Source: Thalia democratica (lineage: Eukaryota). From it: a stretch of 64,000 nt of DNA. The DNA lies in contig OZ241833.1 in NCBI GenBank assembly GCA_965202585.1, positions 56,420,001 to 56,484,000 of the forward strand, read 5' to 3'. The notes beneath the pieces were generated by a model, which saw only the letters and a program-made list of their open reading frames with translations, was not told the DNA's origin and did not search any database. Shown here piece after piece: positions 1 to 64,000 of the stretch. Both the position numbers and the translations under genes were made by a program. The stretch's first letter is position 1. Each line of letters opens with the position of its first letter.

Positions 1-3770
<3,770 letters not shown>

Positions 3771-4609
3771 AAATAACCGAGAATGTGGAATGAGAGGGTG
3801 ATTTCCGATTGGAGAAATTTAAATTGTCCTTTTAAACGCTTTATAGTTTATTTTTTCTGTATTAATAGAACTTTTTATATTAGAGATATTTCTTTAAAAG
3901 TTGATTAAGGATTCGCAAAACTTTATTATAAATTTTGAAATCTTTTAAATATGAATTTTATATGGCCTTTGTTTAAACTTTTCTGTAAACTTGTTATTCT
4001 TGAAACGACCGAATTACATTTACTTTTTATTTTATTTTACTCTACTTAACGCCATTCCAAGTTTTTGTTAGTTGCAGTTTTTAATAACTTAGACATTTAA
4101 ATTTTATTAAAATACTTTTATTTTGTAGTAATTTCCATGACAGAAATACAAGTATAATCTGAAATGTAATACTATTTTTAGGTTTAATTTGAATGTATAT
4201 TTAATATAATTGATTTGTAGTGGTTTCATAATAATTATTATTATTTTACTAAAATTTTTTAATTTGCATATAAAATCATAAAATAAGGAAATATCAAAAG
4301 CCCAAAAATTTTATTACAAATTTTTAACTAACAAAAAGTATAAAAGTAACATAAGCAACAAAAATACTCGTGTATATCATCGTTATCATAGATTTAAAAT
4401 AGTTGTGCTTAGTAAACCACTAAAAAATAAACTGTGTGCACTTAAGTAGTTTAGTAAATAAAAATTTAAGAACTTTAAATAAGCTTAACTTGTATTACGA
4501 AATAAATTGAAACTTTTTGAGTGCTTACAAGGTAGCTTTTAAGAAAGATGTGTAAAGTATTTCGAAAACTTAATGATTACAATTTTTTTGTACAAAGTTA
4601 CAGATTTCT

Positions 4610-4790
4610 AGTGACCTACCGAATTCTAGTATTCAAATCAGGCCAAATAATGTCTTTTTGGTTTCGGGTCGGGCCGAACTCTAGTTTCAAAATGAGGCTC
4701 GGATCACTAATTTTAAACGATGATATGAATTCGGATCCGTCCGGATTCATGGGTCCCCTAGATCGTTTTAAGCCTGTTAAATTATGTGTA
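4610..4790. mobile_element. Degenerate MITE-like repeat (TAGTGA...TCACTA ends), related to 6040-6215
   Basis: GC-richer island. It shares ataatg(t/c)ctttttgg...tttcaaaa...tcggatc with 6040-6215, and tagtgacctaccgaat at 4610 is the reverse complement of attcggtagatcacta near 6200-6213. Confidence 0.4.
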
Positions 4791-6039
4791 CTTGATTATC
4801 TATTAAATAAAATACAAAATTCTTAGTAAAAGTATTGAAGTTAAATTAGATTAAGACGTAAAAAATACAGGGTTATAAAAAAGCAAGCAGTTTAAAGTTT
4901 GAAACGAACATAAGTTAATATATGTCAATAAAGCTATCTTTTTATTTGTGGCTAGTTGTGTGTTTAACTTCGGTTTTCCTTTTTCGATTAGCATTGATTC
5001 TAAGCTATAAAGCTTACCTAGAGCACACTTCTAGAAGTTTAAAGTTATTCTCAATGTTTGAGTTTTAAAACGGTACACGTTAATGCAAATGATCAAAAAT
5101 AGCACTAAAAACAGCAACTCTTCAAAATATTTTGCCCGATATCTTTACCACTAGTAGATACTCTGATCTAAAGATTATTAATTATTTTTTTATAACATAT
5201 CAGTCTAATATTTCTGACTATTAGTGTTCCAACAGTTTTTGTAATAATGCTGGTGTTATTTATACATATTGTGTTTTTCAAAAGTATTTATAACTTATTT
5301 TTAAAATCTTAACGAACTCTTCCCTAAGTAGATAGTTGTAAAATAAGAAAATTAGTAGATTTCAGAATTTTCACCAGTATTGTTTTTTTACTATATAAAA
5401 ACTAAAGTGTTGGTATTATGGTTTTCAAGAAATTTCTGTATTTCAGTTCATATATTGGTTTTTTAAAGTATTTCGAAATCAACAAATTTTGTACTAAAGT
5501 ATTGCTCTATATATATAACAATCCAATAGGCTTATATGTGTGTATTGCTAAAGCAGCTAGAGGAAGATTGCAGTACCTTTTTCATTTTAACTTTTTAGTG
5601 AGTAAGTGTCACATTTCTTTTCGTTTTTTTCATATTGAGTTTTTTATTTTATTTAAAGTATGCTTACAAGTAACATAACGTTACGTACAATTTGATGCAA
5701 AAAAAACAACAACATCAAAAACTAGTTTGCATATATCAAAACCAGACTTTTTTTTCTAAATTTAACTATTTTATTTTAAAAACTTAATCTTTAAACTAAC
5801 TCACCTTAATCAAACATATAATAAATAAAATAAAAAAGTTTTGATAACTAAAACTTGATAATTTTAAATTTACATCTTGTTATTATTAGTCTTGTTTCGA
5901 TATATGTGTAAATTAGATGCAAATTTTTGAATACATCAAAAAATCTAGCCTAAGTGATCAATAAATTGACAATAATAAATGTGTTGATTAGAAAACCGAA
6001 GAATTAAGAGCCTTAAACTGGAAAAAAGTTACTGTTAAT

Positions 6040-6215
6040 CAAGCTGGAATCATAAAATAAATATGTTGGATCCTAGTTTCGGATTCATACCAGATAATGC
6101 CTTTTTGGATTTGGTCGGTTCTTAATTTCAAAACAAGATTCGGATCCAAATCCGGCCGGACCTTAATTTGGAGAACGTTCGATTCAGAAGCTTTAGGATT
6201 CGGTAGATCACTAAA
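6040..6215. mobile_element. Degenerate MITE-like repeat related to 4610-4790
   Basis: Same internal motifs as the 4610 copy; ends in ggtagatcacta. Confidence 0.4.
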
Positions 6216-7072
6216 TTTCACTCTAAACTAGATCACTTCAAATTAGCTAGGACTTGAAAAGTAATATTTTCAAACTTGTTTTTTTTTAAGACAGGTAACA
6301 TTATTGTTCCCACACATAATTAGTTTCTAGTTTTAAAAACAATTAATCAAAGAGACTACAGATACTTTTTCACTTCAAGTAGTTTATATAAACTTCATAC
6401 CAATGTTTTAAAATTTAAGTCTATTCAATTTTAGCCACATACCTAAACTTCTAAAATAAAAAACTATAGATATATTAAAATACTGTTTTGATTTTCCGAC
6501 GGGTATTTTGCGTTCAAAGTTATAAGTTTTAATATAATATAACTACTTGTACTTAATTTTGTATAAGACTCTACATTACTTTAATAAAAATATTAAAACA
6601 TACAGTTATTGAAAATTAAAATTATTAGTCAACCTTTTTAAAGTTTTTAATTTGTTTTGTAAAAAGTTTTTTTTTAGAGTAGATCTAATATAAGTATAGT
6701 ATTTGGGCTTCCTTTTTTGTTTATAGACAAATTTTAACCATTTTAAAAACTTTAGGGTTAAATTAGAAACTAACAAAAGAAACTTTATTGCCTAAGTATA
6801 TTAAACTTTTTTATAATAATTTTTTATACTATCCAAGAATTTTGTTTAGCGTCGGTGTACTATGTAATACTATTAAGTCTCTTTATAAACAACTTTATCT
6901 CATTGATATATTTTTCAAACTTATTTTAGTTAAAAAAAAAATTATAATTGCACTAACAACATGTGTTTGCTGTAAAACTAATAAAAATAAATTTCATAAA
7001 AATAAGTCAAGTAGGTGGTTTTTAATTCAAGCTCACTAAGATGATTTTAAAAGATTCCAGGTTGATATAGAT

Positions 7073-7441
7073 CAGGGTTTCCCAAACTTTATTTCAAAAG
7101 GCCCCTTTTAGAGAAAAAAGCTATGGCCCCCTCAAACTAGATTTATCAAAAAACTACCTAAGACCTTTTTTTGATCATTATCATTAACTCCAGAATATTT
7201 AGTGTAATTTTCAAATTATTGCCTTGTGGCTGCCCCTTTTACGGCTTGTGGCTCCCTAAATTTCATAAATTTTTCCCATAATATGAAGTATAAGTTTCAA
7301 AACTACTATTAAAAACGCCTGAAACCTTTTATTTTTCTTTACTCTTCATCATCAACTCAAGTTTATCTAGTGCAAGTTTCAAATTATGACCTAATGCCCC
7401 CCCCCCTTTGCTGCTCACTTAGCCCACTTTGGGAGACCCTG
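7073..7441. mobile_element. hAT-type MITE
   Basis: Termini CAGGGTTTCCCAAA / TTTGGGAGACCCTG. Flanks atatagat / ctatagac form a 6/8-matching 8-bp TSD, as expected for hAT. Confidence 0.75.
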
Positions 7442-9035
7442 CTATAGACTTTTTTATACTGTAGATAACTAGTGTTTCAAAGTTTAATGGAAATTAATAC
7501 GTTTTTATTTTTAATTGTAAAAAATCATACACAAACGAAGTTTAGTGAAGGCTGTGCGATAACATAAATGAATAAGTTTTAGTAAACGATTAAATAATTT
7601 TAAGTGTATTGCAAAACTACAGTTTTACATTGATAACACTACTAGTGATTATTAGTTACAATAAACTTAATAAACTGTAGTTCTGAAACAAACTTAAAAA
7701 TCTAATAAATTAATTACCTCAAGCTTTTTAAGTTTTGGTTTGAGCAAAGTTTATTAGCTTTATTGAAGTGATTTTGAATATAAGTTATGACAAGATATCA
7801 ACAGGAAAGAATTAAAATTTAATAGATATGATTGTTATCGTAAATTGTTTTAAAAGCAAGCTGGTTATTGGAATTCTGATAAAAAATTGTCCTGTCCTAG
7901 TGGATGTCCAAATGGGCGTATTCCAGGTTGTTCTAGCAGCGTTTCTAACAGGTTTTCGTTTTTGAATTTTGTTACAAAGCGTAAAACATAAACTTTATAA
8001 AAAAATAAGCAGCTTTGCCAAAATTTTTGCCTTATCATCAAATGATCTGAAGCAACTTCTGTAAGTTAAAGAAAGTTGATATTTTATGTTCAGAGAGACT
8101 TGTTACATTTTGTAAGTAACTCAAGTTCCTAATTACTTCAAGGTGAGATCTCCATACATTTCATGCCCATGGTGTAGCTATAATCTTAGTAAAGGTTATT
8201 AGATGCAGCATTTTTTAAAACACATCAGTTTTGGGACAAGGTCGCTTCATCTAATCGTAGATTGGTATCATTGGTATAAACGTTCAGTATTTTGGCGTGA
8301 TGTTGATAGAATACCCACGACCCAGAAGTTATTTAGCAGTACTTGTGAGATTGGCTGCTTTTGAATGCTAAGTTTAATAGAAAATTTTAAACATTAATTA
8401 TAATTACAAAAAGAAGATAAGATAAATTTTTTAACTTTCTTTTTGCAAGTAATTTTCATATACAAATTGAAATGTAAAAAAATGTTACTTTATAAGACAA
8501 TGCTAAAAATTTTTTTTTAAACAATCTAAGAGTTTTTTATACTAAAACTTAGTTTACCTTAGGTTTGTTTGCTGCAAGAAAACTTTTTAAGGTAAAACTG
8601 TGCCTGCAAGTCTTTTTATTTTTACATCAGTAGGGAAAGTATTAAGTTGTCTCAAAAGTTTATTAAACATTTTTATAGAAATATTAAGATATAAATTGAT
8701 TCTACTTGTCCAATAATTAAACTTGCAGAGTTTTTTATAAATTTGACAATGGCTCTACTTAAACAAAACTATTTAAAAAGCAAAACTTCTTACATATAAG
8801 ATTATACTTTTGAGTTGATTTAATAATAAAGTACAGGCAAACTGACATTATGATAATTTCGGAGAGGTTTATAAACAGCATTTCAGTGGAAAATGCATTA
8901 TGACGTATGATTAAAAAATTATAATATTATTTTCAATATTTGCTTAAGCTAATCACAAACATTTGTTAAGTGGATTCTGTTCAAAGTGTTTGAAATTTTC
9001 TTGTTCTTTAATATTTTTATGAATTGTGTTTAGTT

Positions 9036-12000
9036 ATGAGTAGAATTGTACGACCTGTTCTACCAGAAACCTATTCAGATTTTCGTTTAATTCCACATGG
9101 AAATATCAAGTAAGTTATTTCAAATAATAACTAGTATTTAATAAAATTTAAATGGTGATTTAAGATTTTTGTATCATACAAATAACAAGATTTAAAAGTT
9201 ATTTTATATAAAGTACTAAATTATAACAGCTTTAGTTATAGACAAAGTTTTATGAAGTATGTTGTATAGTACTTTTAATTTTGAAGTTAGGCTAGTTCTT
9301 TCTATAAAATAAAAAGTATACTCTTCAAAAATCTTAGAACAAAACTGATTTATTTCATAACTAACTATGCAAATTTTTAGTCTCAAGTTCGTTGAAGCAG
9401 TTACACTGTTGAAAAATTTAACTAAACATGTTGTTGAAGGTAAAAGTCCAAATACTAACAAAGTTTACCTTGGTGAGTTATACTGTTAAAAATACATAAC
9501 ATTGAATAAATAATCATTTAAATGTTTATCAGCTATTTTCATGGTTGCCACACACTCAGGGAACTCAGGGAATTTTGATTCTTATTTTAACTCAGGGAAA
9601 CTCAGAGCAATTTTGGTTTTTTATAAAAATTTCAGGGAAATTTTAAGATTATTTAGAAAATCTCAGGGAAAATTTTTTCTATATCTAGAATGAGATTTAG
9701 TTAATCCAGTTTCAATATTTTGTTCAAAAAATTTTATTTTATTTGTTTTTAAGTGCTTATTTAGAAATTTTTTAGCCTTGCGGCAAGTTCTTCAATATTC
9801 TTAGAATTAACATTGTAATTTTTTAATAAATGATAAAAATTTTAAGTATTTGAAAAAAACTTAGGGAAACTCAGGGAAGTTTAAGATTACTCAGGTAAAT
9901 TTCTGGTCACTCAGGGAAGATTTTTTGACTCAAAGAGTGGTAACCCTTTATTTATATACAATATTCTTAGATACAACGAATAAAGTTAATGCATACAAAT
10001 TAGGAAGGAACAACAAATTTGTTTTTGCTTTTATAATTTTTGTGTAGAAAAAGTTTAACTACATTTTAATATTAATAAATTTTTCTAACAATCTTATATA
10101 AGTTAAAGGATAACTGTTATAATTTTGTGCTTTTTAACAAAAAAGCATCTATTTATTCCACTGATTCAAACTTAAGCCTTTGTTTTTAATATTTAGATAG
10201 GTATAGTTCTACTTACGCTTTCTTTACTTTAAAGATGTTAGTTGCTTCATTGTGTTTTAAATTTACATAGCTTTGAATTGTTACGTTTAGAAGTATCAAG
10301 TTAGTGATTAGGAGACAATATATAAAAGCTAGTTAGACTAAATTTATTGTAATAATAAGTTTAACCCAGAAATTTATGCAACTACCCTTCTTGGCTATTC
10401 TTTGTTAAGCTAGCTTGTGTATCTTAAAGTGTTAGCTAATTTCCAACTTAAAATTATTATGGCTTTAATATTAAACATTTCGTTATACTATTTTACTTTT
10501 TAAAAAAACTTCTTAAAACAGTATATAATAACTTTTAATTGTATTAAACAGAGGACATTATCTACGCACTTTTAGAGATCGGTGATAGAATACAATGTTC
10601 GATAAACATTTTTACCAAAAGTGCCAGAGTGAGTTAGTTTTTGTATGCCTCTTAGTCTTTAACTTTTGAAAACTTTACTATGCTAAAAGAACTTGCAATC
10701 TAAAAAAAGTTTATTTTTTGCTCGAATGTTTTATCTTAATTCTAGCTACAGAAATAAATAGTACAAGTAATTGGTTAAGCACATAGAATTATCAATTTTA
10801 GTTCAAAAATTCTCAGTTTGATCACAAACCAAAGAGATCAAGCAGTAAATTATATTTATTATTAAAATTGTAACAATTATTTCAGCTTTACTGATATGTT
10901 TTTACAGCGTCTTGAGCTTGACGAACTGTTTTTAAATATTCCGATGGAACCAGAGTTTTTTGATCATTTGGACATAAAAAATGATTGGCATGAAACATTA
11001 GACAGTTCAGGTATCTTAAAACTATACTAAATATAAATAAAACTAATTTATTGATTTTATTTATGAGTTTAAAGCTTCTTGCTATAAAAATCTAAAAAGT
11101 TTATGTATATTAAAGACTAGTTAAAAAAAAATATATTCAAATGTGCACACAAAACTATTTTGTACTTAATTATTTAGTGAAAACTTTGGACACTAAGACA
11201 GAGTTGTCTTTTTCAGTGCTTATTGATTTTAGGATTTAAAATGTTAATAAAGAAAACCATATATTACCACAAAACTTTCTTTGTCATGAAAAGTGTTTAT
11301 ACTCGCATATTTGGAAACGCTATGCAGTATATTGATTTATATATGTTGCTTTTAGAATTAACTTTGTGTAATCTCTGTATATGTTCTGAACTAACAAGCA
11401 ATTTTAAATTAATTACGTTTTTAAAAACTAAAAATAGTTGTAATTTACCTTTCATAACTAACAAATTTATTAACTAATTGACTAGGTCTTTCTTTTAGGT
11501 TTTTCAGTTAGTTTATTGTCTTTTTGTAATTGATGTTAAGCTTGAATAATTACAAAGGAAAATATTTTTGTTTATAGAAATGCATCGTGTTCAACATTTG
11601 CTACAAGAATCATTGAAAATTAGAAAGATATCACTCAAAAATAGGTTTGTTGTTTTATTTTAGAGCTAATTTTTAGTACTTAATTTTTAGGCTGAAGTTT
11701 TTATAGTTTACGTTACTTAAAGCTTGATTATAAGTTTAGTAACATTAGGGTGTAACGTTTATAATAGTTTTTAGGACTAATAAAAAAATTTTTAGAGATG
11801 AAATATTAGGACGATTTAAGGAATTTTCTTATCTAGTCATACACTTGAAAGAAATGGCTAATTGTTCCTGTGTAAAGACAAATGAGTATAAAAAAAATGG
11901 AGTCTTGGCAAATAAACACAACTACGAAAGAAGTCTTATAGAATTAGAACTCCTAAGAGGTAATATGTTTTTTATTGGAATTCATTAAAGTTAAAGTCTA

Positions 12001-15000
12001 AAATTTGAGATGAGTTTTCTTAGACATTAATATTGTTTGATTAGTTGAAGTACTTATAATAATAAAAGCAGTAGTTTGACACATCAAAATGATGTAAACT
12101 TATCTGTAAAGATTGATAAACATGACAGAAACGTTATCTACTTCAAAGCTTATTTGTATACTTAAAAAGAATACTAAAACTTTTTGCAGATGATGTTTGT
12201 GAATGCCTCATCGATTTAGGAGAAGAACTTTGTGCACAGAAATCGAATGTATGTTTTCGTTTATAAATAGAAGTATAAATTTTTATTTTGTACACTCTTA
12301 TTTAAAATTATATTACAAACTCGGATCTAAACATACTTATTTGAAATTTAATTCAGTTTAAATAAAAAACTTTTAAACCTACTTTAAAATTACTAGCTTA
12401 ACTTTTTTACATTCGAGTTAACTTTTTTAATCATAAGTAAAGTTTTGAAATAAATTGTTTCAACTGAATTTTGAATGCAAATTCAATTTTTGCAGTTTTA
12501 TTAAGTTTTACTACTTAATCTTTATTTTAATACCTATTTATTAGTTTAATTACCAGTCGAATGTCATTAACTATTAAATGCTTTCAAATTAAAAAATATA
12601 TATAATAAGTACTTTTTAGATATGTAAGTTTGTTTATTTGTTAATCTTCATTCCTTTGATATCTATGTTTTACTTTATGGTTAATAAAACTTCAAGTTTA
12701 AATAAGTAATCATTTTCCCAATTTTATTGCCGACTGTGCTTTTAATTTTTTAATATGATACTAGAAGTACGTTAGCACATAGTTTTAATTATTAATAAAA
12801 TATAAATGTTTTCAAATTACAGAATTTTCTGGGGAGATACGAAATCACTTTTGCATTTAGGGATATGAAATATCGAAAAAATCTAGTTTACAAAGCATAT
12901 GAATCAGTTTGTTAGTGTTTTTTCTTTACCAAGTCACTTGTAATTTAAGACTTTATTATACAGAGAAGATTAAAAAAATACCTGTATTTATCTATCTTTT
13001 TTAAAATATATTTGATTAATTCAATTATGTAAATCAAAAATCTTAAAAATTTTAATTGATGTAAGTTCTATCTAAGGTGTATTTAGCTAATTTAGGACTA
13101 TTTTTTTATTAAAGTTGGTTTAAATAGTAATGATTCATCTAAAGTAAAAATCTTAAAAAAGTATCTCATGATTATGTTAAAAAATATATGCGTTTTTAAA
13201 ACTAATATTTGTTTTTTTTTTTATTTCAGTGTTAGAGAGCAAAAGACGTCGTTAGTTTTTATAGTTTTTATTTACAGTATTTTATGTAAAATTAATAAAA
13301 TTTTTTAGTAATGTTTCAAAAGATTCCAAAACTTTTTCCTAACTTAGTCTTAAGTTTTGCATTAAAGAGAAATATTTCTCATCAGTTTTCATTTTTTATC
13401 TAAAATAAGAGCATTTAAAGCTGCTATTTATTAGACTTTCGTTATATTGTTATATCAAAAAATGCAGTTCCCTTTAAAACAACAATTAATTTTTTTTTAC
13501 ATAATATAAAAAGCAAAAAAAAATAATAACTCTGAATTTAAGTAGTATTTAAGCTTTAAGAAAAAAGATTTAAGAACATTTTATTTCAACTTAATTTGTT
13601 TAAAATTACCATTTTAAAAGCACTTATAGCCTTGATATTTGTTTTATATCTCTCCTTACATTTTTTTTCTTCAGATTCTCGTTCTAGCAGAGATCGTCGC
13701 CCAAGCATGGATCACCGGAACGGTAATGAGTACAGGATAAGCAAGAACATTCAAATGAACAGGAGGAGTCGGAAGAGTAGCGTGGAATTTCACAACAAGA
13801 ACAAAAACACCAGCACTAAAACTCTAGACAGAATGGAGTCGGAAGCAAGACACGATGAGTCTAAAGTTTTGAGAGCTGCTAGATCAATATTAAAGAAAAG
13901 AGAAAAAGAAGGTTTGTGTGTATATTATTGTAAATTTCAGCGCAATATAATAAGTTATAAACATACTTTTAAAAGCTACATAAAATTTTAACAAAAAATT
14001 GTACAATTAGACGTAAATAACTACTTTTTACTTTTGTTTTTACAAATTACCTTTATTTATGTTTCACTTAGTTATACTAATTAATTGAAATTGGTTTACC
14101 TAATACTAGTTTTAGGTATTTTAAGATTGTTAGAAGTACTTATGGGGGGTCAAGACATCTTTTAAGAATAAACAATATTTGTTTATATTTGACTTAAAGT
14201 ATGAACTATAAATCAGTTTTATAGTATATTAAAGTTCAAACTATCTTTGATATATAGCTGTTTTTGTAAAAAAAAAACTGTGTACTTTGGATCAACCATA
14301 AAGCCTATAGCTACATTAACCACATCGACGTAGTGGTTCAAGTTCTACACAACTTGTATAACTACTATCTTTTTGAGTTACACTAATCTGCGCTGCATTG
14401 CAGATTCTGCTCTGGTGGTGTTATCAAAGAAATGAGATGGTCCAAATTTAAAAACATAAATTATTAATCAAAATTGTTTTCTGTTTTGTTGTACTAATTT
14501 AACTATATCAAAAAAACTATTCCAGTTTCTTTAGCTGACTTACTGATTATTATATCTGAGTTTTTTCTGAGTTCAAGATCAACAGTAGTTTTATTGAAAC
14601 AACTTTACAAATTATTGTTTTTTAAATTGTTTTGTTTATTATTTGAAATCTATATCAGTAGAATGTAGATACCAGTTTGGCACTGAGGATTATTTTTCTC
14701 AATCATTCAATGGTTTATTATGTTGTAAATGCAAAGCAAGACTTCGAATCCACTAATTAATTCTTAATTAAAAAAAAAAACGCTCACTATTTAAAAATAT
14801 TTTTGTTGAATTATTTACCAAATGTTTTGCAACTGATATGGTAGTTTACCAATTCAGCTACTGTTGTAAAGCAATATATTGGATTGACAACAAGACATAT
14901 TAGAAAAAGGATAAAAGAGCATGTCCCAAAGAGTAAGTGTAGAGAATTTTTGCTTTTCAGAAAAGAAGGATAATATACAGGTCAAGGTTTTAAATGCATC

Positions 15001-18000
15001 TAAACGTTCATCCATTGCAGAACATTTGGTAAATAATTCAACATGTGCAAACAGTTATAATATAAATAGATTTAAAGCTATTAAAACTTGTAGTAATGTT
15101 TTCGACTCGATTAAAATAGAACCTATTTGTATTTTATTAAGGAAACCTGTTTTAAGTAAGCGAAAAGATTTTGATTACACTGTTTCTTTATTTTCGTAAT
15201 ACTTAATAAGTGTTATTCTCAAAATATTGATGCATAGTTTTACTGTTGATCAATTATAATGTAAGTAAACTTAAATGATTTTAACTTTTACTAATTGCTT
15301 TTGGCTTTTATTAATCTTTTGATTACTTTATGATTACTTAGTTACTATATGAGCTTGTAAAATCTTATCTCTTGTTAGATTTGTACTCTACTGATGAGAA
15401 TTGCTCGAAATATTAAATATGAATATAAAATATTAAGTATGAATTTGTGTATCTTATATATCTTATTGTGTACTGTTTTTACCTTCTTTTTTGTAATTTA
15501 TACAAAGCTTGTAAGTTTTGTTTTTAACCACTACCACTAAAGTTATTAAAAAGCTAGTTAACACTTTTATGTTCTAAAATTGTGTTTTAGCATTACTGAA
15601 ATAAATATTAAGTCTTTCCAAGCTAAAAAATTAAATCTAAAATGCTTTTTTTTTCGAAAAAATATAGACTGCTGAAAGTTTGTACTACGCTACGTGCCTG
15701 CTGTTAATATAGTTGCTTTGGAGCATTCTAAATAAAAAACTTATTTTCTAAAAACAATAAAAATTAAATTAATTTTCAGTTATAGATGATAGCACTTCTA
15801 CTAAAACATTGCAACAAAAAGAACATGAAATACAGCAAGAAAAAGCAGCGATTGTTAGAAAGAATTCTGATCGCATACAAAAGATTCACGATATATCTAC
15901 AAGCACAAATTCTTTACAAAGAAGAGATTCTAATCTCCGAAAAGCTGTAATTTCTAAACAACAAATTAAAAGTATAAGAGAACAAAGCAAAGGTTTGTTA
16001 TTAGAGTCTTTAAAGTGTTGGTAATTTTATAACTTATCGGATATCAACATTTCCTTCAAGTTTCTTAACAATTTTTATACTTTGTCTAAATCATTCCTTT
16101 ATCTTTGATAACTGATCACATTATTCTTAAACATTTCGAAATTTTAGAATTTTGTTTTGTTTCATTTCAAATAATTATATAGATTATATTTTTTGATCAA
16201 ATTGTAATAGTTTTGTTTTTTAATAAGTTTTATTAAAGTCAAACTGTATATAAACTCAAAAATATTCACTAGTCTTTTAAAACACAAGAAATCTTCCATC
16301 AAAGTTTGAGTTTAAGTTTTTTATTTTTTTGTTTACTTGTTTTATTGTGTTTGGTTATCATTTTTTGAGAATATACTAGTATACTTTTATTTAAACTTAT
16401 GACTCTATGAACATTTACTTTTTTTAGTTTGTCCTGGACAAGACATTAAACTGTATCCAAGCGGTGTGCGACTCGATAACTGAAAGGTTTTTTCGTGCAC
16501 CAGATCCTAGAACCAATTATTTTGATCAATTTTTTTTTGTCTAATAAACAACCTTTAACATCATTTAAGAATTACATGTTTTTGACTAACATCTTTAATA
16601 TAGGATAAGAATAAATAAAGTTGATTGAATTAAACATTAGTATTTTCATAAACAAAAAGTTGTCCTCAAACTTTTGTTTAATTTAAAAACATTAGATATT
16701 TAAATAAAAGTTAGAATTAAAAAAAAAAGTTATCTACATCACAGAAACTTTAGTTAGAGATGGAGCAACAAGCACAAAAAGTTTGCAAAGGAAAAACTCT
16801 GAAATAAGAAGGATTCAAGAACATAGCAAAAATGAAAAAGGTATGTAAAGTTTATAAAAGCAGTTGTAAAAAGTCTGTAAGCATTTAAAACTTTTCAACA
16901 GAATCTTTTAACAAAGACGGCACCACTAGCATGGGTAACTTAAACAATACTGAATCCGTTTTATCTCAAATTTATAACAAACAAGAAAGAAGTGACTCCG
17001 ATATGTTTGAACCAAGCTTTTCTAATGGTAGATTTACAAAATACTATATGCTCTTTATCATGGATATTTATAGCTTAAAATTAACAGATATACTACAAAG
17101 AGATGGCAGTACAAGTACGAAGACTTTACAAAGAAGAAACTCTGAGGCGGGAAAGTTTAAACACACTCTGGAACAAAGTAAGATCCACCTACAGAACAAA
17201 AAAAAAGGTAAGTGATTACAGATATCAAAACAACTAGTCGTTTGAACTAGTTGTTTATTGATACATACTAAAAATCAAATAATATTAAAGTTTTGTGCTT
17301 ATTTAACATTAACTTATAATATATTTCTTGTGCATATACTCAAATTCTTTCTGTTAGTAATTTTTTAAAGAAATAAATCAACTTTACTTTTTTTAAAACT
17401 TATAAATGGTGATAACTTCGATTTGAAGTAAAAACTGATCATTCTAATTTTACAGCTTTTAGCATAGTATTAATATAAGAAATAAATTACAGATCGTTTT
17501 AGTAGAGATGGAGCCACAAGCACTAAAAATTTACAACAAAACAGCTCAGAAATGAAAAAAGTTAATTATGTTGCTTCGGAACTAGAACCTAGTTTACAAA
17601 GGCAAGCTAGAAAAGGTAATTTAATTATTATATGTTTTGATTTTTTGAAAACAAATAAAAGAATCTCAACTTCTAGAGAAGAAAATGTTCTATTTAAATA
17701 AGATTTTTTTTTATATAAGCACTGAGGAGGTCTTTGATCGAAACTTACTTTGCAAAATCAAGTCTTGTAAGAAAAAAAAGTAATTTAATTATAATGTAAA
17801 AAACTACTATCTAAGCATTTAAGTAATTTTTTAAAACATTAGTTTTGTTTTTAGAACTTGTAGAAGAAGTTAAAGCTTTAGTGAAAGCAGATGCTGAAAT
17901 TCAGAAAATTAAATCTGTACTCAGCAGAGAAGATTTCAGTAAGATCAATCTGAGTAAGAATGGTAGCTAAATTTTATAAGTTATTTTTCTTTTAAATAAT

Positions 18001-21000
18001 AATTATACCTTTAATGTTTTTTAGTACCATTGAGTAAAGATGGAACAACTAGCACAAAAACATTGCAAGCAAAACAATCTGAAACACAAAAACTCAATAC
18101 AAAAAGTGTAAAATCAAATTACAAAGACAAAAACAAAAAAGGTTTCAATCAAAACATTTAAATAACAATTAAACCTTTTAACTCGTTTTTTTTTATAGAA
18201 TCTCTAAGCAGAGATACAACAACAAGTACAAAAACTTTGCAAAGAAGAGACTCTGAAATTGAGAAAATTAAAGCAGTACTTAGCAAGGAAGACTTTAGTA
18301 CGAATTACCGAAATGAAAAAGGTGACTTTATTGAAATTAAACTTATAATATAAAAGAAAAATTAATATATTTTATTTTAGAACCTTTAAGCATAGATGGT
18401 ACAACAAGTACGAAAACATTGCAACAAAAACAATCTGAAGTAAGAAAACTTAGGCACCATCCTTATCAAGAAGATGATAAGAAAAAGGGTTAGTTTTTTA
18501 AGTTATTTTTGTGCTGTATAACTAATACTTTCTCTTTTTAGAACGACTAAGCAGAGATACCACAACAAGTACAAAAACTTTGCAAAGAAGAGACTCTGAA
18601 ATTGAGAAAATTAAAGCTGTTTTGAGCAAGGAAGACTTTAGTAAGAATTATCAAAAAGAAAATGGTAATTTTGTTTTCATAAACATATAACATCAAATAA
18701 AAATTTATAAATTTTGTTTTAGTTCTAGAACCACTAAGCAGAGACGGTACAACTAGTACAAAAACATTGCAACAAAAACAATCTAAAATACCAAAACTTA
18801 ATACAAAAAATGCGAAATCAAATTACAAAGACAAAAACAAAAAAGGTTTCAATCAAGACATTTAAATAACAAATAAACCTTTTAACTCGTTTTTTTTTCA
18901 TAGAATCTCTAAGCAGAGATACAACAACAAGTACAAAAACTTTGCAAAGAAGAGACTCTGAAATTGAGAAAATTAAAGCAGTACTCAGCAAGGAAGATTT
19001 TAGTAAGAATTACCGAAATGAAAAAGGTGACTTTATTAAAATTAAATTTATAACATAAAAGAAAAGTTAATACATTTTATTTTAGAACCTTTAAGCATAG
19101 ATGGTACAACAAGTACGAAAACATTGCAACAAAAGCAATCTGAAGTAAGAAAACTTAGGCACCATCCTAATCAAGAAGATGATAAGAAGAAAGGTTAGTT
19201 TTTTTGTTAATTTTATACAGAAATCTAAGAAAGGATTCATTCAAAAACATATTATTAAAACAAACAACAAATAAAATCGATTTCGGCTAACGCTTATCAA
19301 CTACTTTTGTTAGCAACTAATTTTAAGATTAAATTTTAAATAAATAAATAGTTAGAGGTTTTATCAGAAAAAACAATCAATTAACACCAATTAGCATAAT
19401 TGAGCAAAAATTAATTAGACATTCACAATTCATAACTACATATTTAAAAATAGTTAATCAGTAGTTTAACTAAGATAAACAACAATAAAAAAACAAACAA
19501 TAAAATAAGCGACAAAATTTAAATAAAACTAAATAAAATTTAAAGTTTAATTTTATTTTAATTTATAACAACTTATAAAGATTAGAATTATTAACGTATT
19601 GTTGCTTGCACAAATTAGCTTTGAAAGTTTTTATAAATAAAGATTCTAAAGCGATTGGTGATAATCATTACGAGCTTTACTTATAATTGAAAAATTACTA
19701 TCACTATAATTTCTTGCACAATCTGAATTTTTTAGTAAGTTTTCGGCAATCACCGATGATCTGTTAGATGGTTTTTTCAAACCCGTGTCCATCCAGCTTC
19801 TGAGGGATTTAAAATCATGTTGATCCCTTCTAATATGGAATCTCTGGGATTAGCTCGTAATGATGATCACCTAAGTGTTTTAGAATCTTTATTTATAAAA
19901 ACTTTCAAACCTAATTTGTGCAAGCAACAATACGTTTATAACTCTAATCTTTATAAGTTGTTATAAATTAAAATTAAATTAAATTTTAATTTTATTTTGT
20001 TTTCTTTGAATTTTGTCGCTTATTTTATTGTTTGTTTTGTTATTGTTGCTTATCTTAGTTAAATTACTGATTAACTATTTTTAAATATGTAGTTATGAAT
20101 TGTGAATGTCTAATTAATATTTGCTCAATTATGCTAATTGGTGTTAATTGATTGTTTTTTCTGATGAAACCTATAACTATTTATTTACTCAAAATTTAAT
20201 CTTAAAATTAGTTGCTAACAAAAGTAGTTGATAAGCGTTAGCCGAAATCGTTTTATTTTTTGTTTAATTTAATATTTTAATAAATTGTTTTTGAATGATT
20301 CCTGTCTTAGATTTCTGTATAATATATGTAGTACTAAAAGGTTAATTAATTTTAGTACTGTACAATAAATACTCTCTCTTTTTAGAACGACTAAGCAGAG
20401 ATACCACAACAAGTACAAAATCTTTGCAAAGAAGAGACTCTGAAGTTGAGAAAATTAAAGCTGTTTTGAGCAAGGAAGACTTTAGTAAGAATTATCAAAA
20501 AGAAGATGGTAATTTTGTTTTCATAAACAAATAATATCAAAAATAAATTTATAAGTTTTATTTTTATTTTAGAACCACTAAGCAGAGACGGTACAACTAG
20601 TACAAAAACATTGCAACAAAAACAATCTGAAGTAAGAAAACTTAGGCACCATCCTAATCAAGATGATGATATTAAAAAAAGTTTGTTTTTTAAATTAATT
20701 TTTGTGCTGTATAACTAATACTTTCTCTTTTTAGAACGACTAAGCAGAGATACCACAACAAGTACAAAAACTTTGCAAAGAAGAGATTCTGAAGTTGAGA
20801 AAATTAAAGCTGTTTTGAGCAAGGAAGATTTTAGTAAGAACTATCAAAAAGAAGATGGTAATTTTGTTTTCATAAACAAACAATATCAAAAATAAATTTA
20901 TAAGTTTTATTTTTATTTTAGAACCACTAAGCAGAGACGGTACAACTAATACAAAAACATTGCAACAAAAACAATCTGAAGTAAGAAAACTTAGGCACCA

Positions 21001-24000
21001 TCCTAATCAAGATGATGATATTAAAAAAAGTTTGTTTTTTAAATTAATTTTTGTGCTGTATAACTAATACTTTCTCTTTTTAGAACGACTAAGCAGAGAT
21101 ACCACAACAAGTACAAAAACTTTGCAAAGAAGAGATTCTGAAGTTGAGAAAATTAAAGCTGTTTTGAGCAAGGAAGACTTTAGTAAGAACTATCAAAAAG
21201 AAGATGGTAATTTTGTTTTCATAAACAAACAATATCAAAAATAAATTTATAAGTTTTATTTTTATTTTAGAACCACTAAGCAGAGACGGTACAACTAGTA
21301 CAAAAACGTTGCAACAAAAACAATCTCAAATAAGAAAACTTAGGCACCATCAAAATCAAGAAGATGATATAAAAAAAAGTTTGTTTTTTAAATTAATTTT
21401 TGTGAATTATGATTAATACTTTTTCTTTTTAGAACGACTAAGCAGAGATACCACAACAAGTACAAAAACTTTGCAAAGAAGAGATTCTGAAATTGAGAAA
21501 ATTAAAGCAGTACTCAGCAAGGAAGATTTTAGTAAGAACTATCAAAAAGAAGATGGTAATTTTGTTTTCATAAACATATAACATCAAATAAAAATTTATA
21601 AATTTTGTTTTAGTTCTAGAATCACTAAGCAGAGACGGTACAACTAGCACAAAAACATTACAACAAAAACAATATGAAGTAAGAAAACTTAGGCACACTC
21701 CTAATCAAGAAGATGATAAGAAAAAGAGTTAGTTTTTTAAATTAACTTAAGTGCTGTACAATTAATACTTTCTCTTTTTAGAACGGCTAAGCAAAGATAC
21801 CACAACTAGTACAAAAACTTTGCAAAGAAGAGACTCTGAAATTGAGAAAATTAAAGCTGTTTTCAGCAAGGAAGACTTTAGTAAAGACTACCACAACAAA
21901 AATGGTATGTTTACTTTCTTTAAGAACCACATTTTTAAGTTTTTTAGATTAGTTTAAAGTTTGAATAGAAATAAATAAAGTTAAATAACTCAGTTTTTAG
22001 AGTAGTATATTAAAGCTTGATAAAAGTTAAATAATTCAATTCATAGAGAACTGCACAGTGAAGGAGCCAATAAACAATTAAATCAAAAATTTTTATATAA
22101 TTTATTACTTTACAATCGCTTCATGCTTTTGCAATAGTCATAAGAAATCATAAGATATGATTATTGTCAAAACATGAAATTTTTTTAAAGCAATAAACTG
22201 TATAAACTTTTTGATTCAATCGTATATTAAAGCTTGTTTTGATTAAGAACTTAAATATGTTATAAATTAACTATTGTAATTTTAAGTTGCTAGAAACTTT
22301 TTCAAGCTGTAACTTAAGTTTAATATTTTGGCATTATCTTTTACTTTGTTATTGAACACAATAAAAAAATTGACGGTTAAGAAAAGCATAATATGACACT
22401 TAACTCAGAATAACTTGACATGAAAAATTCTATTTAAATGTTAGAAAAAGAGTGCTTAAGGTAATTAACTTAGGTGTAATAACTTGTTATTAATTCTAAA
22501 AAATAAGTAATTGTAAAAGTCTGTGTGCTTCCAGAAAACATAGTTTTGTATTTACTATTTTGATCTATTAAATTTTTCAAACTGTAATTGTATAGTTGTA
22601 CACATATAGTTTAATAGTCTCATTTTTCATAGAGTTTTTCATTTTAGATTTTAAATTTTGACTGCAAAGTTTTTTTTTCCTTTTTTTAATTTTTAGCTCA
22701 TTATAATTTTGATTAAGTTGGGTATGCAGCTCAATGACCGAGAGGTCTTTTTGTGTATCCAGATCAAAAAAATTTGAGCATTTTTTTGTTTTTGTTCATT
22801 AAACCACATTAAGAGCATATACTCCTATTAAAAACAAGCCTTTTTAAAAGACAAAAAATACTTAAAATGTATGGTGTACTAGTCTTTTTATAAAAAATGT
22901 ATAAAAATTAGCTAAGATATTTTTAACTTTAAATTAGAAATATAATTTAGTTAATAATATAACTAGTTAATTTTTCTGAAGTCTATTAAGTGAAGGACTT
23001 AGTAAATTTAAAAAAAACAAATAAAATGTTAAGTATAAAGTATATATTTTTTACTATAAGTCTGATATATAATAAAAACATGACAGTAATTGTTACAATC
23101 CATATTAAACCAATTGTTATTTTAACTCATTAACATACTGAGTAAGGAAAATCCTTATATATAAAGTGTCAGTACAGTAATAAAATATATGAAAATTATT
23201 ACTCAGGCAACCAAAAATGTCTCAAAGTAAAAACTTTTAAAATGACCCTGGTTTGTTGAGTTATTAGCCATTTCATTTCAAAGTTTCACACCCTAGTAAG
23301 CTATATATTTAAATTCATGTTTACTTTCTCACCTTGTAAGAAATAGTTTCTTTTAAAAGATCTTGAACACACCCAGCTCATATTTAAGTGAGTTTTCAAC
23401 AGCTAATATTAGCTTATTATTTTAGGGTTACTTACTCTTTCATTATATTTTTATAATGAAAGATATAAGTACTTTAATTATAAGATTGCACTTACATTTT
23501 TTTGTATTGTATAATTTTGTACTCGTTGTAGTTTAATTTCATAAGTACATTGACCATTATAGTCTAACACAATAAACCGTATCTTATGTGACTTATGCTT
23601 AAGTATGTACAGGGATTTTAGTTTAGAAAGTACCTTGAGTTATATAGATGACCAATTTTTTTAACAATTTATTGTGTAATGTTACTATATGTTTTACTAG
23701 TTTAGAAGTTACTATCGAATGTAATACCCAAGCACTTAAGACTATATACATTTTTTAAGAAGTGTTTTACCTAATTTTATACCAAAATTTATGTTTTTCC
23801 AATTCTTTTTTATAGAATGAAAAAGCTTACATCTACTTTTGCCAATATTCAATTTAAGTCTTTTTAATAATAATTTTATTTACAAAAAGACAACGACGTT
23901 TCACCCAAAATAGGATCTTCAGGTTTCAAAAGTAAACATAAATGATGAAAATGGATAACTCAATAAAAAGTGCAAAACAATTAAAATAAACAAATCTATA

Positions 24001-27000
24001 AAAATCAATACGCTAATTTAACATTATTGTTAAAGTAAACAAAAATAAAAAATCATAAATAATCAAAGTTCTTTATACTTACAAATATTAATATGTTGTA
24101 TATAGTTTTAGATACTTATAGCAAAAATTGCTTACAGCAACACAAATCGAAAATGGCGTTTAACAAATAAAAGTACGGATAAATGAGCAAAAAAAAAACA
24201 AAAAATTTGTTAAGTTTTAAAATATAACTTTCTTAAGTGCGAGAAGTTGTAAAAAAGTTCTTGTTTTTTATTTAAATTGCATTTTTTGTTAGCAAGCGCA
24301 ATTTAAATTTTTTCAGGTTGCAGGTTTAACAGATCTTACCTATGTTTTTTAATTCCCCAATGTTATGCATAATGTTCCATTTTAGTTCGTGGCATATGCT
24401 ATTGTTTTTTAATTTCCAAATCTACTTAAAATGTTCTGTTCCTTGGAAATTTCTTTTATTTTTATGTCACTAATATGCGCATACCATCTCTTTTTAAATA
24501 GACCTCCCGTAGATCCTATATGCTCTTTTATTTTGTTTTGTGTAGTAATTGTTGCCTTGTATACCACATTCTCCTGCAAACTTTTTATTTATAGTTTTGT
24601 TTATTTTAATTGTCTTACACTTTTTATTGAGTTATCCATTGTCATCATTTATGATTACTTTTCAGGCCTGAAGATCCCAATTTTGGGTTAAACGTCGTTG
24701 TCTTTTTGTGAATAAAATTACTTTTAGTATTGTCTCCAAACATTTTTGTCGAGACATTTTGTGTTAAAACAATACTTTTCACACATACTTAAGTCTATTT
24801 ACAATAAGCCAGTCTGAAATAATTTCAAGTTCCAAATTAAAGTTAGCCCTGTCCTGTAAGTATATGTTTTGTTTAAAAGTTATATATAATAATGTTTCAT
24901 TTGCAAAATTAAGAACCCTTAAACTACTATTGTTATACAAGTCACTAATATGTAATAAAAACAATACCACTCCGAAGAATAAACCTTTTGGCACTCAAAC
25001 ATAATTATTTTTATTACTTAAATCATACATCCAAATTTAAAAGCTGTTTTCTTTAAGTTAGATATGGTTTTAACAAAAACTACATTTGCCCTATTATATC
25101 ATAGCATTTCAATTTGTTTAGAAAATATCTCTGTCCATATTATTAAAAGCTTTATTCAAATCCAAAAAAACGCACATACTGCTTAAACTTTAACGAATGT
25201 AAACAGAACTCCTTCAACAAACTCAGATGAAGCTAAGGTGGTAAAATGGATTCTCTAGAACTAAATTGAGGACTTTTTAAAACATAATATTTTCAAAAAA
25301 ACTATACAAACAGTTGTGTTTAATTAAAAAAAAACAAGCTTATAGGAGAGAAATTGATCCACAATTTTCTAGTAATGTTTTGATCCTGACTTGAACATTG
25401 TTAAAGTTTTTTGGATACTTGCTTTCATAAAATGTCTGTAATTAGTTCACTAATTACTTTAAATACAAAACTGTTTATTCTTTTAAGAACTTTAACTAAC
25501 ACGCTATTCTCACCACTAGTTTTTTTAAATCTAACTTTCATAATAACTTTTCAACTTCTTTCGCATACAAACATAATAAAACTGTTGCTAATATAGTACT
25601 GATTAAAAAATTTAGAGCGATACACTTTTTGTACACGTCTGTTTTCCAATACTAGAAAAATATGTGTTAGGTTATTTAACTATATGTTAGTTTAAAGAAA
25701 TATTTAGCTTGTGTTCGAATCGGTCATCTTCTTTTGTTTACTAGTGATGTCATTTATTATTTTTTAAAATTTTATATGTACATTTAGTAAAGTTTTAAAG
25801 CCTGTTTAAAGTATCTTTTTTTTTTTGCGTACTGTTTTGATTTTTGTAAGGTAACTTCTGTTTTTATTTTTTATTTTTTATACTTTAACTGGATTGATAA
25901 AGTTTTTTTTTCTTAAGTTTTTCTTAACTTATACTTTTGTTTTATAGATTTTAGTATGCTTTCGGTTTAGATCTCGATTTTAATATAAAGCAGTAGATAA
26001 TTTTTAATCTGGGAAATTTTTGTCATTAATCTCTTTAATTTTTGATATCAAAAATGTTCATTAAGTATACTGTTTTTAGAAGCACTTAGCAGAGATGGTA
26101 CAACTAGTACAAAAACATTACAACAAAAACAATCTGAAGTAAGAAAACTTAGGCATCATCCTAACCAAGAAGATGATAAGAAAAATGGTTAGTTTCTATT
26201 TTAAAAGTTTTTGTGATTTATGATTAATGCTTTCTATTTTTAGAACCTCTAAGCAAAGATACCACAACAAGTACAAAAACTTTGCAAAGAAAAGACTCTG
26301 ATATTGAGAAAATCAAGCTTGAAATTATCAAAATTAAATCTGCATTAAGCAAAAGAGAGTTTATTGAAGAAGATCCGAAAATGTATAGTTAGTTAGATTG
26401 CATTTAATAGATTTTTGCGTAAAAATCAAAAACTTAATTTGTTTTGATTTGTAGTACAATTTTCTATATAAATTGAATTTTTTAGTCCATAACAACTATT
26501 AAAATCTAAAGAAACTTTAATTTTTTTAAACTTCTAATGATTAATACTATTTCAGACAGTTATACAGCTTTAAATAACAAAACAGAAAGGCTATAATATA
26601 GCTCATAAATAACTATCAAGTGAAATTTAAACCAAACTATCTTTCACAAAGCTTTCATCAATTTATTTAATATTTTCATTGCAATAACAGAATTTTATCG
26701 GTAAGATGTCAAATAAATTGATGAAATTTTTGTAAAAGATAGTTTGGTTTAAATTTCACTTGACAGTTATTTATCAGCTATTTTATAGCCTCTCTGATTT
26801 AAACTTAAATATTTATTAAAATAGCTATAACTATGATTGTTTTATAGAACCTTATTATGAATATCTATAAAAGTAAGAATTAAAGTTTTAAGTTTAAAAA
26901 GAAAATTTACCGTAAATTAAACACTTTGTCGAAAAATGCAATAATGTGCAACTTTACAAGTTTTATGAAAACTTAAAGTACTCTCAAAGAGTCGAAATAA

Positions 27001-30000
27001 AAACTGTTGCATAAAATTACATGAAAAGGCTTTTATGTTAGCTAATTAAAATAAGTTTTTGTCAATTTACATATTAACTTATTAAGTTAAGAACTTAAAG
27101 CTCATTATAAGGGTTATGTGTTTTACAGACAACGAATTGAATAGTACAGAAGAACAAAATGTTGAATTTGTAATGCCACACTATGAAAAACAAAGTAACC
27201 AACCTCAAGCAAAGTCTACAAAACAGTCACATCTAAAAGATTCAAAGGAAAAAAAAGTAATTTCAGCATCTGATTATAAATTGATAACATCCGATATGGA
27301 AGCTGCGAAACTTGCTAGACATTCACATAACGATGTTTTCAACAATCAACCAGAGTTAAACTTCGATCAAGTTGATAATGAAAACTCACCTTCAGGTGCG
27401 AGTGTTGAAATGGAGTTGAGAACTATTCATACCGCCAAAACATACAAGGACGTTTCTAAACACAATCTCGCCCAATCTATGCACAAAGTTAGCCTAGCAG
27501 GGCTGCTTCCAAACGACCAGAATTTAAACTCTAAAAACTCAGTACTAGATGACACTTCGCAAGCAAGTATGAACGTAAACAACCCGGATACAGTTCATTC
27601 TTTGGATCAAACTTTGTCACAAGAATCTAATGCAGGGTCGGAAGCAGCTTTATCTTTAACTGATGATCTTATGGATGCTGAGGTCACGTTTGAGGTAGCT
27701 GAAAAAGTCAGAAAGTACTCAATAAGACCATATTCGTTGACAAAACCGCAAGAAGGTTTAAATGAAGAAGAATGTAAAAGAAGTAACGATAAAATTTCAA
27801 CAAACTTACCTAATGCTCATGTTGAAAATGATGTAAATACTTTAAAACAGTACGGGCCAGCTGGATCAGAAAGCTACGACCCAAATTATAGTAATTTAGA
27901 AGATCAAAGTAATTATCATGATAGTAGAAAACAGTTGCATTTAAAAAACGACTTAAATATATTAAACTCGAATACACTTGTTACAGGGATACATTCTAAA
28001 AAGCCTATAACAGCTAATAAAAATAGATCAAGTGTAGAAAAGTCAAATGTAATTGTTACAAAAGTAAAATCAGAATCACCACCCAAAGAATATAAAAGAA
28101 CGTCACAAACACTCAACTCAAACGTCCTTGTAAAAGGAGTTAAATCTGAGACGCCAATAACAGCTAATAAAAATCGATCAGGTATGGTAAACTCTAACAC
28201 GCTTGTTACAGGAGTTAATTCTGAGACACCAACAACTTCTAATAAAAATCAATCAGGTATAATAAACTCTAATACACTTGTTACTGGAGTTAAATCTGAG
28301 ATACCAACAAAAGCTAATAAAAATCAATCAGGTATAATAAACTCTAACACACTTGTTACTGGAGTTAAATCTGAGACACCAACAAAAGCTAATAAAAATC
28401 AATCAGGTATAATAAGTTCTAATACACTTGTTACAGGAGTTAAATCTGAGATACCAACAAAAGCTAATAAAAATCAATCAGGTATAATAAGTTCTAATAC
28501 ACTTGTTACAGGAGTTAAATCTGAGATACCAACAAAAGCTAATAAAAATCAATCAGGTATAATAAGTTCTAATACGCTTGTTACTGGAGTTACGTCTGAG
28601 ACACCTACAAAAGCTAATAAAAATCAATCAGGTATGATAAACTCTAATATACTTGTTACAGGAGTTAAATCTGAGATACCAACAAAAACTGATAAAAATC
28701 AATCAGGTATAAAAAACTCTAATATGCTTGTTACTGAAATTCAATCTGAGACACCAAAAACAGCTAATAAAGATCAATCAGGTATGATAAACTCTAATAC
28801 ACTTGTTACTAGAGTTAATTCTGAGACACCAACAACAGCTAATAAAGATCAATCAGGTATGATAAACTCTAATACGCTTGTTACTGGAGTTACGTCTGAG
28901 ACACCTACAAAAGCTAATAAAAATCAATCAGGTATGATAAACTCTAATATACTTGTTACAGGAGTTAAATCTGAGACACCAACAAAAGCTGATAAAAATC
29001 AATCAGGTATAATAAATTCTAATACATTTGTTACTGGAATTCAATCTGAGACACCAAAAACAGCTAATAAAGAAAATTCAGGTATGATAAACTCTAATAC
29101 GCTTGTTACTGGAGTTAAATCTGAGATACCAACAACAGCTAATAAAAATCAATCAGGTATGATAAACTCTAATATACTTGTTACTGGAGTTAAATCTGAG
29201 ATACCAACAAAAGCTAATAAAAATCAATCAGGTATAATAAACTCTAATATGCTTGTTACTAGAGTTAAATCTGAAACACCAACAACAGCTGATAAAAATC
29301 AATCAAGTATGATAAGCTCTAATATACTTGTTACAGGAGTTAAGTCTGAAACACCAACAACAGCTAATATAAATAAATCAGGTATGATAAACTCTAATAC
29401 ACTTGTTACAGGAGTTAAATCTGAGATACCAACAAAAGCTGATAAAAATCAATCAGGTATGATAAACTCTAATACACTTGTTACAGGAGTTAAATCTGAG
29501 ATACCAACAAAAGCTGATAAAAATCAATCAGGTATGATAAACTCTAATACACTTGTTACTGGAGTTAAATCTGAGATACCAACAAAAGCTGATAAAAATC
29601 AATCAGGTATAATAAGTTCTAATATACTTGTTACTGGAGTTACGTCTGAGACACCAACAAAAGCTAATAAAAATCAATCAGGTATGATAAACTCTAATAC
29701 ACTTGTTACAGGAGTTAAATCTGAAACACCAACAAAAGCTGATAAAAATCAATCAGGTATAATAAGTTCTAATACACTTGTTACTGGAGTTAAATCTGAG
29801 ATACCAACAAAAGCTGATAAAAATCAATCAGGTATGATAAACTCTAATACACTTGTTACTGGAGTTAAATCTGAGATACCAACAAAAGCTGATAAAAATC
29901 AATCAGGTATAATAAGTTCTAATATACTTGTTACTGGAGTTACGTCTGAGACACCAACAAAAGCTAATAAAAATCAATCAGGTATGATAAACTCTAATAC

Positions 30001-33000
30001 ACTTGTTACAGGAGTTAAATCTGAAACACCAACAACAGCTAATAAAAATCAATCAGGTATAATAAGTTCTAATACACTTGTTACTGGAGTTAAATCTGAG
30101 ATACCAACAAAAGCTGATAAAAATCAATCAGGTATAATAAGTTCTAATACTCTTGTTACAGGAGTTAAATCTGAGACACCAAAAACAGCTAATAAAGATC
30201 AATCAGGTATGATAAACTCTAATACACTTGTTACAGGAGTTAAGTCTGAGATACCAACAACAGCTGATAAAAATCAATCAGGTATGATAAACTCTAATAT
30301 ACTTGTTACAGAAGTTAAATCTGAGATACCAACAAAAGCTGATAAAAATCAATCAGGTATAATAAGTTCTAATACACTTGTTACAGGAGTTAAGTCTGAG
30401 ATACCAACAAAAGCTGATAAAAATCAATCAGGTAAAAAAAACTCTAATATACTTGTTACTGAAATTCAATCTGAGACACCAAAAACAGCTAATAAAGATC
30501 AATCAGGTATGATAAACTCTAATACACTTGTTACAGGAGTTAAGTCTGAGATACCAACAAAAGCTGATAAAAATCAATCAGGTATAATAAGCTCTAATAT
30601 ACTTGTTACTGGAATTCAATCTGAGACACCAAAAACAGCTAATAAAGATAAATCAGGTATGATAAGCTCTAATACACTTGTTACTGGAGTTAAATCTGAG
30701 ATACCAACAACAGCTAATAAAAATCAATCAGGTATGATAAACTCTAATATACTTGTTACAGGAGTTAAATCTGAAACACCAACAACAGCTGATAAAAATC
30801 AATCAGGTATAATAAACTCTTACACTTTTGTTACTGGAGTTAAGTCTGAAAAGCCCATTGTAGCGAATAACAGAAATTCAAATAAACTTAACTCAAATAT
30901 ACTACTTAATGGGATAAATTCTGAAAGTAACAATAGTGTAGCCCAAAAATCAAGTAATAAAATGGAGAAAAGGAAGTCTACGAACCTGAGTAAAAATCCA
31001 TCTAATATATCAAATATTAATCATAATAAATCACAAGAAAAAACAGTTTTAAATATTATTTCTACCCAACAATCAGCAGCTCAAAGTTCTATTCATTCAA
31101 AGCCTGAAATATTTTCAGTAAATGTAACTTCTTTCCAAGACAATTTAGACCACTTGAAAGGTGTTTCCGAGTTTCAATTACCTCAAGATTCGTCACAAGC
31201 AAACTTTACTAAAAATTTTTTAGGTGGTCAAGTGTTTGAAATAGATTCAGCCAAACCTATTTCAGCTGCTACGTCAATAGCTAGTGTGGCAAGCAAGCAG
31301 TTTGACCCCCGCTTATCGACTGAAAATCATGGCAGTAATATTCGCAAGTCTAGTTCAAGAAAAAGTTTTTTGTCCAAAAATGCAGTAGAAAAACTTACAG
31401 CTGACAATAAATTTCAAAAAATCGACAGTAAAGACTTCAATGTTCAAATGTCAGAAGTAAGCTATTATAGTAGCAATAACGACTATGGAAATAAACTAGA
31501 AAAACCTACTTCGATGGCCACTTCTTTTGCTAGTGGTAGTACTGAAATAAAAAATTTACAACCACCTTATGTTACAAGCCATGTTTCGTCTTTGAATTTG
31601 CTGGAGGATAAGCCTCAAAACGTTACTTCACAAAGGAGTTCAAATGCCCTAGGTCCAAACATGCTCGGTTCAAATGTACATATGGGAGTAAAGTCTGACA
31701 AACTAATTAGTGTACATAAATCTAGAGAAAATATAAGATTAAATGATTTATCTTCATCGAGCTCTGAAAGTAGCGAATCAGCAAACGAAACTTTAGCTAA
31801 AAATGGTAGCTTTGGTTGCTTTTTTGAAACACCATCAAGCACTGTAGCCAGCGACCACTTACCTAAAGGACAAGCAAGCATTATTTCAGTAAAAATTTCA
31901 GCAGACAACTCATTAGAACCGACAGAAAATGAAACTAACTCTGATCAAAAACCCTCTATCAAAAATTCCAGAACTAGTCTACTCGAGGTAGATTCAAAGA
32001 AAAGTGCTAGTGTAGTTTCTGTGAATTCTTACAAATCTGAGAGAAGATTATCTGTAAACCTACCTTTGGTCCAACCAAAAGTATCTCAACAAAGTTTAAG
32101 TTCTATAAGAAGTTTGTCAGCTACAAGCAGACCAAAAAGTCCATCTCAAAGTCAAGTTTATATTTTCGAACCTGATCAACATGCCAAAATTGTATCTTCA
32201 AAATCTAACATTCGTTTAAATGAATTTGATTCTACTTCAGAAACAACTAATGACATTAGTGATAAGCATAGTGATTCTCATGTTTCTCAAAACTTCTCTG
32301 ATCAAAAAAGTGTCATTAAAATAAACTCTCAGAATCCCAATTTAAGCCCAAATGAAATTAATTTTGTAAACCCATCACCATCATTAATCAAAAATCAAAG
32401 TAAGGTTGAGAACAACTTCAAGGTAAATCCAGTTTTAAGAAATGTATCTCAATTATCTGAAAAACCTTTAAAAGCTCCACAATTGATAGTTTCTAAAGAT
32501 AAACTGTCTCAAAACGTTAGCTGGAAACATTTTGATCAGCAGATTTCAGCTTCTAGTTCTAAATTTGATTATTTTGATGAACCAAGTCTTCATTCTGAAC
32601 GTTTAGAACCTAACAAGTCAGCAAGTAAACATCATAAAAGCAAAAAGTACAAAGGTACTTCTCGACAGTCCGGAATTAATGAGATTTTAAACAGTTCTGC
32701 TTCAAAAAATGATAACACTTTAGCAGAGCATTCGATGCTTCCAGAGCAATCATTGTCTGTAAATTACACAGAAGGTAAACTACCACACAATATTTCAAGG
32801 ATTAGTTCTAAAGAGTCAGAATTATCAAAACATGAAAAAGCATCAAAAAAAGAATATGACGTTTCCTCAGAATACTCAGAAGCAGCTCCGTCTATAAAGA
32901 AAACATCATCACTATCTTTGTCATTAGACTTGTCTCAAATTTCACAAGCAGTTGTGAATGAAAAAATAATGGAATCTCCAAAACCGATATCCGAATTTAC

Positions 33001-36000
33001 TTCAGTTGGCAGTATACCAATCAACAGGTTTGACTCTTTACCAAATGCACAGAAAATGAACACACTTACAGTTCAACAAAAAGAGTTAAACCCTGTTAAA
33101 TCTACGGATGAACATGCAATTTTAAGAAATTTAGAGCAGCGTACAGATAAGGTTACAAAAGACAAAACCAAACATCACCCTTCTGTCATTTCTGAAAACC
33201 TAAGCTCAATGAAATCTGAATCATCTGTTCTTTCTAATCAAATTAAACAAACTAAGTCTGGAAGTCTTAATCCTGATTATATTAATTTTAAGGTATCATC
33301 TGAACACTTTGAAGTAAATAAATCAAAAGCCACTACTAAAAATCCAAGTACGATAAAAACTGAGTCTTCCTATCTTTCTAATCAAGTTGGAGAAACTAAT
33401 TCAGAAATTATCAATCCTAATTATAGTAGTTTTAAAGTAGCATCTGAACACTTTGAACCAAACAAATCAAAAACCATTGCTAAAAATCCAAGTACGATAA
33501 AAACTGAGTCTTCTGTTCTATCTAATCAAATTAAACAAACTAGTTCTGTGAGTCTTAATCCTGATTATAGTAATTTTAAAGTAGCATCTGAAAACTATAA
33601 AGGAAATAAATCGAAAACGATTGCTAAAAATCCAAGCCAGATAAAAACTGAGTCTTCTGATCTTTCTAATCAAAATGAACAAACTAGTTCTGTGAGTCTC
33701 AATCCTGATTATAGTAAATTTAAAGTAGCATCTGAACACTTTGAACCAAATAAATCAAAAACCATTGCTAAAAATCCAAGCCAGATAAAAACTGAGTCTT
33801 CTGTTCTTTCTAATCAAACTGAACAAACTAGTTCTGTGAGTCTCAATCCTGACTATAGTAATTTTAAAGTAGCATCTGAACACTTTGAACCAAATAAATC
33901 AAAAACCATTGCTAAAAATCCAAGCAAGATAAAAACTGAGTCTTCTGTTCTTTCTAATCAAATTGAACAATCTAGTTCTGTGAGTCTCAATCCTGATTAT
34001 AGTAATTTTAAAGTATCATCTAAACACTTTGAACCAAATAAATCAAAAACAGTTGCTAAAAACCTAAGCAAGATAAAAACTGAGTCTTCTGTTCTTTCTA
34101 ATCAAATTGAACAATCTAGTTCTGTGAGTCTCAATCCTGATTATAGTAATTTTAAAGTAGCATCTGAAAACTATAAAGGAAATAAATCGAAAACAATTGC
34201 TAAAAATCCAAGCCAGATAAAAACTGAGTCTTCTGTTCTTTCTAATCAAAATGAACAAAATTATTCTGTGAGTCTCAATCCTGATTATAGTAATTTTAAA
34301 GTAGCATCTGAACATTTTGAACCAAATAAATCAAAAACAGTTGCTAAAAACCTAAGCACAATAAAAACTGAGTCTTCTGTTCTTTCTAATCAAATTGAAC
34401 AAACTAGTTCTGTGAGTCTCAATCCTGACTATAGTAATTTTAAAGTAGCATCTGAACACTTTGAACCAAATAAATCAAAAACAATAGCTAAAAATCCAAG
34501 CAAGATAAAAACTGAGTCTTCTGTTCTTTCTAATCAAATTGAACAAACTAGTTCTGTGAGTCTCAATCCTGATTATAGTAATTTTAAAGTATCATCTGAA
34601 CACTTTGAACCAAATAAATCAAAAACAGTTGCTAAAAACCTAAGCAAGATAAAAACTGAGTCTTCTGTTCTTTCTAATCAAATTGAACAATCTAGTTCTG
34701 TGAGTCTCAAACCTGATCACAGTAATTTCAAGGTAGGATCTGAACACTATAAACCAAATAAATCGAAAACAATTGCTGAAAACCTAACAACAATAAAAAC
34801 TAAGTCTTCTGTTTCTTCTAATCAAAATAAACAAAATAATTCTGGAAGTCTCAATTCTGATTATAGTAATTATAAAGCAGAATCTGAACACTATAAATCA
34901 AATAAATCAAAAACAATTGCTAAAAGTCCGAGCAAGATAAAAAAAGAGTCTTCTGATCTTTCTAATCAAATTGGAGAAACTTATTCTGGAGTTCTCAATC
35001 CTGATTATAGTAAATTTAAAGTAGCATCTGAACACTATAAAGAAAATAAATCGAAAACAATTGCTAAAAATCCAAGCCAGATAAAAACTGAGTCTTCTGT
35101 TTTTTATAATCAAATTGAACAAAAATATTCTGTAAGTGTTAATCCTGATTATAGTAATTTTAAAGTAGCATCTGAAAACTATAAAGGAAATAAATCGAAA
35201 ACAGTTGCTAAAAATCCAAGCAAGATAAAAACTGAGTCTTCTGTTCTTTCTAATCAAATTGAACAATCTAGTTCTGTGAGTCTCAATCCTGATTATAGTA
35301 AATTTAAAGTAGCATCTGAAAACTATAAAGGAAATAAATCGAAAACAATTGCTAAAAATCCAAGCACAATAAAAACTGAGTCTTCTGTTCTTTCTAATCA
35401 AATTGAACAAACTAGATCTGTGAGTCTCAATCCTGATTATAGTAAATTTAAAGTAGCATCTGAAAACTATAAAGTAAATAAATCAAAAACCATTGCGAAA
35501 AATCCAAGCCAGATAAAAACTGAGTCTTCTGTTCTTTCTAATCAAACTGAACAAACTAGTTCTGTGAGTCTCAATCCTGACTATAGTAATTTTAAAGTAT
35601 CTTCTGAACACTTTGAACCAAATAAATCAAAAACAATTACTAAAAATCCAAGCCAGATAAAAACTGAGTCTTCTGTTCTTTCTAATCAAATTGAACAAAC
35701 TAGATCTGTGAGTCTCAATCCTGATTATAGTAAATTTAAAGTAGCATCTGAAAACTATAAAGGAAATAAATCGAAAACAGTTGCTAAAAATCCAAGCCAG
35801 ATAAAAACTGAGTCTTCTGTTCTTTCTAATCAAATTGAACAAACTAGTTCTGTGAGTCTCAATCCTGAATATAGTAATTTTAAAGTATCATCTGAACATT
35901 TTGAACCAAATAAATCAAAAACAGTTGCTAAAAACCTAAGCACAATAAAAACTGAGTCTTCTGTTCTTTCTAATCAAATTGAACAAACTAGTTCTGTGAG

Positions 36001-36439
36001 TCTCAATCCTGACTACAGTAATTTTAAAGTAGCATCTGAACACTTTGAACCAAATAAATCAAAAACAGTTGCTGAAAATCCAAGCCAGATAAAAACTGAG
36101 TCTTCTATTCCTTCTAACCAAAGCACAATAAAAACGGAGTCTTCTGATCCTTCTAATCGAATTGAACCAAGTAAGTCGGAAAGCCTTGCTCCTGATTATA
36201 GTAAATTTGGAATGACCTCAAAACAGGCTCAAATTACGAAATCTAAACAAGAAAAAGAATCTCTTTCAAGCTCTTCTACTGAGTCTACTACTTTTATCAA
36301 GTTAACAGGAGAATTAGCAAACAAGGTTATGTCTGATTATAGTACCGTGGAATTCAACTGCATAAAAAGTGTCATATCTAGCAGAGATACTTCTGAGTCA
36401 GATACCACTGTCATTGGAGACGATTTTGAAAAATCATAA
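9036..36439 (+). CDS. Giant uncharacterised protein (gene A, about 4,320-4,360 aa): unrecognised N-terminal domain, tandem-exon repeat region and S/K/N/T-rich repeat tail
   Basis: Exons: 9036-9109, 9381-9472, 10552-10628, 10908-11010, 11578-11644, 11796-11959, 12190-12248, 12823-12910, 13230-13250, 13675-13911, 15780-15992, 16745-16840, 17088-17207, 17493-17615, 17855-17962, 18025-18141, 18199-18321, (18381-18487, 107 nt, frame-breaking), 18542-18664, 18729-18845, 18904-19026, 19086-19193, 20386-20508, 20573-20680, 20735-20857, 20922-21029, 21084-21206, 21271-21378, 21433-21555, 21620-21727, 21782-21904, 26080-26187, 26244-26387, 27129-36439. All are GT-AG and phase-consistent except the flagged one. 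The protein starts MSRIVRPVLPETYSDFRLIPHGNINLKFVEAV, and its N-terminal exons are corroborated by the paralog on the - strand. Confidence 0.82.
9540..9948. mobile_element. MITE with CA(G/T)GGTTGCCAC-type termini and internal ctcagggaa repeats
   Basis: Starts catggttgccac and ends gtggtaaccctt, with many ctcagggaa motifs inside. Lies in intron 2 of gene A. Confidence 0.6.
14830..15480 (+). mobile_element. 5'-truncated Penelope-like retroelement (GIY-YIG endonuclease remnant plus 3' end)
   Basis: Reads VVYQFS..C../YIGLTTRHIRKRIKEHVPKS (one frameshift), then ORF 14921-15199 SSIAEHLVNNSTCANSYNINRF...KPVLSKRKDFDYTVSLFS, which resembles the GIY-YIG ORF at 63635-63976. A downstream motif CTGATGA GAATTGCTC GAAA lies at 15391-15410. 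Confidence 0.8.
18025..21904 (+). repeat. Tandem exon+intron duplication array inside gene A (about 705-bp and 349-bp periods)
   Basis: Exon starts 18025/18729, 18199/18904 and 18381/19086 are 704-705 bp apart. Exon starts 20386, 20735, 21084, 21433 and 21782 are exactly 349 bp apart, and the introns are duplicated along with the exons. Confidence 0.92.
19213..20322. mobile_element. Penelope-like 3'-end fold-back (inverted repeat, ~465-bp arms)
   Basis: 19213-19676 is the reverse complement of 19852-20322. The arms encode ..HLSVLESLFIKTFKPNLCKQQYVYNSNLYKLL*, matching the C-terminus of the GIY-YIG ORF at 63635 (HLSVLESLFIRTREPKICKQ..YNLKLYK). Confidence 0.85.
23873..24720. mobile_element. Penelope-like remnant bracketed by inverted pLTR-like ends carrying minimal hammerhead motifs
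   Basis: About 23873-24010 is the reverse complement of about 24580-24720. The - strand of 24230-24420 reads WKLKNNSICHELKWNIM...IC*TCNL...KKQELF, resembling PLE GIY-YIG C-termini. Confidence 0.65.
24730..25450 (-). mobile_element. Degenerate LINE (CR1/L2-like) reverse transcriptase fragment
   Basis: On the - strand: CVFLDLNKAFN (about 25145-25180; cf. VFLDLSKAFD) and MPKGLFFGVVLFLLHISDL...FANET...ELEIISDWLIVNRL (24779-24994; cf. PQGSILGPLLFLIYINDL...FADDT...WL..NRL). Confidence 0.75.
26583..26796. repeat. Palindromic MITE-like fold-back (~90-bp arms)
   Basis: cagaaaggctata...aagtgaaatttaaaccaaactatcttt...catcaatttattt pairs with aaataaattgatg...aaagatagtttggtttaaatttcactt...tatagcctctctg. 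Confidence 0.8.
27129..36439 (+). CDS. 9,311-nt terminal exon of gene A (low-complexity, two tandem repeat blocks)
   Basis: Uninterrupted 3,107-codon ORF in the ORF track. The acceptor ttttacag|ac is in phase 1, matching the upstream exons. Confidence 0.9.
28178..30877 (+). repeat. Coding minisatellite: 36 x 75 bp (25 aa, SGIINSNTLVTGVKSETPTKANKNQ)
   Basis: tcaggt(a/g) recurs from 28178 to 30803 (35 x 75 bp). Two or three degenerate units lie upstream from about 27960. Confidence 0.95.
33197..36200 (+). repeat. Coding minisatellite: about 20.5 x 144 bp (48 aa, NPSQIKTESSVLSNQIEQTSSVSLNPDYSNFKVASEHFEPNKSKTIAK)
   Basis: Unit starts at 33197, 33341 ... 36077 (20 x 144 bp), plus a partial final unit. 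Confidence 0.95.
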
Positions 36440-38380
36440 TATAGTGTTTTATAAAAACTAATGATATTTTTTATCGTTTTTTTTTATCGTTTTTCTATGC
36501 AATGCATGAAATCCTGCTCACTGTGCATCTTTTATAATTAAGCAAGGTACTTTTTTAAATATCAGTATATATATACAGATTAAATTATACCTTGTAATAA
36601 CTTTTACTCAAAAATAAACTTATTTATAGATATATTTTCTGTTTTTCTTACAATATATAACAGTTATGAATAGTTTATAGCTTTTTTTATAATTAAAAAA
36701 AACTTTCAAAGCACGTTTTAACTAAGTAGTTATACTATACATTTTCTTTATCACTAGCTTTTAATAGATTCAAGCCTTTTTAAATCATAAACAGAAAGCC
36801 AGTACAAAGAAAAACATTCTGTTTTAAAAATATTTTTCACTAAGAATTTCCAGCTAATTACTATAATACTAATTTCTTTTGATATCAATATTTTGATGTT
36901 TTTTTTAAATTAGTTAATCCTTTAAGAATATTTTACCAAAAAGCACTCACTGAATAAATCAATGAAAAAACAGATAGATTTTTTGGCATGTTTTTTAACA
37001 TTTAACAAAAATGTCTACAAGATTAGTTGCTTGAATTAATAACAACTGAAAGAATTTCACTTTTTTACATTATATCAAGTATAGTTGAAATGGTCGTGTT
37101 TAAATTTAAATATATTGTTTAAGTTTTAACATTTTAAGTAAAAGTTGTATTTATTTTATCTCACTTTACATTAATAAAAAAACAAATAGTTTATATTTTG
37201 TAAAGTTTTAGGATGCAGTATGATTTTCAATCTATTTAAAGAACGGAATACTCTTTAAAAAACTATTATGTAGATTAGTGGTGGGAAATTTTTAAGTGGG
37301 CGGTCCAAATTTACCAGAACTTGAAATTTTTGCAGCCCGGACTAATTTTAAACGTATTGTTGATAAATATATACTACAATAATAAATAAGTATTCTTTAA
37401 AACAAACTCCTATGAAAAAATAACTTAATAGGTACTATTGTATACTTAATAAGTTATCATTTTAAAGTATTTGCTACAAAAAGATCATTTTATTAATTGT
37501 GCACGAATTGTTTTTAAGCTAAAAGTTTATCGCGGGCCTGACGTTGCCTATCCTTATTGTAGATATATTAAACTTTTTCGGCAAATATATGTCAAAGAAT
37601 TTTTTGAAATAGTTGAATATTTTTTATTGTACTTATTCTGAAAGTTACTTTTTTTCTAACGAAAACTTTCCAAAAAAACATTTATTTTCTATGTTTCTAA
37701 AAACTGTTATAAAAGTTTTGTTGACTTAAGGCCTCAGTAGTCTTGTTGTTTATAGAACGACAAAAGAAGTGCTCAAAATATTTGGTCCAATAACCTTGTT
37801 TACAAAGAAATCTTTCGGTTATCGAGTTGTATACCACTTGGGTACAGCTTGGATCAGTGGTAATAAGTTTTTAGTGAAAAACTAAGTATTTATGTTTGGG
37901 TATGTGTCAGACAAGCACAGCGTCACTTTAGCACAAGGTGACACTATAGCACGGCATCACTTTAGCACGGAGTGTCACTCTAGCACAGCGTCACTTTAGC
38001 ACGAGGTGATACTATAGCACGGCGTCACTTTAGCACGGAGTGACACTTTGGCACGGTGTCACTTTAGCACGGAGTGACATTTTTGCACATAATAATTTTA
38101 AATGTTTTAAAATGTTCATTTAAATAATGTTTAAATATCTAAAATAATTAACTTAACAAACAAATAATTGTGAAAACTAGTTCTAATACTTTTCAAAATA
38201 TCGGCTTAAAAAAATTATGAATAAAGTTTTCATTATGGGTTTAAAATGAAATAAGAAATTTTCTAATCTAATCTAGCCAATATTTATTTCGGCCATCATC
38301 AACAATGTTGAGATGTTTTATGCCATCGATAATAAACAATGAACTTTACCGCAAGATCAACAACAACAGCTTCCGAGACA

Positions 38381-38425
38381 ATCCTACGACCGGTTTCGTC
38401 CTTATTAGGACTCATCAGGCAGGAA
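38381..38425 (-). ncRNA. Type I hammerhead ribozyme (inverted copy)
   Basis: Reverse complement: TTCCTGC CTGATGA GTCC-TAATAA-GGAC GAAA CCGGT C GTAGGAT. Confidence 0.9.
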
Positions 38426-38643
38426 TAGTCGCGAGAAACCGCTATTGTGATCTTAAACAAGCGGGCTTAAGTACTAAGTACTGAAGCGACCGTTTGTGGG
38501 TAAAATTGAAAAAATGACACAGCTATATCATTCACAGCTCAACGTCTCAGACATTGTCAGCTTGTTGTGAGATTGTAGTCTGCTTAAGTACTTAGTACTT
38601 AAGCCCGCTTGTTTAAGATCACAATAGCGGTTTCTCGCGACTA

Positions 38644-38688
38644 TTCCTGCCTGATGAGTCCTAATAAGGACGAAACCGGTCGTAGGAT
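38644..38688 (+). ncRNA. Type I hammerhead ribozyme; predicted cleavage after C38681 (GUC)
   Basis: Intact core CUGAUGA/GAAA, 4-bp stem II GUCC/GGAC, palindromic stem III ACCGGU, GUC triplet and stem I UCCUGC/GUAGGA. Confidence 0.92.
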
Positions 38689-38970
38689 TGTCTCGGATGC
38701 TGTTGTTGTTGATCTTGCGGTAAAGTTCATTGTTTATTATCGATGGCATAAAACATCTCAACATTGTTGATGATGGCCGAAATAAATATTGGCTAAAACT
38801 GATCAAACGAGCGCAGACTACAATCTCACAACAAGCTGACAATGTCTGAGACGTTGAGCTGTGAATGATATAGCTGTGTCATTTTTTCAACTTTACCCAC
38901 AAACGGTCGCTTCAGTACTTAGTACTTAAGCCCGCTTGTTTAAGATCACAATAGCGGTTTCTCGCGACTA

Positions 38971-39015
38971 TTCCTGCCTGATGAGTCCTAATAAGGACGA
39001 AACCGGTCGTAGGAT
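38971..39015 (+). ncRNA. Type I hammerhead ribozyme; predicted cleavage after C39008
   Basis: Identical to the 38644 copy, 327 nt downstream. Confidence 0.92.
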
Positions 39016-40390
39016 TGTCTCGGATGCTGTTGTTGTTGATCTTGCGGTAAAGTTCTAATCTAATCTAGTTATGCTTCTATTTTTTTGTTTAAAAGCTTAA
39101 AGTTTAGCCTTATTAAAATTATTTAAAGCATTTAGAAAAAAGAATTAATAGTCCTAGAGCCTGTATTTATTGCTAGCTTTATTAAAATAGTTTCAATGCA
39201 AAAACTTTAAAGTATAAGTATCAAAACATTTTCATATAAAATTAAATAGTAAAACAAGTTAACAAAGTTTTTAAATTTACTTTAGTTTTAATTTTAAATA
39301 AAGCTTAAACTTGTAACTCATTTAAAGCTTGTTAACTTTTAGTTTACATGTTGCATAATTCGTTTTTAGATTTTTAAACAATACAGTACGTAACGTGATT
39401 TAGGCAAATAACAAAAAATGCAAATTAAATTCTGTGCTAAAATGTAACTCCGTGCTAAAGTGTCATTCTGTGCTAAAGTGTCACTCTGTGCTAAAGTGTC
39501 AAACGTGCTTTTTTGACCCGTTCCCTTATAATTTGTTGAAAATATTTTAGTATAATCATGAACAAGCAAATAGATAACAAGTTTTATACTTAAACTAATT
39601 TTACCAATACAATATTGGGATTACAAAGTACCTGAACTTACTCAGCTAGTAGCTAAAATCAGCTAACCATCATATGCCCACAAGATTTAAGATTAAAAAA
39701 TCATCGCAATTCCTTTGTCCTATTCTTCTCCTTCAATATCATAAATTTTTTTTTTTTTTATAATAACGGCATTGAAGCTTTGTATAGCGATTATCAAGAA
39801 GTTTTCCACATTTATCAATATTTAAGCTAATTAAGTCACGCTTGCAACTCACTTGTCTAGTAATTAGGTGATGTAACATATACGACCTAATCATTGTACA
39901 GCAGAAATTTTGGAAATCGCCACTTGTTTTTCTTCAAAACATTAGCAAGTCTGTGCTACCTTAGAATGGTGAACATGATATTGATGCTATTTCGTTCCAT
40001 AACTTTTGTTAATCCTAACTTAATTGTAAGGAAACAATAGAGGTATTGTTAGTTGAAGGTGTAATCTTTCTTCTTTTGCACCTTGATAGGATCTGTGTTT
40101 TGTTGTCATAAAACAGAGAAACATAGGAGAAAAAATAAACAATCTAATTTGCACAGATAGCACACATAGGTGGTCTAATGAAAGTTGGGAAAGTTTTTAC
40201 TTGCGCCACTTTGCTCTAGTGTCCATTGATACTGAAGTCCGCTGGCATTGGTACTCCAGTTTCTGCAAGACCGGTTAAGTCTGAATCTTTTAAATGAGGC
40301 TTATTTTTTAGTCTTAAACTCTTTTTGAAGATTTATTCATTTTACTTAATATATGATAATTGGATAACTTAAATAATTACAACTGATAAT

Positions 40391-40459
<69 letters not shown>
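40391..40459 (+). repeat. (ACA)23 microsatellite
   Basis: Perfect acaacaaca... run of 69 bp. Confidence 0.97.
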
Positions 40460-41721
40460 GTTTAATATAAAAAGTTCAATCAAAAGTTTGTTAGTAAAAT
40501 ATGTATAAAAATAAAAGTTCAAAATAAACTTAAAAAAACCATTACTTTTATTTTTAAAATATAAAGGAAAATAATATAACTAATAAAATCAACTGCTTAT
40601 CTGATGATAAGCTGGTGTATACAATAAGATACAATGCATTAGACTGAGTAAGGAAGTTTAAAGTGTCTTCAATTCGTAACTAAGCGTAACTACGTACGCG
40701 ACATGCTTTTTATACCAAATCTGGATAGCAACTGAAATGTTGTAAATGAAACTTGATGTTGAACTGATTAGACTGAGTAATACGGAAACTTTAGTTTAAA
40801 TAATGTGTAAATATTGCATTTCAAACAAGGACGATTGTATACAATTTGCGATTGTCACTGCCATACGTTTAACATGGTGATTTTCGCAAATACTAAAAAG
40901 CTTTCCGAAGCGCTTGTCTTCGAGTTATATTGTTGGTGGGAAGTGTGCTTCTTAGATAAAGACTTTTTTTGAATCTAATGAAAAGTGATTCAAGAGTGTC
41001 TCTAGATCTTTAACCAAAGAATGCTATGCTAGAAGTACAGCTATATCAGTAGTTTATCTTAAACGTTAGAACATAACTATATGTAAACTTTTATTTAACA
41101 AAAGTGTTTTTAATTTACGTTTTTGTTACATAAGACTTTATTCTTGTAAATTTAGTTAGGTGACTAGTAAACCTTCCAATTTTTAATCTAGTTATAATTT
41201 CTGAACATTATAGAACTTTGTTTCATAAAACAGTTTTATTCAAATAAGTTTCTAAAATTAATTTTCTAGCTTGAAAATTAAACTTTGCTAAAACTATTTA
41301 TATAGATAACAATGTTTGGATTTTTTGGACAAATAGTGATACTTTAGAAAATAATAATTTAATAAAAGAAAATTAATAAACTATAGACTTATCTTTAAAA
41401 AAATTCAGTTTTATGTTTAATCAAATAAATATAAGCTTTACATAAACATTAGTTATGTCGAGATAGTTTAATAATCTATATACTTAAAGTTTAAACCAAC
41501 GCAACAAAATTGTTTTATAGTGTTTTTTATCTAAAACTTAAGTTTAAAAAAAACTTCTTATTAAACTCTATAATATAACTTTTAAATAATATTCAATGAG
41601 AAGTAACGTAAAAAAACTATTTAACATAACAAAAGCATTTTTCAGTTATAGCCTGCATTTATTATTTTAAACAATAAATTCATTTACACTTTTAAGTCAA
41701 TTAGCATTAGTGTGCTTCAGT

Positions 41722-44700
41722 TCAATAATCGTTTTCTCTAGATACTGTGCTCACTTTGCTGACACTTGGTTTGGGATGAGAGATACTCAACTTGCTTTCT
41801 AATCTTGCAATACTCAGCTTACCTCTATCTACTAAGCTCATTTTACTATCATTAACTTTTGAGGCTGAACGTTTTTCAACTGTAGATGGAGTCCTGCAAA
41901 TTTAATTTACAAAAATATATTCATTATGCGATGTTTAAGGTTTATTTGAAAAAGCGGTGATACTGTCTTAAACGAAATCATAGACTGAAATATTATTTAA
42001 ATAATAAAAAAAAAATCAAAATCAAATTTTAGTTTATAAAAAAGGTTTTACCTTTCCATGGAAGGCTGCTTATGAGAATGTTGTCTACCAATGTTTATCC
42101 TAGAAATCCTTTCTTTTATTCCCTGTATTGACATAAGACTTGATCTGGAAGTCAAAGATGTTTTAGACTCCTCCCTAGCACCAGTTGTAGATCGCGGTGG
42201 GCGTCTAGAAGTGGATCTTTGACGAGAAACATACTCGTTGCGGTTAGAAAGTCGCGGAGATCTAGCTTGATTGGAGAGGGATTGAAGAGCTATGGATTGA
42301 GATTGGAGGCTAGCACGAGATGTTGCATCTGATGGTGGACTGTCATCAACGCTCGTTACGTGTTGAAATTCATCTTCATTTTGGCCTTGAGGTTGAGTCA
42401 TGTGTATGGATAATGCAATTGACGATTTTATTAACTCTACCGCGTCTTCAAACTGTTTATCAGAGAGATAGACTTCTTTACCGCCATCATTTGTGGGTAT
42501 TGTAAAATTTCTAATTGAATCCTCATGAATAAAAGAAGGTTGCCGTTCGTCAATTTCATTTATGTGGAGACCACTAGTTTCTAACTTAATTGGCATGTTA
42601 GATGCTATTGAAGGGCTTCTTTCGTCAATTTCGTTAATATGAAGACCATCGTTTTCAACTTTTGTAGGTCTGTAAGACACAACAGATGGTTGCCGTTCGT
42701 CAATTTCATTTATGTGGAGGCCACTATTCTCCAACTTAGTTGTTATGTTAGATGCTATTGAAGGGCTTGTTTCGTCTATTTCGATAATATGACTAGCGTC
42801 ATTTTCGTAGTTTTTACGTGCTAATGATATAAGAGAAGGTTGCCGTTCATCAATTTCGTTTATATGGGCACCAACATTATCTTCTTTATGTGGCATATAA
42901 GATGCTACTGAAGGGCTTCTTTCGTCTATTTCGTTAACATGAAGACCATCGTTTTCAATTTCTGAAGGTTTGTGAGATACAAAAGAAGGTTTCCTATCGT
43001 CTATCGCGTTTACATGAAGTCCCTTTTCTTCAATAAAGCTACGCCGTCTGTCTGCTAGGATTATATGGGATTCTTGAGCCATACTTTTTGCAGCTGAAGA
43101 AATTCTTACAATAGATTCTTTGTCTATAGATTTGTGAGAAGATCTATCATCTGTTACGTGGCTTGCTTCATCTTCTTTTTCATCAATAACGTTTTTGTTG
43201 ACTTTTCTACTCATGATAGAAGTAATTGATTCTTTTACTTTGCTAACTTTCGATGGCATTGAAGCGATGGAGTCGGGTTTATCATCGAGTTCGTGGATAT
43301 GGTCATCATCTTCGACTTCGATTAAGTCTTCGTCGTCAATCAAATTACTCCTAGACTCTCTGACGCTCTTTCTCTTTTTGGTCAATGTGATTCTCTTCAT
43401 CAATGAACCCACTGAAGAAGTTGTGTCTCCCGGAAGAGTGACACTGTCCTCATCTTGTGCTACTTTGTAACCTGACGTCAGATCAGCTATTTCACCTTCT
43501 GACTCTCTGGCGGTTGACAATCTCGACTCCAAGACAGAGTTTGCCATAGCTTTTGACATTTGTGATATGATAGATGGACTTTTGGCATCGATTTCAGTGA
43601 CGTGATCGCTTTCTTGGTCATTTTGTTTCTTTTGTTTGTATGCTTGGTTTGTAACTGCTGATTTTATTAACTGAGCTGCATCGTCATATCCTCCTATATA
43701 ATAAATTGAGTTTTAAAACTTAACTGTTCAAAATATAGATTTAATTGTTTGCTAACAAAATATCCTAGTGAAACAAGTTCACTGGAACATAAATTAAAAA
43801 AAACAAATTATACAGTAATCTTCCTTTGTTGTACCAACATATGTTTCTGTGTGTTAACTAATCAACACACTTCAACTGGGTTTCTTAAATTCTTTTCATT
43901 AAAAACCCAGTTTTGAAACTTTTACATTTGTTTATCAGCAGTTACATTAAAATTTTGGCTCATTCCAAATACAATACTTGCCAATAGTTACCTTATTGAA
44001 GCCTATTGAAATTTAAAATTAATTAAGTGTATTTAAAAGAACTTACCTTGAGATATTTTGCTTTCTTTTTGACCCGCTTGAGGCGAATCTTCTTCCACGT
44101 CATCGGAGATCCTAGAAGTTTTCATTTTGATCATGTTGTTTTCCGTGTCCTCTTGATCTTTATCGTCGATTGCGACTCCCATCATAGTTGCAGACATGGC
44201 GGCTTCCAACAATGTGGCCGACATTGCAGCTTCAACCAGCTTTGCAGTGACGTTTTCATCAATGTTTTTATTGATGGCAGCTTTAATAAGGGCTGAGGAC
44301 AATTTAGATGCTGATTCCATTGTAGAACGAGCAACCTCTGCGTATAAAAATATAACATTTAAACATTTTCTACAATAACCTCTTTAATATGGTCTTTACA
44401 ATAACCTCTTTTTGTCTGCTCAAAAATTTCTTTGAAAACATATTTAGCTAGAACTTTAACAAACTACTTGAGCTCTAATATTAAGTGTGTGTAAAACTAA
44501 ATTCAATTTTAAATATAATTAAATTATAGATTTGTTTGTCCTATTGACGAAGCAGTATTAAGTAACTATTCCAGTTTATCTACTTTATTTTGTCATTAGC
44601 AGCTTCGAAATTCGAATTAAAAAAGTTTTGTTCAAAATAATCAATCAACACCTTCCAAAACTTTTATGAATAGAACTCAATCAGCAAATGACAACATTTA

Positions 44701-47700
44701 AAACGGTAATCTGGATTAGAAACTTAATAGTATTCCGTCGACAGGGCACCACTTAAGTAAAACCCCAATAGTTCAAAACATAAATATAACAAGTTGTGTC
44801 AAAAATTTACTTCAATTAAATATAAAAATTATGCAAACATTAGAAGTTATTCAAGTTTTTTTTAGCGTTTAAAATTAAAAAAATACTTTGTTTATACAAA
44901 CACTATATTTTTAAATATCAAAGAAACAAATTTTATTTTATTTTTAGTAGCTGGAAATTCAATACTATGAAGTATTAAGACAACAACTAATTGACTACAA
45001 ATGAATAAAAAATTATTTGTTCTTAAATGCTTACTTAAAATAAGGTATTTATTGTTTTTACCTGAAATTTTCTCCTGTTTCGACTGGTGGCTTCGAACGC
45101 TGCTTTCACTTCCCAATCTTCCAGTTGTTTCTCCCTCCTTGGAGACTGCATCTCCGTATTTCATTGAAGTTGTGTGAGCTTCAAAGTTTTCGTCAGAGAT
45201 ACTTTCTTGTTGGTTCAGTTCTTGGAAACTTGGCTGAGCTCCAAAGCTCTTTTGTTCTTGTAATTCACTCTGACAGGCGAAACTCTTTTGTTCATGCATT
45301 ACGCTCTGACAGGCAAAACTAACCCGACCAACTTCACTTTTCCTCCCCTCTGCACCATTTTCTATGCTCATTTGATTACCAAAGCTTTTTTGTTCGGTTA
45401 GATTTATCGGTACTTCATTATTTTCTTGTATTTCCACACTTGTTTGCATGTGCATACTTTTTTGCATTCGAACACTTTTCCTGGCTTCAACACTCTCTTG
45501 TGCTTCCAGTTTGTTTTCCGGTAAACTTTCTTGTTCAGGTGCTTCCAATTTATTTTCCGAAAAACTTTCTTGTTCAGGTGCTTCCAATTTGTTTTCCGGT
45601 AAACTTTCTTGTTCAGGTGCTTCCAATTTATTTTCCGAAAAACTTTCTTGTTCAGGTGCTTCCAATTTGTTTTCCGGTAAACTTTCTTGTTCAGGTGCTT
45701 CCAATTTGTTTTCCGGTAAACTTTCTTGTTCAGGTGCTTCCAATTTATTTTCCGATAAACTTTCTTGTTCAGGTGCTTCCAATTTATTTTCCGAAAAACT
45801 TTCTTGTTCAGGTGCTTTCAATTTGTTTTCCGGTAAACTTTCTTGTTCAGGTGCTTTTTCTTCGGTCGTATAACCATCATTAGTGTCAAGCACCTGAGAT
45901 CTGGCCTCCTTGAATATTGACTGATATATGTTGTCAAGTTCGTCATTGTTGCCTTCATTATCAATGCTTTCTTTCTTGCTAACCTGCTGGTTAAGTTTCT
46001 GTTTGAAATCGTCTTCAAATGACTTCCCGCCTTGCTGTATTGTGCTATCTGAAAATAAAAAAAGGAATTTTATTTCAACTTATACGCATTCAGACTAATA
46101 AGTTCAATACAATCTTAAACTAACATTTTTTTGAAGTTCATTTTATTTAAAATTCAACAAAGTCAAGTTTTTTAACAAAACTAGCTTATGTATCCATTTT
46201 TAAATTACTATTTTAGTTAATAAGAGCTTTAGGCTGATTTTTTTTATTTATTTACTTTTGTTTTACCCTCAAACATTAAAGTTAAAATTAATAGAAAACG
46301 GATTAATTAAATTCCGAAAACTTCATATAATTTTTTGACAAAAACTTTGTATGCATTGAAAAATGTTAGCAACCTTTTGGTTAAATATAAAAACTTACAT
46401 TTATGAAGAGATAATAAAAAGATCAAAGCTAAGTTTTAATATACCAGTTAGCTAGAATAAACAAACTATTTATTTTTACCTTGTTGTTGAAATTTGTGAC
46501 TGGAGTGTTGTGTTAGAGGAGCTGCTTTTGATTCGTAATGTTTTGGATTTATACTGCTGTTGCTATCTGATTCATGTGGTTTACTTTCTGTACATATTAC
46601 TTACGTTTTATAAAGGCTATTATCTACAAAGAAGTAAATATTTATAATGTTTATGTTCATTCAGCAAAAAATATAAAATTTCCGACAAAGTGACATTATT
46701 AAATCTAAGATTCAGATTATAGTTATTTTATTATTGATATCTTACAGTGCTCCATTAATTATTCTAAAAAAATAAAATATTTAAAAAATATTTTGATAAA
46801 TATTTTATCAAAAATATCTTTAAATATGGTTGATAAACTTTACATAAATAATTTAAAAAAGCTTTTACTTTTGAGCTATATTTACATTCAGCTATTATAT
46901 ATTGCAAAATAAAGTTTGTTCGTTACGAATGTAAACGTTGATTTTTTGTGTGTAAACTTTATTATTTCACAAATTATTTTCTACCAAGTTTAAGTTTTAA
47001 CAACTTATAAAATAAAACATGATTACTTTTAAAATATTATGTGTTTTGAATTTTAGAAAACAAAATTACTTTAAAAATTCAACCTTTAGAAAAGTTTTTG
47101 CTTATCAAAAAATAAAAGGCACGCTCAAAAATTTGTTTTACCAGAATTTAAAACTTAAAATAATTTTACAAACAACATTTTCTAATTAAAAAACTTATTG
47201 CATAAAACAAAAAAAGGCACTTTTGACGCAAGAAGCTATCAAACAGAATTTGTAAGTACATAATTGTTTTTGTTCAATGTTATGAATGGTCTTTTTAGTT
47301 TAATTGTATGACAAATATTTTGGTCGTAATTTTGTAAAAGAGACTTATATTATTTATATAAAACTTATTTTCAAAGTAATTATTAGAATTAAGGTTTAAG
47401 TCTTGAAAGAGCTTTAAGCTAAACTATGAAAAACGCTTGACACTCTAAAAACATAGCATTGAGCAAAAGTTATAATATAACCTATTTACATTTAAACAAC
47501 TATTTTAATCTGGCTCTGTTTGATTTTATACTTAACTTAAATCAAGTCTTTTTTAATGATGTCTTAATTCAATTCAAATTTAGACTAACAACTAGCTGCT
47601 TTAAAAGGATAGTTTTTTTTTTTAATCTGAGAAAAACTTAAGCTTTATCTTAAACTTGGTATGAGAAGACAGAAAGCTAATCTTAACACTGTCCTAGTTT

Positions 47701-50700
47701 CTTTACAGTTCAAAAATAATTGTAACCAAAAATTAGTAAGATGAGAAAATACTTTAAGCAAAACTTAAATATCAGATATTCACACTTTCTTACTTTTTTT
47801 GATGATTAAAGACAACAACTTACCAAAAAATGTGAATCTAAACAAAGTAAGCAAAATATTTATCAACATTTAGTTTTCCTACCTCTATTGTTGTACGATC
47901 TATCTGTACTATGATGATGACGATGATGGTGATGATTGTTGTCTTGACCACTATTTCTTCGAGCATCCCAATAATCATATACTGGTCGTGTCTTTACTTT
48001 ATAAGGATCGTAACGCTCTTGAGCTAAATTATTTACAAAACGTTTAGTTTGTACTGTTTTATAAATATAAAGCATATAAATTAATAAATGATTACTTCTT
48101 TGCTTCAAAGTACTCTTTTTTTTTGTCTATTGATTAAATATAAATCAAACGATGATATAAGGTTAAAGGTATTAAATTATTTTTAATGAAAAAGCTGCAA
48201 CAAAGTGATTTTTCAATTTTATTGTTGTTGAACAAAATAATAGACCTACAATAATTTGACAAACTTTTATCTTATGGTTGTAAACTAATAACTAAAAGCA
48301 AAACTTTCAGTTGTTAGTTTGTGATAATAGTTAAATAACTAATAATATAATATCTAAACTCACTGGAAGGGTTCTTTTCATAATATTCCACTGTAAAAAT
48401 TATTGAGATTAAATTTCACGACTTAAATTAAAACATTCATTGTTCGTTAACTTTTGAAATAATATGTTACTTACATGCATCTTTGAAAGCTTTGTATACG
48501 TTTCCTTTTCGATTTTGGATATCTCTAAATGTATAAGTCACTTCATATCTTCCAAGTTTATGCTGTTTATGAATATTCATTTATTGACTAATAGCAGTAA
48601 AACTCAACCAAAAGCTTAAGACAATGAAGTTTAGATTAGTACTTTATTACAAGACATATTTAGTAATTTAAATTTATATATGTATATTTACCACAGATGT
48701 TTTTGTGTCAAAACTTTATTCCAACTAACGGCGTTTCACTGCTCTTAAATAAATTTAAAAACAGATCTACGGAGTCTGAAAAAGCTTTTTAACGCCTTTT
48801 AACGTTACATCTTAAATTTATTTTTATATATTTATATTTATAGATTTAGAAATATTTAGTTTGTAAGCTTTTGTTTAATTTTGATTAAAGTTTATAACAA
48901 TTACTTGGTATAATCTTATTTTACAAAAACTATTTAAAACGAGTAATTAGGTAACTTACTTTTTCGTTTCTTGAATTTTGATTTCCTTTTTCAGCGATTG
49001 CTTGTGCCAAGTCTGCTATACTATTACCTACAGCATCTAAAAATAAAAATAGAAAAGTATTAATAAAAATTAAAATACAAACCAAGTGTTAAAGAAACAT
49101 CATGATTAAATATAAAACTCAATTATTTTATTGTAGTATTTCTAACTAAATATATTTTAAAGTTTTATTTTAACATGAGCTAACTTTTAGAAACATCAGT
49201 GTTTAATTTATAAAACTTGCAATTTGTTATTTTTAAAATGTTTAACTTAAATTCTCCTAGTATAACATTATAAGTAAATTTAAAAACCTCTGAGTGTGTC
49301 TAACTCCATGACACTCTTCTTATAGAGGCTGTAGCTTTCAAGAACTCCTCGGCGTTTGTATTCGTTTGTCTTCAGAATGCTGCTATTTCCGTGTTCCTTC
49401 ATGCACATCACCAGAAAGGCAAACTCTTTGAAGGCGGGGTGCAGATCCTCTCTAAAAAAAATTAAATTAAAATAGTTTAAGCAACTCTAGTAAACTCATA
49501 AAGTAATTCTACATGTTTTAAATTTCTCAAGAAAGTAGTGTGACGATTGGTTTATGATACTTTTAATGATATTCAGTTACTAGTGATAAAGTTTAAATAA
49601 GTACTTTCCTTTTAAGTTTATGAAACTAATAAAAAGTAACCTAAATATACATAACTTTTTATTTTCAAAGTTTTTTTTTAACTTACTGCTGCCACAAATT
49701 CATTCTTCTTATTTTCATTGCCTCAGCAAGGTAAAACTCAACACGACGCTTTTCTAAAGTTTTTTTTTTGAAATATCGCAGAATTATGTTCATACATGTA
49801 AATTTTTTAGTTTTAAACTTATTTTTATGACGGTTAATAAGTATTGTTAAGTTAGTATCAAGTTAAGAAAACAAATATATTTAGTATCTATCAGTACTTT
49901 TAAACAAACGTACATTTACTAACATAACATAAAAAAGTTAAATGAAAGAATAAAAGTTTTATAAAATACTAACATAACATAAAAAGTTCTGTTAAAACTT
50001 TATTAGAACTGAACTAGGTTTAACTAGGCCTGCAACAATTATATAATAAAAACTATGAAAGTGTTGTCGAAAACTCTTACTTTTTGTACATATCACAGTT
50101 AATTCACTCATTTTAGTTATCAAATGCTTAAAAGTAATTTTATGTAAACAATTTAGTTTTACTTTTTCAAATTACTTAAATAATTTTTCTAGCTTATAAA
50201 TGGTGTATACTTAAATGAGTAATACTAAAATATATACCTGTAGGAGTAAGTGTATACTTCCAATTGTTTCCAGGGTTTAAATGATCAAAAAACTCTGGTT
50301 CCATTGGGTAATTAATCCACAGCTCGTCTAGTTCGAGTCTCTGTTATTATTTAGAGTTACTTAAAACATAATATAGTTTGATAAAATAAGAAATAATAAG
50401 ATGTTTCGATATAATAATGATTAAAAGATATCAGGTAAACAACTTAAAACCTATTGTAATAAGTTTAAATTATAAAAAACCTAATCAAAAAGTATAATTT
50501 TTAGTTGTATTTTAATAATCTTTATGCTTTAATTATAGTTGAGTATAATGGAAACTGGGACACGTTCAAAATCCACCCGCAATCAAAATCCACCCGCGAT
50601 CAAAATCCACCCGATCAAAATCCACCCGATCAAAATCCACCCGATCAAAATCCACCCGGGTCAAAATCCACCCGATCAAAATCTACCCGGTTCAAAATCC

Positions 50701-53700
50701 ACCCGATCAAAATCCACCCGGGTCAAAATCCACCCGATCAAAATCCATCCGAGTCTAAATCCACCCGAGTCAAAATCCACCCGTTCAAAATCAACCCGGT
50801 TCAAAATCCACCCGATCAAAATCAACCCGGTTCAAAATCCACCCGATTAAAATCAACCCAATCAAAATCAACCCGAGTCAAAATCCACCCGAGTCAAAAT
50901 CCACCCGTTCAAAATCAACCCGAGTCAAAATCCACCCGATCAAAATCAACCCGGTTTAAAATCCACCCGATTAAAATCAACCCGATCAAAATCAACCCGA
51001 TCAAATTCCACCCGGTTCAAAATCCACCCGAGTTCATTTTTTTTCGAAATAAGAATTAATTTCTAATAGAATTTTGTAATATTGAATAAAGTTATATGTT
51101 TAAACAACTATTGGTATAAAAAAGAGTAAGTATTTATAAAGAATAAAATTTTAATTTATTTAATAAAATAATTAAAAAAATAAGTTAAACAATATAATTA
51201 AACAGCATTAAAAAAAAAATTCATAGTAGCTTTACAAGTATTTAAAATGTTTGTAATTTATTAATGTTAGTAGTGTTGGTGTTACTTTTAAAAAAAGAAG
51301 TAAAAAAAAAATAAAAAAAGAATTACGCTCAGTTTTAATCCATTTAAACTTCCTTCTAATTTAATTTCCCAAAGTCAATCATAATTAAATAAAAATATTT
51401 ACTAAGGATAACTCATAGTAAATTAAAATATCAAAACTATAGAAGTTTATAAATTAGAAGAATCTTTAATAACATTTATTAAGCTAAAGAAAATTACAAA
51501 AATCAAATACCAAATAATGTAAATTTATGGAAAACGTAATTAAATGTTACAAAAAGAAAATTAAAATATTAATCTAAAATTTTTGAGATTTTTTTTTTGA
51601 TGTAAAAAGTTTTGTGTTTTGTGCTTTACTCAAATTTCAAAATAGTATTACATACAATATTTTATTATATAAAAAATTTCAACTAACAGTGTTTATAAAA
51701 AATAAAATATAGATAAAGAATAATATAAAATTGCTACGTGATAATAAAATAAAAATCCTTTGTTAAATTTGGAAAAACTATCACCTATTAATTATATTTT
51801 AAACATTATTGTTTTCGACGTGGAAAAGACGTTAAAAGATATTTTTGGTGTCCGACTCGATAACTTTAAGGTATGTTCGTGCAAGAGGACTTAGGACCAA
51901 ATATTTTGAGCGCTTTTATTTGTCGTTTAGTAAACAATTTATTGACGTTTCTTTTATTAGTAATTTTTAAAAACAGAACATAAATATTAATATAAAAATA
52001 CGAAAACTAATTTACTAAAAATATAAATGAGGAATATGTAAGAAATCAATAACTGTTTTAAAACAATTTTATTGTTTTCTATCTAATTTTTTTTACAAAT
52101 ATTTTTTAGTTATTTTTTTTAATTTATACAATAATTTTAGCTGCTATTATCGTTTTTTCAAAGTGTTTAAGTTAATTGAATTTTATTTTATTAAATGCTT
52201 TTTTTATAAACCATCTATTTTTGAAAAAACTAAAAATTGTTTCGTCTAAAGTAACTAAAGTTATAAGTTATTTTTAATTAGATAACAACTTAATTTGCTA
52301 GTTTTTAACTAATAGTACAAATTAAAAAGCTAAACATTTTTCTATGAATTCTAAAGTCCTTTACATAAAACAAATATCGACTCTACAATTCATTGAGTTT
52401 GCTCAAATAGCTTGTAAATTGCAACTAAAAAAGTTAGTAGTTAGACTTGAGCTAGGGAAATTATATACTTTAGAATTGTAGTAGTAAACAAATAAGTTGA
52501 GTTTTTTAGAAATGACACTATATTTATAACAAATATTACGAAAAAAAAACTTATAACATTTTTAATTTATTATTAAAATGTTCTATTTTAAAAACTTATA
52601 ACATTTTTAATTTATTATTAAAATGTTCTATTTTAACATATGTTCATTAAAAAAAGTATGTATTTCAGACAAGAGAGTTTAAATTCAAGTATAAGTTATT
52701 TTTATGAATTTTTGTACCAGACTGTATCAACTTAAACAATCGTATTATTAATTTTATTAATAGGTTAAGGCCAGTTTTGAAAGTGATTAATTGAGTGGTT
52801 TTATAAAATTTAATCTCTTTTGGTTAACTTTTAAATTTAAAATTTTCTAATCTAAAACTTTTAATTTACATGCGATAAATTTTCTTGAATTAATTTCCGA
52901 CAATTTAAGTTAAAAGCTATAACTGCATGTTTTTAATTAATTAGTTGTAAACGTTTTATGTTTTTTTATAAATATAAAGTTGCATAGAAATTGTAATTAA
53001 GTAAGATAAATTATTATTTACTGTTCAATATTATATTGTTAATTGATATTTTTTAATTCATAGAAATGGAAATGTTATTATTTACCACTATATGTAAAAA
53101 AAAAATAGTGGTAAATAATAACATTTCCATTTCTATGAAATGGATTTTAAATATAATCTTCATATAAAAAAAGTCCATTTGTTAAAACTTAAGAAATTTT
53201 AAGTAATTTAATTAAAAATGAAACAATATTAAATTAAACAAAATTTTATATTGGTTATAACGAATTTAAACGGTAAAGACAACTATTGTTGTAACAAATT
53301 GTTTAGTAGACAAATTAACTTTAAAAGCGTGAAAATTTTGTCTAACAAATAAAACCAAAAATTAATAAATATTTAATTTAAAGTTAATATTGAAAAATAT
53401 TTTAATGGCAATACAGTAAAGGTAACTATCTAAAGTAAATTAGTGACCTTTTCTTAACAAAGAGAACTTTTATAGATAAATATCTTGTTAAGACCTTTCA
53501 CATAAAAAAATTATATTAAAAAAAACACAAACTAAATGAATTTTAAACGTTTGCCTTTTACTTTTTTGTAATTAAAAGGAACGAAGATGCAGTTGGATTT
53601 AATCAGAGTCGGCAGACAATTGTTTATCACGGGCCAAATTTCATGTTTCAATTTTTTCCGCGAGCCGTTGTTTTATTCAATTTTTGATTTTAATCTGTTT

Positions 53701-56700
53701 TAGTCACGTTTATCTACTTAAAGGGATCAGGCCTGGCATATTTAAAATGTATAGTTTTTTCTAAAGTCGAAAACTATTTTTTTTTTAAACTTGTGTCATA
53801 TTATTATTTCTATCATTATTTACAAGGTGTAGATCATTATGTACACTTTTTATAATAAATTTCTATTATTTTATTTGTATTTTCTTTTTAGTAGTTAAAA
53901 AAAATCTTTTTTTATTTAATGCACAGCATATCACGTATTTAAAATTTTAGTGATTTTGTTAAACTAGTTAAAATATAAACAAATATTAATACTTTCATTT
54001 TAAACAGTGTAAGTTTTTCTTTTAAAACCTTTAAATACCTTAATAATCTATCTAAAGTTTTTCGGGTTGCAACTTTTTGAAACAAAAAAAGTACAACAGT
54101 TACTTCAACCCTATCACCGTGTTTTTAAAAGTTAAAAACATGTAAAATTGCCAATTAAAAAAACTTTGCAATATTATATAAGTAATTTATCCAAGTACGT
54201 AAGCTAATGTTGTTTAAAAAGAAAAGTAAAATCTAAACTTTAAAGAAAAACTTCTAGATTTACTATCTGTCTTTTTTCACATATAAGGCTTAAGCATAAT
54301 AAATGATTTTTAAATGATATTCAGAAACTTAAAAACAAACTATTATAATTTCTTTTTCTTTTTTGAAAATTTCAATTTAAATTTTGTTTTGGTTAGTTGA
54401 CCAAATTTACATGCTCGAGGGCCACATATTTACACTTCGAGGGCCGCAGTTTGCTGACCCCTAAATTAAATGGATTAATTTGTAGTATAAATGGTAGCTT
54501 TCACTTGTAATACTCAGTTTTTATAAAAATTATATCGTGTGACGTATTTGTTTAAAAATTACTTAAAAGTTCTAAATTATTAAATTTTATACCTAGAAAC
54601 AGTAAATTATAATTGATTGTCGTGTAATTGTAATTGAGATAATACAAGATTATTTTTTCTGGCACATCCTTTAGTTTTCTAAAAGTTTTAACATAGTCAT
54701 ATTTGTATAGTAAAACTTTAATTTATTTATTCTGACGTTGTTAAACTTTTATTAGCTCTTATAGTTATACTTATATCAAAAACAACAGTACCTTTAAAAG
54801 CTGCTTGCCGGCTGTAGCTATTCAAAATTATATTCAGTAATCAAAAAAACAAAAATATTTTTGTCAAAAATTCCTTATAATAAGCAAAAATACCAAATAA
54901 CAACTCAAAAAACCTCACAAAATAAGTTCAATCTGTAGTACAGTTTTTATATTCTTAAGTCAATTTATAAGGGACAAAAATACAAGATTTTATAAGTGCT
55001 TTTTAAATAAAACTTGTTTAAGATTGGTACTTTAGAGTGGTGAGATTTGTTTAAATGATACTTGATTTAAAAAGAATTAAATAAACAAGGTGCTTGTTTC
55101 GATTCGGTTGGATTTTGACTTTGGTTGATTTTGTGTCGGTAGGATTTTGACTCGGGTTGATTTTAACTCGGGTGGATTTTGACTCGGGTTGATTTTGATC
55201 GGGTAGATTTTAAACCGGGTGGATTTTGAAACGGGTGGATTTAGAGTTGGGTTGATTTTGATCGGGTGGATTTTGAACCGGGTGGATTTTGATCGGGTGG
55301 ATTTTGATCGGGTGGATTTTGAAACGGGTGGATTTAGAGTCGGGTTGATTTTGATCGGGTGGATTTTGAACCGGGTGGATTTTAATCGGGTGGATTTTAA
55401 CTCGGGTGGATTTTGATCGGGTGGATTTTGATCGGATGGATTTTGAACCGGGTTGATTTTGATCGGGTGGATTTTGACTCGGGTTGATTTTGATCGGGTA
55501 GATTTTGACTCGGGTGGATTTTGATCGGGTGGATTTTGACCCGGGTGGATTTTGATCGGGTGGATTTTGAACCGGGTGGATTTTGATCGGGTGGATTTTG
55601 AATGCGGGTGGATTTTGATCGGGTGGATTTTGAACGCGGGTGGATTTTGATAGTATACCATGGAAACTATATGTACTATCTGTATATCAGTAGTTTCTTT
55701 TAATATTGAAAAAACAACTTTAGAAAACACTTTTTATTTTTTTCAACTTGATTTAAAATAAAAAACATATTTTCTAACACTCTTTGAGCAAAAAACTGTA
55801 TTTTGAATAGTATTAAAAACAACAATAAAAGAGCGCTCAAAATATTTGGTCCCAGAACCTGGTGCACGAAAAAACCTTACGGTTATCGAGTTCTTCACCA
55901 CTTAGATACCTTTTAACGTGGACAATAATTTCAAAGACAATAATTTGGAAAAGAAAATAACTTACGAATTCAGACTGATGAAGCAACTTTGCAGCCGACT
56001 CTATACGATCTCCGATTTCCATGAGTGCTAATACAACATCCTCTGCAAAACAAGTATAATTTTACTAAGTTAATTAAGTACAATACAAGCCGTGTCATAT
56101 CTTAAAGTATATTTTATGCTTATATAAATCTCATATTTAGGAACTGCTTAAAGATCGAAAATTTACTAACCTATGTAAACTTCGTCATTTCTAGGAGCTT
56201 TTCTTCCGTTAAATACGTTACTGGTTACTTTTTTTAACTGACTGATTGCGTCTAAGAACTTGTGACTGAAAATAATTTTAAAAACAGTTATAAGTTAAAA
56301 CAAAAAACTAACCTTTTTCACAAAGTAGTTATAAAGTTTAAATAAGTATTTTCCTTTCAAATTTATGAAACTAAGAAAAAGTAAACTTAAATTTTTATAG
56401 CTTGAAAATAAGAAGTTTAATTATTAAAAGAATATATATAAAACATACGCATGACTATTTTAATTTCAATTAACCAATACTCTAAAATATAGAAGGTATT
56501 TGAGCTACTTTTTGATTTAAATTTTATTTAGTAACACAACTTTTAACTAAAATATGTGTATAAAAATACTTGAAGTATTTGTATATCAGATATAATATAA
56601 TTAGGACATGAAATTCAAACAAGCAAGAACAGAAGTATGTCAAATTTTAACAAACTGACATATTTATTACCAATTAAGTCGTTCTAGTTCAGAAAACAAA

Positions 56701-57751
56701 TATTAATATTATTTTTAATTTTCTTACACTAAAACAGACAACTTAACGAAATTTCATGATTTTTTTTTTTAATTTGTTATGAAAACTAATCAGAAAATGC
56801 AGTGTTGATTAAGTTTAACATTTTAGATCAGTTTTTACTTACACATCTATAAAAGTTACAAAATCAAGTTTTAGCTGCAGAAACCACATACACCTCTTAT
56901 TAAATTTGATTTTTTGAGGAGACTTTTAATTTTGTCAATCACAGAAATATAGCTATTATAAGAAGAGAATTTTTATTTTAAATGATTACTTTTCTAATTT
57001 TTTGAATAGTTTGGTTTTAGTCGTAGATTTAACTAAAAAATTTATACATAAGTAATTTATTTAAAAAAGGTTTTTTAATTAATTTCGTTTAGCGCATCTT
57101 CAGAACAATCTTGCTAAAAACTGATAATACTATAGTGTAAATTTAGTTATGAACAATAATTTTAGCTATACACTTTAAAATTATTGTTTATAACTAAATT
57201 TACACTATAATATTATCAGTTTTTAGCAAGATTATTCTGAGGATGCGCTAAACAAAAATAATTAATAAACCTTTTTTAAATGATTGACTTTTGTTAAAAT
57301 TTTTTAGTTTTAAATACTAAAAACTCAAAATCAGAAATTTTTTGATTAATTAAATAAGAATCGAGATATAATAAAAATTTTATATAAAAGTGGTTGTAAA
57401 ATGAGAAAAGAAAATTTTTAAATAAATCAAATACAGTTTTTTAAACAAAACGTTTTAAGTATAAGCTAACTGTGTGCTTCCATGAGGTGTTTTACGATAT
57501 TCTGAGTACGACTCCAGCACATGACGATCGTGATAGTTATGTTCTTTTTTTCCCTGCTGCCAAGCCGTTTCCTTAAAAAGATCACTTCTTGTCCCATTGC
57601 TGAGAGCCACTTCTTCTTTGCTTTGATTATGTCTTCTGTTATGTAGCTCAGTTGATGGTCTTTTTTTAGAATGGTGGTGATGATGATGGTGGTGGTGGTG
57701 ATGATGTTTATCTACCTTATTGTAAGCATTATTTTTATCATGGTGAGACAT
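41722..57751 (-). CDS. Uncharacterised protein (gene B, about 1,440 aa), paralog of gene A, with His-rich N-terminus and acidic/Ser-rich repeat tail
   Basis: Exons (- strand): 57751-57471, 56265-56171, 56042-55966, 50340-50238, 49753-49687, 49451-49288, 49036-48960, 48562-48475, 48053-47883, 46587-46480, 46048-45062, 44337-44047, 43693-42052, 41893-41722. They total 4,323 nt, are all GT-AG and in frame, and end ...SRENDY*. Confidence 0.85.
42515..43025 (-). repeat. Coding repeat in gene B: about 6.5 x 75 bp (25 aa, GLHINEIDER(Q/S)PS...)
   Basis: caatttc motifs at 42551 and 42626 show 75-bp spacing. Units alternate RQPS and RSPS, giving a 50-aa higher-order repeat. Confidence 0.85.
45500..45855 (-). 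repeat. Coding repeat in gene B: 9 x 39 bp (13 aa, APEQESLPENKLE)
   Basis: Visible in ORF 44892-45893 and in the DNA (aactttcttgttcaggtgcttcc recurring every 39 bp). Confidence 0.95.
50557..55659. mobile_element. 5.1-kb non-autonomous Mutator/foldback-type element with long modular TIRs made of 15-bp caaaatccacccgat repeats
   Basis: 9-bp TSD ATGGAAACT at 50548-50556 and 55660-55668. The element starts GG and ends CC, with repeat arrays at about 50565-51030 (+) and 55100-55650 (inverted) around an AT-rich, non-coding interior. It lies in intron 3 of gene B. Confidence 0.85.
53057..53139. repeat. Perfect 35-bp-arm hairpin
   Basis: ttcatagaaatggaaatgttattatttaccactat, a 13-nt loop, then atagtggtaaataataacatttccatttctatgaa. 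Confidence 0.9.
57060..57280. mobile_element. Fold-back palindrome of a Penelope-like 3' end with hammerhead motifs in both arms
   Basis: Arms of about 105 bp around an 11-nt loop (57165-57175). The sequence matches 63322-63420, the 3' end of the PLE at the window end. Confidence 0.8.
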
Positions 57752-59840
57752 GGCTAAAACTCTAAAACATTTAATTTGGACACACACATACAAAAACAAG
57801 ACAAGAATAAAAAAACTTGAGGTAATGAAGTTTATTTACATATTTTTGTAAAAAAGTTTTATCATACGTCATAATACTAAATGGTCGAAAAATACTCTAT
57901 GATTTTAAATAGAGCTTTTTAATACTTTTAACTGCAATCTGCTATTTTATAAAAGTAGTTTTTTTTATGATAAACTAGCGTTTTTGATTTGAAAAAAAGT
58001 GATACATTAAAATCGAATAAGATAATGTTGTTTTAATTATCATATTTTTGCGTGTTGTATAAAAACATATTAAGTTCTTGCATCTAAGATTATGTTTTAC
58101 TTAACTCATAGATAAGCAGTTATTTAGAATGTAATAAGAGTTGTATAAAAGTTTATTATATAACGTAAAAAAGCGTTAAACCCTAATGATCTTATAGGAA
58201 AATAAAAAAACTGTTTTTGTACTAAATGCTTTATTGACTGACGACGTTTCACTGCTCATAAAACTTGAACTCTACAGAGTCATATTTCCAATACAGACTT
58301 ATTATAGTTTAATTAATTCGTTAGGTAAATTAAAAACTTAAAATACATCCAGCAATAAATCTGTCTAATAAGATAGATTTACTAGAACATTATTTTTTAT
58401 CTAAAAACGTTGCTGTACAAGAAAAGTATATAGAAAGCTTGCAGCTATAAAGCTTTTAATTAAAAATACCTTAGCTTATGATAAACTATAGTTGTGTCAT
58501 ACATCAAAAAAAATTATTTGCAACTGTGAACTTGATTTTCATACTTTGTTGATTTTTAAAGACATGAGCTTATTTTATGTTGTATTTATCTACGAGTCTT
58601 TTTGAAACGTTAAGGTGTTTTCTCTAATATTTGATGGGTCAGAAAAATAAAATGCTTTTTTTCATATTTTTTATTTTAGTTATTACTTTTATTTTGATTA
58701 CATTTTAATATGTTTGGGTAAGGTGGGCTAGGGACTAGGGATAAGGGTACAAATAAAGAAAAAAAATTAAAAAAGCTATAAAAAATGTGCTGGCCCAGTA
58801 AATATTAAAGGAAAACACCTAGATGTTACAATCGGACCCGTTTTCTACTTATCAAAAACTATCTTACCAACAAATATAGCACTAGTAAAGTAGAAAGTGT
58901 TAGATAATGAATTTAGCAACACGAAATTTTAACAAATGTAGTTTATAATCTTTTTTTTTATAAAAAAGCTTAAAATTGGTATACGAGTGTATTAAAGTAC
59001 TTTAGAAAATGTTTTTATAGTTGGTTATAAAAAGTAAGATTAGAAAACTAGTAAAAGATATCCCTGTATAAAATCCAAAACAAGTACGTGTTAGAAAAAA
59101 AATAAATTATTGAAATAGTTTGTTTATTGTTAATATTTTTTCATAATTTATCTTTTTTTTTTAAATCTGTTCTTACTTTATGTATAGATAAAAAGTTTTT
59201 CGGCCAATTTATTTAGAATGACACAAAGTTTTGAGTATACAAATGAATTTTGCAAACTGTTAATCTTGAAGTCAGAGAACTTATAATACTAGTAGTTTGG
59301 TGTCAAAAAAACCTTGCATAAAAGACAAAGTTATATGCAAAAACAATATATTTCTGTTGCCACGATTAAAGACACTCTGAAAAGCATTTCTGACCTGATT
59401 TTGAAAGTACGTCAGATTCACTAGGTCAAGTTTTATGAAATTTAAAGGCATATCCAACAGAAATAAACGTTTTAAAATCAAATTAAACTCAAGCAAATAA
59501 AATTTTGAAGTTTATAAGTGTAGCAATTTAAGGCAAAGATCAGGCAGGCAGACTGCAGACGAACCAAAGAAATGTTTTTGTTATTTCTATAATTTTGTTT
59601 GGGTACTGGATGTTGAAACTATATCAATTGAAGTATAATTTAGTAAAGTCTCTGATATTATAAATACTTCTGAAAGACGGTGTACTACAAACTTTAGAGC
59701 TAGTTCAAACAGTTATAATATTCTTAGCTAATTTGTTCACATCTTGAAATTTTTAAATTCGGTCAATATTTTTATAAGAAAATATTGACTATTTTTTATA
59801 AGATCTCTTTTGTAAAACTCTTAGTATAATTGCCAAAAAT

Positions 59841-59895
59841 GGGGACGGGTCAAGTATGCACGGAGGGTTAATTTTGCATAAAGACATTTTTGCAT
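59841..59895 (+). mobile_element. Solo Mutator/foldback-type terminus related to the 37898-39525 element
   Basis: GGGGACGGGTCAAGTATGCACGG followed by ttttgcat repeats. Confidence 0.4.
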
Positions 59896-61051
59896 GAAGA
59901 GTCATTGTAAGGCTCTGCAGCGTTTAGCGGTAGAAAATGGCCTCCTTTTTCTATCTTCTCTCAAATTATCGTTCTTAAGCTTTGAGCTCGCTTAGTTTGG
60001 GCTCAGTCAGCTAGCTAGTGTTTCGACTTTGCCTTCATTTCAGCTTTATTATTTTCTTTTAAAAGATATGTGCTTCTTTTAAAAGTCGATTATTTTTAAC
60101 ATTTTCTTTTAAGTCAAAGTATTTTATTTCGTATTATTTTTCTTGTAATGCTAGTTGTATTTTTCGCACATTTATTCATTGTAAATAAAGTATAACCTTA
60201 TTGACTCGATTTCATTATATTTAAGCTTTCTAACAACCTTATAAAGCTACTTCAACAAATAATAGTTTAAGTAATCTAATTGCTTTGTAAACCTATTTCA
60301 ACAGACAGTAATTTTGGTTCAATCAACAATTATAACCTATTAGAATAATAGCATAAGTTAAATTTACACTTTATAAACCTACTTTATTAATTAACGAGAT
60401 TAGTCTAAAAAGTAGCGTAGAACTACCTAACGATATCATTATAAAGCGCATCATAGTCATAATTAAAGTATTTTATATGTACTGATGTCTAAGCTTCTAA
60501 ATAGTTTATAAACAGTACAAGTGTAAAGACTGAAGTCAGTCAGTAATGGTAAAACTTTTAAAGAAGTTTGCGAGGAAATTAATGAAAATAATAAATAAAA
60601 TAATACAACCTTAACTTGAACGCTATTAAAAGTATTTAGAAAATTAAATTTATAAAAACTTTTTAGCTCTAAAAGCTATCATAGCTTAAGTAAATCTCAA
60701 ATTAAGTCAGAGGTGATGAGTTTAAAATCAATACTAGGTAAAAATACTTTTTGGAACGCTTGTCTCCAAAATGTTTTAGTTTTTTAGAGGTATTTATAAA
60801 AGCTTTTGTATAAACAGTGATTCCTCACTTACTCTGTCTTCGTTTATACGGCCGGTTTAAGTCGAGAACAAGGTTTATTTAGTTAAGCTAAAATCAATGC
60901 TTTACAAAATATACTTGTCTAATTTTATTTAAAAAGCTAAACAAGCAGTTTATAGTAACTTTATAATTCTTTAAAAAAACTAAACTATAATTCATATTTT
61001 TCGTGCTTACGAATATAAGAATACTAATCTGAGGGCAACTCCGAACACTAA

Positions 61052-61108
61052 ATTTTAAATTGCGATGAAACCGGGTTGTATTTAAGAATGTTGCCAGGAC
61101 ATACCTTA
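61052..61108 (+). mobile_element. pogo/Tigger (Tc1-mariner) transposase fragment
   Basis: Translates ILNCDETGLYLRMLPGHTL, matching the first catalytic-Asp motif (FNxDETGL...LP..TL) of DDE_1 transposases. Confidence 0.7.
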
Positions 61109-62412
61109 AAATTATTTTTATTCCCTGAGTTTTATGCTAAGAAACAAGAAAGCTATGTCAAAAAAAACTTACATTATTTTTTGAGGAAGACTTCCAATGT
61201 TAGTAAAACTTTTTACGGTTTAATTTATTTTTGTTAAATTTAAAACTTTACAAATTCTTAGTTTGTTAAAGAAAGTTAAAATAAATTAATTGATAGAGTT
61301 AAACAAACGTGCGTCTTAATAATAGAATCGCATAATATTAATTAGGTAGATTATTTTTAAAAACGTTGTTTTGTTCTTATCTGGCCAAAGACTTGTCCGG
61401 TCTTATTTACAAACAAAGCTTGGCCAGCATGGCCGGATAAGCGAGAAAGCACTGTATTTAGAAAATTGGTGCTAATAAAAGTGATCCAAACATAGTTTCT
61501 AGGTGAAAATTTTTTATCATTTGTTTAATTGAACTTTTAGAGTTATCTTTACAGGTAAATCAGAACAATCACACCGAAAATACCATAGATAGTAAGTAAA
61601 CTATTTTTACATGTTTTAAATAACGTTAAATGTTGTTTTGTAATTTTTAATACTGTTTTTAAATCTTTTATTTTTGTATAAAAAATGACTTTGTTCTTAA
61701 TCTTGTAATCAAAAATACTAATTTTAGTTTTTTCGAAGACAAGATGCTGTTTAAAATCAATAAGCAGCTGAAATATAAAAACAACATAACATTTTATAAA
61801 GACCCACAAATTAACTAAAGATTATAGTTGCTAATCTTGGACTTCAAGAGTAGACTCATCACCCTAAACTAAAACATCATAACTTATATTATTTTAACTT
61901 TATAACTATGAATAAAAATTTCACAGACAATCTACTAATTTGTACTTGTTTAAATACATTTTAAATATCTATACAGCTTCTGTACAAAAATTCTAAGTTT
62001 TAACATTTTTTTAAAATTAAAACTGTTTTTGTGTATAAAATACTATAAATAGGATAAACTAATAGAATAAAATAATAGTTTAAACATTTAGTTACTCTTT
62101 ATACAATTGTTCGATGTTTCATATTTAATTAATTGCTATTTTTTAAAAATTCCATGTTAACAGTTTTTAGTTTTTAACTGGTTTGTTTATTCAAATATTT
62201 TTCTACAAGTAATTTTTAATTATTCAGAACTTTTTTTTTCACTATATAGTTTGATGAATGCAAAAATAGAATATAATTGAAAATTAGGTAATCTATGCTA
62301 TGACATTTATGCTAAATATTACAAAAAAAATGTTTTAAGAAATTGTTAAAAAATATTTTAACTGGATATTTTTTGCATTTAAACTTTTTTAGTTTAAAAA
62401 AGACGTCTTAGA

Positions 62413-62740
62413 GTAGAGGTGGGCAGCTTATGGCCGGCAGAGCAGAAATTTTGACCATGACATTTTTCTTAGTATGAAAACTTGTGCAAAAGAAATAAAT
62501 TTATTAAGCTCTTTTTATAACAATATTTAAAAATTGACTTTAAATTTGATTTTTAATTAGCGTTCATAAAATGTAAATGAACTTAGAACTTGGCTATTTC
62601 AGAAGTATTTATTTTATATCAGTACTACAAGTTTTAAATTTAGCTGCCCATTAAGACTTTTATAAAAAGTCTGCCTGCGAATTCTTTTATGAAAAATCCG
62701 GATCACCGACAAAAAAGAATGATGCCCTGCACACCTCTGC
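62413..62740. mobile_element. hAT-like MITE remnant
   Basis: Starts tagaggtgggcag and ends ctgcacacctctg (approximate inverted termini). Confidence 0.45.
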
Positions 62741-63321
62741 ATTTGATTATTTACAAGTTTGTGTTCATTGTTCTACTGCCAAGTGAAAAACATATAAGTG
62801 TAAAGAAGGTTCAACTATTTTGTTTTTTAACTTGTATATAAGTTTGTCTTCTATATCTGATTTATTTATAATAACAAAACAATGTTTTGCCCTGTAGGGT
62901 TTTTTAGTAATAAACTAAATCTAAAAAGAAAAACTTGCTACGAAATTAAATGAAAAACACTTTTTAAAATAATTAATGCTTGATTTTCATTAGATAGTTT
63001 AGTTTTATCTTAAAAGTCTTTTTTTTTTAAGCAAGCTAAGTTTTAGAATTTTATTTATAAAGTTTATTTTCTAGTGATGTTAATTATGAGTAAAATTAAT
63101 ATATTAATACAAAATATCTGCAAAGCTTTTAAATATTTTTATTATGGTGTGAAATTTTATATTAAAAGAGATCGAATTACATAATAACGTAAATTTTTTG
63201 ACATTTTGGTAATTCAACTTGTGACTATTTCAAAGACCTGGTTTACTAACTAAAATTTTTTGAATATTTTGATTTTGGTACTGGTTTTAATTCAAAATTT
63301 TAAACATAAGTCACTAATTTA

Positions 63322-64000
63322 AAAAAGTTTCATTAATTAATTTCGTTTAGCGCATCCTCAGAATAATCTTGTTAAAAACTGATAATATTATAGTGTAAAT
63401 TTAGTTATAAATAATAATTTTGAAATATCTAGCAAAAAAAAGTTACGTTATAAAGTATAAAAGTCTGTTTAAAAGGTTAAACTTTAAACTATACTTAGTT
63501 GGTTTGAAGTTATTTATAAGATAAACTGTTTAAAAAAAATTTAAGATAGTAGAAATTATTTACATGAAACTAAATTAAATAAAAACTACATTCAGAAATA
63601 CGAAAAAAAAGACAACAATAATACTAAAAACACGCTATTTATAAAGTTTTAAATTGTAAAAATCTCTTTGTTTGCAAATCTTTGGCTCGCGAGTTCTAAT
63701 AAACAAAGATTCTAGAACTGAGAGATGGTAGGTGTTTCTAGCTAGGGATAGAATTTCGAACCTACTATCCAGGTAGTTCTCGGCACAAACAGGGTTGTCG
63801 AGGAGGTGCTCATGGATAGATGACTGTTCGTCTTTTGGCTTCACGTCGTCATTAAAAATAAACCTTTTTAGCTTTTTCGTGACATGCTGCTCTCGCCTGA
63901 CGTGGAAACGTTGAGATGTTTGATCTACGTAGTCATTTCCGCAATGACATTTAAATATGTATACTATTTTACTCAAATCATGGGTAGGTGTTGCATCTTT
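63322..64000 (-). mobile_element. Penelope-like retroelement, 3' part (GIY-YIG endonuclease ORF plus 3' pLTR); continues beyond the window
   Basis: - strand: KDATPTHDLSKIVYIFKCHCGNDYVDQTSQRFHVRREQH...SSIHEHLLDNPVCA...HLSVLESLFIRTREPKICKQ. This shows the VY / CxC / YV(G) / R..EH signature of PLE GIY-YIG domains, with the conserved Gly replaced by Asp. Confidence 0.88.
63330..63366 (-). ncRNA. Minimal PLE-type hammerhead motif
   Basis: TTATT CTGAGGA TGCGCTAAAC GAAA TTAAT T AATGA: intact core, palindromic stem III (AUUAAU), AUU triplet and a 5-bp stem I. Confidence 0.6.

What the first reader, a model, noticed from the sequence alone, without database searches (positions are those of the whole stretch)
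38277..39052. Retrozyme-like element: 327-nt structured RNA unit with a canonical hammerhead ribozyme
Three near-identical textbook type I hammerheads (CUGAUGA-GUCC/GGAC-GAAA-CCGGU-C). Stem III is a palindrome (ACCGGU), the design known to favour dimeric cleavage in tandem copies. Two forward ribozymes 327 nt apart would excise a unit-length RNA (38682-39008) able to circularise. The monomer has long-range complementarity (aagatca/tgatctt, caatagc/gctgttg, ggtaaagtt/aactttacc) and no ORF. This matches the known class of non-autonomous retrozymes (tandem hammerhead repeats producing circRNAs). Whether this particular family is described I cannot tell. The copies differ at only about two positions in the parts I compared, which suggests recent activity.
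Basis: partly seen in the sequence, partly recalled or inferred. Interest (0 to 1): 0.88.

Follow-up and report, generated by a model that had tools for sequence, protein, structure and literature searches.

The report
Young hammerhead retrozyme insertion, foldback form
This is one recent, probably inert copy of a very abundant small non-coding mobile element that carries a self-cleaving hammerhead ribozyme, a kind of element described in animals in 2020, so it is a real but ordinary find.

Summary
Three identical hammerhead cores lie at 38393-38418 (-), 38651-38676 (+) and 38978-39003 (+): 3 matches against 0.01 expected by chance. Rfam model HH9 matches each at E 4e-8 to 7e-8, below its gathering score only because loop III is absent. 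The two forward ribozymes are 327 nt apart.

The whole feature is a single 777-nt insertion. It has an inverted 310-nt arm followed by 1.45 forward units, and a 16-nt target duplication (TTCTAATCTAATCTAG) flanks it. The unit has no ORF. As a circle it folds far better than shuffled sequence (z -6.5). Its ACCGGU helix III pairs between two ribozymes.

Two genomic runs each hold more than 10,000 contigs that match the stretch. Two marine RNA libraries hold the unit but not the equally repetitive flanks.

This fits the animal non-LTR retrozymes, and the insertion scars match those of Penelope-like elements.

Three things remain unshown: a circular RNA, transcription of this particular copy, and the identity of the mobiliser. 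A transcript of the whole insert would fold into a hairpin of about 240 bp that buries one cleavage site, so this copy is probably inert.

This scan has already found the same family several times on other pieces of this genome. Verdict: new member of a known kind, modest interest.

The parts
38261..38276 (.). Left copy of the 16-nt target-site duplication TTCTAATCTAATCTAG. Its last 3 nt (TAG) could equally belong to the element (microhomology).
38277..38583 (-). Inverted arm. On the minus strand it reads unit positions 132-327 and then 1-114 (310 nt counting the 3 shared nt), so it crosses the ribozyme cleavage junction once. It differs from the forward unit at 2 positions.
38365..38436 (-). 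Hammerhead ribozyme motif of the inverted arm. Predicted cleavage on the minus strand lies between 38388 and 38387.
38582..38604 (.). Inner junction of the two arms, with 2 nt of overlap, lying in the unit's own 23-nt palindrome. One base (38586, A instead of C) makes the palindrome perfect here.
38584..39055 (+). Forward arm of 1.45 units: unit positions 228-327, 1-327 and 1-47. It crosses the cleavage junction twice.
38633..38704 (+). Forward hammerhead 1. Helix I 5' strand 38639-38650; CUGAUGA 38651-38657; helix II and loop 38658-38671; GAAA 38672-38675; palindrome ACCGGU 38675-38680; C17 at 38681, with cleavage after it; helix I 3' strand 38682-38692.
38682..39008 (+). 327-nt unit between the two cleavage sites. 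It is non-coding, 41% GC, with a predicted circular fold of -102.1 kcal/mol (z -6.5).
38960..39031 (+). Forward hammerhead 2, with cleavage after C39008.
39053..39068 (.). Right copy of the 16-nt target-site duplication. Its first 3 nt (TTC) could equally be unit positions 45-47 (microhomology).
37914..38098 (.). Left array of 16-18-nt subrepeats (AGCACGGNGTCACTTT) belonging to the older high-copy repeat that received the insertion. The inverted partner array lies at 39422-39501.

Best explanation
The feature is a single, young retro-insertion of a 327-nt non-coding hammerhead retrozyme (an animal-type, non-LTR retrozyme). The life cycle of the family is inferred from the published class. Tandem copies are transcribed. 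Two adjacent ribozymes pair through their ACCGGU segments to form a double hammerhead, and each cuts after GUC. [quoted passage not shown] A reverse transcriptase supplied in trans, most likely from a Penelope-like element, copies it into a staggered chromosomal break.

The history of this locus can be read from the sequence. Both 3' ends of a break staggered by about 10-16 bp annealed to the plus-strand RNA through 3 nt of microhomology, at unit positions 45-47 and 112-114. One cDNA ran 474 nt (1.45 turns) and the other 310 nt. They were joined through 2 nt of overlap inside the unit's palindrome. The result is an inverted arm followed by a partial tandem, between target duplications. Both arms read straight through the ribozyme cleavage site, so the template was uncut or religated, meaning either a multimer or a circle.

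This copy is probably inert. A transcript of the whole insert would fold into a hairpin of about 240 bp that hides one of the two cleavage sites.

The confidence of 0.85 is for the retrozyme retro-insertion reading. That the mobiliser is a Penelope-like element I put at about 0.65.
For: Ribozyme: 3 motif matches against 0.01 expected, full-length HH9 matches at E about 5e-8, and all core residues present. The homodimer fold forms the 6-bp ACCGGU/ACCGGU helix III, at -46.5 against 2 x -21.2 kcal/mol.

Anatomy: inverted repeats of 243 and 214 nt at 99%, a direct repeat with 327-nt spacing, and a flanking direct repeat. The inverted and forward arms share the same departures from the family majority at mirrored positions, for example 38306/38763, 38526/38870, 38539/38857 and 38475/38921. 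This points to one template and one event. There are only 3 differences in 457 nt and the duplication is perfect, so the insertion is young.

Family: runs X1 and X4 each lay more than 10,000 contigs on the stretch.

RNA: metatranscriptome X13 has a 356-nt contig covering 38652-39007 with 2 differences, at depth 43. The oligo-dT run X16 also holds the unit. Both have zero depth on the flanking repeats, which are as abundant in DNA as the unit itself. This argues against DNA carry-over.

Structure: circular plus strand z -6.5; no ORF; no tRNA-Met primer-binding site.

Published definitions that match: PMC7229834 (class, 170-400 nt units, larger target duplications, low GC, self-paired circles); PMC4209133 (6-bp helix I, 4-bp helix II, short palindromic helix III acting as a dimer); PMC8557442 (Penelope-like insertions are partial tandems with an adjacent inverted 5'-truncated copy, a target duplication of variable length and a bias towards microsatellites); preprint 10.64898/2026.07.22.740005 (animal retrozymes as non-autonomous derivatives of Penelope-like elements).
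Against: No self-cleavage assay exists and no circular junction was shown. Logan contigs cannot tell a circle from a tandem transcript. The 356-nt RNA contig carries two minority variants (38821, 38906), so it comes from another family member, not from this locus. No Penelope-like reverse transcriptase or GIY-YIG gene lies in this window, and I could not compare the unit with any autonomous element. A 5' inversion by twin priming is also known for LINE-1, so the scars alone do not identify the enzyme. There is no 30-40-bp 'tail' of the kind often seen at Penelope-like insertions. I could not obtain an empty-site allele: the syntenic metagenome contig L003 stops at about 39380.
Confidence: 0.85

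Rival explanations
1. It is the same retrozyme, but a LINE-type (non-Penelope) reverse transcriptase mobilised it by classical twin priming.
For: The geometry is the twin-priming geometry established for LINE-1 (established knowledge, Ostertag and Kazazian 2001): an inverted 5' arm next to a direct arm, microhomology at both outer ends and at the inner junction, and a 10-16-bp duplication. PMC7229834 leaves both LINEs and Penelope-like elements open as mobilisers.
Against: There is no poly(A) or simple-repeat 3' tail at the right end. Insertion as more than one unit in tandem, together with hammerheads, is typical of Penelope-like elements (PMC8557442, PMC4209133). The 2026 preprint links retrozymes to the pLTRs of Penelope-like elements.
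Confidence: 0.15
2. It is a piece of hammerhead satellite DNA that was moved or rearranged at the DNA level (fold-back repair, segmental duplication), with no RNA intermediate.
For: Hammerhead repeats were first known as satellites in newts and schistosomes (PMC7229834). Palindromic junctions can arise by fold-back repair, and the inner junction does lie in a palindrome.
Against: The block is short (2.4 units), bounded by a perfect 16-nt duplication of the target with microhomology at both ends. It sits inside an unrelated repeat and there is no other copy within 64 kb. Thousands of contigs carry heterogeneous flanks (loose ends with low agreement).
Confidence: 0.05
3. It is an endogenised cDNA of an autonomously replicating viroid-like or satellite circular RNA, rather than a genomic retroelement.
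For: The RNA would be small, highly structured, non-coding and hammerhead-bearing, and the unit is present in marine RNA libraries.
Against: The ribozyme is in one polarity only. The minus strand has no ribozyme match and folds weakly (z -2.7). The sequence is very abundant in genomic DNA runs of several labelled organisms. IMG/VR holds no match to the core.
Confidence: 0.03
4. This reading does not exclude the main one. Because of its foldback shape, this locus acts as a source of long double-stranded RNA and small RNAs that silence the family.
For: The whole-insert RNA folds into a nearly perfect hairpin of about 240 bp, at -552.5 kcal/mol, z -45.
Against: Transcription of this locus is not shown. 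The RNA contigs that match carry variants of other copies. No small-RNA data were examined.
Confidence: 0.15

Closest known systems
Metazoan non-LTR retrozymes (Cervera and de la Pena 2020, PMC7229834), e.g. those of Acropora, Mytilus and axolotl
   Same: A type I hammerhead in every unit of a short head-to-tail repeat (170-400 nt in the paper, 327 nt here). The unit is non-coding, has low GC, lacks LTR, PBS and PPT, has a target duplication longer than 4 bp, folds into a strongly self-paired unit, has high copy number and is present in RNA libraries.
   Different: The unit has no detectable similarity to anything I could search, and the exact ribozyme sequence was not found in the paper library. 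Circular RNA is not demonstrated here. This copy carries an inverted arm, a feature the 2020 paper does not emphasise.
Penelope-like elements and their pLTR hammerheads (PMC4209133, PMC8557442; preprint 10.64898/2026.07.22.740005)
   Same: The insertion anatomy matches: a partial tandem with an adjacent inverted 5'-truncated copy, a target duplication of variable length, and a target that looks like a short microsatellite (TCTAA repeated about three times). The hammerhead has a palindromic helix III meant to act as a dimer.
   Different: There is no reverse transcriptase or GIY-YIG ORF, the unit is only 327 nt, and there is no 30-40-bp tail. The ribozyme is the 'canonical' metazoan form (6-bp helix I, 4-bp helix II), not the 'minimal' Penelope form with a long helix II.
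Rfam Hammerhead_HH9 (RF02275) and the dimer-dependent hammerheads of newt satellite 2 and avocado sunblotch viroid (Forster et al. 1988, cited in PMC4209133)
   Same: The core and helices I and II align over the whole HH9 model. Helix III is too short to form within one molecule and is palindromic, the design for a double hammerhead.
   Different: The 5-nt loop III of the HH9 consensus is entirely absent, so the score (38-39 bits) falls below the family's gathering score (52).
LINE-1 twin-priming inversions
   Same: Two cDNAs are primed from the two 3' ends of a staggered break, with microhomology at the priming sites and at the inner junction.
   Different: There is no poly(A), the template is longer than one unit (tandem or circular), and the element is non-autonomous and carries a ribozyme.

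Membership tests
Hammerhead ribozyme, type I | Conserved core (C3 U4 G5 A6 N7 G8 A9, G12 A13 A14, A15.1-U16.1, H17) with three helices, helix I being the open one | tested here: met
   Sequence read; full-length HH9 alignment; motif count 3 against 0.01 expected.
Hammerhead ribozyme, type I | Reaches Rfam's curated gathering score | tested here: not met
   38.4-39.3 bits against 52. The shortfall comes from the missing loop III, a known trait of metazoan dimeric hammerheads (PMC4209133).
Hammerhead ribozyme, type I | Self-cleavage at the predicted site | not testable with these tools
   This needs in vitro transcription. The contig data cannot show RNA ends.
Dimer-dependent (double) hammerhead | A palindromic helix III too short to form within one molecule, pairing between two copies | tested here: met
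   A homodimer cofold gives a 6-bp ACCGGU/ACCGGU helix, at -46.5 against -42.4 kcal/mol for two monomers. This is a prediction only.
Metazoan non-LTR retrozyme | Head-to-tail repeats of about 150-450 bp, each with a type I hammerhead | tested here: met
   327-nt spacing, 1.45 forward units with 2 ribozymes.
Metazoan non-LTR retrozyme | Non-coding; no LTR, PBS or PPT; GC below 50%; target duplication longer than 4 bp | tested here: met
   No ORF; no tRNA-Met PBS match; GC 41%; 16-nt duplication.
Metazoan non-LTR retrozyme | Dispersed multicopy family | tested here: met
   More than 10,000 contigs in each of two genomic runs, with heterogeneous flanks. Earlier scan notes put the count at 2,000-3,500 copies; I did not check that figure.
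Metazoan non-LTR retrozyme | Expressed as monomeric linear and circular RNA | tested here: inconclusive
   The unit is present in RNA libraries X13 and X16 while the equally repetitive flanks are absent. Monomer size, RNA ends and circularity cannot be seen in contigs.
Metazoan non-LTR retrozyme | Stable, highly self-paired predicted fold of the circle | tested here: met
   -102.1 kcal/mol against -71.5 +/- 4.7 for shuffles, z -6.5.
Non-autonomous derivative of a Penelope-like element | Insertion as a partial tandem with an adjacent inverted 5'-truncated copy and a target duplication of variable length | tested here: met
   compared with the description in PMC8557442.
Non-autonomous derivative of a Penelope-like element | Sequence similarity to the pLTR or 3' end of an autonomous Penelope-like element in the same genome | not testable with these tools
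   I had no access to the rest of the genome. There is no RT or GIY-YIG ORF in the window.
Plant LTR retrozyme | Type III hammerheads in about 350-bp LTRs, tRNA-Met PBS, PPT, 4-bp target duplication | tested here: not met
   The hammerhead is type I, there are no LTRs, there is no PBS, and the duplication is 16 nt.

The most novel reading that the evidence does not exclude
Both arms run through the ribozyme cleavage site. Both outer ends lie at internal unit positions, each defined only by 3 nt of microhomology with the target. Insertions of this family could therefore be the genomic record of rolling-circle, target-primed reverse transcription on the circular RNA itself. That step has been proposed for animal retrozymes but never demonstrated. 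With thousands of young copies, the distribution of end points around the unit would make it directly testable.
Probability: 0.3. Interest if true: 0.6.

Novelty: new member of a known kind. Interest (0 to 1): 0.3.

Why it matters
It adds a very young, very abundant retrozyme family in an AT-rich marine eukaryote to a class whose means of mobilisation is still inferred rather than shown. The locus is a clean textbook example of the insertion scar: an inverted arm and a partial tandem between target duplications, with microhomology at all three joints. It suggests a concrete census test of whether the template is a circle or a multimer, and whether the enzyme is Penelope-like or a LINE. By itself it does not change what is known.

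Tried and rejected
Rfam at gathering threshold over the whole window found nothing. The ribozymes appear only with the E-value threshold.

Scanning JGI metagenome contigs for the 31-nt core gave one unrelated AT-rich contig (L001). Its helix I does not pair, and a transposase-like ORF lies next to it. IMG/VR gave nothing.

Searching the paper library for the exact ribozyme sequence gave nothing.

I tried to find an empty-site allele through neighbouring genes. The two large ORFs are not on record. Homologues of the 503-aa ORF led to two marine metagenome contigs, one of them (L002) from a PRJEB4352 sample. They are syntenic at 82% and 93-94%, but they end at window positions 40195 and about 39380, short of the insertion.

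I tried to place the organism with Pfam and the protein atlas on neighbouring ORFs. This gave only an EF-hand hit and low-complexity look-alikes, so the taxon remains 'marine eukaryote, probably a planktonic animal', which is inference.

I considered and rejected reading the loose ends at 38651 and 38681 in RNA contigs as cleavage ends. They are the borders of the 31-nt core shared with other hammerhead families, which is where the 31-mer-based contigs branch (my inference from the contig borders).

I considered the 104-codon ORF at 38528-38842(-). It starts with TTG and spans the inner junction, so it is mechanical.
Full report
WHAT IS THERE

The pattern CTGATGA-N(8-30)-CGAAAC occurs three times in the 64-kb window, all inside the finding: 38393-38418 on the minus strand, and 38651-38676 and 38978-39003 on the plus strand. 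Dinucleotide-preserving shuffles give 0.01 expected matches, and none of 100 shuffles reached three.

Rfam finds nothing at gathering threshold. With the E-value threshold, Hammerhead_HH9 matches all three sites over its whole length, at 38.4-39.3 bits and E 3.8e-8 to 7e-8. The alignment explains the shortfall against the gathering score of 52: the consensus GAAACC-uauuA-GGUC is here GAAACC-GGUC, so loop III is absent.

All conserved core residues are present. Helix II is 4 bp, closed by the usual G10.1-C11.1 pair, with a UAAUAA loop. Helix I is 6 bp, followed by a small internal loop and 3 further pairs. The cleavage triplet is GUC. The ribozyme's own 5' and 3' ends lie in helix I, so the motif is type I. 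Predicted cleavage falls after C38681 and C39008, and on the minus strand between 38388 and 38387.

ANATOMY OF THE LOCUS

The three ribozymes are not three independent copies. Repeat finding and a BLAST of the unit against the window show three things:
- a forward arm at 38582-39055 that reads unit positions 228-327, 1-327 and 1-47 (1.45 units);
- an inverted arm at 38274-38583 that on the minus strand reads unit positions 132-327 and then 1-114 (310 nt);
- no other copy anywhere in the window.

The block is flanked by a perfect 16-nt direct repeat, TTCTAATCTAATCTAG, at 38261-38276 and 39053-39068. At each outer end, 3 nt of this repeat could equally belong to the element: TAG on the left is the complement of unit 112-114, and TTC on the right matches unit 45-47. 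The two arms overlap by 2 nt at the inner junction, which lies in the unit's own 23-nt palindrome.

The arms differ at 3 of 457 aligned positions: 38371, 38505 and 38586.

In the genomic runs, the two arms share the same departures from the family majority at mirrored positions: 38306/38763, 38526/38870, 38539/38857 and 38475/38921. This means both arms were copied from one template in one event.

READING OF THE EVENT (INFERENCE)

A chromosomal break staggered by 10-16 bp exposed two 3' ends. Each end annealed to the plus-strand RNA by 3 nt and primed reverse transcription. One cDNA ran 474 nt and the other 310 nt. They were joined by 2 nt of microhomology. This is the twin-priming geometry known from LINE-1 (established knowledge). 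[quoted passage not shown] The target here is about three units of TCTAA.

The forward arm crosses the ribozyme cleavage junction twice and the inverted arm crosses it once. The template was therefore continuous across the cleavage site. It was either an uncleaved multimer of at least about 2.7 units or a religated circle copied for more than one turn. The sequence cannot tell these two apart.

THE UNIT

The 327-nt unit has 41% GC in a 27% GC window. It has no meaningful ORF in a tandem trimer on either strand; the longest ATG-started frame is 59 codons. It has no tRNA-Met primer-binding site.

Folded as a circle, the plus strand reaches -102.1 kcal/mol against -71.5 +/- 4.7 for shuffles (z -6.5). 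The minus strand is much weaker (z -2.7) and has no ribozyme match.

A cofold of two ribozyme segments forms the intermolecular 6-bp ACCGGU/ACCGGU helix III, at -46.5 against 2 x -21.2 kcal/mol. This is the double-hammerhead design. PMC4209133 describes it as the norm for metazoan type I hammerheads: helix I 6 bp, helix II 4 bp, and helix III 1-2 bp capped by a small palindromic loop, active as a dimer in tandem repeats.

FAMILY SIZE AND RNA

Sequencing-run look-ups found the unit in runs labelled with four coded organisms and in many marine and seawater metagenomes and metatranscriptomes.

Laying four runs on 37850-39450 gave more than 10,000 contigs each for X1 and X4. About 13% were at 99% identity or more, 33% at 95-99% and 54% at 90-95%. 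The family is therefore large and of mixed age.

The highest depths fall on the ribozyme bins. Many contigs diverge exactly at the borders of the 31-nt core (38651 and 38681). I read this as other hammerhead families sharing the same core, not as cleavage ends.

In the RNA runs, X13 (metatranscriptome) has a 356-nt contig covering 38652-39007 with two differences at depth 43. X16 (oligo-dT) has several contigs. Both have zero depth on the flanking repeats at 37904-38119 and 39146-39450, which in DNA runs are as deep as the unit itself. That internal control argues that the signal is RNA and not contaminating DNA.

The X13 contig carries two minority variants (38821 C>A, 38906 G>A). It therefore comes from another copy, and transcription of this locus is not shown. 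Contigs carry no strand and no ends, so neither polarity, nor monomer size, nor circularity is shown.

THIS COPY IN PARTICULAR

Folded as one RNA, the whole insert forms a nearly perfect hairpin of about 240 bp, at -552.5 kcal/mol and z -45. This hairpin pairs the inverted arm with the distal part of the forward arm and buries the second ribozyme and its cleavage site. Only a transcript starting inside the forward arm would present both ribozymes. Folded alone, 38584-39053 forms helices I and II of both ribozymes.

I therefore consider this copy a probable dead end, or at most a source of double-stranded RNA.

COMPARISON WITH WHAT IS KNOWN

The class was defined by Cervera and de la Pena (PMC7229834). 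It comprises short tandem repeats (about 170-400 nt) with type I hammerheads in animals. [quoted passage not shown] They are proposed to be mobilised by LINEs or, more likely, Penelope-like elements through reverse transcription of the circle into tandem cDNA.

A 2026 preprint (10.64898/2026.07.22.740005) reports that retrozymes and Penelope-like elements co-occur, and that in Xenopus retrozymes group with the pLTRs of Penelope-like elements.

Every sequence-level criterion I could test is met here. Three things were not testable: self-cleavage, circular RNA, and similarity to an autonomous element. The window has no reverse transcriptase or GIY-YIG ORF.

The exact ribozyme sequence is not in the paper library. 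The core is essentially absent from the JGI metagenome and IMG/VR collections. This particular family may therefore be undescribed, but that is an absence in limited collections.

EARLIER NOTES OF THIS SCAN

Other readers and follow-up agents have flagged the same family of about 326-334 nt on other pieces of this genome. They reached the same reading: a retrozyme inserted Penelope-style, with thousands of copies. I treated these as leads. The anatomy, the high copy number and the class assignment I verified independently here. Their copy-number figures, and their statement that Penelope-like elements live in this genome, I did not verify.

VERDICT

The feature is one young, twin-primed insertion of a high-copy hammerhead retrozyme nested in an older repeat. 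It is a new member of a known kind and of modest interest. Its main value is as a clean specimen for a genome-wide test of how such elements are copied.

Noticed in passing
window 37914-38098 and 39422-39501: Arrays of 16-18-nt subrepeats (AGCACGGNGTCACTTT) lie in inverted orientation about 1.3 kb apart and enclose the retrozyme insertion. They are themselves very high copy in the genomic runs (summed depth up to 4e5) but absent from the RNA runs. They look like the ends of a foldback- or MITE-like element that served as the target.
   Followed up: partly
window 27116-36439 (+): An uninterrupted 3107-codon ORF in a 27% GC genome. Its only Pfam hit is the EF-hand domain (E 7.6e-17). No gene with exactly this product is on record in the gene-position index.
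   Followed up: partly
window 39380-46982; loci L002 and L003: Two marine metagenome contigs (L002 from a PRJEB4352 sample; L003 from another ENA assembly) are syntenic with this part of the window at about 82% and 93-94% identity. Relatives of this organism are therefore present in open-ocean samples. Both contigs break off in repeats before reaching the insertion.
   Followed up: partly
window 38651-38681, with loose ends at 38422 and 38681: The 31-nt ribozyme core is shared with at least one other hammerhead family, which has a different helix I and continues TCAGTCTACCGAAA... after the cleavage site. That family is also present in the RNA runs X13 and X16.
   Followed up: no
window 38731-38740 (unit positions 50-59): Dozens of genomic contigs in X1 and X4 stop matching here and continue into heterogeneous AT-rich sequence. 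This suggests that many family copies end within about 12 nt of this copy's right end (unit position 47). The cause could be a preferred 3' end or favoured priming in the most AT-rich part of the unit.
   Followed up: no
locus L001 194-224: An identical 31-nt hammerhead core sits in an unrelated AT-rich metagenome contig next to a transposase-like ORF, but the flanks do not form helix I. It is probably a decayed or unrelated copy.
   Followed up: partly
window 40391-40459: A perfect (ACA)23 microsatellite.
   Followed up: no
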